The notes under the pieces: model-generated | The model's input: the letters and a program-made list of their open reading frames with translations, nothing else | Told to the model about the DNA's origin: nothing | Database searches by the model: none | Origin: a virus | Lineage: Duplodnaviria > Caudoviricetes | IMG/VR virus record: IMGVR_UViG_3300016670_000048 | Span: 1-64,000 of that record | Length of the DNA: 64,000 bases | Reading direction: 5' to 3' (one strand) | Position numbers and translations under genes: made by a program | Part shown: in pieces, positions 1 to 64,000 of the stretch | Layout: every line of letters begins with the position of its first letter | How positions within the stretch are numbered: position 1 is the stretch's first letter

Positions 1-210
1 CAAGTCCCCTTCCACGCTATCATAAGCCTGCACCTTCGTATTAAACACATATAGCTTCTTTGTCTTCCTGTCTAATTTGTATAGAAGGGTTGTGTCAGAT
101 GCTGGATAGCTGTCTGACTTGAGCCAGATTGTATTGTGTTCAATGTAGGTGCAAATTAAGCGTAGAGAATTAAGTGTGTAGACAGCATCTGTTTTGAATT
201 GGATAGTCAT
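1..210 (-). CDS. hypothetical protein, partial (runs off window start)
   Basis: Read by hand: ATG at 210 after AAAGGA SD; frame MTIQFKTDAVY... is open to base 1. Confidence 0.65.
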   Translation of the reverse strand, partial: MTIQFKTDAVYTLNSLRLICTYIEHNTIWLKSDSYPASDTTLLYKLDRKTKKLYVFNTKVQAYDSVEGDL

Positions 211-248
211 GATTGGTTGTCCTTTAGGACTGTATCCTGAAAAGGTTA

Positions 249-264
249 AAGCCCCGAAGGGCTT
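249..264 (-). terminator. intrinsic terminator, cUUCGg hairpin
   Basis: Minus strand AAGCCC-UUCG-GGGCUU followed by UAACCUUUU, at the stop of 263..523. Confidence 0.75.
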
Positions 265-523
265 ATTTCAGATAACCTTCAATCTGGTTAGGATCACAAG
301 TCATCATCTTACTCAAGTCTGTGCCACGAACACCAGTGAAGCCCATGTTGTGAAGTTGTTTTAGAATAACTTGCTTCTGTTCTTCAGAGAATTTAGCTTC
401 AAAAGTCTTTGTAACAATACGTACTGCACGACTACCTGACACAATGCTAACATTCACTTTAAAGCCAAGAGTCTTCATCGCTTCACGAACTGCTTGGGAA
501 GCTTCTTTAGTGGTAGTGTACAT
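263..523 (-). CDS. hypothetical early protein (86 aa)
   Basis: ORF with GGAGAG SD, directly downstream of a sigma70 promoter. Confidence 0.8.
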   Translation of the reverse strand: MYTTTKEASQAVREAMKTLGFKVNVSIVSGSRAVRIVTKTFEAKFSEEQKQVILKQLHNMGFTGVRGTDLSKMMTCDPNQIEGYLK

Positions 524-561
524 GGTGTCTCTCCAGAAGGTTGTTTGCTTTCAATAGAGCT

Positions 562-590
562 ATATTATTCTGATTCACTAGGCTTTGCAA
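562..590 (-). promoter_or_regulatory. sigma70-type early promoter
   Basis: TTGCAA-N17-TAATAT on minus strand. Confidence 0.65.
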
Positions 591-756
591 GCAATTTCTT
601 CACGTTTTCTAAAGATTTTCTTACGTCCCTGTCAGCCTTTTGAAGCATCAGTGGTGAACTGTCGAATGGTCCTATATCCTGAGCATCTAGGTAGAATAGT
701 TGAATTTCCACTTGACGTGCAAGGTCTTCATATGCTTGTTTCAATCCCTTATGCAT
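565..756 (-). CDS. hypothetical protein (63 aa; start revised from 900)
   Basis: ATG at 756 overlaps the upstream stop (ATGCATAA coupling). Confidence 0.6.
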   Translation of the reverse strand: MHKGLKQAYEDLARQVEIQLFYLDAQDIGPFDSSPLMLQKADRDVRKSLENVKKLLAKPSESE

Positions 757-961
757 TTCTATCATCTTCACAAGGTTCTTTAGGCATTTGCATCCAATGA
801 GTGTAGAATTTAATCTGTTCAGGACGTTGCAAGGATGTCCACTGAATGGCCGTCCAGATGCTATCACCATAGGCCAACACCTGCCCACGTTCATCTGCAT
901 CAGTTTTGGACGGTTGGATTTCGGATGTTTTAAAGTAGTACATCTGTTTGTGTTCGTTCAT
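749..961 (-). CDS. DUF551-like small protein
   Basis: C-terminal THWMQMPKEP motif typical of DUF551; ATGA coupling to upstream ORF. Confidence 0.55.
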   Translation of the reverse strand: MNEHKQMYYFKTSEIQPSKTDADERGQVLAYGDSIWTAIQWTSLQRPEQIKFYTHWMQMPKEPCEDDRNA

Positions 962-1650
962 TCTTCCCTCCAATTCCTTTTACTCTCCCTACTCATCCTC
1001 CAACCTCGCTTAACACAATTACCCTTATTGTGTCGTTCGCTGTGTTCGTCTGGGTAGTGCTCTAGAGAATGTTTGCTAGGACGTTTACGTTCGTATTTTT
1101 GGAATGTGTCTTGTGTGTAGTTCATTTTTACACTGCCTTAATAATGTAGCCGAGAGATTGCGCAAGGTAAAACCCATTACCTACCATAGCTGCTAGTAGA
1201 GTAAACTTCAAAAACACGTTCAACCAAGTACTACCTTTCCAGATAAGACCAAGGAAAGCAAATACAATAAAATTAAAACTCATCAGTAAAATCATTTCCT
1301 TCTCCTTAGCTCAATGTTTGGCACTATGTGCTTGTACAGCATTAACAATTACGTTCCAGACCTTCCCCTCACTGCGGTACAGCTTGAAGCTAAGGAATCC
1401 TTGTGAGATGAGGTGTTCGATCTTTAACAGTGCGGAATCTAAGTTGTTGTGTTGGCTGCTCATGTTAAATACTCTTTTCTATTTCAATAGTCTCTCTGAT
1501 TGCATCAACACTGACGTGCAAGGCCAATGTTTCCATCATAATTGCAAGCTCTTGTAGCTGATCAATAGTCAGAGAGATATCAACGATAACGTCTTCACTG
1601 GTAGACAGGGTATGAAAGGCTTTTGCCCACTGCATTGGAGACTTATTCAT
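958..1650 (-). other. four tiny coupled ORFs: 958..1125, 1128..1295 (two hydrophobic segments), 1311..1463, 1465..1650
   Basis: Hand translation; each has an SD-like element and abuts its neighbour. Confidence 0.6.
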
Positions 1651-1651
1651 G

Positions 1652-2377
1652 TTACACCTCTTTAAGAGTCTGGTAGTAGGCTTTCACCTTATGCTTGAAT
1701 TCTACAAGCTTTCTAGTGGCCTTGCAAGTGACTTGAAGAATCTTTTTAAAAGAATTTCCGCTGGACAAACTATCGATCCAAACCACACCAATTTCTTCAT
1801 ATTCCTCTGAAGCATATCCGTCATTAGGTTCAGGGCTAAAGTAGTTTGTGTAGAGTGTTTCTGCCGTGTCTTCAGGCATTTGTACAGGCTTTTGAGCTAC
1901 GGCTTTGCGATACAACACTTCAGCACGTTGAAGCTTCGCTACCAGACAATCCCTCAAAAGGCTGTACTTTTCTATCGACATCTCTTTGTTGCGGTAGCTC
2001 TGTTCCAGTTCAATCATCTGACTGCGTAACGTATTCAATCGTTTTTTCTGTGGAAGTATTTTGTCTTCAATGCTTACTTTAGTGACTGGTTTGCGAACTG
2101 GTGTAGGATCGGCATAAGCGAGCAAATTCGCTTTACCATTTGGTAATGTGTGGGCAAGATTTGCAGTGTCATTGACTGCATACATATCTTGTGGGATTTC
2201 TTCAGTCGGACGAATTTGTTTACGGAGGTGCCAATAGTCGTGACCACTGAGCGACCTTGTGAGATGAGTGGCCTCAGACTTCCACTGTCTACCATTCCTC
2301 GACAAACCTTGCCAGTCATCGTAATCACCTTGAAGGGTGCTATCACCATAGCCGCTACGTCCTTTGGATTGCCACAT
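1652..2377 (-). CDS. hypothetical protein (241 aa, central coiled coil)
   Basis: Long ORF with GAGGTG SD, downstream of the promoter at 2415-2443. Confidence 0.85.
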   Translation of the reverse strand: MWQSKGRSGYGDSTLQGDYDDWQGLSRNGRQWKSEATHLTRSLSGHDYWHLRKQIRPTEEIPQDMYAVNDTANLAHTLPNGKANLLAYADPTPVRKPVTKVSIEDKILPQKKRLNTLRSQMIELEQSYRNKEMSIEKYSLLRDCLVAKLQRAEVLYRKAVAQKPVQMPEDTAETLYTNYFSPEPNDGYASEEYEEIGVVWIDSLSSGNSFKKILQVTCKATRKLVEFKHKVKAYYQTLKEV

Positions 2378-2414
2378 TTCACACCTCTAATCTGTTTCTT
2401 GTTTCGATGTGATG

Positions 2415-2452
2415 ATTCTAACCCAACGAAAACAGGCCGTCAAGCGGCCTGT
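2415..2452 (-). promoter_or_regulatory. sigma70 promoter overlapping a terminator hairpin
   Basis: TTGACG-N17-TAGAAT; 8-bp stem ACAGGCCG/CGGCCTGT plus U tract encloses most of the -35 box. Confidence 0.75.
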
Positions 2453-2456
2453 AAGG

Positions 2457-3762
2457 TTATTTATCAAGTTTTTCGTCTGGATACCAAATTGTAACCTCAG
2501 TCCACCATGTGTCCGATGTCCAATACTCTTTAATCTCAAAAGGTGTGCCCGCCATCTTTGCACGAATACATGCATCACGTAACACCTCTTCATTCTTGCT
2601 ATGACGAGTGACTTTGCTTGTTACTTTCATTTGCTTTTCCTCACCAATTCACGCAAAAGGTCAAGTTCTTCTTGACGTTCTCTGTCTTGCTGACGTTTAC
2701 GTTTGTTACCAGCACTCACTGCACAGCATAGCCAGACAAGTGCCCATGGGAAGAAAATTAAGGTAAGAATCGCATGAATCAGGTGCCAGAACGCATTCAT
2801 TTCTTTGTCTCCACTTTAAGTGATTCAATCAATTTATTAGCTTTCACTATAACAGCATCTTCACTCATGTCAACATATGTAATCTGTGGAAGCAAATCAA
2901 TAACATCCTGTAAAGCCTTGACAAGACGCTTTGTAGATGTCTTGGTTGTTTTGTATTGTGTGGTCATGTCATTTGCCTGCCTTGAGCCTTTGGATAACAC
3001 ACTCAAGCTGATAGATAGTGCTTATGTCGAGGTCTAGACTGTCTTTGTGAATGACTAGGTTCACACCATTAAAGTCAATACCGACCTCACCAAACCTTGT
3101 CTTAGCCGCCTCGGCTTTAGCATAAGCAATAGCATTATAGATGCTCATTCCTTTTGGTACATCTATCAGCATTTCCCATCCTCCAAAACATACTCAAAGT
3201 AAACAGTCCAGCCATCCACACCACTAGCCCGAAACATATGAACACCCTTGTCAGTGGTGCGAGAGATTTCACCAAACGCATTCATGTGAAACCAATACTC
3301 TTCCCCAGCCTTGAAGGCCACTTCACCAGTGTTCATAACGACAGATGTGTGACACTTGAGCTTGATCATTTTGATCTCTCCTAAAAATTATTAAGTAATT
3401 CAGATCGAATTACTGTGTCAATGATTTCCAGATCTTGGTTGTATTTATTTGCACAAGTTCCGGGTGCGATGTCTTGTTCACGAGGCTTTACAACAGAAAG
3501 TGCATAGTCATCTTCTAGAGCTACCAACCAGACAGGTTTGTTGTGGAAGTTAACAAACCAAACCAAGCTCTCCCAAACTGCATTAAATTGTTCTAATGTT
3601 CTCATGTTACACCTCTTCAGCAAAGTGAGCTTTGACTATATATCGAACAGCTCCATACTTCAAGTCAAGACGATCAGCCTGTTTACGAGCACGGCTGCGG
3701 TTGTCATAGACTTTGCCGACTTGAGCTTTGGTCTGAATGTCGATAATAGTGTAAGTGGTCAT
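2457..3762 (-). other. run of small coupled ORFs: 2457..2630, 2627..2800 (membrane), 2797..2967, 2969..3172, 3166..3369, 3381..3605, 3607..3762
   Basis: ORF track plus hand translation; SD motifs and stop/start overlaps. Confidence 0.65.
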
Positions 3763-3811
3763 GTCCGTATTCCTTTGGCTTGAGAAGCTTTTTGCTTCCC
3801 TCTTGTTTTCA

Positions 3812-3839
3812 AGTATAGAGGTTTGGCTGAGCTTGTCAA
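3812..3839 (-). promoter_or_regulatory. sigma70-type early promoter
   Basis: TTGACA-N16-TATACT. Confidence 0.7.
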
Positions 3840-3843
3840 GCAT

Positions 3844-4026
3844 TTATTTCCACCCAATCCCTAAATCTTTCGCTACACGTCTGCACAAATCACCTAACGA
3901 TTTCGAATGTGCAACCACTTCTTTCCCGTCTCGAAGCTCCCATTGGTTTTCTCTCAAGTCTTTTGTGACAGAGAAGCCTGAGCTAGTGAGTTGAGATAGG
4001 ATGTGGCTAGAGAATGTTGATTTCAT
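3844..4026 (-). CDS. hypothetical protein (60 aa)
   Basis: ORF in early operon. Confidence 0.65.
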   Translation of the reverse strand: MKSTFSSHILSQLTSSGFSVTKDLRENQWELRDGKEVVAHSKSLGDLCRRVAKDLGIGWK

Positions 4027-4028
4027 TA

Positions 4029-4238
4029 TTAATCAACCTTACGTTTTACAAACAAAAGTGTGCCGTCTTCCAACCATTCATACATTCCGTAGAGCTTTTC
4101 ACCGTCGTAAGCCTTACCATTAGCAAAAGTAAGACGATCAATGTGACAGGTTGGAATGTGGTAAACCTCTGATAGAGAGTTCAATACAGCACCAATGCTG
4201 CCTGATTTGTAGTTGCCGTATGGCCCATTGATATTCAT
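4029..4238 (-). CDS. hypothetical protein (69 aa)
   Basis: First ORF after the promoter at 4274-4302. Confidence 0.75.
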   Translation of the reverse strand: MNINGPYGNYKSGSIGAVLNSLSEVYHIPTCHIDRLTFANGKAYDGEKLYGMYEWLEDGTLLFVKRKVD

Positions 4239-4273
4239 GTCTCTAATTCCTGTGTTTGTCTTTGATGTCTTGA

Positions 4274-4302
4274 ATTCTATAGCTCAGAGCACAACCTGTC
4301 AA
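4274..4302 (-). promoter_or_regulatory. strong sigma70 early promoter
   Basis: TTGACA-N17-TAGAAT with AT-rich upstream element. Confidence 0.85.
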
Positions 4303-4332
4303 CCACATTTCTTAAATTATTTTCTTACAGGC

Positions 4333-4363
4333 AAAGAAAAAGCCTCTTGGTTAGAGAGGCTTT
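4333..4363 (-). terminator. intrinsic terminator
   Basis: AAAGCCTCT/AGAGGCTTT stem followed by TTCTTT. Confidence 0.8.
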
Positions 4364-4371
4364 AGTATAGA

Positions 4372-4587
4372 TCAGATATAAGTCTCTACATTCTCTTCAA
4401 CATAGCTTCCAAACTCGTTAGCCTCGTATCCTTGTGTGAAGCCTACACAATTACCCTCCTCTCCATTCCACTCTGTATAACCCTCTCCATCAACCGGACC
4501 AGCTACACAAGGTACACCGTCAGGAAACATTGCTTTGTTATTGAGGGATTTTTCACCGAAGTAGAAGGTGTGGGTTGGCTTGAACAT
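4372..4587 (-). CDS. hypothetical acidic protein (71 aa)
   Basis: AAGGAG SD; single-gene promoter-to-terminator cassette. Confidence 0.8.
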   Translation of the reverse strand: MFKPTHTFYFGEKSLNNKAMFPDGVPCVAGPVDGEGYTEWNGEEGNCVGFTQGYEANEFGSYVEENVETYI

Positions 4588-4623
4588 GGTGTTTCTCCTT
4601 ACTGTTTTGGTTTGTATGGATAG

Positions 4624-4652
4624 ATAGTAAAGTGTTGGAGATAATCTGTCAA
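4624..4652 (-). promoter_or_regulatory. strong sigma70 early promoter
   Basis: TTGACA-N17-TACTAT. Confidence 0.85.
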
Positions 4653-4673
4653 CAACTATTTTGAAAATACAGA

Positions 4674-4706
4674 TAAATAAAAAGCCACCCGTTGAGAGGT
4701 GGCTTT
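4674..4706 (-). terminator. intrinsic terminator
   Basis: AAAGCCACC/GGTGGCTTT stem plus TTATTT. Confidence 0.8.
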
Positions 4707-4714
4707 GGTGTACA

Positions 4715-4918
4715 TCAATTCTGCCTAGCGATGCTACGGAAGGCTTCTTGCAGAGTCTTTTTCATTCGATGTTTCCCATCAACACGTTGGACCATGTAGC
4801 CCTGTTTTGACTTGATGATCAACCCCTTGAAGTTCCCAGCAACATCGAACACACGTCTTGTCGAATTGCCGCTGATGGGGCTGAACTCGCCTTTAACAGC
4901 TTTCACTTGATTAGCCAT
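4715..4918 (-). CDS. hypothetical basic protein (67 aa)
   Basis: K/R-rich ORF with AGGGGT SD, after a long structured leader. Confidence 0.75.
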   Translation of the reverse strand: MANQVKAVKGEFSPISGNSTRRVFDVAGNFKGLIIKSKQGYMVQRVDGKHRMKKTLQEAFRSIARQN

Positions 4919-5040
4919 GATATTTACCCCTATAGGACTTAGGCTTTAAGGATGGGGAACACACGATTGCATTCCCTTTCTCTCTACATATTTCCGCTTC
5001 GGAGGAGAGGACTCATGTCTGTTGTCCCCTTCTTGTGTGA
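4919..5040 (-). ncRNA. candidate structured 5' leader RNA
   Basis: About 120-nt gap between promoter and gene with several visible stems, some mutually exclusive. Confidence 0.4.
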
Positions 5041-5043
5041 TTA

Positions 5044-5072
5044 ATACTAAGGCATTAGCTCATGGCTGTCAA
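5044..5072 (-). promoter_or_regulatory. strong sigma70 early promoter
   Basis: TTGACA-N17-TAGTAT. Confidence 0.85.
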
Positions 5073-5092
5073 CCCTCATCACACAATATTTT

Positions 5093-5353
5093 TCAATCAG
5101 CATAAATCAATGATTCGCCTACCAATTTTTCTTCAATCTGCCCACAATCTTGGTAATATTTCTTGTCTTCATCGTTGTCAAATTCATAGCTGTCATCCAC
5201 CCAAAGGTGTTGGTCAAGGTGTATCACCAAAGCATCTTTGCTATGAGCCAATGCTGACAAACAATCGCTACGAGCTTCACTGTGAGCAAAGGATTCGATA
5301 GCTTGCTTGATTTGCAGAACGTTTAAGTCAATGTTGTTAGTGATAGCGTTCAT
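5093..5353 (-). CDS. hypothetical acidic protein (86 aa)
   Basis: GGAG SD after CA-rich leader; weak upstream promoter TTGCAA-N16-TAAGCT (5417-5444). Confidence 0.75.
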   Translation of the reverse strand: MNAITNNIDLNVLQIKQAIESFAHSEARSDCLSALAHSKDALVIHLDQHLWVDDSYEFDNDEDKKYYQDCGQIEEKLVGESLIYAD

Positions 5354-5458
5354 TTTATGTGTGCTCCGTTGTGTTGTGTGTCGTTTGTGAAGCAGATTTG
5401 TCTCCCTCTGTTTACAAGCTTATCTTAAGCGCAGCGGATTGCAAGGAGGATTTTAAAA

Positions 5459-5866
5459 TTATTTTGAACTTTTTGCTAGTGCAGCATCTGCATCGAACAT
5501 GGCATAGTAGAGCCGGTGAAAAATTGCACAGGTTGGATCTTCGTGGTTGTCCCCACCATTTTCATCAACGCTATCAATGCAAGGTGAATAGCTACTAGCC
5601 AAACGTTCACAATCCAGAACAACATCTCGAAAGCCGGAGAATGCTTTAGCCAAAGCAGCCAGACGTTTTTCAGAGTCGTTCCAAGCCTCTTCTAAAGCTT
5701 CGCTACTAGCTTTATATAAATCTCGCTCTGGCGTAAGGATCGAAAGCTCCTCACGAAGATCGTCGCGCTCTGCAACAAGTTTGTCAATGTTCTCCGCATG
5801 TTCTTTAGAGACAACACGAAACTCTTCAGCATCTTCTGTCATAACCTTATCTCCCATTATTCCCAT
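5459..5866 (-). CDS. hypothetical coiled-coil protein
   Basis: 135-aa ORF with heptad-like central region. Confidence 0.75.
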   Translation of the reverse strand: MGIMGDKVMTEDAEEFRVVSKEHAENIDKLVAERDDLREELSILTPERDLYKASSEALEEAWNDSEKRLAALAKAFSGFRDVVLDCERLASSYSPCIDSVDENGGDNHEDPTCAIFHRLYYAMFDADAALAKSSK

Positions 5867-5869
5867 CTA

Positions 5870-6124
5870 TTAAAACATCCCAGTGATGGCATGCCACTTT
5901 TCTTCTACGAATTGTACACCGTTATAATAGTTTTTCTCACTCTCTTCAGTGATCAATGCATAAGCGTAAGTCCAAGGATTTAGCCACTGCTCTAAAGCAG
6001 CAACACTATTCAGATTGCATGCATTGACAGCATCTCGCAATGCTTCCTTGAAATCTTCTGTCTCGCTTGTCTCATCCAAAGCTTTCTCTAGCTGAGTCTT
6101 TAGGATTTCTAGCGGGTTTGTCAT
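5870..6124 (-). CDS. hypothetical protein (84 aa)
   Basis: ORF coupled to neighbours. Confidence 0.7.
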   Translation of the reverse strand: MTNPLEILKTQLEKALDETSETEDFKEALRDAVNACNLNSVAALEQWLNPWTYAYALITEESEKNYYNGVQFVEEKWHAITGMF

Positions 6125-6339
6125 TTATTTCTCTCCAGTTTATTCCAACGCTTAACGATAGCTGTCTCAGAACATTCATGCTGAAGCTTGAATTCACAAT
6201 CACAGCACTGTACCCAAGATGCACACCACGTGCTGTCTATATCCAAATCTATCGATTGACATTCAGGGCATGGTTTAGGTTTCGGTTCTGACACAAAATT
6301 TCTCCTAATAATTCCTATTAATATATCCAACACAAGCAT
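6121..6339 (-). CDS. Lar-like (restriction alleviation family) zinc-ribbon protein
   Basis: PKPCPEC...VQCCDC...AIVKRWN matches the Lar family pattern. Confidence 0.55.
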   Translation of the reverse strand: MLVLDILIGIIRRNFVSEPKPKPCPECQSIDLDIDSTWCASWVQCCDCEFKLQHECSETAIVKRWNKLERNK

Positions 6340-6493
6340 AGATCATCGAAACAATAAACACAAGCACAATCGCTGAAATAAATGTTGCTACATTTCCAAA
6401 GATTACTTTCAACAAGATGAACATACAGCCAATGATGAGAATTGTACAGAAGAGAATAGAGAAAATTGTAAGGAAATCTTTTAGGAATTTCAT
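6305..6493 (-). CDS. small membrane protein (2 TM)
   Basis: Two long hydrophobic segments. Confidence 0.65.
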   Translation of the reverse strand: MKFLKDFLTIFSILFCTILIIGCMFILLKVIFGNVATFISAIVLVFIVSMIYACVGYINRNY

Positions 6494-6502
6494 GGCTGTG
6501 GC

Positions 6503-6814
6503 CTAATTCACTTCATAGATTGGAGAACGTAGGGTTTGCATGAGTTCTGTGTAAGATAGCTCACTTGGCTCTTGGCGTTTACGTAAAGAGCTTTCTGCCC
6601 AAATAATCTCTCTGCCCCTATCTGGTTCTATAAATGGGGTGCAAAGTATATATCCCCTACCTTTGCCGGTGTTATAAAAGGTTCGCTGTGTAAGTCTGCA
6701 TGTGAACTGCTCACCTTCATTGATTATATTCTCTACAGTGTATTCTCCATTATGCTGAGGCATGCTTTTGCTTTGTAGTATAACTAACTCACCAATTGAG
6801 AATTTAGCGTTCAT
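6503..6814 (-). CDS. hypothetical phage protein (SH3-like N-terminus)
   Basis: KFSIGELVILQS...WAESSLRK pattern; GAGG SD. Confidence 0.75.
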   Translation of the reverse strand: MNAKFSIGELVILQSKSMPQHNGEYTVENIINEGEQFTCRLTQRTFYNTGKGRGYILCTPFIEPDRGREIIWAESSLRKRQEPSELSYTELMQTLRSPIYEVN

Positions 6815-8179
6815 TTATTCATCCTCATAGTAAAACTTTACTTTAAGCTTCCCATCAAGATTATGAAATTCTTCCCAAGAATTGTCTCCATGTTTTTCTT
6901 GCCAATAATCTGCAACAACATCTTGCAAAGCTTCGCCATACCGATCCAAGGCGATTTCATAATACTCAACCAAATCTTCACGTTTAGCATTCATTCCGGT
7001 TTCTCCTTAGAATAGTTCAGTTCACTTTCTTTCAAATAATGCTTCGTTCGGCGTAGGTTGTCAAAGAACACGTATAAACCTGTTTCAACATCAAGGCCTA
7101 TTTCAAATCCCTTTACCCAATCACCCTGAACAAGACCCCATGCTTCGTACATAACTTCTGACCTATACATTTTCTTTATCTTTGATAAGAGGGTTGTTCA
7201 ATACAAATTCTTCACATGCAGCTAGCCAGACGAAGCGTGCTTCTCGCAAGTTTTGCTTAGCTGTGATTAGTGCAGTGCTGTTATCCAAAGAACTTTTACA
7301 GGTTTTATAGTGCTTTTCTGCCTGTCTCAGACGTTCTAGCAACTCAGTTAACTCGTTCATCACATCTCCTAATTCTGTGGCTTTTCTACATGAATTCTCT
7401 GCATGCAATGTGTCTTGAATGCTTGAGCAAGGATAACAGCTTCTTTGCGAGAATTGGCTTGGATTGAGCCTTGCGGGATGTTGTTTATACTGATGGTATA
7501 AGTGATCATTTGTCATCTCCTTTCAAAGTAAATTTATCGTTATTCTTACAGTAAGCAGTAATCTCCTTAGAACCAGAATTAATTTTGTAAATCCCTTCAC
7601 TAGACTTACACAGGTTGTTAGCTTCAAGAATCTGTTTCTGGGTAACGTCATTAGTGCCATTAAGATTTCCTGTGACGATACCAAACCCAAAAATTGCTGC
7701 CAAGAAACAGATAACCGCAAAACCTTCCATCACTTCTCTCCCATTGCTTTCAAGATGGCCTGATTAATTTCTTCACTAGAAGATTTGGTGTTCCCAATCA
7801 CTTCAAAGAAGTCTTTCCAAGATTCTGACAAGTCATCCCATTCAACCTGACTGGCAGCTACAAATGCTGTCCACTTCAAGCTATCCTGAATTTGTTCAGC
7901 AGATGGGCGTTTGGATACTGAAACTGTTTTAGATTTAGCTGCCATTACAAATACTCCTTAGACAATTAACTGGGGAAAACCAAGAGGGTGTTCAGACGAA
8001 TCGATATAGATCGGGCCTTCCCAAGAACCCGATACCAAACCCGGAAGATTGTTTGTAGCTTGTAGATTTTTCACATGCTCCCTAAGAGAGAACATTGAAC
8101 TATGCTCAACCCACTCAAGATCTCCTTCGTAACCCCATTTACCACTTGGTTTGAAATAAAGCAGTTTAATTTTGCTCAT
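6811..8179 (-). other. run of small ORFs incl. ~6811..6993, 7163..7360, 7369..7509, 7506..7733 (N-terminal TM), 7730..7945, 7958..8179
   Basis: ORF track plus hand-revised starts behind SD motifs. Confidence 0.6.
7036..7064 (-). promoter_or_regulatory. sigma70-type early promoter
   Basis: TTGACA-N17-CATTAT. Confidence 0.65.
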
Positions 8180-8216
8180 AACATTCTCCTCATAAATATT
8201 GTCTTTCTGTGTTTGT

Positions 8217-8245
8217 ATTGTGGACGGTTGTGGAGCATCTGTCAA
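8217..8245 (-). promoter_or_regulatory. sigma70-type early promoter
   Basis: TTGACA-N17-CACAAT. Confidence 0.65.
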
Positions 8246-8805
8246 GGAGAAATGATGGCAACTCGCCTAAAATCTCTACGAAAACTGCCGTGATCAAACG
8301 GATAAGGAAGCTTCATCCAGACGAAACAAGGTGTAATTTTGTACACTTTTCCTACATAGAGATAAGAACCGTTATCAGCTCCAAAGACGACAGTATCCTC
8401 CACTCGTATTTGTTTATTGTTTACGTCTAGCGGTAGATTAGGAAGCATTATTTTTCTCCTCATTAGAAATAAACCACTTACAGCCATCGTTAGGACTCTT
8501 GCACGTTACCACCATACATAAGAATGCCTGATACTTCGGCAAAGGTGGGCGTGTGTATCTCTCACAAGATTGTTTGGCGTTGCAGCCTGTGCCTTCACAT
8601 TTGATCGATGCGCTCATTCTGTCAAATCTCCTTTAAATACAAAACAATGTTCACAAGCATAGACAAACAATCGCTGTTCAGTTCTATCTGATGGACAATC
8701 GCGTTCAAATGGGTGTTCTGTTGACTTAGCTTGAAGGCCTGCTGTCACCAACTCTTTACCACAAGCTGTGCAGATTGGTGTAATTTTAATATTAATTGTG
8801 TGCAT
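8242..8805 (-). other. three small ORFs: 8242..8448, 8438..8617 (Cys-rich), 8614..8805 (CxxC...CxxC zinc ribbon)
   Basis: Hand translation; coupled stops and starts. Confidence 0.6.
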
Positions 8806-8806
8806 T

Positions 8807-9301
8807 TTAAATCCACTCCGGTTGTTTACGATTTGACCACTCTACCTTAATCGGTTTCTCCCTGCAAGCCCAATCTGCAAATTTAACCCGCAAGTATTCT
8901 TGGTAAGCCTTCGTCTGATCAAACAAACCTAGCCGCTGGAAGCTTTCGGGCATACAGATAGCAAACGGCTCAAGCTCAGCTTTCTTAATATTCATTGGCA
9001 GCTTATCCAATACATTCAATAGCTCAGAAGTCTTATGAATCTTTCCTGTGCGGAATGTGTATTCTTCACACAGAGCTTTGAAGTGAGCATAGAGCCATTG
9101 GTAGTTGGCTGATGTTGAGCGTGACCAAACCGTACTCGGATGCTGGGAATGCGTGGGCTTATAACCTACCTGAACACCATCCAATGTGTGATGAACTGTG
9201 GATAAAATTTGTGCGCTCTCACATACCATTTTATTTAGCAAAATGTTTGGTAAATTGTGTGCTGACTGAATTGGGCAAGTGCTAGATACAAAGATATTCA
9301 T
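8807..9301 (-). CDS. pyrimidine-dimer DNA glycosylase / endonuclease V family protein
   Basis: MNIF...KMVCESAQILST...YKPTHSQHPSTVW motifs of the DenV-like family. Confidence 0.75.
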   Translation of the reverse strand: MNIFVSSTCPIQSAHNLPNILLNKMVCESAQILSTVHHTLDGVQVGYKPTHSQHPSTVWSRSTSANYQWLYAHFKALCEEYTFRTGKIHKTSELLNVLDKLPMNIKKAELEPFAICMPESFQRLGLFDQTKAYQEYLRVKFADWACREKPIKVEWSNRKQPEWI

Positions 9302-9334
9302 GAGAAAGCTTCTGTGTGATTGGTTTATATGCTG

Positions 9335-9369
9335 ATTTTAAGGCAAAAGAAAGCCCCAGTCAAGGGGCT
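9335..9369 (-). promoter_or_regulatory. sigma70 promoter whose -35 box is the loop of a terminator hairpin
   Basis: AGCCCC-TTGACT-GGGGCT-TTCTTTT; TTGACT-N17-TAAAAT. Confidence 0.75.
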
Positions 9370-9381
9370 AAGAGATTCTTT

Positions 9382-10170
9382 TTAGTCATTAACACGTAAT
9401 GTGGCGACACGGATATCCCACCAACCTTGATCAGCAGCAATCAGTTCTTGACATTTCTGATTAGCAAGTTCTTTTGAGAGGTAGCAACTATCCGAACGTT
9501 TCTCCTCAAACGATGCACCATCGCCATCAATAAAGACTAGTTGGTAAACTTCATAAATAGGCATCATCAATCTTCCCTGACAATCTTAAAGCATTCAATT
9601 TTAGTGAAATCTGGAATGTGTTCACCGTTGTAAATCATTCTCCATGTTCCATCTGGAAGCTCGTCTAAGTGAAGCATACGTTGTTTAGTTCGTACTGCTG
9701 TGACTTTGGACAGTTCTAGGATGATGTCTGTTCCAATTAGTTCAATTGCTCTGCGTGTCATTTTGATTTCTTCTCCTGATACCAACCTTTCAAACCCCAT
9801 ATAGCAAAGCACCATGTAGCAATTGTAATTATACAAAGCACCCCACCAAAATTAAAAGCTGCTGAGCTTCCTTGAACCCAAAGGATTGGACACAGCCACG
9901 CAGACAAAGCTGTTAAAGCTACAGGAAAGAATATCACAATTAGAACAGTTCTGATGTTAATCCACATTATTTATCTTCCTCATATCTAGATTTATCACAG
10001 GACAAGATCATTTCAGCTTGTCCTTCCCAATTAAAGTTAAGCTGCTCTTGCATATCTTTGTAAGAAAACCCTAGTCGTTTCATAGCGTGAAGTGCTTCCT
10101 TACGAGCTTCTAGGAAATCTCCCCACCATTTGTAAGATTCGTCAAATTCTTTTAGTTCTTGTGTGTTCAT
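9382..10170 (-). other. four small ORFs: 9382..9570, 9567..9761, 9758..9967 (2 TM), 9967..10170
   Basis: ORF track; translational coupling. Confidence 0.65.
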
Positions 10171-10577
10171 TATTTTTCATCCTTTAAAAAGAAGAGTCCG
10201 ACCCCAAAAATTATCAGCATTACTGAAGCTCCCCACATAAGCCAAGACAACAAGACTGCAAACACACCAATCGAGGTCTGTTCCATCTTATCAATGTCGT
10301 AAGGCCAACTAACTTCAATTGGCTTATTACCCTCACGTTCAAACTGACGATACAGAGAATCGTTAATACTATCCCCAAATACTTTACCAGTCAGCTTGTC
10401 ACGGAACAAACCACGGACATTATAAGAATGATTTCCTTTGTGACTGCTGTGTGTGGCGTAGGTGTCGATCATCGTTGCATACCGAGTTTCTTTGTGTGTT
10501 CGCATCTGTCCGTAATCATAAGGCAAGAATGCTAGACAAGCAAGGATAATTCCTAAAGCAATTGTGATGTATTTCAT
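10170..10577 (-). CDS. membrane protein (N- and C-terminal TM, 135 aa; start revised from 10721)
   Basis: GGAGG SD before ATG 10577; hydrophobic ends. Confidence 0.75.
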   Translation of the reverse strand: MKYITIALGIILACLAFLPYDYGQMRTHKETRYATMIDTYATHSSHKGNHSYNVRGLFRDKLTGKVFGDSINDSLYRQFEREGNKPIEVSWPYDIDKMEQTSIGVFAVLLSWLMWGASVMLIIFGVGLFFLKDEK

Positions 10578-10578
10578 A

Positions 10579-10815
10579 TCAACCCTCCACAGGTGGTTTA
10601 GGCAAATACTGCCAATGTGTAATCTGACTCTTAGGGATTTGATTATAGTTTCCCCAAGCAAACCATTGTTCCTGACAATACCAACCAGATTGAAACTCAC
10701 AAGTACAGACATGAATACCATCTGTAGCGATTACGTCGATAGAGTCAAATACTTTAGAGCCGTCTACGTTTAGTTCTGGTAGGCGGTGCACTACACTGAT
10801 CCAATTACCACTCAT
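10579..10815 (-). CDS. DUF551-like protein
   Basis: WISVVHRLPE...ITHWQYLPKPP. Confidence 0.75.
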   Translation of the reverse strand: MSGNWISVVHRLPELNVDGSKVFDSIDVIATDGIHVCTCEFQSGWYCQEQWFAWGNYNQIPKSQITHWQYLPKPPVEG

Positions 10816-10982
10816 CCAATATACTCCTCAGAAATTACTTCTCCATCCAAAACTAATTGGATTGTGTGAGACTCTTTCCATTCGTAAGGTCCAGTGCCTT
10901 CCATGTGCGATTCAGTTTTCACATTCAAGGATAGGTGCTCACGTAGGTATTGTTTTAGTTCAAAAATCTCATCTTCAGTCAT
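10812..10982 (-). CDS. hypothetical protein (56 aa)
   Basis: Hand translation MTEDEIFELKQYL... Confidence 0.55.
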   Translation of the reverse strand: MTEDEIFELKQYLREHLSLNVKTESHMEGTGPYEWKESHTIQLVLDGEVISEEYIG

Positions 10983-10983
10983 A

Positions 10984-12315
10984 TCATACGCTCATTTTAC
11001 GTTGCATGATAGTTCCATCCAATTCTTTCCAAGCTGCACCGACAGGAACTGGAAGGGTGGAATTGAAACGCTTTCTGTAGCAATCACCCATAGTATCGCA
11101 CAAGAGGTTCATGTGTTCAACCTTCGTAATGAACGAATCGTGCACAATCAAGATTGGATAGCCTTTCTCAATAAACACTTCAACCACATCCGACGCTAGA
11201 TTACTGTCATGATTCTGCAACACCAAACCATAACTCTCTGATTTACAAAGGATATCTGCAAATTGAGGGTAAGCATTAAACACCATATCTAGAACATCAG
11301 AGCCATTACCCAGTGTGTATTGTTCTTTATCCTCTTTGCTCAGTTTATTAATGTGACGTTGAACAGCCCCACGAGCACCTTTGTAGTCCTTACTATTGAG
11401 CATCACATTAACGGCAAGCTTGACAACACCACGATCTACAGAATTGTTTTCATCTGGAATCATACCAGAATAAACATCTGTTGGCAGGTTGTCACGATCG
11501 ATTCCGTTTAGCTCCGACGCAATAAGAAAATGTAGGTTGCCGTAATCGATTTCACAAACATTACTGTCATCGATGGTGATGTGCCAGCGACCATACAAGT
11601 CACCAACCTTATGCTGCAATCCTAATACATCCGCACGATAGAAACGCCCACCGTGATCAAATGTTTCATTGAAAATACGGCAGTAAATGTTTGTCATAAT
11701 ATCGCCATTACGGTCACGAATAATATGGCTTTCATTCAACACATTAAGATCCCGCACAACCTTAGACATACGGCGAAGACCGGAATTACTCCGAAAAACT
11801 GTTACTACTTTCTCACCATCTCTTAGCTCAAGCGTACCCAGCTGATCTACGTATTGCAATTGAGATTCCATCTTAACCTCTTCATTCCACAATTCTTTGA
11901 ATTTATCTGTTGCTGTCATATAGCTACTAATACGACGTTCAATATCTTCATTAGCTTGACCAACAGAGTTCACAATATACCCGTTATCCTCAAGCCAGTC
12001 AACAGCTTTCTTTATCTTATGTACTGATAATCCTTTCTTACTCTCCACTTTCATGTATTTATCTCGTGGATAGACAAGCCTACTCTCTTTCTTGAGACAG
12101 CAGATAAGATTAGCAATAATAGAGTTAAGTGTAGTCTTATCTTCATAAGTCCACATACGGGTACAATTGACTACATCTTGAGATACCTTCATATCGTACA
12201 TCAATAACTTAGCATTAGAGATATGATTAGTCTTATACAAGAGCAAGGGCTGATATCTGTTACTATCTTCATCTTGTTCAAGTACATCCCATACATCTTC
12301 TTCTTTCTCTTCCAT
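10984..12315 (-). CDS. minimal PolA / T7-RNAP superfamily polymerase (443 aa)
   Basis: GGRFY pre-A motif, motif A EIDY, motif B RxxVK, LQNHDS, motif C VHDSF; putative HTH at N-terminus. Confidence 0.7.
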   Translation of the reverse strand: MEEKEEDVWDVLEQDEDSNRYQPLLLYKTNHISNAKLLMYDMKVSQDVVNCTRMWTYEDKTTLNSIIANLICCLKKESRLVYPRDKYMKVESKKGLSVHKIKKAVDWLEDNGYIVNSVGQANEDIERRISSYMTATDKFKELWNEEVKMESQLQYVDQLGTLELRDGEKVVTVFRSNSGLRRMSKVVRDLNVLNESHIIRDRNGDIMTNIYCRIFNETFDHGGRFYRADVLGLQHKVGDLYGRWHITIDDSNVCEIDYGNLHFLIASELNGIDRDNLPTDVYSGMIPDENNSVDRGVVKLAVNVMLNSKDYKGARGAVQRHINKLSKEDKEQYTLGNGSDVLDMVFNAYPQFADILCKSESYGLVLQNHDSNLASDVVEVFIEKGYPILIVHDSFITKVEHMNLLCDTMGDCYRKRFNSTLPVPVGAAWKELDGTIMQRKMSV

Positions 12316-12503
12316 CCTCTCTTCACTCTTATTGGGTATAAGGAAAGAGATATGCTCAAACCCTTACACTGTGTGGCCTGTAGCCCGATTTAACCAAATA
12401 AATTAGGCTGATTCACTCAAATTCAAGTACATATAATCTCATGTTCCACCTCTCAAACACAAGGTTGATTCCACTGTTTATTGAGTAGTTTCAGGAGAAT
12501 TCA

Positions 12504-13396
12504 CTAATCCTCAATCCCATCATCAAAATTCCTTCTCACCAAATACTGTCTCCACTCTTCATTTACTTCATAATCTTTCTTCGTGTGGTTGTCAAAGAAT
12601 CCAATAGCCCAACCACTACTAGACAGAATACCACCTTCTCGGACATCTTTACCCCAAGATTCCTCTACATTCAGCACTTCACCTTGAACATAGGTTGATG
12701 CAAGATAGCGTGATTTACTGAGAACAACAGAGGAATATTTCTTTCCTGAGTGTAAATGTGTAACGTACCAAGCTTTAAGGTTGTTCATTAGTCATCTTCC
12801 CAGAACTCTTCAAGGTCTTCTTCAAACTCATAATCATCATAAGGACCATCCGCTTGTAGTTGTGCCTTACGTTCAGCACGTAGGTCTGCTTGGTGCCCTT
12901 CATCAGAATAATATTCTTCCCAGTCTTGTTCAGTCATCTCTCTTCTCCCTTCCAAATTACATCGTAAACAGGACACACATCAGACAACTTCCTGACATAC
13001 GTATCATAATCCATAAAATTCTTAACCAACTCAAATTCTTGCACACCATGATAATTTTGGCTCAACCACGTAAGACAGGTCTTATCTTCAGACATTACTC
13101 CAACTTGTTCAGGGTAGTGTGAAGAGTCTACAACATCATAAATCCTGCCCTCAATAACCCCCTCACCGCAATTTTTAGGCCAAGTGATGAGGGACTTAAT
13201 CTTCATGGTTTTCTCCTTTCCAGATAACATCATACCGAGTAAAAACATTTGACAATAGCTGCATACCCATATAGTAATCTTTTAAACCACTAACTAAGAA
13301 AAATACACCATCGTTACTCATAACGATCATCTCTCCCTCTTTCAGCTTAATCTTATCTCCCGTAGAGGCGTCGATTATTTTAAATTTCTTTTTCAT
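12504..13396 (-). other. small ORFs 12504..12788, 12788..12976 (very acidic), 12934..13206, 13196..13396
   Basis: ORF track; coupling and SD motifs. Confidence 0.65.
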
Positions 13397-13397
13397 C

Positions 13398-13694
13398 TCA
13401 ACTGCTCCTTTTAGCCCATTCGATAGCTTTGACTAACACGTCACCGTGACATGCTTTAGGTGCACAATAGCAGGCTAACCTCTTACCGTCAAGATTCACC
13501 AAGTCCTCCCATGAAATCCTATCTTCCATGATTTCATTCCACAACCAATGACGGTAAGCTTCGATTACCCTTGTGCGCTCATTGTCTGATTTATCTTTCA
13601 TTGGGAATGGATTACCAAATAAGGAGCCACGACCTATATACACAATGTCAGGATCGGACATATTTACTTTGTATTTGTTGACTACTGTTGTCAT
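13398..13694 (-). CDS. DUF4326 family protein
   Basis: VYIGRGSLFGNPF...LACYCAPKACHGDVL signature. Confidence 0.8.
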   Translation of the reverse strand: MTTVVNKYKVNMSDPDIVYIGRGSLFGNPFPMKDKSDNERTRVIEAYRHWLWNEIMEDRISWEDLVNLDGKRLACYCAPKACHGDVLVKAIEWAKRSS

Positions 13695-13738
13695 AATAAT
13701 CAGCAGCTCTGCTGCCCCTCCTCAATTAATGTAGGCCA

Positions 13739-13767
13739 AGTATCCCACCTCCTTTCTGCCCTGTCAA
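13739..13767 (-). promoter_or_regulatory. leftward sigma70 promoter of divergent pair
   Basis: TTGACA-N17-GATACT with TG extension. Confidence 0.7.
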
Positions 13768-13881
13768 GCATAAAATTGAATAAACTCACTGGAGAGACTC
13801 CCCTGAAGGAGCTTCCTGAAGCACTCCCTAAAGAGAGAGGATGGATTTCTTTGAAATGTGCTGTGATTTGTAAAATCACCC

Positions 13882-13909
13882 TTGACAGGGGTGGGGGATG
13901 TGTTAAAGT
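13882..13909 (+). promoter_or_regulatory. rightward sigma70 promoter of divergent pair
   Basis: TTGACA-N16-TAAAGT with TG extension; -35 flanked by CACCC/GGGTG inverted repeat. Confidence 0.7.
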
Positions 13910-13951
13910 GTGACGTATTGAAAGCAAACCAACAGGAGAAGGAGAGACAAA

Positions 13952-14149
13952 ATGAGTATTGCAAATGTAAACAAGGAATTGATGTCAGCTGGCAGGCTGT
14001 TTAAGGAATTTGAGAAAGTAGCTTGTGCGAATAGCGCTTCAGACTATCGTGAGGCTATGGTACTCCAAGACAACTTGACAGCACTACGTAACCAGCTTAA
14101 TCTGTTGAATACAGAACTGGAACGTCAGATCAGGGAGCTTTCAAAATGA
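13952..14149 (+). CDS. hypothetical coiled-coil protein (65 aa)
   Basis: AGGAGA SD; first gene of rightward arm. Confidence 0.8.
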   Translation: MSIANVNKELMSAGRLFKEFEKVACANSASDYREAMVLQDNLTALRNQLNLLNTELERQIRELSK

Positions 14150-15434
14150 AGAGTGTAATTAGTCGTGGGTTTACAACTGGTGGAGAATATTTCTCATTTA
14201 GTTTTAATGGCAGGTTCTACATCAGGTTCTCAGAACAAGAAATTCTAGATCTTTACAGGAGCTTTCAAAATGAGTAAGTATGAAGTGAGAGAGTTACACG
14301 AATGGCACGCACCATACCGGTGGGCTGTACATAAAGACCGAATGATTGTGGCTCGATATACTACAGACGTTGAAGCTTACGCACACATGAATGATATGAT
14401 TAACAGACCGGGGCTCTACTGTCAGGTCTGCTGTGCTAGACTGATGGTGAAGAATGTCTGCACAATTTTCTGCCCTAATAAGGGCTGTGGAGCCGAGCAA
14501 TGAACCACTGGAAATTCAAAAACCTTGAGAAAAATAGACGCGCCAAGGTTCTTATTGGACTGCTATTTTCAACAGTAGGCGTCTTTGTACTGGCTTACTT
14601 AATCGATAAGGTGCTGGGATGAAATATGAGATAAGAGATCTTGATAAGTGGTATAGACCTTGGAGGTATGGTATCTATCAAAATGACACTCTATTGATGC
14701 AGTTCATGGAGTACGGTGATGCCTGTACTTACCTGATCAGCTTAGGGGATGACAAATGAAACTTACACAGCAAGATAAAGAAGAGATTTACAATAAATAC
14801 ATGGAATTCATCAATAGTATGTCTGACGACCTCGACACATTTTCAGAAGTCAGTCCTAAAGAGCTTGTGTATGCGGTATTGGGCTTGGTTGAGGATTACT
14901 GTAAATGACTTATCTTTATTGTCAAGCTGACGGCTGTGGGAGCTACGTGGACGACATGAGTTGTCATTGTGGTTGGAAGCAACCTGAAGAATACGAGTGT
15001 CCAGAAGGTCAAGATTATTTTCCAGTCACTGGCCTATTATTTGGTAACGAAGGTGTGGTAGACTTGTTCACAGATTCTGATGAGGATTACGCAGATGAAT
15101 GAGAAAGACATGAAAGAGGCTTTGGATCTGTTGCGAATGTCTTGGCGATATGTGACAAATCCAACCCTACAGAAAGCTATTGATAAATTTCTTTTGAAAT
15201 TCCCAGAGGATAAATCTGATGAGTGAAACACTGACTAAGTACCAAGCCACTGTGATCACAGGGTTTACAGGTATTGTAATGTGTGAATTTTCTACCTTTC
15301 ATGCTGATGTAGAAAGTCGTTTTGGTAGGTCAGTGTGGACACATGAGTTTGGTAATGAGGGTTTCATGGAAGAAGTAAAAGAAATGTATAAAGATGAGTT
15401 CTTTCATTTATGCAATACTGAGAAATCAGAGTAA
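14146..15434 (+). other. run of small ORFs incl. 14146..14277, 14270..14503, 14619..14759, 14905..15102 (Cys-rich), 15219..15434
   Basis: ORF track plus hand translation; coupled. Confidence 0.6.
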
Positions 15435-15546
15435 AAGAGATTACACAGATTCCATTTACAGATGTGTTCTTAACCTCTCAATGTCGCTGACATTTCGAAG
15501 AAACAATACACGTATGTGGTGTATGCAAGATTAATTTAAATATGAA

Positions 15547-16573
15547 TTGGGTAGGGATGGGAGAGAAGTTATGATTACAATTGATTGGTTAAAATCACAA
15601 GGATTTAAACTTGAGCAGTACCCTGACGGTATGTTTTGGTTACTACGTAATCGTGAAGAATTGTTTCTTCAGGCAGATGAAGCCTTGACAAACTTCTCCT
15701 TGTACCAAGATGGTTGGGTTGATGATCATCTTACGAACGAAGAAGTTTACAAAGCTGTGGAACAGATGAAGGAACTGAAGGAGAAAAAATAATGAGCTAC
15801 CTTGAAATGAGTGAAGAAGAAATCCACGATCTTGTTGAACGTGGTGGGTTGGATGATGATATGTTCTTTAGTCTGCATACAGAGGCTCTTGATGAGCTGA
15901 GTAAGACAGAGACAGCTTACAACGCTGTAATCAGCTATATGCTTGGTAAAGGTTATTGTGAAGAACCTCTTGAATTCCTACGCTGCTGGAATGAAGGTAA
16001 CTTCGAAGCGTTGCGTGAAGAGTGGCCTGATGCACCAGAAGAGATTTATTTGGCTGATCCACTTTATAAGGGGTAACAAGTGATGACAGACTTATTGAAT
16101 ATTGACTTTATAAACAGCCTCCCTCAGCCGTTGTGGGTTCGCCAATGGGGACGTAAGGATTTCGATTGGCCTCTCTACGAGATTTGTGTAGAGACTGGTT
16201 TGATGCGAATTGATGTCTGTGGTAAATTGGATAACCTACACATTGGTGATGCTGCACAGTTTAAGGATGATAATGGAACTGTGTATGATAGTGAAGAGTT
16301 TTATTTGGAGGATGATTGATGGCTGTTATTGACATAAAGAAATCCTACAGACAGATCAGTCCTGAAGAGCTTCGCTCAGCAGCTTACTCGGGGATTGTTT
16401 ATTGTGGGTTGAGTGATCTTAGCGACTTTTTAGAATATCTGTTTCAAGGAATGGTTTCTCAAGATGAGTTAGACAAGGCTGTTGAGGATGCTGAAAAATC
16501 TTACGACAAAGGCTATGCTGATGGTAAAGAAAACGCTGTTGAGCAAGCTATCCACTATCTGAGTAATATTTGA
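15547..16573 (+). other. four small acidic ORFs: 15547..15792, 15792..16076, 16080..16319, 16316..16573
   Basis: ORF track; SD motifs and coupling. Confidence 0.7.
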
Positions 16574-16816
16574 GGTGTTGACATGAGAGATTTAGGATTA
16601 GTATTTTTGTTTGTAGCATTCTGTTTAGCCTTGTTTTCTCAGGAACTCACTACTCAGATTAATAAACGATTTGACACAGTGGAAGCGAAGAAGTAAGCTT
16701 GAAGATCGTGGTGAAGAATATTGATTAGGGGGGTTGGTGTGAGTGGGCGAGACAAGTTCGCTGTCATTCAAACGCCATTGGGCTTTAAGATCAAAAACTG
16801 AATTGGAGAGGATGAT

Positions 16817-18679
16817 TTGAGTTATATCAGAAAAGTAATCTCTCACTATACAGATTTCTCTGGTGAGAAATTATGTTGCCCAATTCACGGAGAGAACACA
16901 CCATCTCTTCAAGTCTATGAGGATACAAACTCATGGTATTGCTGGGGTGCTTGTGGTGAAGGCGGTGATGAGATTGCATTTGTTAAAAGTATTGATGGTG
17001 TAGACTTTCCTGAAGCTGTAAAGAAAGTCTGTGAAATTCTGAATATTACCAAAGAGGAGCTTATGGAAAGTAAAGATAAAGAAAAGGTAGTTACTAAAGT
17101 CTCAGCAGAGAATGCTGAAGCTATGGACATTGAAGAAGTAAAGGAACTTATTCGTTCCACTGGATATGTGAGTCATGGCTACCGTGGGATTCGTGATGAG
17201 ATCAATAAATTCTTTGGGCACCTAACTAAGCTTGATGATCAAGGTAATGTGCTCGCCCGCTATTACCCTGAGACAAACAACTTCGGTAAATTGACAGGCT
17301 ATAAATGCAGAAACCACCCAAAGGACTTTAGTCACGGTAAGGTTGGTGCTACTGGCAATAAGAGTCAACTGAGTGGGCAGGTTAAATTCAAATCTCCTTC
17401 CAAATACGTGCTCTACGTGGGTGGTGAAGAGGATAAAGCTGCTGCATACCAGATGCTTAAGGAGAATCGCAAGGATCAAGAGTTTGACTCTATTCCTGTA
17501 GTTAGTCCTACATCTGGTGAAGGATCAGCAGCAAAGCAAGCTGCAATGCAATATGACTGGTTTGACCAATACGATATTATTGTAATTGGTATGGATCAAG
17601 ATGAGGCCGGTATTAAAGCAGCTAAAGAAATTGCAGCAGTATTACCTAAAGAAAAACTGCGTATTGCTACATGGTCGGGCAAAGATCCTAACCAGATGTT
17701 GATGGATGGTAAAGAGAAACAATTTGTACGTGATTTCTACAATGCTAAAGAGTTTATCAACAGTGGTATTTCCTCATCTGGTGATGCTGAAGCTGGGCTT
17801 GCTGAGTTCCTTACAGCACCGAAGATTGGTCTTCCTCCTCAGTTGAGTAAGCTTGAAGCTGCAATGCGTGGTGGTATTAAGTCAACAGGTTCTGTTGTAA
17901 ATATCATTGGCGATACTAGTATCGGTAAGAGCTTTCTCTCTGATACATTGATTTATCATTGGTTGTTCAATAGTCCTCGTGTACCTACAATTGTAAGTCT
18001 TGAGCGCACTAAAGAAGAGTTGACAATTGATTTGTTGTCGATGCATCTTAAGAAAAACCTGATGTGGTTCACAGATGGTCATGATGCTGTTGACTATTTG
18101 AATCAACCAGAAGTACAGATTCTTAAGAACGAGCTTCTTTACAATGAAGCCGGTGAGCCTCGATTCTTCATCATTGATGAGCGGGAAGGTGACATTGAAC
18201 TTCTTAAGCGTCAAATGGAAAAGAGCGGCAAAGTAAATGATTCACGATTGATGGTGATTGACCCACTCACCGATTTCTTGCGATCTTTGGGAACAGAGGT
18301 TCAAGAGAACTTTATGATGTGGCAGAAGCTGCAAAAGAAGAACGGATTTGTGTTCATTAACATTCTTCACACACGCAAACCACCAACTGATAAAGACGGC
18401 AACGTTCGTAAAGTGACCGAATATGATGCATTAGGGTCCGGGACATTTATTCAGTCAGCAGACGTGAACATCGTAATCAATCGTGATAAGATGGCTAGCG
18501 ATCCGATTGAAAAGAATACCACCTATGTTGATATGCCTAAGTGTCGTGGGGGTATCACTGGTGAGATTTGTGCGCTATACTATGACGCTGAAACTCGTCA
18601 ACAGTATGATCGTGATGAGTATTTTAATAATCCGGTAGAAGAACCACCGCAACATCATGCGGATGAGATTGATTTTTAA
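16817..18679 (+). CDS. DNA primase-helicase
   Basis: N-terminal CHC2-type Zn finger (CPIH...WYCWGAC), Toprim (GGEED, DQD), DnaB-like helicase (GDTSIGKS, VIDPL, GSGTFIQSAD). Confidence 0.92.
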   Translation: MSYIRKVISHYTDFSGEKLCCPIHGENTPSLQVYEDTNSWYCWGACGEGGDEIAFVKSIDGVDFPEAVKKVCEILNITKEELMESKDKEKVVTKVSAENAEAMDIEEVKELIRSTGYVSHGYRGIRDEINKFFGHLTKLDDQGNVLARYYPETNNFGKLTGYKCRNHPKDFSHGKVGATGNKSQLSGQVKFKSPSKYVLYVGGEEDKAAAYQMLKENRKDQEFDSIPVVSPTSGEGSAAKQAAMQYDWFDQYDIIVIGMDQDEAGIKAAKEIAAVLPKEKLRIATWSGKDPNQMLMDGKEKQFVRDFYNAKEFINSGISSSGDAEAGLAEFLTAPKIGLPPQLSKLEAAMRGGIKSTGSVVNIIGDTSIGKSFLSDTLIYHWLFNSPRVPTIVSLERTKEELTIDLLSMHLKKNLMWFTDGHDAVDYLNQPEVQILKNELLYNEAGEPRFFIIDEREGDIELLKRQMEKSGKVNDSRLMVIDPLTDFLRSLGTEVQENFMMWQKLQKKNGFVFINILHTRKPPTDKDGNVRKVTEYDALGSGTFIQSADVNIVINRDKMASDPIEKNTTYVDMPKCRGGITGEICALYYDAETRQQYDRDEYFNNPVEEPPQHHADEIDF

Positions 18680-18689
18680 GGAGAAGGTT

Positions 18690-20933
18690 TTGGATAAGAA
18701 GTGGTTTGAATCAGATTTTATTTATGACTTAGAAAGTTATCCAAATGTGTTCTCTATGAGTATCATCCATGCTTCCGGGAAACACATGCGAGTCTTTGAG
18801 ATTAGTGATCGTAAGAATGAGATTGAAGGGGTTGCTAAATGCTTGCGGTATCTGGTTCAGAATAAATGTCGTATGGTGGGGTTCAACAATCTTTCATACG
18901 ACTACACCCTTATCCATGAAATCATCAAGTCTCTCAAGGAAGCAAAGAAAACGGGTAAGGTTCCAAATATTACAGCTCAGAAGCTTTACAAGTTGACAAC
19001 ACAAATCATCACGAAGATGCAGTCTGAAGAAAAGTGGTACGGTATTAAAGAAGCTGACCACTTCATTCAGCAGGTGGATTTGTATAAGATCCATCACATG
19101 GATAACATGGCAAAAGCTACATCTTTGAAAATGCTGGAAGTGAACATGCGGTCTACTAACGTGGAGGATTTACCCTTCCCTGTTGGTAAGAAGTTGACAA
19201 GTGATGAGATTGATATTTTGTTGCATTATAACAAACATGATGTTAACGAAACTCTAAAGTTCTATTACTATTCCTATGAGGCGATTCAGCTTCGTAAAGA
19301 ATTGTCTGAGAAATTTGGGTTTGACTGCACAAGCTTTAGTGATAGTAAGATTGGTGAAACTCTATTCATTAATCGTCTGGAGCAAGCTCAGAAGGGTTTG
19401 TGCTACGAGTACAGTAAACACGGTGGTCGTAAGATCAATCAGACTAAGCGTGATAACGTAAAAATTAAAGATTGTCTTTTTGACTATCTAAAATTTGAAC
19501 GTCCTGAGTTTAAGGCTGTTCATGATTGGCTGAGTAATCAGACAGTGCAAGAAACCAAGGGTGTATTCAATGATTATGAAGAACATCAGATTGGAGAGCT
19601 TGCTAAATATGCTCAGATGAAAACCAAGAAGGTGTTGTTTAAGAATCGGTTGAATCTGGATAATAAAAATAAACCTAAAGCTGACTTTGATTTCACTGAG
19701 CTAGATCATCTAGAAGAACTTCAACGTCTGAAAGATGAATTCTTGAAAGAACATCCTATGGGATATTTTGAAGAGAAGGAGACTAAAACATCACGCTCTC
19801 ATAAGCTTAAGGTGACTGCATTCTATCGAGTGGTTGAGGCGATCAACACAGTAATTGATAATAAAGTGTACGTGTATGGTACTGGCGGTATTCACATGTC
19901 TATTGAAAGTGAGACTGTGAGAGCGGATGGTGAATGGACTATTATCGACGCCGATGTCACTTCGATGTATCCGTCGATTTCGATTGCTAACAACGTGTAC
20001 CCCGAACATCTTGGTATTACCTTCTGTAAGGTATATAAGGATCTGTTTATGGAGCGTGGTAAATATCCAAAAGGTAGCGGTCCAAATGGTGCAATTAAGC
20101 TTGCTTTGAACTCTGTGTATGGTAAGTCCAATAGTGAGTTTAGTCCGCTTTATGATCCGAAATATACATTAACTATCACTATTAACGGACAGCTTTGTCT
20201 ATCGATGCTGGCTGAAAAACTGATTGGTCTTGGCTGTAAGATGATTCAGTGTAATACTGATGGCGTGACAGCTTTGGTTCCACGTAATAAAGAATCTGAG
20301 TATTATGAAATCACAAAAGCTTGGGAAAAAACTGTTGGACTTCAGTTGGAGTATGCTGTATATTCAATGATGGCACTTTCTGACGTCAATAATTATTTGG
20401 CTATTTATGAAGATGGTAAAGTAAAAAGTAAAGGTCGTTATGAAGTAGCTCACTTTGAAAAGCTTGGATGGTCTAAAAACCATTCTGCCATGATCGTACC
20501 AAAGGCTGCGTTGGATTATATTGTCTACGGTAAGGACATTGAAGAAACCATTCGTTCACACAAGGATGAATTTGACTTTTTACTCCGCGCCAAAGTACCT
20601 CGTAGCTCAAAGTTGTATCTGTGCTATGAAGATGGTCGTGAGGTCCAACAACAGAACATTTGCCGCTACTACCCATCTGAGAACGGTGGTAAGCTTGTAA
20701 AGCTGATGCCTGCATTGGTCGAAGGGGGTGAATGGCGTAGACTTGGGATGGATACTGACTGGACGGTAGAGACGTGCAATAATATTGCTGAATTTGACTG
20801 GAATAAACTTAACTATGATTATTACATCAAGGAGGCTCAGAAGCTGATTGATGGTGTGGGGATGAGGAAAGAAATTGAAAATAATGCTTTACAGGTTGAT
20901 GAAATCGTGTCAGAATTGATGCATGAAAAATAA
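18690..20933 (+). CDS. DNA polymerase, family B (TTG start at 18690)
   Basis: Exo motifs DLE / FNNLSYD / YNKHD; polymerase motifs DVTSMYPS, KLALNSVYGK, NTDG; AAGGAG SD. Confidence 0.92.
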   Translation: MDKKWFESDFIYDLESYPNVFSMSIIHASGKHMRVFEISDRKNEIEGVAKCLRYLVQNKCRMVGFNNLSYDYTLIHEIIKSLKEAKKTGKVPNITAQKLYKLTTQIITKMQSEEKWYGIKEADHFIQQVDLYKIHHMDNMAKATSLKMLEVNMRSTNVEDLPFPVGKKLTSDEIDILLHYNKHDVNETLKFYYYSYEAIQLRKELSEKFGFDCTSFSDSKIGETLFINRLEQAQKGLCYEYSKHGGRKINQTKRDNVKIKDCLFDYLKFERPEFKAVHDWLSNQTVQETKGVFNDYEEHQIGELAKYAQMKTKKVLFKNRLNLDNKNKPKADFDFTELDHLEELQRLKDEFLKEHPMGYFEEKETKTSRSHKLKVTAFYRVVEAINTVIDNKVYVYGTGGIHMSIESETVRADGEWTIIDADVTSMYPSISIANNVYPEHLGITFCKVYKDLFMERGKYPKGSGPNGAIKLALNSVYGKSNSEFSPLYDPKYTLTITINGQLCLSMLAEKLIGLGCKMIQCNTDGVTALVPRNKESEYYEITKAWEKTVGLQLEYAVYSMMALSDVNNYLAIYEDGKVKSKGRYEVAHFEKLGWSKNHSAMIVPKAALDYIVYGKDIEETIRSHKDEFDFLLRAKVPRSSKLYLCYEDGREVQQQNICRYYPSENGGKLVKLMPALVEGGEWRRLGMDTDWTVETCNNIAEFDWNKLNYDYYIKEAQKLIDGVGMRKEIENNALQVDEIVSELMHEK

Positions 20934-20948
20934 AAATGGGATAAATAA

Positions 20949-21587
20949 ATGAGGGGTATAAGTAAGAACAGAGGTCTGACATATGGTCTAGGAATAAATG
21001 ATGCAGATTATGTCACTTGTAAGACTGAAAAGTATATGGATGCCAATGGTAAACAAAGGCAACGGCAAATTTGGCATTGTCCATTTCACTTAGTCTGGAC
21101 TAAATTGATTTACAGATTTAGTCCAGAATGGTTAAATAAGTATCCGACCTATGAAAATGTAGATTTATTTTCCGATTGGATATACTTTTCAAAATTTAAA
21201 TCTTGGATGGAGACACAAGATTGGGAAGGTAAACAGCTAGATAAAGATTTGCTTTCAGGAGAAAATAAGATATACTCACCAGACACTTGTATTTTTATTC
21301 CACAAGAATTAAATAAGTTTCTGATAGATTTTCAAAGGAAAGGTCAGAATTCAGAACTGCCAAAAGGTGCCTACCCAACAACAAGCGGTAGGTTTATGAG
21401 TAAAGTTTCTAATCCTTTTAGCGGCAGATTAGATTATTTAGGCTATTTTGATACAGCTGAGGAGGCTCACATTGCTTGGAGAGGAAGAAAGTTAGAGTTC
21501 GCCCTATTATGGGCAGAGAAGATAAATGATGAACGAGTAACAAAATCTTTAGTAAATAAATATCAAAATTATGAGGAATCAAAATGA
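20949..21587 (+). CDS. putative HNH homing endonuclease with C-terminal AP2-like domain
   Basis: YGLGIND, QLDKDLL...YSPDTCIFIP..LN, GYFDTAEEAHIAW; free-standing right after the polymerase. Confidence 0.75.
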   Translation: MRGISKNRGLTYGLGINDADYVTCKTEKYMDANGKQRQRQIWHCPFHLVWTKLIYRFSPEWLNKYPTYENVDLFSDWIYFSKFKSWMETQDWEGKQLDKDLLSGENKIYSPDTCIFIPQELNKFLIDFQRKGQNSELPKGAYPTTSGRFMSKVSNPFSGRLDYLGYFDTAEEAHIAWRGRKLEFALLWAEKINDERVTKSLVNKYQNYEESK

Positions 21588-21748
21588 AAAATGCAATCTA
21601 CGCAGTAATCGAGAAAGCAACTGGTCTGACTCTTGAAGCAACCACTACACGCGAATCTGCACGAGAAATTAAGCGTGAGTTTGAAAGTTATAACTCTGGA
21701 AATCAATTTCAGATTGTACAGTTTGTTAAAAGCAAAGTAGTACGTTAA
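21584..21748 (+). CDS. hypothetical protein (54 aa)
   Basis: Hand translation MKNAIYAVIEK...; GAGGA SD. Confidence 0.65.
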   Translation: MKNAIYAVIEKATGLTLEATTTRESAREIKREFESYNSGNQFQIVQFVKSKVVR

Positions 21749-21749
21749 G

Positions 21750-21995
21750 ATGGGCAGCGTAACCTTACGAGACACAGTAGAAAAAGTTGGTGATGCGTCA
21801 ATCTCCACTGTAGAATATATCTTCTCAGATATCCAAGACTTTCTACTTTGGGAAGCCAGTAAACGAGATGCTATGAATCAGGCTGTGAAGAGCTTTGTTG
21901 ATAGTCAATTGTTTAGTGGGTTTGATGCTACAGAACCTGTTGAAGAAACGGCTGTAGTGGATATTAATGTAGGGAAGAAGGAGACGAAACATTGA
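21750..21995 (+). CDS. hypothetical protein (81 aa)
   Basis: ORF track. Confidence 0.65.
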   Translation: MGSVTLRDTVEKVGDASISTVEYIFSDIQDFLLWEASKRDAMNQAVKSFVDSQLFSGFDATEPVEETAVVDINVGKKETKH

Positions 21996-22086
21996 AAGAA
22001 TTTAGCTTCGGCTAGATAAACGAGTCTTAAAATACTCAACGTAAAAATGTGAACTAAACTATACACAACTAAATAGAGAAAATTAA

Positions 22087-22788
22087 ATGACTAAGAAAAC
22101 AGAAGTGATTGTTCGTGATCTGCCTAAATCGGGCACCTTGGAGACAGCTAATGTCTACATCAAAAATGCTGTAGTGTTCTATGCAGCAGTACACGAACCG
22201 AAACTTAAATACCAATCACAGGAGAAAGAGTTTAGCGCAACTGTCTTTGTGGATGAAGAGGCTAAAGATCGACTGCTTGACGAAGTGATGGTTAACAAGT
22301 CCTTCTCTCAAGTTGGTATCACCAAAACTTCTAAGCCACCACGAAAAATTAAATTCGCATTGTCTTCGCAAGTTGAAGAAGGTAAAGCAAATTATGATCT
22401 GGTAGATGGTTTGTGGGGCTTCAACATTGCCAAGCCTGAGTTTAGTAAGAAGGGGCTGCCGATGTCTGTTAACGTGATTGACGCAGAAGGTAATGCATTC
22501 ACTGAAAACGTGGGTAATGGTTCTGTCGTTAATCTGAAGCTGTTTGGTTATAAGAATCAGGACGGTCAACTTACTGTTACATTGGATACTGTTCAAGTGA
22601 TTGAGCACGTAGCTTATGAAGGTAAAGGTTCGTCTGATTCGGTTGATGATGATGTCTTGGGTGTTAGTTATAAGGTGAAGAAAACTGAGGCTAAGCCTGC
22701 TGAAAAAGAAGAGGAAGCTCCAGCACCAAAGGCTAAAGCTGCTCCAGTAGAACTGGATGAAGATGAGGAAAGTCTGCTCCCGTTCTGA
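22087..22788 (+). CDS. single-stranded DNA-binding protein (T7 gp2.5-like)
   Basis: NGSVVN motif; acidic tail ending in ...EDEESLLPF; position in replication module. Confidence 0.75.
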   Translation: MTKKTEVIVRDLPKSGTLETANVYIKNAVVFYAAVHEPKLKYQSQEKEFSATVFVDEEAKDRLLDEVMVNKSFSQVGITKTSKPPRKIKFALSSQVEEGKANYDLVDGLWGFNIAKPEFSKKGLPMSVNVIDAEGNAFTENVGNGSVVNLKLFGYKNQDGQLTVTLDTVQVIEHVAYEGKGSSDSVDDDVLGVSYKVKKTEAKPAEKEEEAPAPKAKAAPVELDEDEESLLPF

Positions 22789-22809
22789 TCTAACAACTAG
22801 TTCAATATA

Positions 22810-22834
22810 GCTGCCCGAAAGGGCAGCATCTTTT
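22810..22834 (+). terminator. GAAA-loop hairpin / terminator after SSB
   Basis: GCTGCCC-GAAA-GGGCAGC followed by ATCTTTT. Confidence 0.6.
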
Positions 22835-22854
22835 AAGAATTTAAGGAGAGACAA

Positions 22855-23127
22855 ATGCAACTTACAGAAACAGAAATGTTTGTTATCATGACAGAACGAT
22901 TCTACAACTACCAGAATGCTTCTGAGTTTAAAGAACAAAAAGCTTTCGCAGAAACTCTTAAGTCTTTTGTAGAGCTGTTCACTAAAGGTCATTCTACAAT
23001 CAAACCTAAAGAAGATCCGAAGCCAACAGATCCTTACGCACTTCTTTTGATGCAACTTGCTCAAGCTACAGTGGAAGGTAATCTAGAAGCTGTGACTGTA
23101 TATTCCCAAGCACTTCAACGCATTTAA
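22855..23127 (+). CDS. hypothetical protein (90 aa)
   Basis: AAGGAG SD. Confidence 0.75.
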   Translation: MQLTETEMFVIMTERFYNYQNASEFKEQKAFAETLKSFVELFTKGHSTIKPKEDPKPTDPYALLLMQLAQATVEGNLEAVTVYSQALQRI

Positions 23128-23146
23128 TTAAAACTAGGAGAGACAA

Positions 23147-23401
23147 ATGACTGACACAAACGTAATCGTAGTAAACACCGAACTAACCAAAGGTTACTTC
23201 ACTGAGCTGGCTAAAGTGATGACCAAGATTGAAGTAGAAAAGATTCGTGCAAAAGAGATTGTAGATACAGCTAAAGAATCTGGTATTGATGTAAAGCTTC
23301 TCAAGAAGGCTGTTGCTCTCTATGTCAAAGAAAGTTTTGAAGAAACTGTAAAGCTCAATAATGATGTAGAAGAGTTTTACAAAGCTGTAACTACTGTTTA
23401 A
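23147..23401 (+). CDS. T4 DsbA / GapR-like dsDNA-binding protein
   Basis: KEIVDTAKESGIDVKLLKKAVALY...EEFY resembles the DsbA/DUF2312 pattern. Confidence 0.6.
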   Translation: MTDTNVIVVNTELTKGYFTELAKVMTKIEVEKIRAKEIVDTAKESGIDVKLLKKAVALYVKESFEETVKLNNDVEEFYKAVTTV

Positions 23402-23408
23402 ATTGAAT

Positions 23409-23430
23409 GGGCTCGAAAGAGCCCTTATTA
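23409..23430 (+). terminator. GAAA-loop hairpin / terminator
   Basis: GGGCTC-GAAA-GAGCCC-TTATTA. Confidence 0.55.
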
Positions 23431-23454
23431 ACAAATTAACAAGAGGAGAAAGTT

Positions 23455-23757
23455 ATGGGTGTTGACGTTTCCGCAATGACATATATCGGTAAGTATGTAG
23501 ATGATGCAGAACAATACTTTATTGATAAAGGTCTACTGCAAGAGGGTGAACTGGAAGAGAAGTATTATGGTGATATCGGTGACATGGAGGGCTTCCCACT
23601 AGAAGCTCAAGCGATTAGTTATTACTCAGACCAAGGTTACTATGTTGGATTTGAAGTGTATCCTTCTAGCTACAAAGATTTTGATGGATTGATTGCTAAG
23701 TTCAAAGAGATTACAGGTGATGATGCTGAAGTGTGCTCTTTTGAACAGTGGCATTGA
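23455..23757 (+). CDS. hypothetical acidic protein (100 aa)
   Basis: GAGGAG SD. Confidence 0.75.
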   Translation: MGVDVSAMTYIGKYVDDAEQYFIDKGLLQEGELEEKYYGDIGDMEGFPLEAQAISYYSDQGYYVGFEVYPSSYKDFDGLIAKFKEITGDDAEVCSFEQWH

Positions 23758-23769
23758 GGAGAGTTTAGA

Positions 23770-24822
23770 GTGACTTATGAACTTGTCTTACTGGATGCGG
23801 ATACTCCCGTTTTCAAGGCTGCAAAGTCTGTGCAACAAGATTACATTATCGTAACCCGTAAGTCTGATGGTGCAACAAAGCGATATAAGAATAAAACTGA
23901 GTTCTGGGGTCATCACAAAAAGAAAGAAGGTGGTGAGCTTGCAAAGAACAATCTTATTCGAATTGAACGTGGTCTTGAACCAAACAAACCAGAAGATTAC
24001 GAAGTTGAAGAATGTGCTGAGTTGGTTCCTGAAATAGAGGATCACGTAGCAGCAGGAGTGGAGCAATTTGACCGTTTCGTTGGGAAAATTAAGGGTCTAA
24101 ACCTTGCTGAAGACTACAGGCTAGGCATTGGCGGGAGTGGTAACTTTCGCTACGAAATAGCCCAACAATTACCCTACAAAGGCGCTCGAAAGGACAAGCC
24201 ACTTCTGTTCCTAGAGATTAAAGAGGCTATCATTAAGAAGTACCGAAACAAAGTTGTAGTCGTAGATGATGAGGAAGTTGACGATTGGTGTTCAATCAAA
24301 GGTTATGAGAACTACAAACATTTCCTTAAAACTGGTGAGTGGAAGTACGTCCTTGGATTTCTTGATAAGGACATCAAACAAGTGATTTCTCCACAGTTTA
24401 ACTTTGATGATCAGTTTCCAGAAGTTATTATTCCAACACCGTTTGAGGCAGCCAAGTGTTTTGCAAGTCAGTGTCTGAGTGGGGACTTAACCACCGATAA
24501 CATTCTTGGGTTACCAAACTTCACCAAAGAAATTCAAGAGAAGTATAGTTTGGGTGGAACACGAGGTATTGGCAAAGCAACTGCACTGAAGTATCTTGAA
24601 GGTTGTGAAACTGTTAAAGATTTATTTGAGCGAGTCGTTGAAGCTTACAAGAGTTACTACGGTACTGAGAAACAAGAGTTGGTGTCTCATGACGGTAAAG
24701 CTTTGATGTGGGATTATCTGGACTTTTTGCAAGACAGTGCCCAGCTTCTGTATCTGCGGAGGGAGGAAGGTGAGATGTATCATATTTGTACAACTTTGGA
24801 TAAATTGGGGATTGAATATTGA
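23770..24822 (+). CDS. 5'-3' exonuclease (T7 gp6 / FEN-like)
   Basis: LLDAD, NFRY...PYKGAR, EEVDD, DKD, GDLTTDNILG motifs. Confidence 0.88.
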   Translation: MTYELVLLDADTPVFKAAKSVQQDYIIVTRKSDGATKRYKNKTEFWGHHKKKEGGELAKNNLIRIERGLEPNKPEDYEVEECAELVPEIEDHVAAGVEQFDRFVGKIKGLNLAEDYRLGIGGSGNFRYEIAQQLPYKGARKDKPLLFLEIKEAIIKKYRNKVVVVDDEEVDDWCSIKGYENYKHFLKTGEWKYVLGFLDKDIKQVISPQFNFDDQFPEVIIPTPFEAAKCFASQCLSGDLTTDNILGLPNFTKEIQEKYSLGGTRGIGKATALKYLEGCETVKDLFERVVEAYKSYYGTEKQELVSHDGKALMWDYLDFLQDSAQLLYLRREEGEMYHICTTLDKLGIEY

Positions 24823-25907
24823 CGGAAGAAGTAAAATGCTATTTGTACTGGATTAGGACGGAGGAAATGACTGACATCTTTACACAAGGTTATGTAGGTA
24901 TCAGTGTGAAACCAGACTACAGGTTCTCTCAGCACAAAAATAAAGCTAAGGTTGGTAAAGTTTATAACAAAGCTTTCCTTAAGGTGTTGAAAGATGGGAC
25001 AGCAATTCAGCAGATTATGTTGATAGGCTCGGTAAGCTATTGCAAGGAGGTAGAAAACAAACTGAGACCTTTATTTTATATTGGTTGGAATGTTGCTCCC
25101 GGAGGGGGTGCTGGTGGAATTTATAAACACGGACTGTCAGGCAGTAAAATCAAAGGTATATATTATAATATACTTACAAAGATAAGAGAATCTGGGGCTA
25201 GGCTTTGTGATGAGTGGAATGACAGTGAAAATGGACTTGTTAAATTCAGTGAGTTTTACGAAGATAACGTTGGTAAGAATCAATGTATATCTATAGCAGG
25301 ATTAGACTTCATTGGTCCCAATACTGTTAAGATACAGAGTCAACAAGAGGTTGTTGCAGATACTAAAAGAAGCTTACTTTTTCAGGGGGAGATCTACACT
25401 TATAAAGAACTTGGAGACAAGTTTGATATAAAACCAAATACTCTTGTATGGCGTCTGCGAAGGGGTGAGACTTTAAACCAAGCTTTACGGCTTGAAGATA
25501 AACCCAAGCGTACTGTTAGGTTAGGTAAGCGGGAGTACGTATACAATGGAAGATTAACAGAAGATCAACTGATCATTTTTAAAAATGATGTAGAATCCGG
25601 TATCCCTTTACTGCATCTGGAAGACAAGTTTGGGATGGACTCAGGTAATCTGAGTAGGGTTGCTGCTAAACTAGGGATAAAAATTCCAAGAGTTTTTATG
25701 GAAGATATGTTGGGTGGAGAATTTGAAGTGGTCTCTCATTCAAAACTTGATGTGGAGTCTTACGAGTTAGCTAAAGAATTGCTTTTAAACGGCACTCAAA
25801 AATACAAAATAGCTGAGGAATTGGGCATCACACCTTCCTCCATGACAGATGTTTGTAAAAGATTAAGATGGAGTGAGTATGTCGAACAGCAAAGAGCCTT
25901 GGGGTGA
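24819..25907 (+). CDS. putative GIY-YIG homing endonuclease with degenerate HNH-like segment and HTH domains
   Basis: CYLYWI...GYVGI...R..QH...E...GWNVAPGG, then HGLSG...LCDEW...TLVWRLRRG. Confidence 0.75.
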   Translation: MTEEVKCYLYWIRTEEMTDIFTQGYVGISVKPDYRFSQHKNKAKVGKVYNKAFLKVLKDGTAIQQIMLIGSVSYCKEVENKLRPLFYIGWNVAPGGGAGGIYKHGLSGSKIKGIYYNILTKIRESGARLCDEWNDSENGLVKFSEFYEDNVGKNQCISIAGLDFIGPNTVKIQSQQEVVADTKRSLLFQGEIYTYKELGDKFDIKPNTLVWRLRRGETLNQALRLEDKPKRTVRLGKREYVYNGRLTEDQLIIFKNDVESGIPLLHLEDKFGMDSGNLSRVAAKLGIKIPRVFMEDMLGGEFEVVSHSKLDVESYELAKELLLNGTQKYKIAEELGITPSSMTDVCKRLRWSEYVEQQRALG

Positions 25908-26412
25908 GGGAACACCTTGGAAAAACTCAGTGGCTTTCTTTACTTATCTAAGGGGGTGTCTTCGTAAGGCTTGGTCAAATAACCCGATCAAACACAACCT
26001 TATTAAAAAAGTTCGGAAACAGATTGAGAACCCAAATCCTAACGGAAAAAAGAAAACAGTATTTGGCTTTACCTGTGAACTATGCCATAATGATTTTGTC
26101 TTATCTCAGGGGCAGGTAGATCATAAAACACCTGCTGGTAGTCTGAGAAAAACGGAAGACATTCAAGGATTTGTAGAAAGACTGTTGTATGTAACTGAAG
26201 ACGACTTGAGGTTGATTTGTAAGGGTTGTAATAGTTGTCTCAGCTATGCAGATAAAGAGGGTATCACATTCGAGACAGCAAGGGTAGAGAAAGCTGTAAT
26301 TGAAATATGTAAGAATAAACAAGATAAACAGTGGCTCTTAGATAAAGGTATAACTCCCCTAGGAAATGCCAAACTAAGGCGACAACAAATTACTGAGGAG
26401 ATGTTGAAATGA
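25879..26412 (+). CDS. HNH-type endonuclease (CxxC...VDH...CxxC), probably a conserved core gene
   Basis: FTCELC...QVDHKTP...LICKGCN; GGAG SD before ATG 25879. Confidence 0.8.
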   Translation: MSNSKEPWGEGTPWKNSVAFFTYLRGCLRKAWSNNPIKHNLIKKVRKQIENPNPNGKKKTVFGFTCELCHNDFVLSQGQVDHKTPAGSLRKTEDIQGFVERLLYVTEDDLRLICKGCNSCLSYADKEGITFETARVEKAVIEICKNKQDKQWLLDKGITPLGNAKLRRQQITEEMLK

Positions 26413-27299
26413 CTAACAAAATCACTAAAGAATTTCTATTTACAGAACTGAGCATTAAAATTGCAACGTTAGAAATGAAGATAGATAAAGTGTTGGAACT
26501 GCTAAATCAACCTGAATATGAAGTTACCAATGTAATCAATATCTCTGATCATACTCACAGCGCAATCATCCCAACAGATGAAGAATTTACGGAGCAATTC
26601 AAATGATTAAAGATTATTGGACATCAATCTTCTGGTGTGAGTTTGTTCAGTTTAGCGTGTTCTTCGACATCTGGACACAACAACTTGGTGTTTAGCTTGA
26701 GAGGTGTGTATGGGAACTATAACAGAACTCTTTCCAAAGAAAACTGTTGGAGAAATCACTGTAGAAGTTGATCCGCTGACTTATTGGAAATTGCGGAATG
26801 ATTTAATTAGTGATGAGTTTGTGAAATACAACGCTTATGAGAAACAAGAAATTCTTGATACGATTTTAAATATGAATTTCGAGCTTTACACTTTGGTACT
26901 TAAATTGAGGGAGAGACTTGGTGAGTGAAATTAAAGAAAGGGTTTTCAAACTTCCTCCTAGATATGCAAATCAGGAGTCTTTGACAACTCAAGAGAAGGA
27001 AATGTTAAACTACTATAAATCCTTTGCAGATGAAAATGGCATCAGGATTTCCTACGATAAAGAGTTAGATGTAGCACTTGTAATCTTTACACCAAATTAT
27101 TAATTAGGAGAATAACTTGAAAACTGAATTATTGAATAGTGGGGAAACGTCACCCCTTGGTAAGTCTGCCTATGATGAGATTGTTATTGGTGATGGTCTA
27201 GTACGATGCTTCCGTAACAATCTTTGCTACGCAACTTATTCACTTGATTGTTTTGATTCAACAACTACGCAGTCTTTCACTATTAAAGATCAGGAGTAA
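26409..27299 (+). other. small ORFs 26409..26606, 26710..26928, 26918..27103, 27117..27299
   Basis: ORF track; SD motifs. Confidence 0.65.
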
Positions 27300-27303
27300 T
27301 GGT

Positions 27304-28068
27304 TTGAAGCATCTAATCATCGCAGATACACAAGTTAAGCCGGGACATGATCTTAGTTATCTTTCTGCTATTGGCGAGTACATTGCACACAAGAAGCCAG
27401 ATGTTATTATTCATATTGGTGACCATTGGGATTTCGAAAGCCTTAGTTCTTACGACAAAGGTAAGAAGAGTTTCGAAGGACGCCGTGTGAAGGCCGATTT
27501 AGAAGTTGGTCATGAAGGTATGCGCTTGATTATGGAGCCTATTTGGCGGGTACAAGAGAATCAGCGTAAGGCTAAAAAGAAAGCTTATAATCCCCGACTG
27601 GTATTTTGTACCGGAAACCATGAGGCAAGAGCTGACCGATTTGCAAACGATAATCCAGAATTCACAGGCTTCCTTGGGACCGAACAACTCGGGCTTGATA
27701 AGTACGGATTTGAAGTCTATCCTTATTTGCAACCTGCTGTGATTGATGGTATTAACTACGTCCATTACTTGGCTAACCCATTTACAGGCAAGCCTTATGG
27801 TGGTAATGCACTTAATCAGTTGAAGAACGTCGGTTGTTCATTTGTTGTTGGTCACAAACAATTGCTTGATTGTGCTATTCGCCCAACGCTTGAAGGTAAG
27901 ATGCAGATTGGTATTATTAACGGTGCATGTTATCCTTTTGATGAACCATACAAGGGTTACGTCGGAAATTTTCATTTCCGTGGCTTGACAATGCTGCACG
28001 AAGTTAAAGATGGGTTTGGTCTTCCTTCATTTGTTTCTCTTGAATATATTATGGAAAAGTATGCCTAA
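27304..28068 (+). CDS. calcineurin-like metallophosphoesterase (TTG start at 27304)
   Basis: IADTQ, IGDHWD, GNHE, GH motifs; AGGAG SD. Confidence 0.85.
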   Translation: MKHLIIADTQVKPGHDLSYLSAIGEYIAHKKPDVIIHIGDHWDFESLSSYDKGKKSFEGRRVKADLEVGHEGMRLIMEPIWRVQENQRKAKKKAYNPRLVFCTGNHEARADRFANDNPEFTGFLGTEQLGLDKYGFEVYPYLQPAVIDGINYVHYLANPFTGKPYGGNALNQLKNVGCSFVVGHKQLLDCAIRPTLEGKMQIGIINGACYPFDEPYKGYVGNFHFRGLTMLHEVKDGFGLPSFVSLEYIMEKYA

Positions 28069-28795
28069 AAAGATTGATTTGACTGGAATGGTTTTTGGTA
28101 GATTAACAGTATTAAAAGAGTCTGAAACCAAAACAAAAGACAATAAATACTGTTATGATTGTATTTGCAGTTGTGGTAATACTGAGATTGTGACTAAGAC
28201 TGCAAGCCTACTGCGTTCTGGTCAAAGTAAATCTTGTGGTTGTCTGCAACGTGAAAATGCAAAACTTCAAGCTAACAACAATACAGGAGTCCCTCGTAGC
28301 CACGGAATGACAGACAGTGTTACATACATCTGCTGGAGGAATATGAAGGCAAGGTGTGATGACCCAAATCACCAAGCTAAACAGAACTACGGTGATCGTG
28401 GAATCACTTACCCTGAAAGCTGGAAAACATTTGAAGGCTTCTTTGAAGATATGGGAGAGAATCCAGAAGGTTTTACTCTAAACCGTAAGGATGTTAATCT
28501 GGACTACAGCAAAGATAACTGTGAGTGGGTTGATAATGTACGACAAGGCAGGGATAGACGTAAGCCTTCATCTGGTGTAACATCTCAGTATAAAGGAGTG
28601 TCTTATAACAAAGACTGTGGGAAATTCAAAGGCAGTTTTAGGTACGATGGTGTAATCTATCATCTGGGGTATTCTGAAAGTGAACTAGAGCTAGCCTTAC
28701 GTTATGATGCTAAAGTTATTGAAGTTGTTGGTGATAATGGAGGCACTAACTACCAACTTGGACTTCTGCCTGAAGAGTTTTATAAGGAGAGCTAA
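28061..28795 (+). CDS. putative HNH homing endonuclease with AP2-like domain
   Basis: DLTGMVFGRLTV, CSCG, SCGC, HGM...W.NMKARC, TLNRKD..LDYSKDNCEW, SQYKGV. Confidence 0.82.
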   Translation: MPKKIDLTGMVFGRLTVLKESETKTKDNKYCYDCICSCGNTEIVTKTASLLRSGQSKSCGCLQRENAKLQANNNTGVPRSHGMTDSVTYICWRNMKARCDDPNHQAKQNYGDRGITYPESWKTFEGFFEDMGENPEGFTLNRKDVNLDYSKDNCEWVDNVRQGRDRRKPSSGVTSQYKGVSYNKDCGKFKGSFRYDGVIYHLGYSESELELALRYDAKVIEVVGDNGGTNYQLGLLPEEFYKES

Positions 28796-28796
28796 A

Positions 28797-28952
28797 ATCG
28801 AAAACTATAAACTTTTACGTTCTGTAGAAATACTCGAAGAAACTGTTGACAGTCTTAGTAAACAAGTTCATAATCTACGTCAACAGCAAGACAATATGTT
28901 AGAACAAATTAGACGTTTAAAGGAGTTGAATAATGACGGTAGCGGAAAGTAG
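28797..28952 (+). CDS. small coiled-coil protein, probable ATC start
   Basis: AAGGAG-N7-ATC GAA AAC; the in-frame ATGs at 28704/28707 lack an SD. Confidence 0.5.
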   Translation: MENYKLLRSVEILEETVDSLSKQVHNLRQQQDNMLEQIRRLKELNNDGSGK

Positions 28953-29436
28953 CTTTAATATTGGAGATGCTGTAAAGATTAAAGATTCAGCTTGGGATGA
29001 AAACTTTGATATTTTGGTTCGATTTGGTTTTGAGAAGTCTACTTCGTATGAAGTGAGTGGTGTTTATCCGGGACGTGGTATTTCTCTGGTAGGGAACACC
29101 AGCATTTATTACCCACATTATTTTGAGCTTAGTAAGTCAAACACTGTCTACGCTAAATATGATGAGGCGAAAACAGTTCCAGTAAAATCAGATGGTGGTA
29201 GTTCATCCTATTACGAACTCACTATCACAAACAAAGCTGGTGAGTCGATCAAGTGTGAAACCGGTGATGTGATTCGTGCGCTGGTCGGCAATGATTTTGA
29301 CTTTGGAAACTGTGTTAAAGCACTTCGTCGTATGTACCTAGCAACACTTGGTATGGGTAAAGAGGGTACAGACATTCCTTATGATTGTAATAAGGTACGA
29401 TACTTTCTTAGTGAGATTGAGCGGGTGAATAAGTGA
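28933..29436 (+). CDS. DUF3310-like protein (possible nucleotide kinase)
   Basis: SDGGSSSYY...FDFGNCVKALRR...DCNKVRYF C-terminal domain. Confidence 0.55.
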   Translation: MTVAESSFNIGDAVKIKDSAWDENFDILVRFGFEKSTSYEVSGVYPGRGISLVGNTSIYYPHYFELSKSNTVYAKYDEAKTVPVKSDGGSSSYYELTITNKAGESIKCETGDVIRALVGNDFDFGNCVKALRRMYLATLGMGKEGTDIPYDCNKVRYFLSEIERVNK

Positions 29437-29948
29437 GCGCCATCATCGCAGTGGATGTGGATGATTGCCTTATTGACATGCGTCCGCTGTGGATCAACTA
29501 TTGTCAGGAACGCTTTGGATACGTTAAGTGCCCAATTACAAGCTATAATCTTTGTGATTATTGGGGTGAAAAGGCTATGGACTTCTGGAGTAATGAAGGT
29601 CTGTATGATAATCTTACTCCTAACCCACAAGCTGCAAAGACACTCAGTAAGCTCAATGATTTAGGCTATGAGATTGGATTCTGTTCTTACACTAAGAAGG
29701 GCCATTTTTCTAGCAAATGTGATTTCATTAATGCATACTTCCCTTACAGGAAATTCATTCTAAACACCAAGGAGAAGAATTATACAAGGTGTGATTGGTT
29801 TATAGATGACAGAAGTTCAAATCTTGTTATTCAACCGAGCAGTGTAAACACAATCTTGTATAAAACAAATATTGAGAATGATGAAAGAGATGTAGACTTT
29901 GTGACAGATTCGTGGGAAGATATTTACAGCATTATTGTTAATAATTAA
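29433..29948 (+). CDS. HAD-family 5'(3')-deoxyribonucleotidase
   Basis: IAVDVDDCL motif I and FIDDR motif. Confidence 0.8.
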   Translation: MSAIIAVDVDDCLIDMRPLWINYCQERFGYVKCPITSYNLCDYWGEKAMDFWSNEGLYDNLTPNPQAAKTLSKLNDLGYEIGFCSYTKKGHFSSKCDFINAYFPYRKFILNTKEKNYTRCDWFIDDRSSNLVIQPSSVNTILYKTNIENDERDVDFVTDSWEDIYSIIVNN

Positions 29949-29960
29949 GGATAAATAAAC

Positions 29961-30140
29961 ATGATTAAATTTGACCAAGATGAACTATATTTGCTCGTAG
30001 ATTTTCTTGAAGAGCAACTAGAGATTTCCCGAGATAAAACAGCTTGGGGCCTAGATCTTAATGAACAAGAAGAGCTAGAAATTGAAGAGTTCATGTTTGA
30101 ACGGACTCGTGACATTATTAAAAGCTTGATTAAGGAGTAA
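29961..30140 (+). CDS. hypothetical acidic protein (59 aa)
   Basis: Hand translation; AAGGA SD. Confidence 0.6.
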   Translation: MIKFDQDELYLLVDFLEEQLEISRDKTAWGLDLNEQEELEIEEFMFERTRDIIKSLIKE

Positions 30141-30143
30141 ATT

Positions 30144-30575
30144 TTGAAAGTCAAAGTAAAACGTCTGTATGAATCCGCTAAACTTCCAACCTACGCAACA
30201 GATGGTAGTGGTTGTTTTGATATCTACACAATGCTGAATGGTGATACAGACTATGGACAACCTCACACTTATTCCACTGGTCTTGCATTTGAAATTCCAG
30301 AAGATCATGTGATGCTTATCTTCAGCCGTAGTGGTCATGGATTTAAGAATGATATACGACTTAGCAATTGTGTTGGTGTTATCGATTCAGATTATCGCGG
30401 AGAACTTAAGGTTAAACTGTCCTGTGATAAACAAGGTTGGGGACTTGAAGTTAATGCTGGTGATCGTATTGCTCAAGGCATGGTGATTCCTTACAAGAAA
30501 GTAATGTTTGAGGAAGTAAAAGAATTGTCTGAGACAGTACGCGGTACTGGCGGCATGGGGAGCACTGGTGTATGA
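30144..30575 (+). CDS. dut: dUTP diphosphatase (trimeric)
   Basis: GSGCFD, SRSG, GVIDSDYRGE, RIAQ, RGTGGMGSTG. Confidence 0.95.
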   Translation: MKVKVKRLYESAKLPTYATDGSGCFDIYTMLNGDTDYGQPHTYSTGLAFEIPEDHVMLIFSRSGHGFKNDIRLSNCVGVIDSDYRGELKVKLSCDKQGWGLEVNAGDRIAQGMVIPYKKVMFEEVKELSETVRGTGGMGSTGV

Positions 30576-30743
30576 TCCACGCAAGTACACAACAAGTTAG
30601 ACCAAAAGCTGATTGGAAAGATTATGTCTTCACCAAAGAAGATTATAGTAAAGTGGTAGCATCGGGCATGGCTTGGGTAGTATTCCCTGATTGGCCGACA
30701 CCACAAGAATTTGATGAGTATTTGAAGGAGAGGGGAGAGAAAG

Positions 30744-31412
30744 ATGAGTGAGATTAAAGTAGAACTTTTGGATTCGATGGGTAATGATCTAGATGTTTGT
30801 AACGCAGCACGAGTAAGCTTTGCAAAAGAAACTCAGTGGGCGGCGATGGAAGCTGGAGAAGGTATGTTGGCTTCTGGGGATATTAAACTTATCAACTACC
30901 TAGCTAAACATGATCACTGGACGCCATTTGCACACACAGCTTTAAAATTCCGTGTAGCAGCACCAGTTCCAATCCGTACACAATGTTTTAAGCATAAGGT
31001 TGGGATGGTTGAGAACGAAGAGAGTCGCCGGTATATCTCATCAAAACCAGAAATCTATATTCCTGAATTCTTCCGTTCAAAACCCGAAGGGAGCATTAAA
31101 CAAGGGAGTGCAGGTAAAGCGGCAGAGTCTGACGTTTGGCTTGAACATTATAAGAATGTGACAGCGGAAGCTGTAGATTGTTATCTTGGCATGTTGAATG
31201 ATGGTATTTGCCCTGAACAAGCACGGTTTATTCTTCCACAAGGTGCAATTGTTAATTGGATTTGGACAGGAAATCTGGTAAGCTTCGCTAACTTCTACAA
31301 CAAGCGTACAGATACAAATGCTCAACGTGAAGTACAAGTGGTTGCTGAATTGGTTGGTAAAGAAGTAGAACGAATTTTCCCAGTTTCGTGGAAAGCATTG
31401 ACGGAGAAATAA
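30744..31412 (+). CDS. thyX: flavin-dependent thymidylate synthase
   Basis: ARVSF, HWTPF, KHKVG..ENEESRRY, EQARFILP. Confidence 0.93.
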   Translation: MSEIKVELLDSMGNDLDVCNAARVSFAKETQWAAMEAGEGMLASGDIKLINYLAKHDHWTPFAHTALKFRVAAPVPIRTQCFKHKVGMVENEESRRYISSKPEIYIPEFFRSKPEGSIKQGSAGKAAESDVWLEHYKNVTAEAVDCYLGMLNDGICPEQARFILPQGAIVNWIWTGNLVSFANFYNKRTDTNAQREVQVVAELVGKEVERIFPVSWKALTEK

Positions 31413-31413
31413 A

Positions 31414-31611
31414 ATGTCATTCGTGAACAACCCTGATTATCCGATTGAATTCTGGTTGTCTGAAATGTGTGACTTGATTTCAATCAGAGAAAATATCCAG
31501 AAGAGAGAAAGTAACTTGAAGATTCGGGAAAGTATTAGTGACTTTATCGGGTACTACGAAGCAGCATTGAATGTTCAGTCAGCGTACAATAAATATAAAG
31601 GTGGTGTATAA
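31414..31611 (+). CDS. hypothetical protein (65 aa)
   Basis: ORF track; GGAG SD. Confidence 0.6.
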   Translation: MSFVNNPDYPIEFWLSEMCDLISIRENIQKRESNLKIRESISDFIGYYEAALNVQSAYNKYKGGV

Positions 31612-31985
31612 TGTCGGTCGGGTTTAATCTAAGTCTTAGTGACTTGCTGTTGTGCGAAGGATTTGCTCAAGCATTTGGTGAAGATAATAAAGAACAAATT
31701 AATAAGTTTCTTTTTGATAATGGTTTAGATGTTTCGATGGGAGTTGATGAGGTAGTTTGTAAACATCGTAATCTTCGTGGTAATGTTGTAGATTGTTTGA
31801 TGTATCAGGGACATGAGCGTATTGATTCTACTTGGATGTCTGGTGAAGGTTGTTCTTGGGATAATCAAGTAGAAAACTCAAGCCTTGATCTACGCATTCA
31901 ACTAAAGACAATGGGTAAGATGCTCACCACTGGTGATTTCTGCGAATATGCAGAGAAGCATGGAATTCAATCGGATAGTAAATAA
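31611..31985 (+). CDS. hypothetical protein (124 aa)
   Basis: ORF track; TAATG coupling. Confidence 0.75.
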   Translation: MSVGFNLSLSDLLLCEGFAQAFGEDNKEQINKFLFDNGLDVSMGVDEVVCKHRNLRGNVVDCLMYQGHERIDSTWMSGEGCSWDNQVENSSLDLRIQLKTMGKMLTTGDFCEYAEKHGIQSDSK

Positions 31986-31995
31986 GGAGTAAGGT

Positions 31996-33855
31996 TTGAA
32001 AGAAGTAGAGGAACAAACACTAAAGGAACATCTTGGTATCATGATTGACCTGACTCGGGATCAAGATATTCCCGAACAAGGTTTCTCGATGCTAACTCGT
32101 AAAGGGTTCTATAAGAAAGATTGGGAAACTAGTCCACAAGAAGGTTTTGCACGAGCTGCAACTTGCTACTGCTTTGGTGATTATGAGTTCGCAGAACGTA
32201 TTTACGAATATGCAAGCAGAGGTTGGTTTACTAACGCAAGCCCAGTTCTTAGTAATGCTGTAGAAATTGAATGGCCCGCTTTCAACAAAGATCAGTTTGA
32301 AGAAGCATCTGATTGGCTTGCTGAGAACGTAGATCCAGACGGAATGCCAATCTCTTGTTTCTTGGTTAAGATTCCAGATACAAAAGAGGGGTTGGTTGAG
32401 TCAAGTAGTGAAGCTAAGTGGCTTTCTATGATGGGTGGTGGTGTTGGGATTTGGGCCGCTAACCGTGGTCCCGATGAGAAGTCAACAGGTGTTATGGCAC
32501 ACATGTCTGGCTATGATGCGGACACATTGGCCTACAAGCAAAAGGAGTCCCGTCGAGGAAGTATTGCAGCTTATCTTGATATTGATCATCCGGAAATTGT
32601 ACAGTTTATTTCAATGCGCGACCCAGTTGGTGGTGATCAGAATAAGAAATGCTTTAACTTGAACAATGCTGTAAATATTACAGACAAGTTTATGCATGCT
32701 GTGATTAAGGGAGAAGAGTACGAGCTTGTAGATCCTAAACATGGCGGAACTGGTCGTTTCTTGAAAGCTCGTGAAGTGTGGGAAAAGATTCTTCAGATGC
32801 GATTTGAGACTGGAGAGCCTTATATCATGTGGAAGGATACAGTTAACCGAGCAATTCCTGAATGGATTAAGAACCCTCATTACACCGTTGGACAAAGTAA
32901 CTTATGCTCGGAAATTACCCTTTGGACTTCTGAGAAACGAACTGCTGTTTGCTGCCTCTCCAGCTTGAACTTGGAGAAGTTTGAAGAATGGAAAGACACA
33001 ACAATTGTTGAAGACTTGGTTCGTTATCTCGACAACGTATTGGAATACTTTATCCGGTTGGCCCCTGCTGAATTGCATCGTGCTGTTTATTCAGCATACA
33101 AGGAACGGGCCATTGGTTTAGGAAGTCTTGGATGGAATTCTTATCTTCAAAGTAAGATGATTCCTTTTGAGAGTGGTGGCTTTAATAGTGCTATTCAACA
33201 CACACATAAGATTTACAGTTTGATTAAGTCCCGTGCTGTTGAGTCAAGTAAGCTGTTAGCTAAAGAACGTGGAGAGTCACCAGATTGCGCTGGTAGCGGT
33301 ATGCGTAATAGTCATTTATTGGCCATTGCTCCTAATGCGTCTTCCAGTTCTATCGTAGGCACAAGTCCGAGTATTGAGCCGTGGAAAGACAATTATTTTG
33401 TAGCAGATGGACGTGCTGGTGCCTTCCTGATCAAGAATAAACATCTTGAGGTTCTTATTAAGAAATATGAAAAAGATTCGCCAGAAACTTGGAAGTCAAT
33501 TCAGGACAATAAAGGTAGCGTACAACATCTTGAGTTCTTGTCTGATCTGGAAAAGAGTGTGTTCAAGACATTCAGCGAGATTAACCCGATGTATATCATT
33601 GAACAAGCTGCTGCACGTACACCGTATATTTGTCAATCAACAAGTGTGAATATTCAGGTGACAAAGGATATCACTAAAGAAGAAATGTCAGATATCCACA
33701 TGAAAGCTTGGGGTGCTGGTGTAAAGACGCTATACTACTGCCGTGCTGAGGGGGCTGACAAAGCAGATATTGGGACTGGTACAGAGAAACCTTTAAATGC
33801 TGTTCCTGTACGTAAAAAAATTGAATATGAAACATGCTTTGCTTGTGAGGCATAA
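31996..33855 (+). CDS. nrdA: ribonucleotide reductase class Ia alpha subunit (no ATP cone visible)
   Basis: ISCF, SNLCSEI, CCLSS, APNASSS, KTLYY, C-terminal CFACEA. Confidence 0.95.
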   Translation: MKEVEEQTLKEHLGIMIDLTRDQDIPEQGFSMLTRKGFYKKDWETSPQEGFARAATCYCFGDYEFAERIYEYASRGWFTNASPVLSNAVEIEWPAFNKDQFEEASDWLAENVDPDGMPISCFLVKIPDTKEGLVESSSEAKWLSMMGGGVGIWAANRGPDEKSTGVMAHMSGYDADTLAYKQKESRRGSIAAYLDIDHPEIVQFISMRDPVGGDQNKKCFNLNNAVNITDKFMHAVIKGEEYELVDPKHGGTGRFLKAREVWEKILQMRFETGEPYIMWKDTVNRAIPEWIKNPHYTVGQSNLCSEITLWTSEKRTAVCCLSSLNLEKFEEWKDTTIVEDLVRYLDNVLEYFIRLAPAELHRAVYSAYKERAIGLGSLGWNSYLQSKMIPFESGGFNSAIQHTHKIYSLIKSRAVESSKLLAKERGESPDCAGSGMRNSHLLAIAPNASSSSIVGTSPSIEPWKDNYFVADGRAGAFLIKNKHLEVLIKKYEKDSPETWKSIQDNKGSVQHLEFLSDLEKSVFKTFSEINPMYIIEQAAARTPYICQSTSVNIQVTKDITKEEMSDIHMKAWGAGVKTLYYCRAEGADKADIGTGTEKPLNAVPVRKKIEYETCFACEA

Positions 33856-33864
33856 GGAGAAATT

Positions 33865-34881
33865 TTGTCTGTATTTAAACCTAGTAAGTCGTACCGTCCG
33901 TTCACCTACTCTTGGGCTGCGGAAGCAGCTCAAAAGCATTCGATTGATATGTTTTGGGATATCCATCAGCTTAACTTGCAAGATGATATTCAGCAGTATT
34001 TTTCAAAAGAGGGGCTGAAGACAGCAACTGTATCTCACGAACAGAATAAGAATATTCTTGACAGAACTCTTTGCTTGTTTACTGAGATGGATAAGACAGT
34101 TGGTGAGGGATACACTGAGCTTCTGCCATTCATTAAGAATAATGAAATCCGTAACATGTTGATGACTTTTGCAGCTCGTGAGGTTGTTCATCAACGAGCA
34201 TATGCACTAGCTGCTGAAACATTCGGGTTTAGTAACTCTGATTGGCTGGCTTTCGCTGATTATAAAGAAATGGTTGATAAGCTTGATGTGATGCTTGATG
34301 ACTTGACACCAGAAGGTGCTTCTAATGAACTTAAGGCTGCAATTAAACTTACTCAGATTCTTCTTGGTGAAGGTATTGGTTTGTTCGGTGCTTTTGCAAC
34401 ACTTCTCAATCAGAAGCGTAGTGGGATCTTGAATGGATTCAATGATGTTAATGAATGGTCGTTGTTGGATGAAGCCGAACATGTAGCTAAGAACATTCGT
34501 GTTGTGGAGGAAATGGAGAAGGATCTTTCTGAGGTTGAACGTGTAGCGCTTAAGAATATCACATTGAAGTTTGTTGATATGTTTGAGCAAGCTGAGTACC
34601 GATATATTGATCTTGTATTTGAAATGGGTGGTGCTGAAGGACTTACTGCTGATGAGATGAAAGGGTACATTAAATACCTTGGTAAACTTCGTCTTTATCA
34701 GCGTGGTTATGTGAGCCTAAACGACGTTCCCAAGAACCCTTTAGAATGGATGGAGTGGCTACTTAGCGCTAATAAGCACTCTAATTTCTTCGAGAAAAAG
34801 GTTACGGACTACCAACACTCAGAATTGCCGGGTGAAGTGAACTACAACAAATATCGACACCTGCTTGAAAATGTAGCTTGA
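33865..34881 (+). CDS. nrdB: ribonucleotide reductase class Ia beta subunit
   Basis: D, ExxH...Y (REVVHQRAY), E and DExxH di-metal ligands; NFFE motif. Confidence 0.93.
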   Translation: MSVFKPSKSYRPFTYSWAAEAAQKHSIDMFWDIHQLNLQDDIQQYFSKEGLKTATVSHEQNKNILDRTLCLFTEMDKTVGEGYTELLPFIKNNEIRNMLMTFAAREVVHQRAYALAAETFGFSNSDWLAFADYKEMVDKLDVMLDDLTPEGASNELKAAIKLTQILLGEGIGLFGAFATLLNQKRSGILNGFNDVNEWSLLDEAEHVAKNIRVVEEMEKDLSEVERVALKNITLKFVDMFEQAEYRYIDLVFEMGGAEGLTADEMKGYIKYLGKLRLYQRGYVSLNDVPKNPLEWMEWLLSANKHSNFFEKKVTDYQHSELPGEVNYNKYRHLLENVA

Positions 34882-34939
34882 CACCCCAATCTGATGTGCT
34901 ATCCTTGGCTCATGTCTCTTCGGGGATGTGGGCTTTTTT
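34878..34939 (+). promoter_or_regulatory. sigma70 promoter running directly into a cUUCGg terminator hairpin
   Basis: TTGACA-N16-TATCCT with TG extension; 11-bp stem 34908-34933 plus T6. Confidence 0.7.
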
Positions 34940-34953
34940 ATTAGGAGAGGTTT

Positions 34954-35199
34954 ATGTTAACTGAAGATTGGATTAAACTAGAAGTAGGTAGCGTTGTCTA
35001 TGCACTCACAAACCTTTATAATTCTTGTGATGTTTATGGTAATTCATGTTATGCTAAGAAACATGATAAATTAATTGTACGTGGTTTCTCAGAATACAGG
35101 GCACACAGTCCTTGGGTGAGCCATGAGGATGTTACAGATGGAACTGGATTTTATATTAGCAAGAATGAAGTCTCTATGATGAAACACTTTGAACACTAG
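34954..35199 (+). CDS. hypothetical protein (81 aa)
   Basis: GGAGAGG SD. Confidence 0.75.
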   Translation: MLTEDWIKLEVGSVVYALTNLYNSCDVYGNSCYAKKHDKLIVRGFSEYRAHSPWVSHEDVTDGTGFYISKNEVSMMKHFEH

Positions 35200-35209
35200 G
35201 AGAAATAAA

Positions 35210-35803
35210 ATGAAATTCTATAAGCGCACACGTTACCCTTACTGGTCTGAAACCAAACTATTTTCTTGGATGCTGCCTGAAAAACCAGTTAGGAAATTTA
35301 CCACTGTTGATGAGATGATGAAATCTCTGGAGATTAAAGATCCATTACTTGAACGCTTCATTGATAGACTTCAAGACATTGTAATGTTTCCCTCAGACTT
35401 TATTTACTCTGCCCGTATTTATCTGAAGAATTCTAAAGGTAATACTCACGTTCTTGAAGCTGGATTGAATCGAGGTGAATGGTATGATCTCGTATACAGA
35501 ATTCCACGCTGCTTGTTCTCAGAGCTTGAAAAATTCATTGAAGTGGAGAAAGGTCTTGAAACTCATGAATGGGAGAAGACTCTTACTTTCAATGAAGATT
35601 GGGGTGTAAAAACTGATGATGAAAAGTATGGTAAGCTGACACCCCAAGCTCTTGCGGCTATTGAGCAAGACGAGATTTACAAGTGGTGGAAATCTGTTAA
35701 AGATCGGGGTTATCTTGGAACAGATGAAGATCATACTTATGAGGAACAAGAGCAAGAGATGCTGATTCGTTTAGTTAAGATTTATAGGAGTTTGTGGACA
35801 TGA
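35210..35803 (+). CDS. phage hypothetical protein (197 aa, ends LWT)
   Basis: AGGAG SD before ATG 35210. Confidence 0.8.
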   Translation: MKFYKRTRYPYWSETKLFSWMLPEKPVRKFTTVDEMMKSLEIKDPLLERFIDRLQDIVMFPSDFIYSARIYLKNSKGNTHVLEAGLNRGEWYDLVYRIPRCLFSELEKFIEVEKGLETHEWEKTLTFNEDWGVKTDDEKYGKLTPQALAAIEQDEIYKWWKSVKDRGYLGTDEDHTYEEQEQEMLIRLVKIYRSLWT

Positions 35804-35982
35804 AAAATCCTATCGTAGACGTAGCTGCTATCCTAATCTGCCTTCTGGCTGTAGTGATTGGAGGACAATATTTCATAAATCAGAAGAGAGAAAATAGTTT
35901 GAAAAGTATTGAGAAGAAAGTAGAGCTTCGAGTAGATAAGAAGCCTATTACTTTTGAGACTGCCGTTAAGACTACCGAATAA
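35800..35982 (+). CDS. small membrane-anchored protein
   Basis: N-terminal TM; ATGA coupling. Confidence 0.65.
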   Translation: MKNPIVDVAAILICLLAVVIGGQYFINQKRENSLKSIEKKVELRVDKKPITFETAVKTTE

Positions 35983-35995
35983 CTTTTCTACAGGC

Positions 35996-36035
35996 AAAAA
36001 GAAGGCTCCCTTCCGTGATTGGATAGGGAGCCTTT
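35996..36035. terminator. bidirectional terminator between convergent arms
   Basis: AAAAAG-AAGGCTCCCT...AGGGAGCCTT-T inverted repeat. Confidence 0.75.
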
Positions 36036-36089
36036 AACGTATCTGAGATAAGGACATGGCAATCCTTATTGTCTGCATAGCAGTTTTTA

Positions 36090-36461
36090 TTATTGTTGGT
36101 CTTTACCGCTGTAGATGACAGCGTTTGAGTTATTATTGTTAATAATCTTTTGGTTATTCTTTCTGTCAGCTTGTAAGTCTTTTACCCGCTGTTCAATAAC
36201 ATAGACCCTTTGGTCCATTGTCACTTGATAAGTATCCTGTGTCTCAGATAACTTATTCACTCTTGAGTCAAAATAATCCATATTCTTACTCATAACAACT
36301 TTAGATTCTTCTTTGAATTGATCTAGCTTTAAACCAAAATTACCAAAATCTTCAGCACTTTTACTATTTGTCATCACGATGGAGATCATTATAATCAACA
36401 ACATCAGTGTTAAAATATCTACAGTCCTTTTTATAAATAACCATACCATCTTTGCCCCCAA
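36090..36461 (-). CDS. membrane-anchored coiled-coil protein at end of lysis cassette
   Basis: Single N-terminal TM followed by coiled coil. Confidence 0.7.
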   Translation of the reverse strand: MGAKMVWLFIKRTVDILTLMLLIIMISIVMTNSKSAEDFGNFGLKLDQFKEESKVVMSKNMDYFDSRVNKLSETQDTYQVTMDQRVYVIEQRVKDLQADRKNNQKIINNNNSNAVIYSGKDQQ

Positions 36462-36463
36462 AG

Positions 36464-36781
36464 TTACTTCTTAAGTTTACCGAAATACAACTCTAGGCGG
36501 TCTAGAATATCTTGTTTATCGGAAACTGATTGTTGTCTGAGGTTGCTGAACATAGCATCCATTTTAGTGTTGATCCCACTTACAGCGTCTTTAAGGTCTT
36601 CTTTGTTTACCTTATTCATTTGCATGACAAGAACTTTATCTTCTAGCGCCTTAAAATCTGTACGCTGTGCCTGATAAGTCATGAACAAAGCACTAACAAC
36701 GAGGGTAAGAAGCCCAAGGCACAGTCTTTCCCATATGTTGTTTATTCGGATATTAGCGTCCGGTGTTGGGTCATTTGACAT
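36464..36781 (-). CDS. single-TM protein, holin/antiholin candidate (start revised from 36874)
   Basis: GAGG SD before ATG 36781; TM LCLGLLTLVVSALFM. Confidence 0.65.
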   Translation of the reverse strand: MSNDPTPDANIRINNIWERLCLGLLTLVVSALFMTYQAQRTDFKALEDKVLVMQMNKVNKEDLKDAVSGINTKMDAMFSNLRQQSVSDKQDILDRLELYFGKLKK

Positions 36782-37055
36782 TGTAAAGAGCCTCTTGCTT
36801 CTTTTTGTTTTCCATAATTTTATTGATTTGTAATTTGTACAGCCCAATGCAAGACACATTTTTATTATAACCACGAGCCAAGTCTAGGAGACTTTCACCC
36901 GGAGCTGTGGCTTTGCACGGATGCATCAACAGACTGTCTGGTGGATACACATTTACTGTCTGTTGGTTCGACATTACAGTAGGATTGGAGGAGCAACTTA
37001 CGCAGATCATCGCTAAGAAGCTCACTCCCAGTAAGTACATTACTTTCTTCAGCAT
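36771..37055 (-). CDS. o-spanin (Rz1-like lipoprotein)
   Basis: Signal peptide with lipobox ...MICVS-C; Pro/Cys-containing mature part; overlaps 3' end of i-spanin in another frame. Confidence 0.85.
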   Translation of the reverse strand: MLKKVMYLLGVSFLAMICVSCSSNPTVMSNQQTVNVYPPDSLLMHPCKATAPGESLLDLARGYNKNVSCIGLYKLQINKIMENKKKQEALYNVK

Positions 37056-37401
37056 TTTTAGGTGCCTCTGTTATCATGTTATTAGTGGTAGGCAACTTCT
37101 TGATGCCTGTTGGTAGCTTTGAAATCTCTTCAGAGATAGATTCAGTCTTATCTTTTAAATCAGTCTTATCTTCCTCTAATTCAACAACACTCTTATCATC
37201 AATCTTACAGCTCAAATCCTTCAAGTTAAGGGACTTTTGCATCTCTGTATTGATTTTAATGGCTTGGGCTAGTGCTTGCTCAGCCACCACCTTATCATCG
37301 TGCAGTGATAGAGAAAGCCAAACCAAACCTGCTGTAGTTGCGGACAATGCTAGGATGAGATAGAAGCTTATACCAAAACTACTTATCCCCATCACTAGCA
37401 T
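36895..37401 (-). CDS. i-spanin (Rz-like)
   Basis: N-terminal TM plus coiled coil with Cys residues; position in lysis cassette. Confidence 0.82.
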   Translation of the reverse strand: MLVMGISSFGISFYLILALSATTAGLVWLSLSLHDDKVVAEQALAQAIKINTEMQKSLNLKDLSCKIDDKSVVELEEDKTDLKDKTESISEEISKLPTGIKKLPTTNNMITEAPKNAEESNVLTGSELLSDDLRKLLLQSYCNVEPTDSKCVSTRQSVDASVQSHSSG

Positions 37402-37717
37402 CCTCGCTCGGCCAGAGCTTCTTCTGCTTTATCAGCCTGAACACTGCTGCTGATACGTTCAATGTGAACATAGCAGCACCGTAGACAGCAGGAGTAAGCA
37501 TCGGCTCAAGCATTCCAAAGAATGGAAGGATAACTTCAACCAGAGTGAGAATAACAGACAAGATGTTTGTCCAGAAGGAATAAGTGAAGAGCACTTTCTT
37601 CCAATTGGGCACTAGCTGAAGCTTCTTATCTGGTGTGGATAGTGTTACAGCAATACTAGCTTCCGTCTGTGTATCTGCTGTCAGAGGAGTTGTTTCATTG
37701 TTTACTGAATTGGTCAT
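37379..37717 (-). CDS. holin candidate (2 TM)
   Basis: LVPNWKKVLFTYSFW motif, two TMs, basic C-terminus; follows endolysin. Confidence 0.7.
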   Translation of the reverse strand: MTNSVNNETTPLTADTQTEASIAVTLSTPDKKLQLVPNWKKVLFTYSFWTNILSVILTLVEVILPFFGMLEPMLTPAVYGAAMFTLNVSAAVFRLIKQKKLWPSEDASDGDK

Positions 37718-38270
37718 ACGCTTCTTTCATCCGATTGTGGTAATTATTTTTGGCGTACCCCGGACCATTATAAGCACGAGCCACCCCAACCCAGTCTTTA
37801 GCCTTGAGGGCTTTCAGAACATTTGGGCTTGCTTTAACAAAGCGGATAAACAATTCAAGTTGACCTTCCTCTGTATAAGCCTTGTTCACAAACTCTTGAA
37901 CAGATGAGTAGCCCAACACCTTCCAGTGGTATGCCATTATTTGATAGGCTCCCCACGAAGCACTCTCAAGGGCTGTGACCCGATCAATCTTCACAGCCCT
38001 ATCAAGACGTTCATGTTCAGCTAAACCGCCTTTGTAACCCCCGGGGGTAGGATTAACAATATCAGGATACTTAGCAGCCATGTCAGCAGACTTAATTGGG
38101 GTGAAATCCCTAAGACGTTTGAACATTACATGGCGTTCAAAGAGAATCTTAGGGATTTTATTTCCAGCCTTATCTGTGATGAAGCCATCACCAGCCGACT
38201 CGACCGAAGCAATAGCTTTGACAGCAGCTTCTTCTACACCTAACAATTGTGCTGCTTTAGAGTAATCCAT
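37695..38270 (-). CDS. endolysin, N-acetylmuramidase (DUF3380-like)
   Basis: AIASVESAG, PKILFERH, ESASWGAYQIM, YNGPGY. Confidence 0.9.
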   Translation of the reverse strand: MDYSKAAQLLGVEEAAVKAIASVESAGDGFITDKAGNKIPKILFERHVMFKRLRDFTPIKSADMAAKYPDIVNPTPGGYKGGLAEHERLDRAVKIDRVTALESASWGAYQIMAYHWKVLGYSSVQEFVNKAYTEEGQLELFIRFVKASPNVLKALKAKDWVGVARAYNGPGYAKNNYHNRMKEAYDQFSKQ

Positions 38271-38335
38271 AATTATAATCCTCGCAGCACAAAGGCTGTA
38301 ATCAATGTAAATTCGACTTATAAATTAACCAAAAA

Positions 38336-38881
38336 TCACCAATTTATAACCTCTATTTGTTCTTTTGTAGTTGCTGCATCCACTGCTGCCAAAAGAGAGG
38401 CTAGTTTAACTTGTGAACCTTTGATATGAATATTCATATCAATCATAACACCCAATATTTCATCGGCGGTGTGAGCTTTCCACTGGTATCTTGTCCCGTC
38501 TGAAGCCCACAAAGGCTCTGTTGAATCTGTTGCACTTGCGATGTCAAACCTAATCTTCAGATTCACTTGGTCAACTAGACGACAATCGTAGTTGTGAATA
38601 CTACCGAGTGCATTAGATTGAAAACTAGACCTTGTAATTTCATCTGAACAAGCCTCTCTCAGCAGAACTCTTTTGGCTTCGGCTAAAATAGGAATAGGAA
38701 TCGGTGGTGGAACATAAGGAGCAAAATGCCACACACCAAATTCATCTTCTGTAGCTACCCAGTAAATAGCAGTTTCTTCTGGGCAAACTTGCCAATTGTA
38801 GATTATCGGAGGGAACCTTCCCTCAGGATCTATGTCAGTTAGTTCAACAACACGTCCTTCTTCTATTCGCGCCCACATCAT
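38336..38881 (-). CDS. tail fibre assembly chaperone (DUF4376-like)
   Basis: Follows the fibre gene; ...LGSIHNYD...AATTKEQIEVINW. Confidence 0.75.
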   Translation of the reverse strand: MMWARIEEGRVVELTDIDPEGRFPPIIYNWQVCPEETAIYWVATEDEFGVWHFAPYVPPPIPIPILAEAKRVLLREACSDEITRSSFQSNALGSIHNYDCRLVDQVNLKIRFDIASATDSTEPLWASDGTRYQWKAHTADEILGVMIDMNIHIKGSQVKLASLLAAVDAATTKEQIEVINW

Positions 38882-38887
38882 TCCAAA

Positions 38888-39853
38888 TCACCACTCAATG
38901 TAAATAGACCCAGCAAAACCATTACCACCCTGTAAGGCATTGTTTGTTACGGCGGCACCGCTGCCGCCGTCGCCGGGAACAAGACCGTTGCTACCCGCAC
39001 CCACCCCCCCGTCAGCGCCGCCGCCGATGAAAGCACCGCCACCACCGTTGCCACCATAGGCGCCACCACTGCTTGTTATTCCTACGAGGGTTCCATCAGT
39101 ACCACCATTACCTCTGGCCTTGATAGTACCGGTAGTGCCTACACCACCAGATGCCCCGCTGAGTACGATTGCAACTGTTTGGGAACCTGCACCAATCCCA
39201 CCACTACCTCCATTAGCTACAACGAAAGCTCCAAAAAGCGTAGTTCCTCCGGGTAAGCCATTCCAACCATTCGACAGCTGTCCCCCGGCACCACCTGCGC
39301 CGACTGTCATGGAAACAGTTGTAACTCCTGTGAGGTCCACAATAGACCTTGCACCACCACCACCACCACCACCACCGGCTGCCCCACTCACAGTACTTTG
39401 AATACCACCACCCCCACCACCACCACCAATTACTGTAACAGTGGCTTTTTTCAGCCCAAGACGGAGGACAAGAGGTACTGTCCAAGAACTAGTTCCCGGG
39501 GTTGTGAATAGGACTTCATTGCTCTTAAAAATATCTGACCAATTTACTTCTAAAGTGTCAGTGGTGGGGTTTTGATTAGTATTTGTTGTGAGTGCAACGT
39601 ACACTTTACCATTAGCACCTTGTACAAAACTCTTACCAGCTTGATACTCCGTTAAACTGTCCCACACAGAAATACCATGCTGCAAGATGTGCGCTATACC
39701 TTGATCTTGACGGTTTTGGGAATAGTTTTCCCACTGAAACGGGGGAACTTCTGCGGTCCAGCCTGTTGCAATCTTTACATCACTAGGTGCTACAATTGCA
39801 CCGCCACTTGCCCACAAACCATTATTAAAATTGGGCTTGAGAATTTCTGGCAT
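38888..39853 (-). CDS. tail fibre protein with glycine-rich C-terminal domain (321 aa)
   Basis: WASGG/TGW/PPFQWEN baseplate anchor; FTTPGTSSWTVP...GGGGGGG...GSIYIEW. Confidence 0.85.
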   Translation of the reverse strand: MPEILKPNFNNGLWASGGAIVAPSDVKIATGWTAEVPPFQWENYSQNRQDQGIAHILQHGISVWDSLTEYQAGKSFVQGANGKVYVALTTNTNQNPTTDTLEVNWSDIFKSNEVLFTTPGTSSWTVPLVLRLGLKKATVTVIGGGGGGGGIQSTVSGAAGGGGGGGGARSIVDLTGVTTVSMTVGAGGAGGQLSNGWNGLPGGTTLFGAFVVANGGSGGIGAGSQTVAIVLSGASGGVGTTGTIKARGNGGTDGTLVGITSSGGAYGGNGGGGAFIGGGADGGVGAGSNGLVPGDGGSGAAVTNNALQGGNGFAGSIYIEW

Positions 39854-39868
39854 TAATAAATTTCCTTC

Positions 39869-40633
39869 TTAAAGGAGTTGGCCATATTGCCCACCCACTG
39901 ATAAATCACCTAAATCTCCGTAGCCACGGGCATTAGGAGCACCTTGAAAACCAAAATAGTTTTCAGCAATAAATTGTCCAAAGTTAACCCGAACACCAAT
40001 TGGTTTTGGGACAAATCTGGACGGATAACCAGAAGAATAGGATGTGTAATTGAGCAAAACCCTTTCAAATGATGTAAGCTCGCGTCCCATCATCAGAGTG
40101 AACTCTGCATTACCTTCTGCCACAACTAGGTTGATATCTATACCAAATACAAATTGCATAAAATCAATAAACTGATTTGGGGTTGCGTTTGTATTATTTT
40201 TTATAATCTTAGCTTTAATGAACAAACGATACTGCTCATCTGTCAAAAGGGTGTTACCAGCCAATGGATTATTAAAATCGTAGTATGGACCACCTAAAGT
40301 TGAATTATTCAAGTCACCATAAGACTGGGCATCTGGATATCCTTGGAAAGCAAAGAATACTAAAAGTGCAGTATCAATGAGTTCACGGGGTTGACCAACA
40401 ATATCACCGATGATATCTAACTGAGCACCGGTTGCAGTATCAATAGAACGCTCTTGCATCAACTGGCGGAAGACTTCTTGAAGTTCTATCTTTCCGCCAA
40501 GGAGGAGTTGGAGATATTTGTCAAATATAACCGCCCCACCTTGACCACCTTCGTCTAATTTAAACTGTTCAGTCGTTCTTGAACGTGCTTCAGAAAGATA
40601 ATCGATAATGTTAAAGGGATTAAGTTCTGACAT
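39869..40633 (-). CDS. baseplate wedge protein (DUF2612-like)
   Basis: IDTATGAQLDIIGDIVG, LTDEQYRLFIKAKI, PKPIGV. Confidence 0.85.
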   Translation of the reverse strand: MSELNPFNIIDYLSEARSRTTEQFKLDEGGQGGAVIFDKYLQLLLGGKIELQEVFRQLMQERSIDTATGAQLDIIGDIVGQPRELIDTALLVFFAFQGYPDAQSYGDLNNSTLGGPYYDFNNPLAGNTLLTDEQYRLFIKAKIIKNNTNATPNQFIDFMQFVFGIDINLVVAEGNAEFTLMMGRELTSFERVLLNYTSYSSGYPSRFVPKPIGVRVNFGQFIAENYFGFQGAPNARGYGDLGDLSVGGQYGQLL

Positions 40634-41521
40634 CTAAATTGTCCCCCAAAATAAGTGATCCATTTGGAGAACATCTTTGGAGAACAGTTCTGTATTACCG
40701 CTCTTAAGCGGGGCGCTGTTTATAACTCTGTAGTCTTTAAACATGGAGAGGATATTCTTTTCGCACATAGCAGCCTCAGAACCCAACTCGAAAGTGTGGA
40801 AATATAGTATTGTGATTTTACTCAAATCCCCCTTAAACCTTTCTTTGATGCTTCTGTTAGTTATACCTATTTTCCAATAAACCTGACTCTTGTCAGAAAT
40901 CCTTAAATAGTAAAGGCTCCCCGGTTTAGAATAATCAAATCCTCCACCAATTGCTGGATGGCAATCCATGCAACTTCTTCCGGCTAGAAGATTACCTGTA
41001 CTACACCTCCACTTTCCACCACAGACATTGCATTGACAATCTATATTTAATAGATTGTTTTTATATTCACCAGATACGGTAATATCTCTTTCTGTGGCAT
41101 CTAATCTACTTTGAATAATTTCTAGAGTCAGAGGCAAAGTATTTGCACACCTAGGGCATCCGTTTTTCATAAAAGATGATGGGGAGCATCTCCAACCGTA
41201 GCTACAAACTTCACATTCGATATCAAGCTTAGTTCTTTTATTTTTATAATCTTCTTCTGGACTTTTTATTAGTAGTTTTTTACCAGCAAAGTCGAGAGAG
41301 TCTTGTAAAGTTGCAACAGTCCATTTAATTTTTCTGTTGCAGGAAGGGCAACCATTTTTAATTAGATTGGAAGGCAAACTTTCCCATTCATATTCACATA
41401 CAAGACACTTTGATTTCAGTTTACAGCCTGAGCCTTTATACTCTCCAGTTAGGAGAAATTTCTTATCAAGCGCATTTAATTTATTCTGGTAGAGTTGTAG
41501 GCCATTCTCTAGAAATTTCAT
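40634..41521 (-). CDS. putative homing endonuclease: three Zn-ribbon repeats plus C-terminal GIY-YIG-like domain
   Basis: Three CxxC-x(13-14)-CxxC units; SLYY...WKIGIT...ERF...E...GNTELF. Confidence 0.75.
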   Translation of the reverse strand: MKFLENGLQLYQNKLNALDKKFLLTGEYKGSGCKLKSKCLVCEYEWESLPSNLIKNGCPSCNRKIKWTVATLQDSLDFAGKKLLIKSPEEDYKNKRTKLDIECEVCSYGWRCSPSSFMKNGCPRCANTLPLTLEIIQSRLDATERDITVSGEYKNNLLNIDCQCNVCGGKWRCSTGNLLAGRSCMDCHPAIGGGFDYSKPGSLYYLRISDKSQVYWKIGITNRSIKERFKGDLSKITILYFHTFELGSEAAMCEKNILSMFKDYRVINSAPLKSGNTELFSKDVLQMDHLFWGTI

Positions 41522-41532
41522 ACAAATGACCT

Positions 41533-42984
41533 TTACGTAATGATAATATTAATAGCGCTGATGCTGGCAATTTGGTCAAAACTCACTGGGACATTGGTTG
41601 TACCAACGGGCGCTGGACTTGTACCAATCTTCAAGGATACAACCTCGTGACCGGGCACCGAGTTGATCGGCGTATACAAACGACTATAGATAACATCATC
41701 GCCAGTTCCAAGATTATCTGCAAAGTATTGTATGATTGCACTTCTGATAGCATCATTACCATTTGCTGGGAAGTTAACATCAGTTGTGATATCAATGGAG
41801 ATATATATAACCAAAGCATTAGGGCGGGAGAAACTCACATTGTGAGCAAAGCCTTGCACATCATTAATACTTACAGTGGTGTTACCATAACTCAAAATAC
41901 CAATTGGTTTATTCTCCCAGATAGCATTTGCAATATCTGTAGAAAGTCCACCAACAACAATCGGTAAAAAGCTATGAGCTGGCACACCATTACCATCTAC
42001 AATGCTAGTGTCATTCTCGTAGATAGTTACTTCACTGACATTATCCAGATTAATAAGGGCTGAGTAGATGGAATCTAACGTGTTTGTAGCCCTGTCATAC
42101 TTACCGTTGCGGAACCTTAAACGAAGTTCTTCATCAGTTTCTCGTTCAGTGCCGGGAGTAGCTGCGGCAGGATTTATAACACTGTCCCAGCCAAGCATTG
42201 GAGTTAGAATGGTATCAATAGTATTTGCTGGCTGAACAATAACACCAGCAACAGTTGCTACAACTTCGCCAACAGTACGAACTTTAACAATCCCAAGATT
42301 AGGGGTGGTTGTAAAGTTTACTGTCTGGAAGATATCATTACGGTTAATTACTAAAGTGCCGGTAGCACCAGTACCAACAACTGTAGCTGTAAGACTTGGA
42401 TGAGCACCAATGATTACAGTACGAAGACCATTCAGGATTTCATCATAAGTTGCACTTGCATCAGATGTGAAGGTAATGGTATTGGTGCTAGTTGTGTTGG
42501 AATAACTGATGCTGTAAGCTGTGCTATTGGCTAGGGTGACTACGGAGACGGTGACACCACTAGCGTTGCTAGGAGACAGAGAAATAGCGCCAACTGTAGT
42601 GAATTGCTCACCAGTTGTGGAGCTGCTTACAGTTTGTCCTACAGGGATTAGCGTATTCGTATCACCAGCTACAAGAATAGATGATGTGGTAAAGGTTTGT
42701 TCTTTACGAGTGAGTCCAGCATAAGCTACGAGGTTATCAAGAGCAATACCTGTAGCAGAGTTTGGGTCAAAGGCTGCATATACTTCTTGAGCAGCTTCCC
42801 ATAGGTCAGCTTCAGAGGGGGCAGCTAGGGAGATAAGGCGACCGAGGGCGGAAGAATCTGAAACATCGACGGTATCGCCTACAGCCGTGAGGTCTATAAA
42901 AAGTTGTACAGCCAAGGCCCTATCATCTGCCAAGATATCGGCCAAGCGTTTAATGACAAACCCGGCGTCTGTTAAACCTGCCAT
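41533..42984 (-). CDS. baseplate J-like protein
   Basis: ATGIALDNL, GTERETDEELRLR, YENDT motifs. Confidence 0.9.
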   Translation of the reverse strand: MAGLTDAGFVIKRLADILADDRALAVQLFIDLTAVGDTVDVSDSSALGRLISLAAPSEADLWEAAQEVYAAFDPNSATGIALDNLVAYAGLTRKEQTFTTSSILVAGDTNTLIPVGQTVSSSTTGEQFTTVGAISLSPSNASGVTVSVVTLANSTAYSISYSNTTSTNTITFTSDASATYDEILNGLRTVIIGAHPSLTATVVGTGATGTLVINRNDIFQTVNFTTTPNLGIVKVRTVGEVVATVAGVIVQPANTIDTILTPMLGWDSVINPAAATPGTERETDEELRLRFRNGKYDRATNTLDSIYSALINLDNVSEVTIYENDTSIVDGNGVPAHSFLPIVVGGLSTDIANAIWENKPIGILSYGNTTVSINDVQGFAHNVSFSRPNALVIYISIDITTDVNFPANGNDAIRSAIIQYFADNLGTGDDVIYSRLYTPINSVPGHEVVSLKIGTSPAPVGTTNVPVSFDQIASISAINIIIT

Positions 42985-42996
42985 GTGTTGGAATCC

Positions 42997-43920
42997 TTAA
43001 AATTGATTTAATTGGATGTCTAGAAATTCCCCGAGACTTTGTATTGGGAAAGTTTCCGTGTAACCTTTTGGCAATTCATGTTTAAGGAAATAGGCTGGTA
43101 ACTGAGCTTTTATTTGCCTTTCATGTTCACTTGCTTTATAACCATCTTCGTACTCCCACTTACAAGAGAGTTCAAATTTTATTCCCAGCGATTCGTTATA
43201 CTTTCCATGCTCATACAATCTCCTTTTCAAGTCTCCAGTGATGCCATATTTATATCCGATTAGAATGTCATGTTCTGATATAACCCTAACCAGATACAAT
43301 GTCGCTGGATTCTTAGTATTGAACCCATACCCAGCGCATTTTGTGCACCTGCTTCCATTGCGAATAGAGTGTACTGTTGTTTCCCAATTAGCTTCACAAG
43401 CCTCACAGTAACAAGTCACCCTTAATCTCTCCTTATCCCCAGAAGTATATTGAAAGTTCTCTAGTTTATAAGGTTGTCCTGCCAGATGATTAGTAAGTTC
43501 CAGATGAAGTTCTTGTTCGGTAAGCCGTCTTGCTTTATTACATGCAGCACAGCCACCGTCTTGATATATAAAACTATTATATCTTGACTTGGTGACATAA
43601 GTGCAAACGTTGCAATAGAGTTCTAAATATCCCCTTGATAAACTAAGATCGGCACTAATTAGAGTAAGATTTTTATCTTTAATCTTGTTCTTAATTACCT
43701 TTAGTTTACGGTCTGGACTGCAATTTGCTTTCTTACTACACAAACAAGACTTTCGATCCCTCAACATATTTTTAGCAGTGTTTTTAAACACATATGAGCA
43801 GACAAGACATCTGAATTCAAAAGTGGTCGATTGAGAGTAATTTTCGGGCACTTCAAGGACTTCATAAAGATCACCGAAATGTTTAACTATACTGTTTGGA
43901 AAGAGTTCAGATAAGATCAT
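42997..43920 (-). CDS. putative homing endonuclease: Zn-ribbon repeats plus C-terminal GIY-YIG-like domain
   Basis: Three Cys-rich units; TLYLV...YKYGIT...RR..EH...E...GYTETF; paralog of 40634..41521. Confidence 0.75.
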   Translation of the reverse strand: MILSELFPNSIVKHFGDLYEVLEVPENYSQSTTFEFRCLVCSYVFKNTAKNMLRDRKSCLCSKKANCSPDRKLKVIKNKIKDKNLTLISADLSLSRGYLELYCNVCTYVTKSRYNSFIYQDGGCAACNKARRLTEQELHLELTNHLAGQPYKLENFQYTSGDKERLRVTCYCEACEANWETTVHSIRNGSRCTKCAGYGFNTKNPATLYLVRVISEHDILIGYKYGITGDLKRRLYEHGKYNESLGIKFELSCKWEYEDGYKASEHERQIKAQLPAYFLKHELPKGYTETFPIQSLGEFLDIQLNQF

Positions 43921-43922
43921 AA

Positions 43923-44294
43923 TTAATTCAACGGCTGAATAAGTATGGGGGCCGTAACTTCACCAGTAACAACTCTCACTTTAAACACCAAAGAATATTG
44001 ACGATTTACAAAAGTAGAATCAAAACTAACAATCTCTTTAACACCATCCTCTGCTAATATTTGACTTTGGAAAATCAAATCCGCTGCTGCTTTAGAGGTT
44101 TGCTTCTGCCCCAACAGACGTTCGAAGTAGGGGACGCCATATACCATATTGATGAACCATTCCGAATAGAAGGTCAATAAACGGATCTTTAGACGCTGAC
44201 CGACAGTTTCAGTTAAAGGCTGGGTTGTTTCTTCTTTTCGAAGGGGACCATTCCGCCAAATTATATCCCAGTCCTGACTAAGCTTGAAGTCAAT
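43923..44294 (-). CDS. baseplate wedge protein (gp25/Mu gp46-like), probable ATT start
   Basis: GGAGG-N6-ATT GAC TTC; QRLKIRLLTFYSEWF...GVPY motif begins upstream of the track's TTG start. Confidence 0.8.
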   Translation of the reverse strand: MDFKLSQDWDIIWRNGPLRKEETTQPLTETVGQRLKIRLLTFYSEWFINMVYGVPYFERLLGQKQTSKAAADLIFQSQILAEDGVKEIVSFDSTFVNRQYSLVFKVRVVTGEVTAPILIQPLN

Positions 44295-44307
44295 AATACA
44301 CCTCCAA

Positions 44308-45081
44308 TTAAGGGTTAGTTGGCGGAATAACCGCAGGAGCGTGGCGGTGGGTATTGAAAATTACACCGTTAAAGGTAGCAACACCTGTCATAGAATAGTT
44401 GCCGACTTGTGTCAGATTACCTTGAAGGTTTATACTTCCCAGCCAATCTGTGCTTGCAACATCTACAGTCATAGTCTGTGCATTCAAATTAATACTATTA
44501 GAGGCATTAACTGTGGCATCAGAACAATTAATAATAACCGGCTGGTTAGAAGTATTAATTTCAATACTGCCATCAGACTTCAATCTTACTTCGCTTTCTG
44601 CACCACCCAGATTAGCAAAAATCACTACATCCTTAGTATCATGTGTTAGAACATGCTTTGCTGGATTATTCACAGCCACACCGGGAGGTTGGATACCCGG
44701 AAGAAAGATAGCGTCTCCCTTGTCCATCTTAGCGAAGTTCATAGGACTTGCTGGACGACCATTGCCAGCTTTCCAACCATCCATGTTCCTCATAGAGAAC
44801 ATGGCAGTGCCTGTATCACCCACCTCAATAGGGAAAGTGAACCCAGACTTTTTAGATACTTGGAAAGATACTGGGACACCGGGGATAACCGCACGCTCTT
44901 TAACAGTGCCATCTTGTTCAAGTTGATTAATCGTTGGTTGTATATCAACCATCTGACCATTCAATCCGTCCCTGACAGCCACGACAATACAAGGTATAAT
45001 TGTGTAAAGATTTTGCATTTGACTGCTAAAAGCACTAACCATCGTACTTTGTATAGCTGCTACAGCTTCAGAACTCATCAC
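44308..45081 (-). CDS. baseplate central spike (Gp138/gp45-like)
   Basis: PGVPV.F...FPIEVGDTG..MFS.R OB-fold; C-terminal beta-helix and HxH metal motif (NTHRH). Confidence 0.88.
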   Translation of the reverse strand: MMSSEAVAAIQSTMVSAFSSQMQNLYTIIPCIVVAVRDGLNGQMVDIQPTINQLEQDGTVKERAVIPGVPVSFQVSKKSGFTFPIEVGDTGTAMFSMRNMDGWKAGNGRPASPMNFAKMDKGDAIFLPGIQPPGVAVNNPAKHVLTHDTKDVVIFANLGGAESEVRLKSDGSIEINTSNQPVIINCSDATVNASNSINLNAQTMTVDVASTDWLGSINLQGNLTQVGNYSMTGVATFNGVIFNTHRHAPAVIPPTNP

Positions 45082-45977
45082 TTAGCTCCAGATTGAACTA
45101 CTTTCTCTAAACTCACGGCTTTAAGCTCCGTATACCAGCCTGACGAACGCCATCCCCCAGAGTGTCTAAGAGATTCAACCTTAAGCCAACCTGTGATAAG
45201 AGTATCTTCTAGATATATAATATCCCCAGCTTTGATATCTGGATTAAGAAGTATCTTCATCTGAATTCCGGGCTTTTTCGCTTTGTCCTTTTTTGACCTA
45301 CGACGATCACCAGAAACTCTGTAAGGAGTTTCAATCAAACCTGTGTACTTAGATATAACATAGGCCTGATTGAAGTTCTCAGTGGCTGCACGATCATTGT
45401 TGTGGACATATAGAACACCGTCATCAATTTGAGTATCTAGGGCATACTTCTCAGCAAGTTCATCCAGCATCTCTTTAGGAGTGCCCATGAGGGGGTACCC
45501 GTAGATAATCTCATTACTAAGATTTGTACCATTGTAGACGCCGCGAGATACACCGGGAAGGTTTTTACGAATGGCTTCAGCTACATCTTTGACAGTCTGG
45601 CCGGGCGCTACAAGCTCCGAAAGAATTTGATGATTCAGTTCTACGTAGCCATCTCCAAGTTGTATCTGTGTAACCCGATCCGTACCAGACTTCCTCGTAG
45701 AAACGTGGGTAACTTGACCAGAAAAGAGGCGTTTAGGTCCGCCCGTATCAAGATATCCAGCCTCGAACACTGCGGCTGGATAGTCTGTATCCAGCAGTCT
45801 GATATGTTCAATAGATAAGTTGGTGACTTCAATAGAAGCAGAATTCGTTCTTTTCTTGTTATCCGTACTTTTACTGATATCAAACTGAACTTGAAGATCA
45901 GTGATTTCTAATGCTTCACCAGAGTTATAGTCACCAATTATTAGTCTATACTGGCGGTTTCTCTGGATTAAGTCCAT
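45078..45977 (-). CDS. baseplate hub protein (gp27/gp44-like)
   Basis: Position; LLNPDIKAGD...LRHSG motif. Confidence 0.8.
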   Translation of the reverse strand: MDLIQRNRQYRLIIGDYNSGEALEITDLQVQFDISKSTDNKKRTNSASIEVTNLSIEHIRLLDTDYPAAVFEAGYLDTGGPKRLFSGQVTHVSTRKSGTDRVTQIQLGDGYVELNHQILSELVAPGQTVKDVAEAIRKNLPGVSRGVYNGTNLSNEIIYGYPLMGTPKEMLDELAEKYALDTQIDDGVLYVHNNDRAATENFNQAYVISKYTGLIETPYRVSGDRRRSKKDKAKKPGIQMKILLNPDIKAGDIIYLEDTLITGWLKVESLRHSGGWRSSGWYTELKAVSLEKVVQSGAK

Positions 45978-46312
45978 TAGTCTTCCTCTGTGTAGATATA
46001 GAAAAGATTATAATACTGATCAATTGAATCTGGGTAAACTTTATAAGGCTCACTGACAATATCCGCTTTCTCTTCCATCCAGATAAAACCTGTAAGAGGG
46101 AATATTGCATAGTCCAGAAACAAAGGATAGTTTGGAACCAAAGCTTCCCCCATTACGATGGGGTTATTATCAGCATCATAGAGATTTATAAAATACAGCT
46201 TTGCTCTTTCATTATAAACAAACTCAAAAATGTATGAGTCACCTTGAAAGGCTATTGTGTAAGTGTAGAAAGGGTCTGGAAACAAAGGCATTGCAATATA
46301 TTTATCAGCCAT
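45977..46312 (-). CDS. baseplate/tail-tip protein
   Basis: Position between Dit-like and hub genes. Confidence 0.75.
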   Translation of the reverse strand: MADKYIAMPLFPDPFYTYTIAFQGDSYIFEFVYNERAKLYFINLYDADNNPIVMGEALVPNYPLFLDYAIFPLTGFIWMEEKADIVSEPYKVYPDSIDQYYNLFYIYTEED

Positions 46313-47102
46313 TTTCCCTTGCCTGCCTTAGTGGATCTGTGTCTTTGGGAGCATTACTTCCAGCATTAGGTCCGTCTACATCTTGAGGAGTGCTGTCTTG
46401 TCTACCCTTTGAAGCTTTACTTGAAGATTTCTTTTTCAAGGAATCTTGAACATCTTTCGGGATTGTTGTCTTCTTCAAAAAAGCAAACGTAACTTGCTCA
46501 AAAGTGATATCACAATAAAGAGCATAACCTGTGTTAGCGTCTTCCTTGAAAGTGATCTTGGTCATTACAAGATTATTAATCACTTTACGCAAAGAGATGT
46601 TATCATATTCAAACAAACGAACCAATTGGATACTAGGGTCAAACTGTCCTGTCTTATCGTTATAGATAACACCAGATGTAAGGTCAATCAGAGCTTGTCT
46701 AATCTGCTCAATTAAATCTGTTCGTCTGGCATCAACTACTACTTCTGGTTGATCATCTGAAAGAAACTGTCCAATACTATCTGGTAGAAATTTCTTTAGC
46801 ACACTTTGATCAGTAGAGTTAACACTAACAGGAGTAGGTGCCTCATTACTGTTATAAGGACTATTACCATCCAAATCTTGAATTAGGTAAGTACCAGTAG
46901 AAATATCTACCCCAGTAATCACAGCACCAATTGTGAAGACCGGATTATTTTTAATAAAATGATCTGTGACATTTCCGCCAGCATCTATTGGATGTTTTGT
47001 GACCTGACCACTGTAATTTTGCGTATATGCCTGTACAGCATCACAGTAGATAAACCCACCATCCTGAACAGAGGAGTCACCCCATTCGATTGCCAAACTC
47101 AT
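46305..47102 (-). CDS. tail tube initiator / Dit-like protein
   Basis: VTKHPIDAG...DH motif; follows tape measure. Confidence 0.75.
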   Translation of the reverse strand: MSLAIEWGDSSVQDGGFIYCDAVQAYTQNYSGQVTKHPIDAGGNVTDHFIKNNPVFTIGAVITGVDISTGTYLIQDLDGNSPYNSNEAPTPVSVNSTDQSVLKKFLPDSIGQFLSDDQPEVVVDARRTDLIEQIRQALIDLTSGVIYNDKTGQFDPSIQLVRLFEYDNISLRKVINNLVMTKITFKEDANTGYALYCDITFEQVTFAFLKKTTIPKDVQDSLKKKSSSKASKGRQDSTPQDVDGPNAGSNAPKDTDPLRQARENG

Positions 47103-47112
47103 AGGTGACTCC

Positions 47113-48187
47113 TTATTGTTTCACTGGGAATTGAACATTCACTTGATCAAAAGATTGAACAAACATATTTGCAACAGCTTCACCAATTGCTTGCGCTTGT
47201 GCATTAGCATCCATACCTTGCAGAGTAGACCCATCAACATTTACAACTATATCAATTTGATTGCTGTTGTTTGTCACAATACCCATAGCCTTATCATCGG
47301 CTGCGGCCTTAGCCATTTCAGCCTGTTGGTCATCATAGCCAGCAGCATCTTGGTAATATCGCGAGGTTGGATCTTCATAGACAGCCCTGCCACGTTCCTT
47401 AGCCTTAGCTAAATTGAAACCTGTGTTGTTTATAATATCCCCAACAACAGCAGCAGGTGATGGATACTTCCAACCAAACAAATTGGCTTCTTCAGTGGAG
47501 CTATTATTTGTCTCGGTGGTTGGTAGATTACCACTTTTCCATCTTTGGAATTCACCAATTGCATTAAGTATAGCGGCAAGTTCTTTAGTTGTGGCTTGGA
47601 GGGTTGGAAGAAATTCACCAAACAGATTAGTAGGGTTCAGTGCAGACATTTGCTCCCACAGAGTCTTAATGTCTTGCCAATCTTTTACTAACTGTGATGT
47701 TTTGCCTATTCCCAACCAATCTGCTACAAGGCTATCTTTTCCCTCAAGTGCTCTGATAAAAGACTGAGGGAAAAGAAGTAGATCGTCTGCCCATTTTGTA
47801 GCATCATTGAATCCCTCAGCGAGTGTACGAATGAGGCTTCCACTCTCACTCAAACCGGCATTCAAAGTCCTGAAGATTCTTGCAAAGCCTTCTTCTACGC
47901 CTGAGTTAGAGGCGAGAACAGCCATGTCATTTACAGAGTTTTGATAACGAGCTTGTTCAGCCTGAGAGGCTTGGCTTGCGGATGCCAAGGCACCCCCTGC
48001 ATTAGCCCTTTGAGATGCGGCAGCACCGGCATAGGTCAGAATGTCGCTAGTTACCTTACCCTTCTTCATATCAGCTAAAAGCTGTTGAATAGCATCTGCA
48101 CCAGTTTTATTACCGCCAATCTTAGCTTGATACGCCTGTGCAAACAGGGCTGTACCACCGGGCAATGCCTCCGCGATTTGTCCTGTA
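47113..48187 (-). CDS. tape measure protein, exon 2
   Basis: Resumes (T)-ACA-GGA-CAA-ATC = L/TGQIAEALPGG, continuing the tape-measure motif. Confidence 0.9.
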
Positions 48188-48922
48188 CTTTATATTCAAG
48201 CAGAGACGCTACTCTCTGCCCCGTTCACTTATGAACTGCTATAACTCTCGCTATAGAATAGACTATATCTTAGTGTTTTGTAGGTAATTTATAGCATTGT
48301 GTAAAATATCTTGGCAATCTTTCGCGTGACCAATAATAAGATTACAACTATTGCAAAGAAGACCCCTGACCTTGCCCGTTTCATGGCAATGATCAATATT
48401 TAATCCATAGTAGATATTTCTACCATTTCTACAAATAATTTCGTGTTTACCACAAATCTTACAGCAATCGTCTTGTAAGATTCTCATCTGATCATAATAA
48501 GGTTTATCTATACCGACAAACTTCAGTTTAATTTTTAAAGAAGCGCACTCAAAACAAACAGTGTTGTACTTTAAAAGATCAGTGTCTTGGTAATTTTCAC
48601 GGTCTTTTCTCTTGGCGAACTTAACAATTTCAAGTTCTCCTTTGCAATACGTACAAATTTTATACAATTAACACCCCTCCTGTTTCGGCTGTGCTTACAG
48701 CCTACTCTACTCCGTTCCACATCTCTGTGCCGTTTCGATAGTCGTTGAACGTTCCCTTTTGGGCTTCGCTGCTGATTTTCCAAAATAGTTGTTTTCAAAC
48801 ATTCACGCTTGAACCATATATTCTACTTAGGTTCTACGTTGTAGTCAACTATTAATAAGGACTTTCCAGCAATTAAGGAGGTAAATTTTTCTACGTATTT
48901 CTACGCAGCGAGCCTAATATTA
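48188..48922 (-). mobile_element. group I self-splicing intron (probably subgroup IA2), 735 nt
   Basis: P AAUUGCUGGAAA, Q AAUCAGCAG, R GUUCAACGACUA, S AAGAUAUAGUC; P1 with U.G at the 5' splice site; terminal G; splicing restores the frame. Confidence 0.93.
48263..48667 (-). CDS. intron-encoded endonuclease VII-like homing endonuclease (134 aa)
   Basis: CTYC...CFEC, QDDCCKICG...IDHCHETGKVRGLLCNSCN..IG; lies in the P8 loop. Confidence 0.88.
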   Translation of the reverse strand: MYKICTYCKGELEIVKFAKRKDRENYQDTDLLKYNTVCFECASLKIKLKFVGIDKPYYDQMRILQDDCCKICGKHEIICRNGRNIYYGLNIDHCHETGKVRGLLCNSCNLIIGHAKDCQDILHNAINYLQNTKI

Positions 48923-49725
48923 AGCTCTTCACTCATAAGCTTTCCTTTACCAGCAACTTGTGAAAGTGCTCGGAAAAGTCTGTTCTGAGTAGTTTTGTCT
49001 AGCTTATTCACCCGTGCCAATTCAGCAAAACCAGAGAATACTTTCTGACTTTCTTTCAGTCCAATACCTGAACCAGTAAGACCGGAGATTAGTTTGTTGT
49101 AATCTTGAGAAGCATCTAGGTAGTTAAAACCAATCCTCTGCCCTTCATTCTTAAGGTATTGGAAGGAGTCTTTACCTTGTTGCTCTGTACCACCAGCTTG
49201 TTGTACAACAGCAGTGGATTGCAATTCAGCAGATACCACTTGTTGGTTTTTACGATTCAATGCAGCCAAACCATAAGCACCAAATCCTAATGCTAAGCCA
49301 CCACCAAGCAAGCCTCCCATACCACCAAATACCGCACCGCCTCTTGCAGCCCTACTTCCGGGGACAGGTACAGGGACCGGTGGATGAGGACCCCCACCGG
49401 GAGGCAAAGGTGGGCCGGGTGGTGGAACTGGCAGCCTACGAGCAGCACGTAACAAAGCTGCTAACAAATTCCTATCATTAACAACAAACCTAGATATCTC
49501 AAAGGCAACTTTAGGGCTTGCTGCATCGAGTGCAGTTCCAAGAGTCTTTGTAAGCTTAGCTTGGTCCACTGTAAAACCAGTAATATTTAGGACAATAGGT
49601 TTACCAGCAATCTTACCAAACTTTAAGATTCTAGCTTCCAATCGACTTAATATAGTATCAACACGCTTGACACTTGTCTGGTCAATGTGCATACCGATGG
49701 AAGCGAAGTATTTCGCTATATTCAA
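48923..49725 (-). CDS. tape measure protein, exon 1 (spliced product 625 aa)
   Basis: LFRALSQVAGKGKLMSEEL tape-measure motif cut at the splice site; follows tail chaperones. Confidence 0.9.
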
Positions 49726-49739
49726 GGTTCAATACTCCG

Positions 49740-49997
49740 TTATTTCTTTGGTTTATTAGCTGCTGCTTTATCCCTAGCTTGCTTTTCTAGAGAGTCATGA
49801 ATATCCAACATTTCAATCATCTTCAAAAGCTGTCTAGTAGAGTATTTCCACTCCATCTCAGCAGCTAGCGTAAGACCCCCCTTCTCATGCATTGCTATCC
49901 TATAGATGCTCCAATGCTGGGAGAATGTTTTATCTATTTCTTTTTCTAACGGCGTTGGTGGGGCTTTTCCCGATGCAGTTGACTCACTTGGAGTCAA
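49740..49997 (-). CDS. tail assembly chaperone, second ORF (T-like)
   Basis: In -1 frame relative to the upstream chaperone and overlapping it; precedes tape measure. Confidence 0.7.
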   Translation of the reverse strand: MTPSESTASGKAPPTPLEKEIDKTFSQHWSIYRIAMHEKGGLTLAAEMEWKYSTRQLLKMIEMLDIHDSLEKQARDKAAANKPKK

Positions 49998-50317
49998 GCT
50001 TCTTCTGAATCGGGTGCCTGAAAAAGTTCTTCGAAGTTGAAATTCAGAACCTCTTTATATAGCTTATTGAGGTGTGCATAACGACGTGCAAAGATCATAT
50101 CAAAAGATTTTTCAGTGATTTGCATATTATCTTTGGATACATAGTTACAGATGATTTGTTTCATCTGACTAAGATCAGCTTTACCCTCATCAATAGCCGC
50201 TTGATGCTTTTCAATAAACATCAAACCTTTAGTGGCGGGCATAGCACTAACCAGATAATCTACATCATCAACTGTGAGAGTTGTTTGTTCCAATACTTGA
50301 AATTGTGGAGCTGCCAT
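49994..50317 (-). CDS. tail assembly chaperone (G-like)
   Basis: Position after tube genes; acidic 107 aa. Confidence 0.75.
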   Translation of the reverse strand: MAAPQFQVLEQTTLTVDDVDYLVSAMPATKGLMFIEKHQAAIDEGKADLSQMKQIICNYVSKDNMQITEKSFDMIFARRYAHLNKLYKEVLNFNFEELFQAPDSEEA

Positions 50318-50340
50318 TTATTTTATCTCAGAATTAAAAT

Positions 50341-50838
50341 TTAAAACAAGCCCTCAACGAAGTTTGTAGCTTCTTTTAAGGCGCCATCAAACAATGAAGT
50401 GCTAGGTCTGGAGTTACCGTAAACCTTGAAAGTATCAGTTGTTTGACAAAAGATTTCCCAGTTTCTATACTCAAACTGACCAGAGAAGGTAACTGAAGGA
50501 TAACCAGTAATAAAAGCTTCGTTGGAGTTGAATACAGAGCGTCCTGAGTTATCTTTGAGTGTTAGAGCAATCCTTGCAGTTCCTTCTTCTAGATCAAGCT
50601 CATGAATGTATGATAATACATCATTACTCTGCGATGACTGAAGAATGGGGAAAGTAAGTGTTGCAGAAGTGTCACGATTTACTACACGTGTATTTTTACC
50701 ACGGATACCCCGGATGGGAGTAAAACCTTTTGAAGATCTTGTAATACTAATTGACTGCCAACCAGTAACTTGATATCCACCTATGATTAAAACTACATCT
50801 TTTGGGCTGTATGTTTTCACATCAAAAGTATTAGCCAT
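50341..50838 (-). CDS. tail-tube-fold structural protein (paralog 3)
   Basis: TYSPKDVVLIIGG...LKDNSGRSVF...AFI motif shared with the tube gene. Confidence 0.78.
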   Translation of the reverse strand: MANTFDVKTYSPKDVVLIIGGYQVTGWQSISITRSSKGFTPIRGIRGKNTRVVNRDTSATLTFPILQSSQSNDVLSYIHELDLEEGTARIALTLKDNSGRSVFNSNEAFITGYPSVTFSGQFEYRNWEIFCQTTDTFKVYGNSRPSTSLFDGALKEATNFVEGLF

Positions 50839-51341
50839 TAGATAATACCTTCAATGGTTGGTATGGCTGAAACTGCAAGGTTAACAAGGCTTTCAAGGAT
50901 AGATGAGGCATCCCCATTACCACCAATGTTGATGACTGCTTGAGATGATCTTAGTACCCAAGTTCGACTATCAAAGTTATTGCTTTTAACAATAGACGCT
51001 GGAGATTCAATCCACGTAGTGGTTGAGAAGAACATGTCACTACCGCTTGAATCACGCACCATCAGTGGAAATTTACCACGCTGGGTTATTTCATCTAACT
51101 GCCAGAACTTTGTTAACACATCATTTGAATCACTGCCGCTATAAAGAGTCAACGTAATTGTGTAAGTTTGGTCATTGTTATAAAGACGTGCTACAGTTCC
51201 ATCTGGAGTTCTGGTTGAGCTGAATGGCACTATATCCTTTCTTACTTCTAGGAAAGTTCCATCTACAAAACCAGATATTGGAAGTATCCCACCAATAAGA
51301 ACTGTAACTTGTTCTGGAATATAAGTAGCTAATTGAGTCAT
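50838..51341 (-). CDS. tail-tube-fold structural protein (paralog 2)
   Basis: TYIPEQVTVLIGG...GFVDGTF...VRDSSG. Confidence 0.78.
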   Translation of the reverse strand: MTQLATYIPEQVTVLIGGILPISGFVDGTFLEVRKDIVPFSSTRTPDGTVARLYNNDQTYTITLTLYSGSDSNDVLTKFWQLDEITQRGKFPLMVRDSSGSDMFFSTTTWIESPASIVKSNNFDSRTWVLRSSQAVINIGGNGDASSILESLVNLAVSAIPTIEGII

Positions 51342-51361
51342 TAAATATTCCTTGGTGGAAA

Positions 51362-51382
51362 GAGGGTAAAGTCACTACCCTC
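51362..51382 (-). terminator. hairpin after tube gene
   Basis: GAGGGTA/TACCCTC stem plus TTT. Confidence 0.6.
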
Positions 51383-51392
51383 GTATTATTGC

Positions 51393-51914
51393 TTACAACT
51401 GCCAACGAGTAGGAACTTCAGCACCAAGGGCTTCCATAGCTGCCACTTCTGCGGAGTCGAACCGGGTATTACTGCCTACATTATAACTCAGACTTACAGC
51501 TTGCAGTACCCAATCACGGGTCTCAGTGGTACTGGACAAAGTAGTGTCAGGAACTGTTGCTACAAAAGCTTGATTGCTGGAGAACAAAGTTGTACCACTG
51601 TTATCTTTTGCGGTAAGTGCAACCACCCAATTATCAGAATCGTCTTCTTCATCGGCGCGTTGCAAAGCTTGCAACACAGCATTAGATGGACTAAATTGAT
51701 GGAGTGTTAGTGTAATAGTCGCAGCTTTATTACGCCGCTTCACACGGCCTGCTGACAAGTCACTTCCTACGTAAAGCTCTGAAGCGGGTGTAATGCGACT
51801 AACATTTAAAAAGGTGCCATCTGCATACCCTTGAATAGTATGAACAAACTCACCTTTACTCAGAACAATTACAACAGACTCTGGGCTATAGTTACCTAAG
51901 AGAGCATCTGCCAT
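51393..51914 (-). CDS. major tail tube protein (DUF3277-like)
   Basis: NYSPESV...GYADGTF...AKDNSG; first structural gene after sheath. Confidence 0.82.
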   Translation of the reverse strand: MADALLGNYSPESVVIVLSKGEFVHTIQGYADGTFLNVSRITPASELYVGSDLSAGRVKRRNKAATITLTLHQFSPSNAVLQALQRADEEDDSDNWVVALTAKDNSGTTLFSSNQAFVATVPDTTLSSTTETRDWVLQAVSLSYNVGSNTRFDSAEVAAMEALGAEVPTRWQL

Positions 51915-52727
51915 TTAAACCTCTATATTTTCATTAATTTTATAAGAAAATCTAGGGTCTTTATTTTTAAGTCCTCTAGATATTGTGCATGCCGAATAAT
52001 TTGAAAACTTTCCGGCCAGTTTGATCGAATCATAAAGTACATCATCTACATATACAGCTTTTGAATTTGGGCAAAGCTTACCGGTTTTCCCAGTTGTTGG
52101 GTGGTCTAAACCACAAGTTTCAGAGTTACCTTGTTGTTCAATAAAGCCGTCGTATATTCTTTTTCTTAGTGTGGGTATAGTCTTACTTAATATATAAGAG
52201 GCAGTTTCAAAGTTATTAAACCAAAACCCTGCGACATAGACTGGAGCATTAGCCGGATTCTTAACTCTGTTCTTACTAATGAACTCACCAGCACGACCTT
52301 CCCTAAGCATTCTATAGAGCATGCCTTTGGATATTGAAATGTGCTTTAGACAAGTTCTGGCGTTCGGAAACCAGAATCCCATAACAAACAAGGGAGTATC
52401 ATCACTCCTATTTGAAATTTTATGTCCTGATCCACCTTCTCCACCAGCTCTAATATTATAGCCATTGTTTATAGAATCGTAAGCAACAATGGCCTTCTTT
52501 TCCAAGTCGATAATATATTCACGAGAACCTTCACAAAGAATTATAAACTCAAAATTTTCAGGCCCGTATTTATCAATAGCCAACTTAATAATAGAAATAG
52601 TCTTTTTAGATCTATGATTGAAATGTTGATATTTTCGTCTTTCAACGTCACCAGACATCCCAATATAAACTTTATCATTGACACTATTTACAATTTTATA
52701 AAGATAGTAAGATTTAAAAGAATTCAT
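51915..52727 (-). CDS. putative GIY-YIG homing endonuclease
   Basis: YLYKIVN..NDKVYIG...R..QH...YNIRAGGEG; duplicated PxFVxGFWF module. Confidence 0.88.
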   Translation of the reverse strand: MNSFKSYYLYKIVNSVNDKVYIGMSGDVERRKYQHFNHRSKKTISIIKLAIDKYGPENFEFIILCEGSREYIIDLEKKAIVAYDSINNGYNIRAGGEGGSGHKISNRSDDTPLFVMGFWFPNARTCLKHISISKGMLYRMLREGRAGEFISKNRVKNPANAPVYVAGFWFNNFETASYILSKTIPTLRKRIYDGFIEQQGNSETCGLDHPTTGKTGKLCPNSKAVYVDDVLYDSIKLAGKFSNYSACTISRGLKNKDPRFSYKINENIEV

Positions 52728-52787
52728 GCAGCCTCCTAGATAATTTGACTAACTAGTCTATCATATAAAAGGCTGCATATCAACAGA

Positions 52788-54071
52788 TCACACAGCAAGA
52801 TACCCGTTGATGATAACCTTACGGATACTGCCAGCCAATCGTACACGGAACTGGAATACGCCAGCAGTACGAAGGGCACGAAGGTTAGCCGGAATTTCCA
52901 GTACATCGGGAACGGTCACGCTCCAACCACGATCAATTGCACCATTAGCTTCAGCTTGAGATAGTACAGAACGAATTTCGTTTTCAATGATAACCAAACC
53001 AGCGTTAGTCATCGGAACCTTCAAGGTATTAACTAGGCGGAAGTAAATTTGTTCCTGAAGTCGGGCATAAAGCCAGTCCTCGATGATCACTTGGTCAATC
53101 GGAGTACCATCAAACATGTTACCGTCTTGAAAGACGTTTACACCACCAACAGTGGTGTACATGTTCATATTTTTAGCACGAAGATTTACACGAGCAGTGT
53201 CATTCAGCTTGCTTACAGTTGCACCAACACCACGCTTGAAGTCCCAATCATTAGAACCCGGAGTGTAAGCCAATTGACTACCCATCCAAACCGCTTCTGG
53301 ATATTCAGCATCAGCAGTGGGTAAGTAAACACCGTAAGTACGGCCAGCACTAATGGAATCAAGAATGTAGGCAATGTCAGTAGTACCATTGGTGGGAACT
53401 ACAGTATCTTGACTAGAAGTACCAAAGATCTTACGACGTGCTTGAATAGCCGCACTAAGGGCTTGTACATCAGCAGGGGTGTGTGTTTCGGTTACCAGAG
53501 CATACCAGACGTCATTATCATCACTTACCGCTGTCAATGAATCTGCCCAAGTTTCAACAGGTGCTGCGTTCACACCTACAAGATTGGCAGAAGCTCTCAC
53601 ACTCCAAGGGGTCCCTACAACAGTTGGGGCAACAATAAGAGTGGATGTACCACTGACGGTGATGCCCGTAGGAGTACCAATCGCTGCTTTCAGGCCGGTT
53701 ACAATAGTAGTGGCAGTTGCACCGACACCGGACGTAAAGGAATAAAGAACTCCGTTAACAGTAGCCGTGTACACCGTGCTATCAGCAACTGTTGGTGTAA
53801 AAGTTACGCTGTTAACTTGACGACGACCAACCACGATACTTGGAGGAACGGCACCAACAGTTGACTGACCGAACAGTTTTTGGGCAATGACATACACTTT
53901 ATCAGTAGAACTGAAGTCGTCAGTAACAGCATCAAAGTCTGTATAAGTGCGTGTACGTTCAGAGAAGTTTGTAAAGGCTGCAAGAATCAGAGGAATCTGA
54001 AAACTGGCAGTTGCCACTGGAGTAGACTCACGGGTCAGCGTGATTTGGATAATCTGGTCAAGCTCGCTCAT
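52788..54071 (-). CDS. tail sheath protein (DUF3383-like)
   Basis: Length and position; WLYARLQEQI...KVP.T..G...I motif. Confidence 0.9.
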   Translation of the reverse strand: MSELDQIIQITLTRESTPVATASFQIPLILAAFTNFSERTRTYTDFDAVTDDFSSTDKVYVIAQKLFGQSTVGAVPPSIVVGRRQVNSVTFTPTVADSTVYTATVNGVLYSFTSGVGATATTIVTGLKAAIGTPTGITVSGTSTLIVAPTVVGTPWSVRASANLVGVNAAPVETWADSLTAVSDDNDVWYALVTETHTPADVQALSAAIQARRKIFGTSSQDTVVPTNGTTDIAYILDSISAGRTYGVYLPTADAEYPEAVWMGSQLAYTPGSNDWDFKRGVGATVSKLNDTARVNLRAKNMNMYTTVGGVNVFQDGNMFDGTPIDQVIIEDWLYARLQEQIYFRLVNTLKVPMTNAGLVIIENEIRSVLSQAEANGAIDRGWSVTVPDVLEIPANLRALRTAGVFQFRVRLAGSIRKVIINGYLAV

Positions 54072-54155
54072 GCGGCTACCTCACTTGGTTGAAAAGACAT
54101 TCGTTAATCCTTATTAGACTTTATTTATATTGCGGCATACGAATGCCTTCTGTTA

Positions 54156-54695
54156 CTAGTATGGAGGGATTGGACCTTCAGGAACTCTAAAAATACTTGG
54201 CTCTGTTTGATTTTCAACAATCACAGCTTCAATTAAATCTATAACTTGAGTGGTACAAATAGTGTAAGAAAAAGTCACATCTATATTGTGATATTCAACC
54301 CACTTTGTATCTCGCTTCTGTGGAGACCTTCTAATTTGACTCTTTCGCATTACACCGAGTTTATTTCTACCCAGCTCTTCAAAGACTTGACAGTTGTTAT
54401 TGATTCTTTGTGTAAAGCTTTGGGACATATCACCAGACAAACTACCAATAAAACTGAACTGTACCATTACTTCATAACTGGCCTGAATAGTCTGGGTTTC
54501 AGTAGTTTCATTTAATCTCGTAGAAGTACTATGATGCCCCTGTTGTACAATATTTAGAATATTAACAACAACATAACTGGCAGAAGGCTCTGGTCCATTC
54601 TCATGACTAAAAATGACGATAGGATTTGTAAATTCTGAAAGAGCTGCGAGAGCACTTTTACGAATAGCAGCCTTTACATCACTATAAACTGCCAT
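54156..54695 (-). CDS. tail terminator / neck protein
   Basis: Position immediately before sheath. Confidence 0.75.
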   Translation of the reverse strand: MAVYSDVKAAIRKSALAALSEFTNPIVIFSHENGPEPSASYVVVNILNIVQQGHHSTSTRLNETTETQTIQASYEVMVQFSFIGSLSGDMSQSFTQRINNNCQVFEELGRNKLGVMRKSQIRRSPQKRDTKWVEYHNIDVTFSYTICTTQVIDLIEAVIVENQTEPSIFRVPEGPIPPY

Positions 54696-55198
54696 CAGTT
54701 AGCTCCCTTCTTTTCTACTTTAGCTGTTACATTGGCAATCAACTCACTAGTCTCTACCAAAGGATTGTTGAAGCCTTTAAGCTCCTCGGTCTTTGGTGAG
54801 TTCATTGGTGTGTCCCAGTCAAGCATTACTTTACGGAGAGTGCGTTCAAAGTTATTAGTTGTTTTTTGCATAGCTATTAACACTGACTTACCTGTCAGTA
54901 CAGCTTGAACCATATCCTTGAAGTCATCCTTGTTTGCACCAGCTTTGAATGCAACTGGGAGCCCTACACGCATGAAAGGTCTTGGTGGTGTTATAGAACC
55001 GGGGAATGCAGATCCCGCACCATTGACATGACCTTCTTCGTTCAAGAATGCAACCTGAGCATAAGGTAAGTTGTCATTATCTGGTCCATAATTCTGTCCC
55101 TCATGCCAGCCTACGTTAACTTCATATTGATCAGCTTGCAGCAAACTCTTCTTGATCTTTTCCCAACCCGACTTATCTACCTTCAACTTAAAAGACAT
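54695..55198 (-). CDS. neck / tail-completion protein (paralog B)
   Basis: PPRPFMR...NSP.T..LKGFNNPLVETSEL. Confidence 0.8.
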   Translation of the reverse strand: MSFKLKVDKSGWEKIKKSLLQADQYEVNVGWHEGQNYGPDNDNLPYAQVAFLNEEGHVNGAGSAFPGSITPPRPFMRVGLPVAFKAGANKDDFKDMVQAVLTGKSVLIAMQKTTNNFERTLRKVMLDWDTPMNSPKTEELKGFNNPLVETSELIANVTAKVEKKGAN

Positions 55199-55210
55199 TG
55201 TTCATATCCT

Positions 55211-55579
55211 TTAATTTGGAGTTAATTCTACGCGGGTACATTTCGCCTCGCGATGATCTACAACACCCATCTTATAGTTTCTTACAGCCATGACTTCGTA
55301 CAGATCACCATCCCACATGAATCTGTCAGCGCCATAGCCATTGACCCCTTCCTTCTTTTGTCGTACTAAATCAGACGTGAATAACCACACCCAACTTTTA
55401 GTTCTGTCAGATTCAGGAAGTATCATCACTTGATAGTCTGAAAAGGGGTGGACGTTAGCTTGGATAGTTACTGTTGTTTCAACACCCTCAACCCATTCAC
55501 CGTCAACATAATCACCCTCAGCATGTCTCAGAATATCCACAGGAGTCTTCTTAACTAACGAGAATTGTGCAATAGACAT
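55211..55579 (-). CDS. head-closure (stopper) protein
   Basis: GDYVDGEWVEG...ADRFMWDGDLYEV. Confidence 0.78.
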   Translation of the reverse strand: MSIAQFSLVKKTPVDILRHAEGDYVDGEWVEGVETTVTIQANVHPFSDYQVMILPESDRTKSWVWLFTSDLVRQKKEGVNGYGADRFMWDGDLYEVMAVRNYKMGVVDHREAKCTRVELTPN

Positions 55580-56061
55580 TAATCACTTCCTCTATTAGCT
55601 ACTTTAAAATCAACGGAATTGTAAAGAGTATCAGAATCCCTAAGAGGGTCGTTGAAACCTTTTTCAGAGACAGTGAGCGGTGAGTTTGGCGGTGTATCCC
55701 AGTCTGCAACAGCTTTCTTCAGGTCAGCCTTGGCTTGTACACCAATCTTCGTATATTCTTGTTTGAAGGTACTACTTCCCGATGCAATCCTTTGCATACT
55801 TTCCACAAAGAGTTTGTCATATGATCCCTTTTTAATAGGGGCCATAAAACCAACACGAATTGCTGGACGCGTTGGGATGTTCTGAGCAGGAAGGCCTTCC
55901 TCTTGCCATTGCCAAACTTGAGCTACGGATAGGTTGTCATTGTCAGAACCATAATATGTTGGCTCAACAATACCCACTTGAACTTCTAGATTAGATCCTT
56001 TTAGGATTTCTTTTTTGAGCTTGCTCCAACCGGATTTGTCAACCTTCAATTTGAAACCCAT
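55579..56061 (-). CDS. neck / tail-completion protein (paralog A; start revised to 56061)
   Basis: TAATG coupling; IPTRP...NSP.T..KGFNDPLRDS. Confidence 0.8.
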   Translation of the reverse strand: MGFKLKVDKSGWSKLKKEILKGSNLEVQVGIVEPTYYGSDNDNLSVAQVWQWQEEGLPAQNIPTRPAIRVGFMAPIKKGSYDKLFVESMQRIASGSSTFKQEYTKIGVQAKADLKKAVADWDTPPNSPLTVSEKGFNDPLRDSDTLYNSVDFKVANRGSD

Positions 56062-56552
56062 TAAAAATTCTCCAGTTCCCATCCAACAAACTGGATAGCT
56101 GAATCTAGACCAAAGAATACAGAAGCATCTCTAGTAGAATTTCCATGATTATAGGGCTTCTCACCTTTATCAAATCCTTGATAAATAGGTTGAATATTAT
56201 TATCCTGATTACCATCATTGCAGAACATATCTTGTTTGCTGATACCACCAGCATAAGGAATGATCTTTGATGTCAGAAGAGAGGCAGGTGTCTTGATAAT
56301 ATTTTGAAGGGCGGCTAAATAAGCAGTCGAATAGCTGTTCCACACCTCATAATTTCCTGCTCGTTCACGGGTTGGATAACTAGCAATTCGTAATGAAATA
56401 ATGATTGCAGCTTTGATTGCAGCTTGCCAAACATCACCATTAGTTGTTTCTAAAAGATATTCGTAGGTTTCATCATCAAGAATCTGGTACAAGGGATTTG
56501 TAGGAACATCCCCAACAATGATTTTAACCTTTTCAACGTCTGTTAGGGCCAT
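56061..56552 (-). CDS. head-tail adaptor
   Basis: VKIIVGD...LDDETY...PYAGGIS. Confidence 0.8.
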   Translation of the reverse strand: MALTDVEKVKIIVGDVPTNPLYQILDDETYEYLLETTNGDVWQAAIKAAIIISLRIASYPTRERAGNYEVWNSYSTAYLAALQNIIKTPASLLTSKIIPYAGGISKQDMFCNDGNQDNNIQPIYQGFDKGEKPYNHGNSTRDASVFFGLDSAIQFVGWELENF

Positions 56553-56576
56553 GCAGCCTCCTTATAGAATTAAAGG

Positions 56577-56595
56577 AGGGCAGACAAGCTGCCCT
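56577..56595 (-). terminator. hairpin after head fibre gene
   Basis: AGGGCAG/CTGCCCT stem. Confidence 0.55.
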
Positions 56596-56599
56596 TATA

Positions 56600-56860
56600 T
56601 CAACTGGCAGGCATAATCCCAGCAGCGATGAGTTTTGTAAGCAGAGCATTGTATGCAGTCGTCACAGCAGCCAAATCAGCAAAAGCCGGAGATTGCTGTG
56701 CAGTAAAAGTAATTTGTTTAACTTTACCTGCGACAGTAGTAGTAGCGGCGGGAGTGGTTGCACCAGTGACGGAACTATTAGTTTCAGTAGCTACACGGTC
56801 AATGACATCAAACACATCTCCCCAAGAACGTTCTTGGATAGTTGTTACAGTAACAGCCAT
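56600..56860 (-). CDS. head fibre / decoration protein
   Basis: ATTTVAGKVKQ...YNALLTKLIAAGIM. Confidence 0.7.
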   Translation of the reverse strand: MAVTVTTIQERSWGDVFDVIDRVATETNSSVTGATTPAATTTVAGKVKQITFTAQQSPAFADLAAVTTAYNALLTKLIAAGIMPAS

Positions 56861-56887
56861 TTTAAACTCCTAATCTATTTAAACTGT

Positions 56888-56910
56888 AAGGGCACCAAAA
56901 CGATGCCCTT
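56888..56910 (-). terminator. hairpin after major capsid gene
   Basis: AAGGGCATC/GGTGCCCTT stem. Confidence 0.6.
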
Positions 56911-56924
56911 TATTCTAAGACCTA

Positions 56925-57968
56925 TTAAGTCGAAGAAATCAGTTTAACCAGCACTTGAGGCTGAGTTGCGAAGTACAGAGGCGAAGTCTCAACTTGCATT
57001 TCATGGAATTCATCTTTAGGATCGGTGAACTCATATGCAAACATTTCAACGCCCGGACCATTAGCACCCGACAGTTTGTTGCTTGGACCGTAGTAACCAC
57101 GGAACAGATCATTTACAACTGGGATAACGTGGCCAGTGTCGGTAGCAACAGCTACTTCAGTGGTGTCGTTAGGCAGTTTGAAGATGTGATCGTAGGTGAT
57201 GAAAGTTACACCTTTGTAGGTGAACTGATCAACCGAACCCCAAGCCATGAACTGGTTGGTGCTATTACGGTTGATTTCAACTTGGGAAGCGTAGTACAGA
57301 TAAGCTTGACGAATCTGTGGGTGGCTAACCAGTTTATCAAAGAACGAACCATCAACAACAACACGAATACCGCCACCAATGGTGGAACCAGTTTTCAGGT
57401 TGGTTTGCAGATAGCGCTTCAGTTGCGAGATTTTAGCGTTAACATCAGTAGCAGCATCACCAAGGTCAAAGTCAATCACTTGCTGAGTAACACCAAACTC
57501 GGTGAACATGTCTGCAATTACAGCACCGTCGGGGGTCTTCATAATCCCCTTAACAGCTTGCAGCTTCATGTACTCAAGCGATTGCTCAACTTGTGCACGC
57601 ATGTCAGTCAGTTTTTGTACACGGACATTAGCCAGTTGCTCAGGAGAGTCTGGGGTGCCCGGCATACGCCAGCCTTGAATATCTTCTGGGGTGATATAGT
57701 CGCTATGCTTGAAGTAAGCCAGTGGCAGCGAGAAGGTTTGTACCTGACGGTCATTACCTTTGGTAGTCTCACGACTACGACGAGATACTTGTGGCAGCAG
57801 GGTGGTGTCATTCATGCTCTTATCGAACACGATTGCAGTTTGAGTAGTACCTTGGGTACGGAACAGGCCCATACCGCCAATCAAACCAGCTTGGTTATCA
57901 AGGTTATTAATTTCTTGGGTCCAGTCTACAAGCTGGAAGCCATTACCATACGAGCGGGTAGTTGCCAT
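56925..57968 (-). CDS. major capsid protein (lambda E-like)
   Basis: 347 aa after decoration gene; strong codon bias. Confidence 0.9.
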   Translation of the reverse strand: MATTRSYGNGFQLVDWTQEINNLDNQAGLIGGMGLFRTQGTTQTAIVFDKSMNDTTLLPQVSRRSRETTKGNDRQVQTFSLPLAYFKHSDYITPEDIQGWRMPGTPDSPEQLANVRVQKLTDMRAQVEQSLEYMKLQAVKGIMKTPDGAVIADMFTEFGVTQQVIDFDLGDAATDVNAKISQLKRYLQTNLKTGSTIGGGIRVVVDGSFFDKLVSHPQIRQAYLYYASQVEINRNSTNQFMAWGSVDQFTYKGVTFITYDHIFKLPNDTTEVAVATDTGHVIPVVNDLFRGYYGPSNKLSGANGPGVEMFAYEFTDPKDEFHEMQVETSPLYFATQPQVLVKLISST

Positions 57969-57981
57969 TATTTACTGTTCC

Positions 57982-58410
57982 TTACGCGAATTGATTTGGT
58001 TGTTCGATGAGCTTGATACCCACAGCTTCCATTTGGGCATAAACAGCAGCCAGCTCAGGAGCGGTATCAACGGAAGCACCAAATACGAGATTTGCCTTAC
58101 CTACACCAGCAGGGCCACGGAACAGAACAACTACGTTAGTATCAGTGGTTGCAGCAATAGTTTGTTTGTTGTCGCCTTTAGGTTCGCCAATATAAATACC
58201 AGCAAAGTTTTGGCTACCGTCAGAGGCAGTGGCTTCCAAGATTTTGTACTTACCAGTAGCAGTAACTTTGCCGAGAACGGTGCCGATTACATAAGTTTTG
58301 ATTGCAGCTTCGTTAGCAACAACTACGTCACGGCAGTGACCGTATTCAGGGTGGTCTTCATATTGCAGAACTGCGCCGAGGCGAGTAGAGCGGGTTTCGA
58401 TTGCAGCCAT
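57982..58410 (-). CDS. head decoration protein (lambda D-like)
   Basis: GTVLGKVTATGKY...A.DGSQ. Confidence 0.85.
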   Translation of the reverse strand: MAAIETRSTRLGAVLQYEDHPEYGHCRDVVVANEAAIKTYVIGTVLGKVTATGKYKILEATASDGSQNFAGIYIGEPKGDNKQTIAATTDTNVVVLFRGPAGVGKANLVFGASVDTAPELAAVYAQMEAVGIKLIEQPNQFA

Positions 58411-58450
58411 ATTATTTGAAACTCCTAGCTAGGATAATTGATAAACAATA

Positions 58451-59410
58451 TTATTGTTTTTTACTTTTATTAATAAGTTCACCAACAAGAGCTAGACCTG
58501 CGTCTTCTTGCTTCTTAGGCTCACCTTCACCACTAACACCTTTCTCTTTGAAAAGGTCAGAGTTTGCTTCTTCTTCGGATTTAGCACCCAAAGCTTTCAA
58601 CATTACTTCAAATGCTTCATCGCCCAAAGCTTCGGTTGCTTTGTACAGCGATTCACCATCTTCTTTGTTGAGACTTTTAACAGTTGCAATTTTAGCTTTA
58701 CGAGCTTTGGCAACTACTTCCATCTTTTCTTTCTTAAACTCTTCAACTTCACCAAGAGCTTTAGTCAGTTCAGTCTCCAATTCACCAATCTTCGACTTGA
58801 GAATTGCTTCAGCAGCATCAACTGCTTTCTTGATTTCTTGTTCCAAAATTTCTACCTCAGACTTTTTAAGTTCTTGTGCTTTAAACATCTCAACAAGATG
58901 TTTTTTAGTACCATCATTTTGAAGGGCTTTAGTTACAAGACTATAGATTCCTTCTTCAAGTTTATCTTCCGCATCTTCAGACAGAAGCATTTCCCCAGTC
59001 GCCGCTACGTAAGAAATTTCACGGGTCATAGGTGGGGCCAAGTCACCTAAAGTAACTTTTCCATCTACAAGAGAGTAATCTACCGAAAATAGACCACCCT
59101 CACTACAGAAGAGAACAATGGAATCATTATAGTCTTCTACATACAGCCAATGATCGTCATCCCCGAAAGCCTCACGTACTGCACTGGAAAGTGCATCACT
59201 GATTTTGGATGCGTACATTGATTTATTGATAAGTCCTTTATCAAGCCCAAGAGCTTCAAGAGCCTTTGTAATTTCTTCAGTAGCTTCTACATCACTTTTC
59301 ATGAGCAGAGATACGTTACGACCGTTAGCAGCGCCACCTTGTAGCTCGTTATGAGTGAGTGCAAGATGAGGACGCTTACTATCGTCTTTTGTCTTAATGA
59401 TCAAAGTCAT
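58451..59410 (-). CDS. capsid scaffolding protein
   Basis: E/K-rich coiled-coil C-terminus; between protease and decoration genes. Confidence 0.7.
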   Translation of the reverse strand: MTLIIKTKDDSKRPHLALTHNELQGGAANGRNVSLLMKSDVEATEEITKALEALGLDKGLINKSMYASKISDALSSAVREAFGDDDHWLYVEDYNDSIVLFCSEGGLFSVDYSLVDGKVTLGDLAPPMTREISYVAATGEMLLSEDAEDKLEEGIYSLVTKALQNDGTKKHLVEMFKAQELKKSEVEILEQEIKKAVDAAEAILKSKIGELETELTKALGEVEEFKKEKMEVVAKARKAKIATVKSLNKEDGESLYKATEALGDEAFEVMLKALGAKSEEEANSDLFKEKGVSGEGEPKKQEDAGLALVGELINKSKKQ

Positions 59411-59928
59411 TCTTCACCACCATCAAATGTGACATTGGTGATTTCACCAGTCTTTTGGTTGATCTTTCCTTTACCACCAATACTTACACCACCAATTACG
59501 CCAGCTTTCTTGAGATTCCAAAGATCCTCGCTGTTGTATTTAATCTTGGCAACCCAAGTACCAGCTTTAATAACTTCGCCAGTTTGAACAACCTTTACAT
59601 CCAATTCCTTTTGAACCCAAGTAGATTCAATAGTGAATGCGTCAGTAGATTCAAGATGGAAGAGGTTCGAATTAACAACCCCTTTCTCAAGATTCTGATT
59701 GAAGTTCTCACAAGCTTTTTCAATAGTCTCTTCAGACATCCATTCCCCATGAGCATCCTTCACTAGAGGCTCGTAGACAACTTCATAAGACACCATCTCT
59801 TCATTGACTTCTTCAACTACAGGAGTGTTATTAGTGGCACCAAAGTATTTCTCAATGAACTCAGCGAATCCTTCAAGAATACCCTTCTTCAGCTCTGCTG
59901 AGCCTTCTTCAATTTTATCTGTCATCAA
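59407..59928 (-). CDS. prohead protease (XkdF-like)
   Basis: VVYEP..KDAHGEW...IESTW...GTWV...GVSIGG. Confidence 0.8.
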   Translation of the reverse strand: MMTDKIEEGSAELKKGILEGFAEFIEKYFGATNNTPVVEEVNEEMVSYEVVYEPLVKDAHGEWMSEETIEKACENFNQNLEKGVVNSNLFHLESTDAFTIESTWVQKELDVKVVQTGEVIKAGTWVAKIKYNSEDLWNLKKAGVIGGVSIGGKGKINQKTGEITNVTFDGGEE

Positions 59929-61400
59929 GTATTCTCATTATTTCCGACTGAGCTATCATCGCCACCGATTGGACTTTTACTTGTCCCTTCACCCGCTGTT
60001 TGCATACCTTCTGCTGCACCTGAATCATATCCAGTCAGTTGAGGACGAAGATCATCAATACTAACTTCAGAATCGAACTTAGTTGGCAACCCTACCCACT
60101 CAGCAACTTGGTTAATATTTTCAGGAGTAACAGCAATTAAGCCAACCGATGCAGCACGTTGTAAATACTTGGAAAGGACATCCAAATCTTCTTCTTTAAT
60201 TTGATCATATTCGAACTTAGGGAGACGGTCTAGTGACCAACCATTGAGTCCGAACAACTGAGGAATCAAATCAGAGTTGAGGGGATCTTGAATTTCTTTC
60301 AGATAATTCTCAACAGCCATATGCACAATGGACGACTTAGAATCCGCTAGATTGAAAGATCCACCTTTAGAGTTACCCATCTGCAAGATATCGGCAAACA
60401 ATGCTTGAAGAATCTTGTTATCCCAACGAATGATTGCTTTGTCAGTGTCATATTGACTCGCATTAGGTGGGCCAATCAGTTCAAAATCAAACAGGCTGTT
60501 ATTCTGATCATCATAGAACTTAGGAAGAATAATACAGGCTTGTTCATTGTTCTGAAGATTACGGCCAATATTCTTAAAAGCTTCCACTGTAGCTTTTTGG
60601 TCAGAAGTAGAATCTTCTTTCAAATAATCGGCGGGCAATTCAAACTTAGGAATGCCACCAAGACCACGAGTGATACCGACAGCCTCAGATTCTTCAATCT
60701 GTTTACGATAACGCCAAGCCTTGTAAACTTTAGAGAGGGGGGAGCGACCTTGCGGATTATCTCGGCTTACATCAGTTCGGAACAGAAGGAACTTCTTACG
60801 TTCAATATCAATCTGTCCACCATAATCTTTGCTATTAGCTAGACGATATCCATCAACTAGAAAGCCTGTATCTTGAACAACACCGAGGAGATCACGCCCA
60901 TCATCACTGAATAGCCAACGGTAAACAGTGGTCTGAGAACGAGTGGCAAGTTTAGCAATACCAACCAAGCCATCATCGTATTTAGAACCAGTACCTTTCC
61001 GGCGGCGGCGATAGACCTTCTCTTGAATAGCATATCCGTATGTGAACATGCTAGTCACTTCCTTGATAAAGGAGAACCAACTATGATCCATGTCATCCAT
61101 GCACTGTTGCAAGAACTGGACTTTCTTCAAATCATCTTCAGTAGGATCAACAGGAGGAACCACTTTCCAATTAACCCGACTAATCATCATTGAGAACAGT
61201 GAAAGAGCAGAAGCAATAGTTGCATCCTCTCCCATTTCTTGGTATGTTCTATTGGAGCGAGGCCACTGTAGATCCTTTCGCATCTCCTCAAGAATAATAC
61301 CGTCAAATTCTCTCAAGCCCAACCAGCCCGTTTCACCCATCTTAATGCGGAGGGCTGGATTATCACCGGCAGAGAGATTTAAATTGTCATTTTCTGCCAT
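59925..61400 (-). CDS. portal protein (DUF935-like)
   Basis: NPQGRSPL, GSFNLA motifs; follows terminase. Confidence 0.9.
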   Translation of the reverse strand: MAENDNLNLSAGDNPALRIKMGETGWLGLREFDGIILEEMRKDLQWPRSNRTYQEMGEDATIASALSLFSMMISRVNWKVVPPVDPTEDDLKKVQFLQQCMDDMDHSWFSFIKEVTSMFTYGYAIQEKVYRRRRKGTGSKYDDGLVGIAKLATRSQTTVYRWLFSDDGRDLLGVVQDTGFLVDGYRLANSKDYGGQIDIERKKFLLFRTDVSRDNPQGRSPLSKVYKAWRYRKQIEESEAVGITRGLGGIPKFELPADYLKEDSTSDQKATVEAFKNIGRNLQNNEQACIILPKFYDDQNNSLFDFELIGPPNASQYDTDKAIIRWDNKILQALFADILQMGNSKGGSFNLADSKSSIVHMAVENYLKEIQDPLNSDLIPQLFGLNGWSLDRLPKFEYDQIKEEDLDVLSKYLQRAASVGLIAVTPENINQVAEWVGLPTKFDSEVSIDDLRPQLTGYDSGAAEGMQTAGEGTSKSPIGGDDSSVGNNENT

Positions 61401-61425
61401 GTTATTCCTTTGTAAGATAGGCTAT

Positions 61426-62934
61426 TTAAAAGCTGAATTCATTTGATTTTGTCATGCTGGGCATGGAGAAGGTTGGGACTTGGAATTTCTGTGCTAGTTG
61501 CATATAACCAAGAGAACAACAATCGACCATATCGTCGTGGCCCAGTTCGCCGCTTTTCCGGGTCCCATCAAAATTCTCTAACTCCTTGTAAAAGAAATCG
61601 TTAGAGTTTGTGATGTTGTTCCAAAGGTCGTTTGCACAGTTGGTTACGATGGAAACAACACCTAATTCAACAGAAGCTGCGAAAGGTCTGAACGAATCCA
61701 ACTTACCAGCAGGAGAGCGCCTAACTTTAGCAACAATTCCCATTTCATTAAGAGACTTGGCAATCATACTAGTTGCTGCTTTAGCTGCGGCGTTCGGATC
61801 TTCAGGAAGAATAACTTCTACAGCCCTACCATCTCTTTCCGAGTTCTCAACGATGTGTTTTACCCAATTACCAAAAGTAATTCGTGTCCTTGTAATATCA
61901 AGGATTACATAATCACCGGTCTTGAGTTTACCCATCTTCACAGAAGCAAAGTAGTCGGGAGACCTGTTTTGATCATGGGGAAGAGTGCCTGCAAAATCGT
62001 AAGCTCGAACAATTCTTACGAAGTCTGTATGAGGTGGGGGTGCAGTCAATTCTATTAAATCTGCCCGGTCAAAGTACGACGAATTATCGGGCCTTGCGAA
62101 CCAATTGCCCCATCTAAGCCTTTCACAATCTAGCTTAGGAAGAGCTTCCAAATTTTTCTTGTAGCTGGGATTGGACAAATTTAACGGTGGGTTATCTTCA
62201 ATTGTACCAAAGAGACCTTGAAAGCTAATTGGTTCTATTTGGTCTTTATGATCAGCAGGTAGATCTGGATTGCCGTACTTTTCAATCATCTCTTCTCTGG
62301 TATCTCCCCAGACAAGATCACCATTGATTCGGAGCAAAAATCTGATTACACCATTTTTCTCTGGGTCAGGTCGACCGGCCAATGGGTGATGTTCGGGGTA
62401 GAGCCACCACATGGCATACTTAAGCACCCAACTCGCGTTGTCTGGGTTACACGACCACCACATCGAGTGTATATTATCTGCATCAGAACGGAGACGTGAC
62501 CAGAGCCACCACAATTGTTCTTCATTTTCTGCGTGAGTTACCTCATCATAGAAAATGTTTGAAATTTGAATACCCTGATATTTCTTAGCTGCGTTATCAT
62601 TCTCGTAGTGAGAAAAGCTAACTTCCGCCCCGCTAGAAAAGACCAGTTTTTGATCTTTAAGACGAATCTTTAAATTGGGATCAAACTGGCTATAAAGTTT
62701 CACAGCTTCTTGGAACAAACCACCAGAAGCCATGATTGCACTAGAGTTCTTTCGAATACAATAAGCTTTATAATTTGGATCGTGGGCAAAGCGGAGGTGA
62801 CGCATTAATCCTACGTAACTCTTTGAACTTCCTGCTGCGCCGCCCACCAAAATAATCTGGGCGTCGGAGTTGAGGTATTTTTGCTGGAACTCCGACGCTG
62901 GGCCTATAACAACTTCATCTGGTTTTAGTTTCAA
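61426..62934 (-). CDS. terL: terminase large subunit
   Basis: Walker A GGAAGSSKS, Walker B IFYDE, SCNP, AYDFA, HDDMVD. Confidence 0.95.
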   Translation of the reverse strand: MKLKPDEVVIGPASEFQQKYLNSDAQIILVGGAAGSSKSYVGLMRHLRFAHDPNYKAYCIRKNSSAIMASGGLFQEAVKLYSQFDPNLKIRLKDQKLVFSSGAEVSFSHYENDNAAKKYQGIQISNIFYDEVTHAENEEQLWWLWSRLRSDADNIHSMWWSCNPDNASWVLKYAMWWLYPEHHPLAGRPDPEKNGVIRFLLRINGDLVWGDTREEMIEKYGNPDLPADHKDQIEPISFQGLFGTIEDNPPLNLSNPSYKKNLEALPKLDCERLRWGNWFARPDNSSYFDRADLIELTAPPPHTDFVRIVRAYDFAGTLPHDQNRSPDYFASVKMGKLKTGDYVILDITRTRITFGNWVKHIVENSERDGRAVEVILPEDPNAAAKAATSMIAKSLNEMGIVAKVRRSPAGKLDSFRPFAASVELGVVSIVTNCANDLWNNITNSNDFFYKELENFDGTRKSGELGHDDMVDCCSLGYMQLAQKFQVPTFSMPSMTKSNEFSF

Positions 62935-63825
62935 TTAACTTCCCTCACTATGAAATTCCACCCACTCCTTATCGTAATGAGGAATCCAATTTTCTCGGAA
63001 CATTTCAACTAATTTATCAAAATGAAATCTAGGGTATTCTACATTTTCTAACTTAGAACAAATAGTGGCAAAAGAATAGGCTTTTGGCTTATCGTTCTCA
63101 ATCCAGATATTGTAATAATTTGCGGCCATTGCCCATACCCTTGCTCGGGCTGGTCTTGCTAAGGCTGCACTTTTCTGCCAAGGTTTTAAGGATTTCTGGT
63201 ACTCAGACAATTGAGCTTTTTGCTCTTCTGAAATAACCTTACCTATCTGAGCCAACCTAGATTTTTCAACAGCTTCTGGCGATCTTTTCTTACCTCGAAA
63301 AGCATCTCCAATCTTCTTTCTGGCAGACTCTGGAACTGTCCAACCGGAAGCAATTAGTTCTTGTCGCTTTGCACTTATCTTACTTTTAGTCTCTTCAGAA
63401 ACTTTATGACCCATCATTTTCTGCCTACCTTTTTCGATAGACTCTGTTGTTCTTTTATGACCAGTTAGTGTTTGACGAATCTTCTCTTTTGTTTCTTCAG
63501 AGACAACCCTATTACTCATAAACTCTGCTTTAGCAATCTTAGCTTTCTCAACTTCACGAGAAGTAAGAATACCTTTATGAGAATTTACAGTGCGTGCATA
63601 AGCCCACATCAAACTATAGTTATCAGGATTAGCTTTCCACAAAAGACGATGTGCAATCACATGCTCTCTAGGGGTAAACAGAACAAAGTTGGAATTTTTA
63701 TCAGAACCACCGAGACATTTGGGGATAATGTGGTGTTTTTCAAAATAACCATCTAAGACTTTCTTATCTAAACCTCTAGCAACACACTTATCAACTAGAG
63801 CATTATAAATTTTCTGATAATTCAA
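62935..63825 (-). CDS. putative HNH homing endonuclease with NUMOD3 repeats
   Basis: EKHHIIPKCLGG..N.V.FT.REH..AH.LL, then repeated xSEETKxKI modules. Confidence 0.88.
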   Translation of the reverse strand: MNYQKIYNALVDKCVARGLDKKVLDGYFEKHHIIPKCLGGSDKNSNFVLFTPREHVIAHRLLWKANPDNYSLMWAYARTVNSHKGILTSREVEKAKIAKAEFMSNRVVSEETKEKIRQTLTGHKRTTESIEKGRQKMMGHKVSEETKSKISAKRQELIASGWTVPESARKKIGDAFRGKKRSPEAVEKSRLAQIGKVISEEQKAQLSEYQKSLKPWQKSAALARPARARVWAMAANYYNIWIENDKPKAYSFATICSKLENVEYPRFHFDKLVEMFRENWIPHYDKEWVEFHSEGS

Positions 63826-63827
63826 AC

Positions 63828-63998
63828 TTAAACACTCCCAAACTGAATCTTCATCCGTTCGGGAATTGCTTGCACTACCAATTCTTTATAGCGATTTCGA
63901 TCACCTTCGAACAAGAAGTTTTCTTCAATTGTCCCAGTGATATGTTTTACAGAATCACAGAAGCCAACAACACGACCATTAACTTTATCCAAAAGATT
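63828..63998 (-). CDS. partial ORF (3' end), function unknown
   Basis: Open frame NLLDKVNGRVVGFCD...QFGSV* entering from window end. Confidence 0.5.
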   Translation of the reverse strand, partial: NLLDKVNGRVVGFCDSVKHITGTIEENFLFEGDRNRYKELVVQAIPERMKIQFGSV

Positions 63999-64000
63999 AG

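Follow-up and report, generated by a model that had tools for sequence, protein, structure and literature searches.

A putative mobile group I intron of subgroup IA, with an endonuclease VII-type reading frame, in the tape-measure gene of an uncultured myovirus

The window, i.e. the whole 64,000-nucleotide stretch of DNA that was analyzed (G+C content 40.6%), comes from an IMG/VR virus record of 86,180 bp with an estimated completeness of 98%. The terminase of this virus shows at most 53% identity to those of Pseudomonas phage phiPMW-type myoviruses. The ∼86 kb uncultured virus is a myovirus, and the interrupted gene described here occupies the position expected of the tape-measure protein (TMP) gene. 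Upstream of it lie the genes for the large terminase, the portal, the tail sheath, two tube-like proteins and a tail chaperone, while a LysM/tail protein and a baseplate wedge protein are encoded downstream. Two adjacent paralogues (165 and 167 aa; positions 50341-51341, minus strand) both match the virion structural protein family phrog_280 and, judged by their position, are likely tail tube proteins. Elsewhere in the window, two ORFs of 351 and 142 aa (56955-58419, plus strand) run antiparallel to the surrounding minus-strand structural module and have no Pfam match, and two large ORFs (443 and 758 aa, at 10984-12315 and 18657-20933) have no Pfam match at E ≤ 1e-5. The interrupted gene was divided into the following parts:

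48923-49725, minus strand: predicted tape-measure exon 1, 267 codons plus 2 nt, TTG start at 49725
48188-48922, minus strand: predicted group I intron, 735 nt, subgroup IA (IA2-like), terminal G at 48188
48263-48667, minus strand: putative homing endonuclease ORF, 134 aa, located in the P8 loop of the intron, UUG start
47113-48187, minus strand: predicted tape-measure exon 2, 1 nt plus 357 codons plus stop, starting with UACAGGA at 48187

Removal of the 735 nt, which joins position 48923 to 48187, gives an ORF of 625 aa with no internal stop. Its product reads ...GKGKLMSEEL-TGQIAEALPGG..., with LMSEELTGQIAEALPGG as the predicted junction peptide, and no gap opens at the junction when it is aligned with ten full-length homologues (606-682 aa) that lack the interruption. 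The alignment of exon 1 with full-length homologues starts at residue 1, and the first residue of exon 2 aligns with residue 273 of an uninterrupted protein (P0006). The two parts also match consecutive segments of tape-measure profiles: exon 1 covers positions 14-115 of the 192 positions of Pfam TMP_3 and positions 316-431 of the TMP family phrog_5255, and exon 2 covers phrog_5255 positions 428-551, directly after those of exon 1. Exon 1 alone scores 37.2 bits with TMP_3 (PF20155), against a cut-off of 41, and the match of an intron-less homologue (P0003; 46.9 bits, residues 172-354) spans the junction.

Forty related IMG/VR loci were retrieved with exon 2 as the query. The junction is crossed in a single tblastn segment by 37 of them; two others (L002 and L020) are interrupted at exactly the junction residue of the window, and one (L039) stops short of the junction. 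At the amino acid level, exon 2 is 96-98% identical to its counterparts in L001 and L002. No GenBank phage was matched by the gene in megablast or by exon 2 in tblastn, and exon 1 matched solely distant tape-measure proteins of Pseudomonas phages. The first ∼450 nt of the gene (49275-49725, minus strand), which include a Pro/Gly-rich stretch, proved hypervariable in all comparisons, relatives with 85-95% identity in exon 2 being only ∼50% identical here.

Colinearity with uninterrupted homologues and the consecutive TMP profile matches, together with the covariation and the same-site intron of relatives presented below, support the reading of the two ORFs as exons of one tape-measure gene, apparently split by an IA2-like group I intron. 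This agrees with an earlier note on this DNA, which had taken the two ORFs for exons, had suggested a search for intron-less alleles (of which the 37 loci are examples), and had predicted a truncated protein of 274 aa from unspliced RNA. The latter is the length of the unspliced exon 1 frame (49725-48901), which ends at a UAG codon (48903-48901) 20 nt into the intron.

Exon 1 ends with GAAGAGCU at 48923, and the intron begins with UAAUAUUAGGCUC and ends with ...AUAUAAAG. The position of the splice sites is ambiguous by 1 nt at the DNA level, with a U flanking both sides. Of the two placements, only the proposed one closes P1 with U.G at the 5' splice site and leaves G as the last intron nucleotide; after the 1-nt shift, the intron would end in U. 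In a strand-by-strand check, all helix strands were located and found to be complementary at defined coordinates. The structural elements are listed below.

48927-48923 with 48914-48910, minus strand: P1, exon GAGCU with guide GGCUC, U.G pair at the 5' splice site
48908-48902 with 48897-48891, minus strand: P2, GAAA loop, holds the in-frame stop of exon 1
48881-48876 with 48681-48676, minus strand: P3
48871-48866 with 48775-48770, minus strand: P4
48861-48859 with 48781-48779, minus strand: P5
48853-48846 with 48791-48784, minus strand: P5a
48834-48830 with 48815-48811, minus strand: P5 extension hairpin, with CCUAAG...UAUGG at 48831-48814
48763-48761 with 48756-48754, minus strand: P6a
48743-48739 with 48265-48261, minus strand: P7, GACUA/UAGUC
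48729-48726 with 48721-48718, minus strand: P7.1
48702-48697 with 48692-48687, minus strand: P7.2
48675-48670 with 48277-48272, minus strand: P8, endonuclease ORF in its loop
48256-48250 with 48245-48239, minus strand: P9, GAGA loop
48236-48232 with 48227-48223, minus strand: P9.1
48219-48213 with 48206-48200, minus strand: P9.2
48872-48863 and 48777-48769, minus strand: P element UUGCUGGAAA and Q element AAUCAGCAG, respectively
48750-48739 and 48271-48261, minus strand: R element GUUCAACGACUA and S element AAGAUAUAGUC, respectively
48668-48890, minus strand: 5' part of the catalytic core, P3 to the P8 5' strand, including the P5 extension, P7.1 and P7.2
48188-48277, minus strand: 3' part of the ribozyme, P8 3' strand, J8/7, P7 3' strand, P9-P9.2 and terminal G

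For P10, 2 bp can be formed at best. The intron was placed in subgroup IA on account of its P7.1 and P7.2 hairpins, which separate P7 from the P3 3' strand; it is IA2-like, with IA2 not formally set apart from IA1. The splice sites, helices P1 to P9.2 and terminal G proposed in the earlier note are thus each present and complementary, its positions for P, Q, R and S are exact, and the IA2-like extra helices it described correspond to the P7.1 and P7.2 hairpins at 48729-48718 and 48702-48687. Its account of the 735-nt intron holds for the structure; the endonuclease ORF, which makes up 405 of the 735 nt, was missing from it. The motif CCUAAG...UAUGG in the P5 extension (48811-48834), the classical 11-nt GAAA-tetraloop receptor, is conserved in L020 and might dock with the GAAA loop of P2.

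A scan of the window with Rfam at gathering thresholds gave no match. In a permissive scan, as the Infernal comparison proposed in the earlier note, the group I intron model RF00028 (Intron_gpI) matched in two pieces on the minus strand: (i) 48672-48932, extending from P1 to the P3 3' strand (39.5 bits, E = 2.9e-8), and (ii) 48241-48271, comprising J8/7, the P7 3' strand and P9 (18.4 bits). The E-value refers to a search of 1.3 kb and corresponds to 1.4e-6 for the whole 64 kb window, across which RF00028 was the sole RNA-family match at E ≤ 1. The 405-nt ORF lies between the two pieces, and each scores below the gathering score of 50 bits. However, introns 2 and 3 of the spliced TMP gene of Vibrio phage ICP1 (17.5 + 28.9 bits and 38.9 bits, respectively) are also below the cut-off, which is therefore not discriminating for ORF-bearing phage introns. 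The P7, J8/7 and R elements of the window agree with the RF00028 family consensus. An RF00028 search of the window's own genome reported nothing, although cmscan matches the intron; this was taken as a filter effect. Neither a second intron nor a second copy of the endonuclease was found in the 86 kb genome.

The 134-aa product of the intron ORF consists of an N-terminal CxxC...CxxC part followed by an EndoVII-type HNH domain. Over residues 52-131 it matches Pfam PF02945 (Endonuclease_7; E = 1.7e-17) with a score of 63.6 bits, the cut-off being 23.6 bits; further matches were to the endonuclease VII families of PHROG. In GenBank, the ORF is closest to 'endonuclease VII' genes that stand alone in T7-like phages of Klebsiella and Escherichia (∼38% identity), and it might, by analogy, be read as a free-standing endonuclease gene between independent genes; alternatively, the insertion might be of another kind, such as an intein or group II intron. 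No group I ribozyme would be involved in either case. Nevertheless, the 330 nt of non-coding sequence flanking the ORF carry a group I core, and the two neighboring ORFs are halves of one Pfam/PHROG domain. This explanation appears already contradicted by the sequence, and we consider its probability negligible. In particular, an intein was excluded by the in-frame stops, and a group II intron by the family searches, in which neither group II nor any RNA family other than RF00028 was matched.

The two ends of the endonuclease gene overlap the core of the ribozyme. Its Shine-Dalgarno sequence AGGAGG (48681-48676) is the 3' strand of P3, six of the eight nucleotides of the spacer between AGGAGG and the UUG start form the 5' strand of P8, and its UAG stop codon (48265-48263) provides the first three bases of the P7 3' strand. 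A further motif was noted upstream:

48820-48848, minus strand: sigma-70-like promoter motif, TTGACT-17-TAGAAT, within the P5 extension, 10 of 12 consensus positions

In L020, one substitution makes the -10 hexamer of this motif a perfect TATAAT, and the promoter consensus scan overall was not above chance. One may speculate that the motif might give the endonuclease a transcript of its own.

The intron of L020 is the same as that of the window and occupies the same site (734 nt, 87% identical). In a two-sequence alignment, all 89 proposed pairs are kept as standard pairs in both introns and none is broken. Four pairs differ by compensatory changes on both strands (two in P7.2 and one each in P2 and P3), and three others by G-C/G.U wobble changes, one of which is in P2. 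When the partner strands were slid by 1-3 columns, pairing fell to 30-42%. In a shuffle control of the pair test, made with this one close relative, 22 of 500 shuffles reached the observed values; taken alone, the two-sequence covariation is suggestive. The ribozyme is 93.7% identical between the two introns in the 5' core and 92.2% in the 3' part, while the endonuclease ORF shows dS of 0.78, dN of 0.13 and dN/dS of 0.17, which argues that both the RNA and the endonuclease protein are under purifying selection.

On a broader scale, the exact 22-nt R element was found in 28 IMG/VR stretches. A MAFFT alignment of 30 R-element introns was too poor for pair counting, and per-hairpin folds were used instead. 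P7.1 and P7.2 are kept as hairpins with different sequences in most of the fifteen alignable relatives. The 5' core matches introns in 330 GenBank phage records, among them the capsid gene of SP-15, ICP1, many coliphages and Pseudomonas phages. As P1 pairing requires, GAAGAGCU is kept in all three intron-bearing alleles. The intron-less alleles show synonymous variation at the exon positions of P1, several of them having the identical 8+6 nt target, and the junctions of intron-less L017 and L025 read GAAGAGCT/TACAGG. The exons were also examined for an abrupt shift in identity at the insertion site, which would mark a co-conversion or recombination boundary, and none was found.

A search for proteins of exon 1 length identified 93 other clusters (at 90% identity), which were sorted by their C-terminal tails. 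The largest group (56 clusters) ends after EEL, i.e. at the site of the window, and most of its tails have the form xxRLAA, the translation of the conserved P1-P2 region. Another 29 clusters end after EEL-TGQ(I/L)A (site C, 16 nt downstream), and five, classified from the C-terminal tails alone, end after LMS (site A, 8 nt upstream); the tails of the remaining three fit none of the three sites clearly. The full-length clusters of this TMP family number at least 355, and thus perhaps one fifth of the alleles are interrupted within a stretch of 24 nt.

Different intron forms were found at these sites. The loci L002 (2901-3999) and L073 (3841-4937) carry, at the site of the window, a different intron with P7 GGCCA/UGGUC in its core and, in its P6 loop, a gene for a 240-aa HNH_3 endonuclease that is 54% identical to ICP1 ORF80. 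Similarity between the L002 intron and that of the window is confined to the two ends, with 64 nt at the 5' end (P1-P2, 89%) and 85 nt at the 3' end (P9-P9.2, 94%). A third form is present at site C in L086 (3031-4034, minus strand), where a group I intron with an HNH_3 gene, a 5' U.G pair and a terminal G lies 16 nt downstream of the window's site, a spacing that fits our reading of ICP1 intron 3 (see below).

The interruption could also be a decayed relic that no longer splices, with the tape-measure function provided by two polypeptides or the phage being defective. The splicing proposed here was deduced from sequence, the Rfam pieces are below the gathering cut-off, and the record, as a metagenomic assembly, may not derive from a viable phage, all of which would suit a relic. 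However, exon 2 has no usable start, since it begins mid-codon and its sole in-frame TTG (48165) lies 2 nt after GGAGG. Moreover, conservation of the ribozyme greatly exceeds that of synonymous sites in the ORF it contains, all substitutions in helices keep the pairing, and P7, J8/7 and the R element fit the family consensus. Finally, the same end point recurs in at least 56 other clusters (at 90% identity), an unlikely frequency for a lethal lesion in an essential gene. In our assessment a relic is improbable. The locus displays the anatomy of a group I intron, exact restoration of the reading frame, compensatory conservation and occupancy of the same site in relatives, and we are highly confident that 48188-48922 represents a mobile subgroup IA group I intron in the tape-measure gene, for which both splicing and homing are predicted.

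According to this model, the late transcript would comprise exon 1, the intron and exon 2, and the intron RNA would fold into P1-P9.2. An external guanosine would attack after the U of the U.G pair in P1 (between 48923 and 48922), and the freed exon 1 would then attack after the terminal G48188, yielding a single mRNA for the 625-aa tape-measure protein. If the intron is self-splicing in this manner, tail length would depend on splicing. In unspliced RNA, translation of exon 1 would stop within P2; an early stop of this type is usual in phage introns and keeps ribosomes off the core. The HNH enzyme encoded in the P8 loop presumably cuts intron-less alleles of co-infecting relatives near GAAGAGCU/UACAGG, and repair of the cut allele would copy the intron in. 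The ribosome-binding site of the endonuclease belongs to P3 and the stop codon to P7, and the RNA is therefore expected either to fold as a ribozyme or to be translated into the endonuclease: the folded ribozyme would mask the ribosome-binding site, and a translating ribosome would unfold the core. The activity and target of the enzyme, like this translational coupling, are predictions; for cleavage of intron-less alleles, the only indirect signs are the dN/dS of 0.17 and the patchy occurrence of the intron across related loci.

The classical IA2 introns of phages that bear endonuclease ORFs are those of T4 td, nrdB and sunY, SPO1 DNA polymerase and Twort. The intron of the window has in common with them (i) P7.1 and P7.2 between P7 and the P3 3' strand, (ii) an ORF looped out from a peripheral helix, (iii) an in-frame stop soon after the 5' splice site, and (iv) a position within a highly conserved motif of an essential gene. 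The host genes differ, as the classical introns reside in genes of DNA metabolism and the intron of the window in a gene for virion structure. It also differs from the classical IA2 introns in that both ends of its ORF overlap core helices, with the ribosome-binding site in P3 and the stop codon in P7.

The earlier note knew of no well-characterized tape-measure case and called for a literature check. Introns of this kind are documented in two reports, published in 2008 (PMC2504315) and in 2023 (PMC10448857), the latter with splicing shown. Barth, Nguyen & Seed 2023 (PMC10448857) describe the TMP transcript of ICP1, based on RNA-seq and RT-PCR, as four exons and three introns, the middle one carrying an HNH-3 endonuclease, and term TMP 'another frequently interrupted gene'. 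The introns of ICP1 and the window interrupt the same host gene at the same conserved motif, and the ICP1 locus contains three RF00028 matches. The ribozyme core of the window matches intron 3 of the ICP1 TMP locus over 180 nt, with 71% identity. Read from sequence and protein homology, ICP1 exon 1 ends with ...QVMA, the counterpart of ...KLMS in the window. Intron 2 of ICP1 starts after GAAGAACU, at the codon position of the window's GAAGAGCU, and intron 3 begins 16 nt beyond the intron 2 site (both boundaries being placed by sequence comparison). ICP1 would thus have three introns separated by micro-exons of 8 nt and 16 nt, as read from its sequence, whereas in the window only the middle site is occupied. 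The endonucleases also differ, the window having an EndoVII-type HNH enzyme in the P8 loop and ICP1 an unrelated HNH_3 enzyme in the P6 loop, and the phages themselves are distant, with exon 2 proteins only ∼26% identical.

We consider it about an even chance that the ...LMS-EEL-TGQIA... motif in proteins of the TMP_3 family is an intron-homing hot spot with three fixed sites shared with ICP1, at which the site-specific intron ends (P1-P2 and P9-P9.2) have been exchanged independently of the core and the endonuclease. If so, three sites 8 and 16 nt apart would all be occupied in ICP1 and occupied singly in the large clade of uncultured relatives. This would also account for the two intron forms at the site of the window, which have the same ends, different cores and unrelated HNH enzymes.

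In the parts of their report concerned with tape-measure genes, Tourasse & Kolsto 2008 (PMC2504315) describe IA1/IA2 introns at three sites of TMP genes in prophages of the B. cereus group (TMP-IVS1/2/3), some with and some without endonuclease genes, and note that different introns at one site have peripheries more alike than their cores. The introns of the window and L002 show a similar pattern, sharing their ends at one site and differing in the core. In contrast to the window, the B. cereus-group elements belong to Gram-positive prophages with tape-measure proteins of more than 1200 aa, and, as far as these parts of the report describe them, the introns were predicted in silico.

Group I introns of tape-measure genes are therefore already documented, the closest characterized relatives of the present one being the TMP introns of ICP1, and a tape-measure intron opens no new kind of biology. 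What seems mildly new, on comparison of the sequences, is the apparent conservation of three sites between ICP1 and an environmental clade, and the apparent exchange of core and endonuclease between introns with the same ends. With respect to annotation, two 'hypothetical' ORFs with an HNH gene between them would become one 625-aa tape-measure gene with an intron, and the same correction is due for at least 56 other public clusters (at 90% identity) ending at the same codon. Evidence that mobile introns favor tape-measure genes has been growing, and the locus contributes an environmental case. Together, the intron-less alleles, the two forms at one site and the sites 8 and 16 nt away would constitute a natural series for following the reshuffling of introns and endonucleases.
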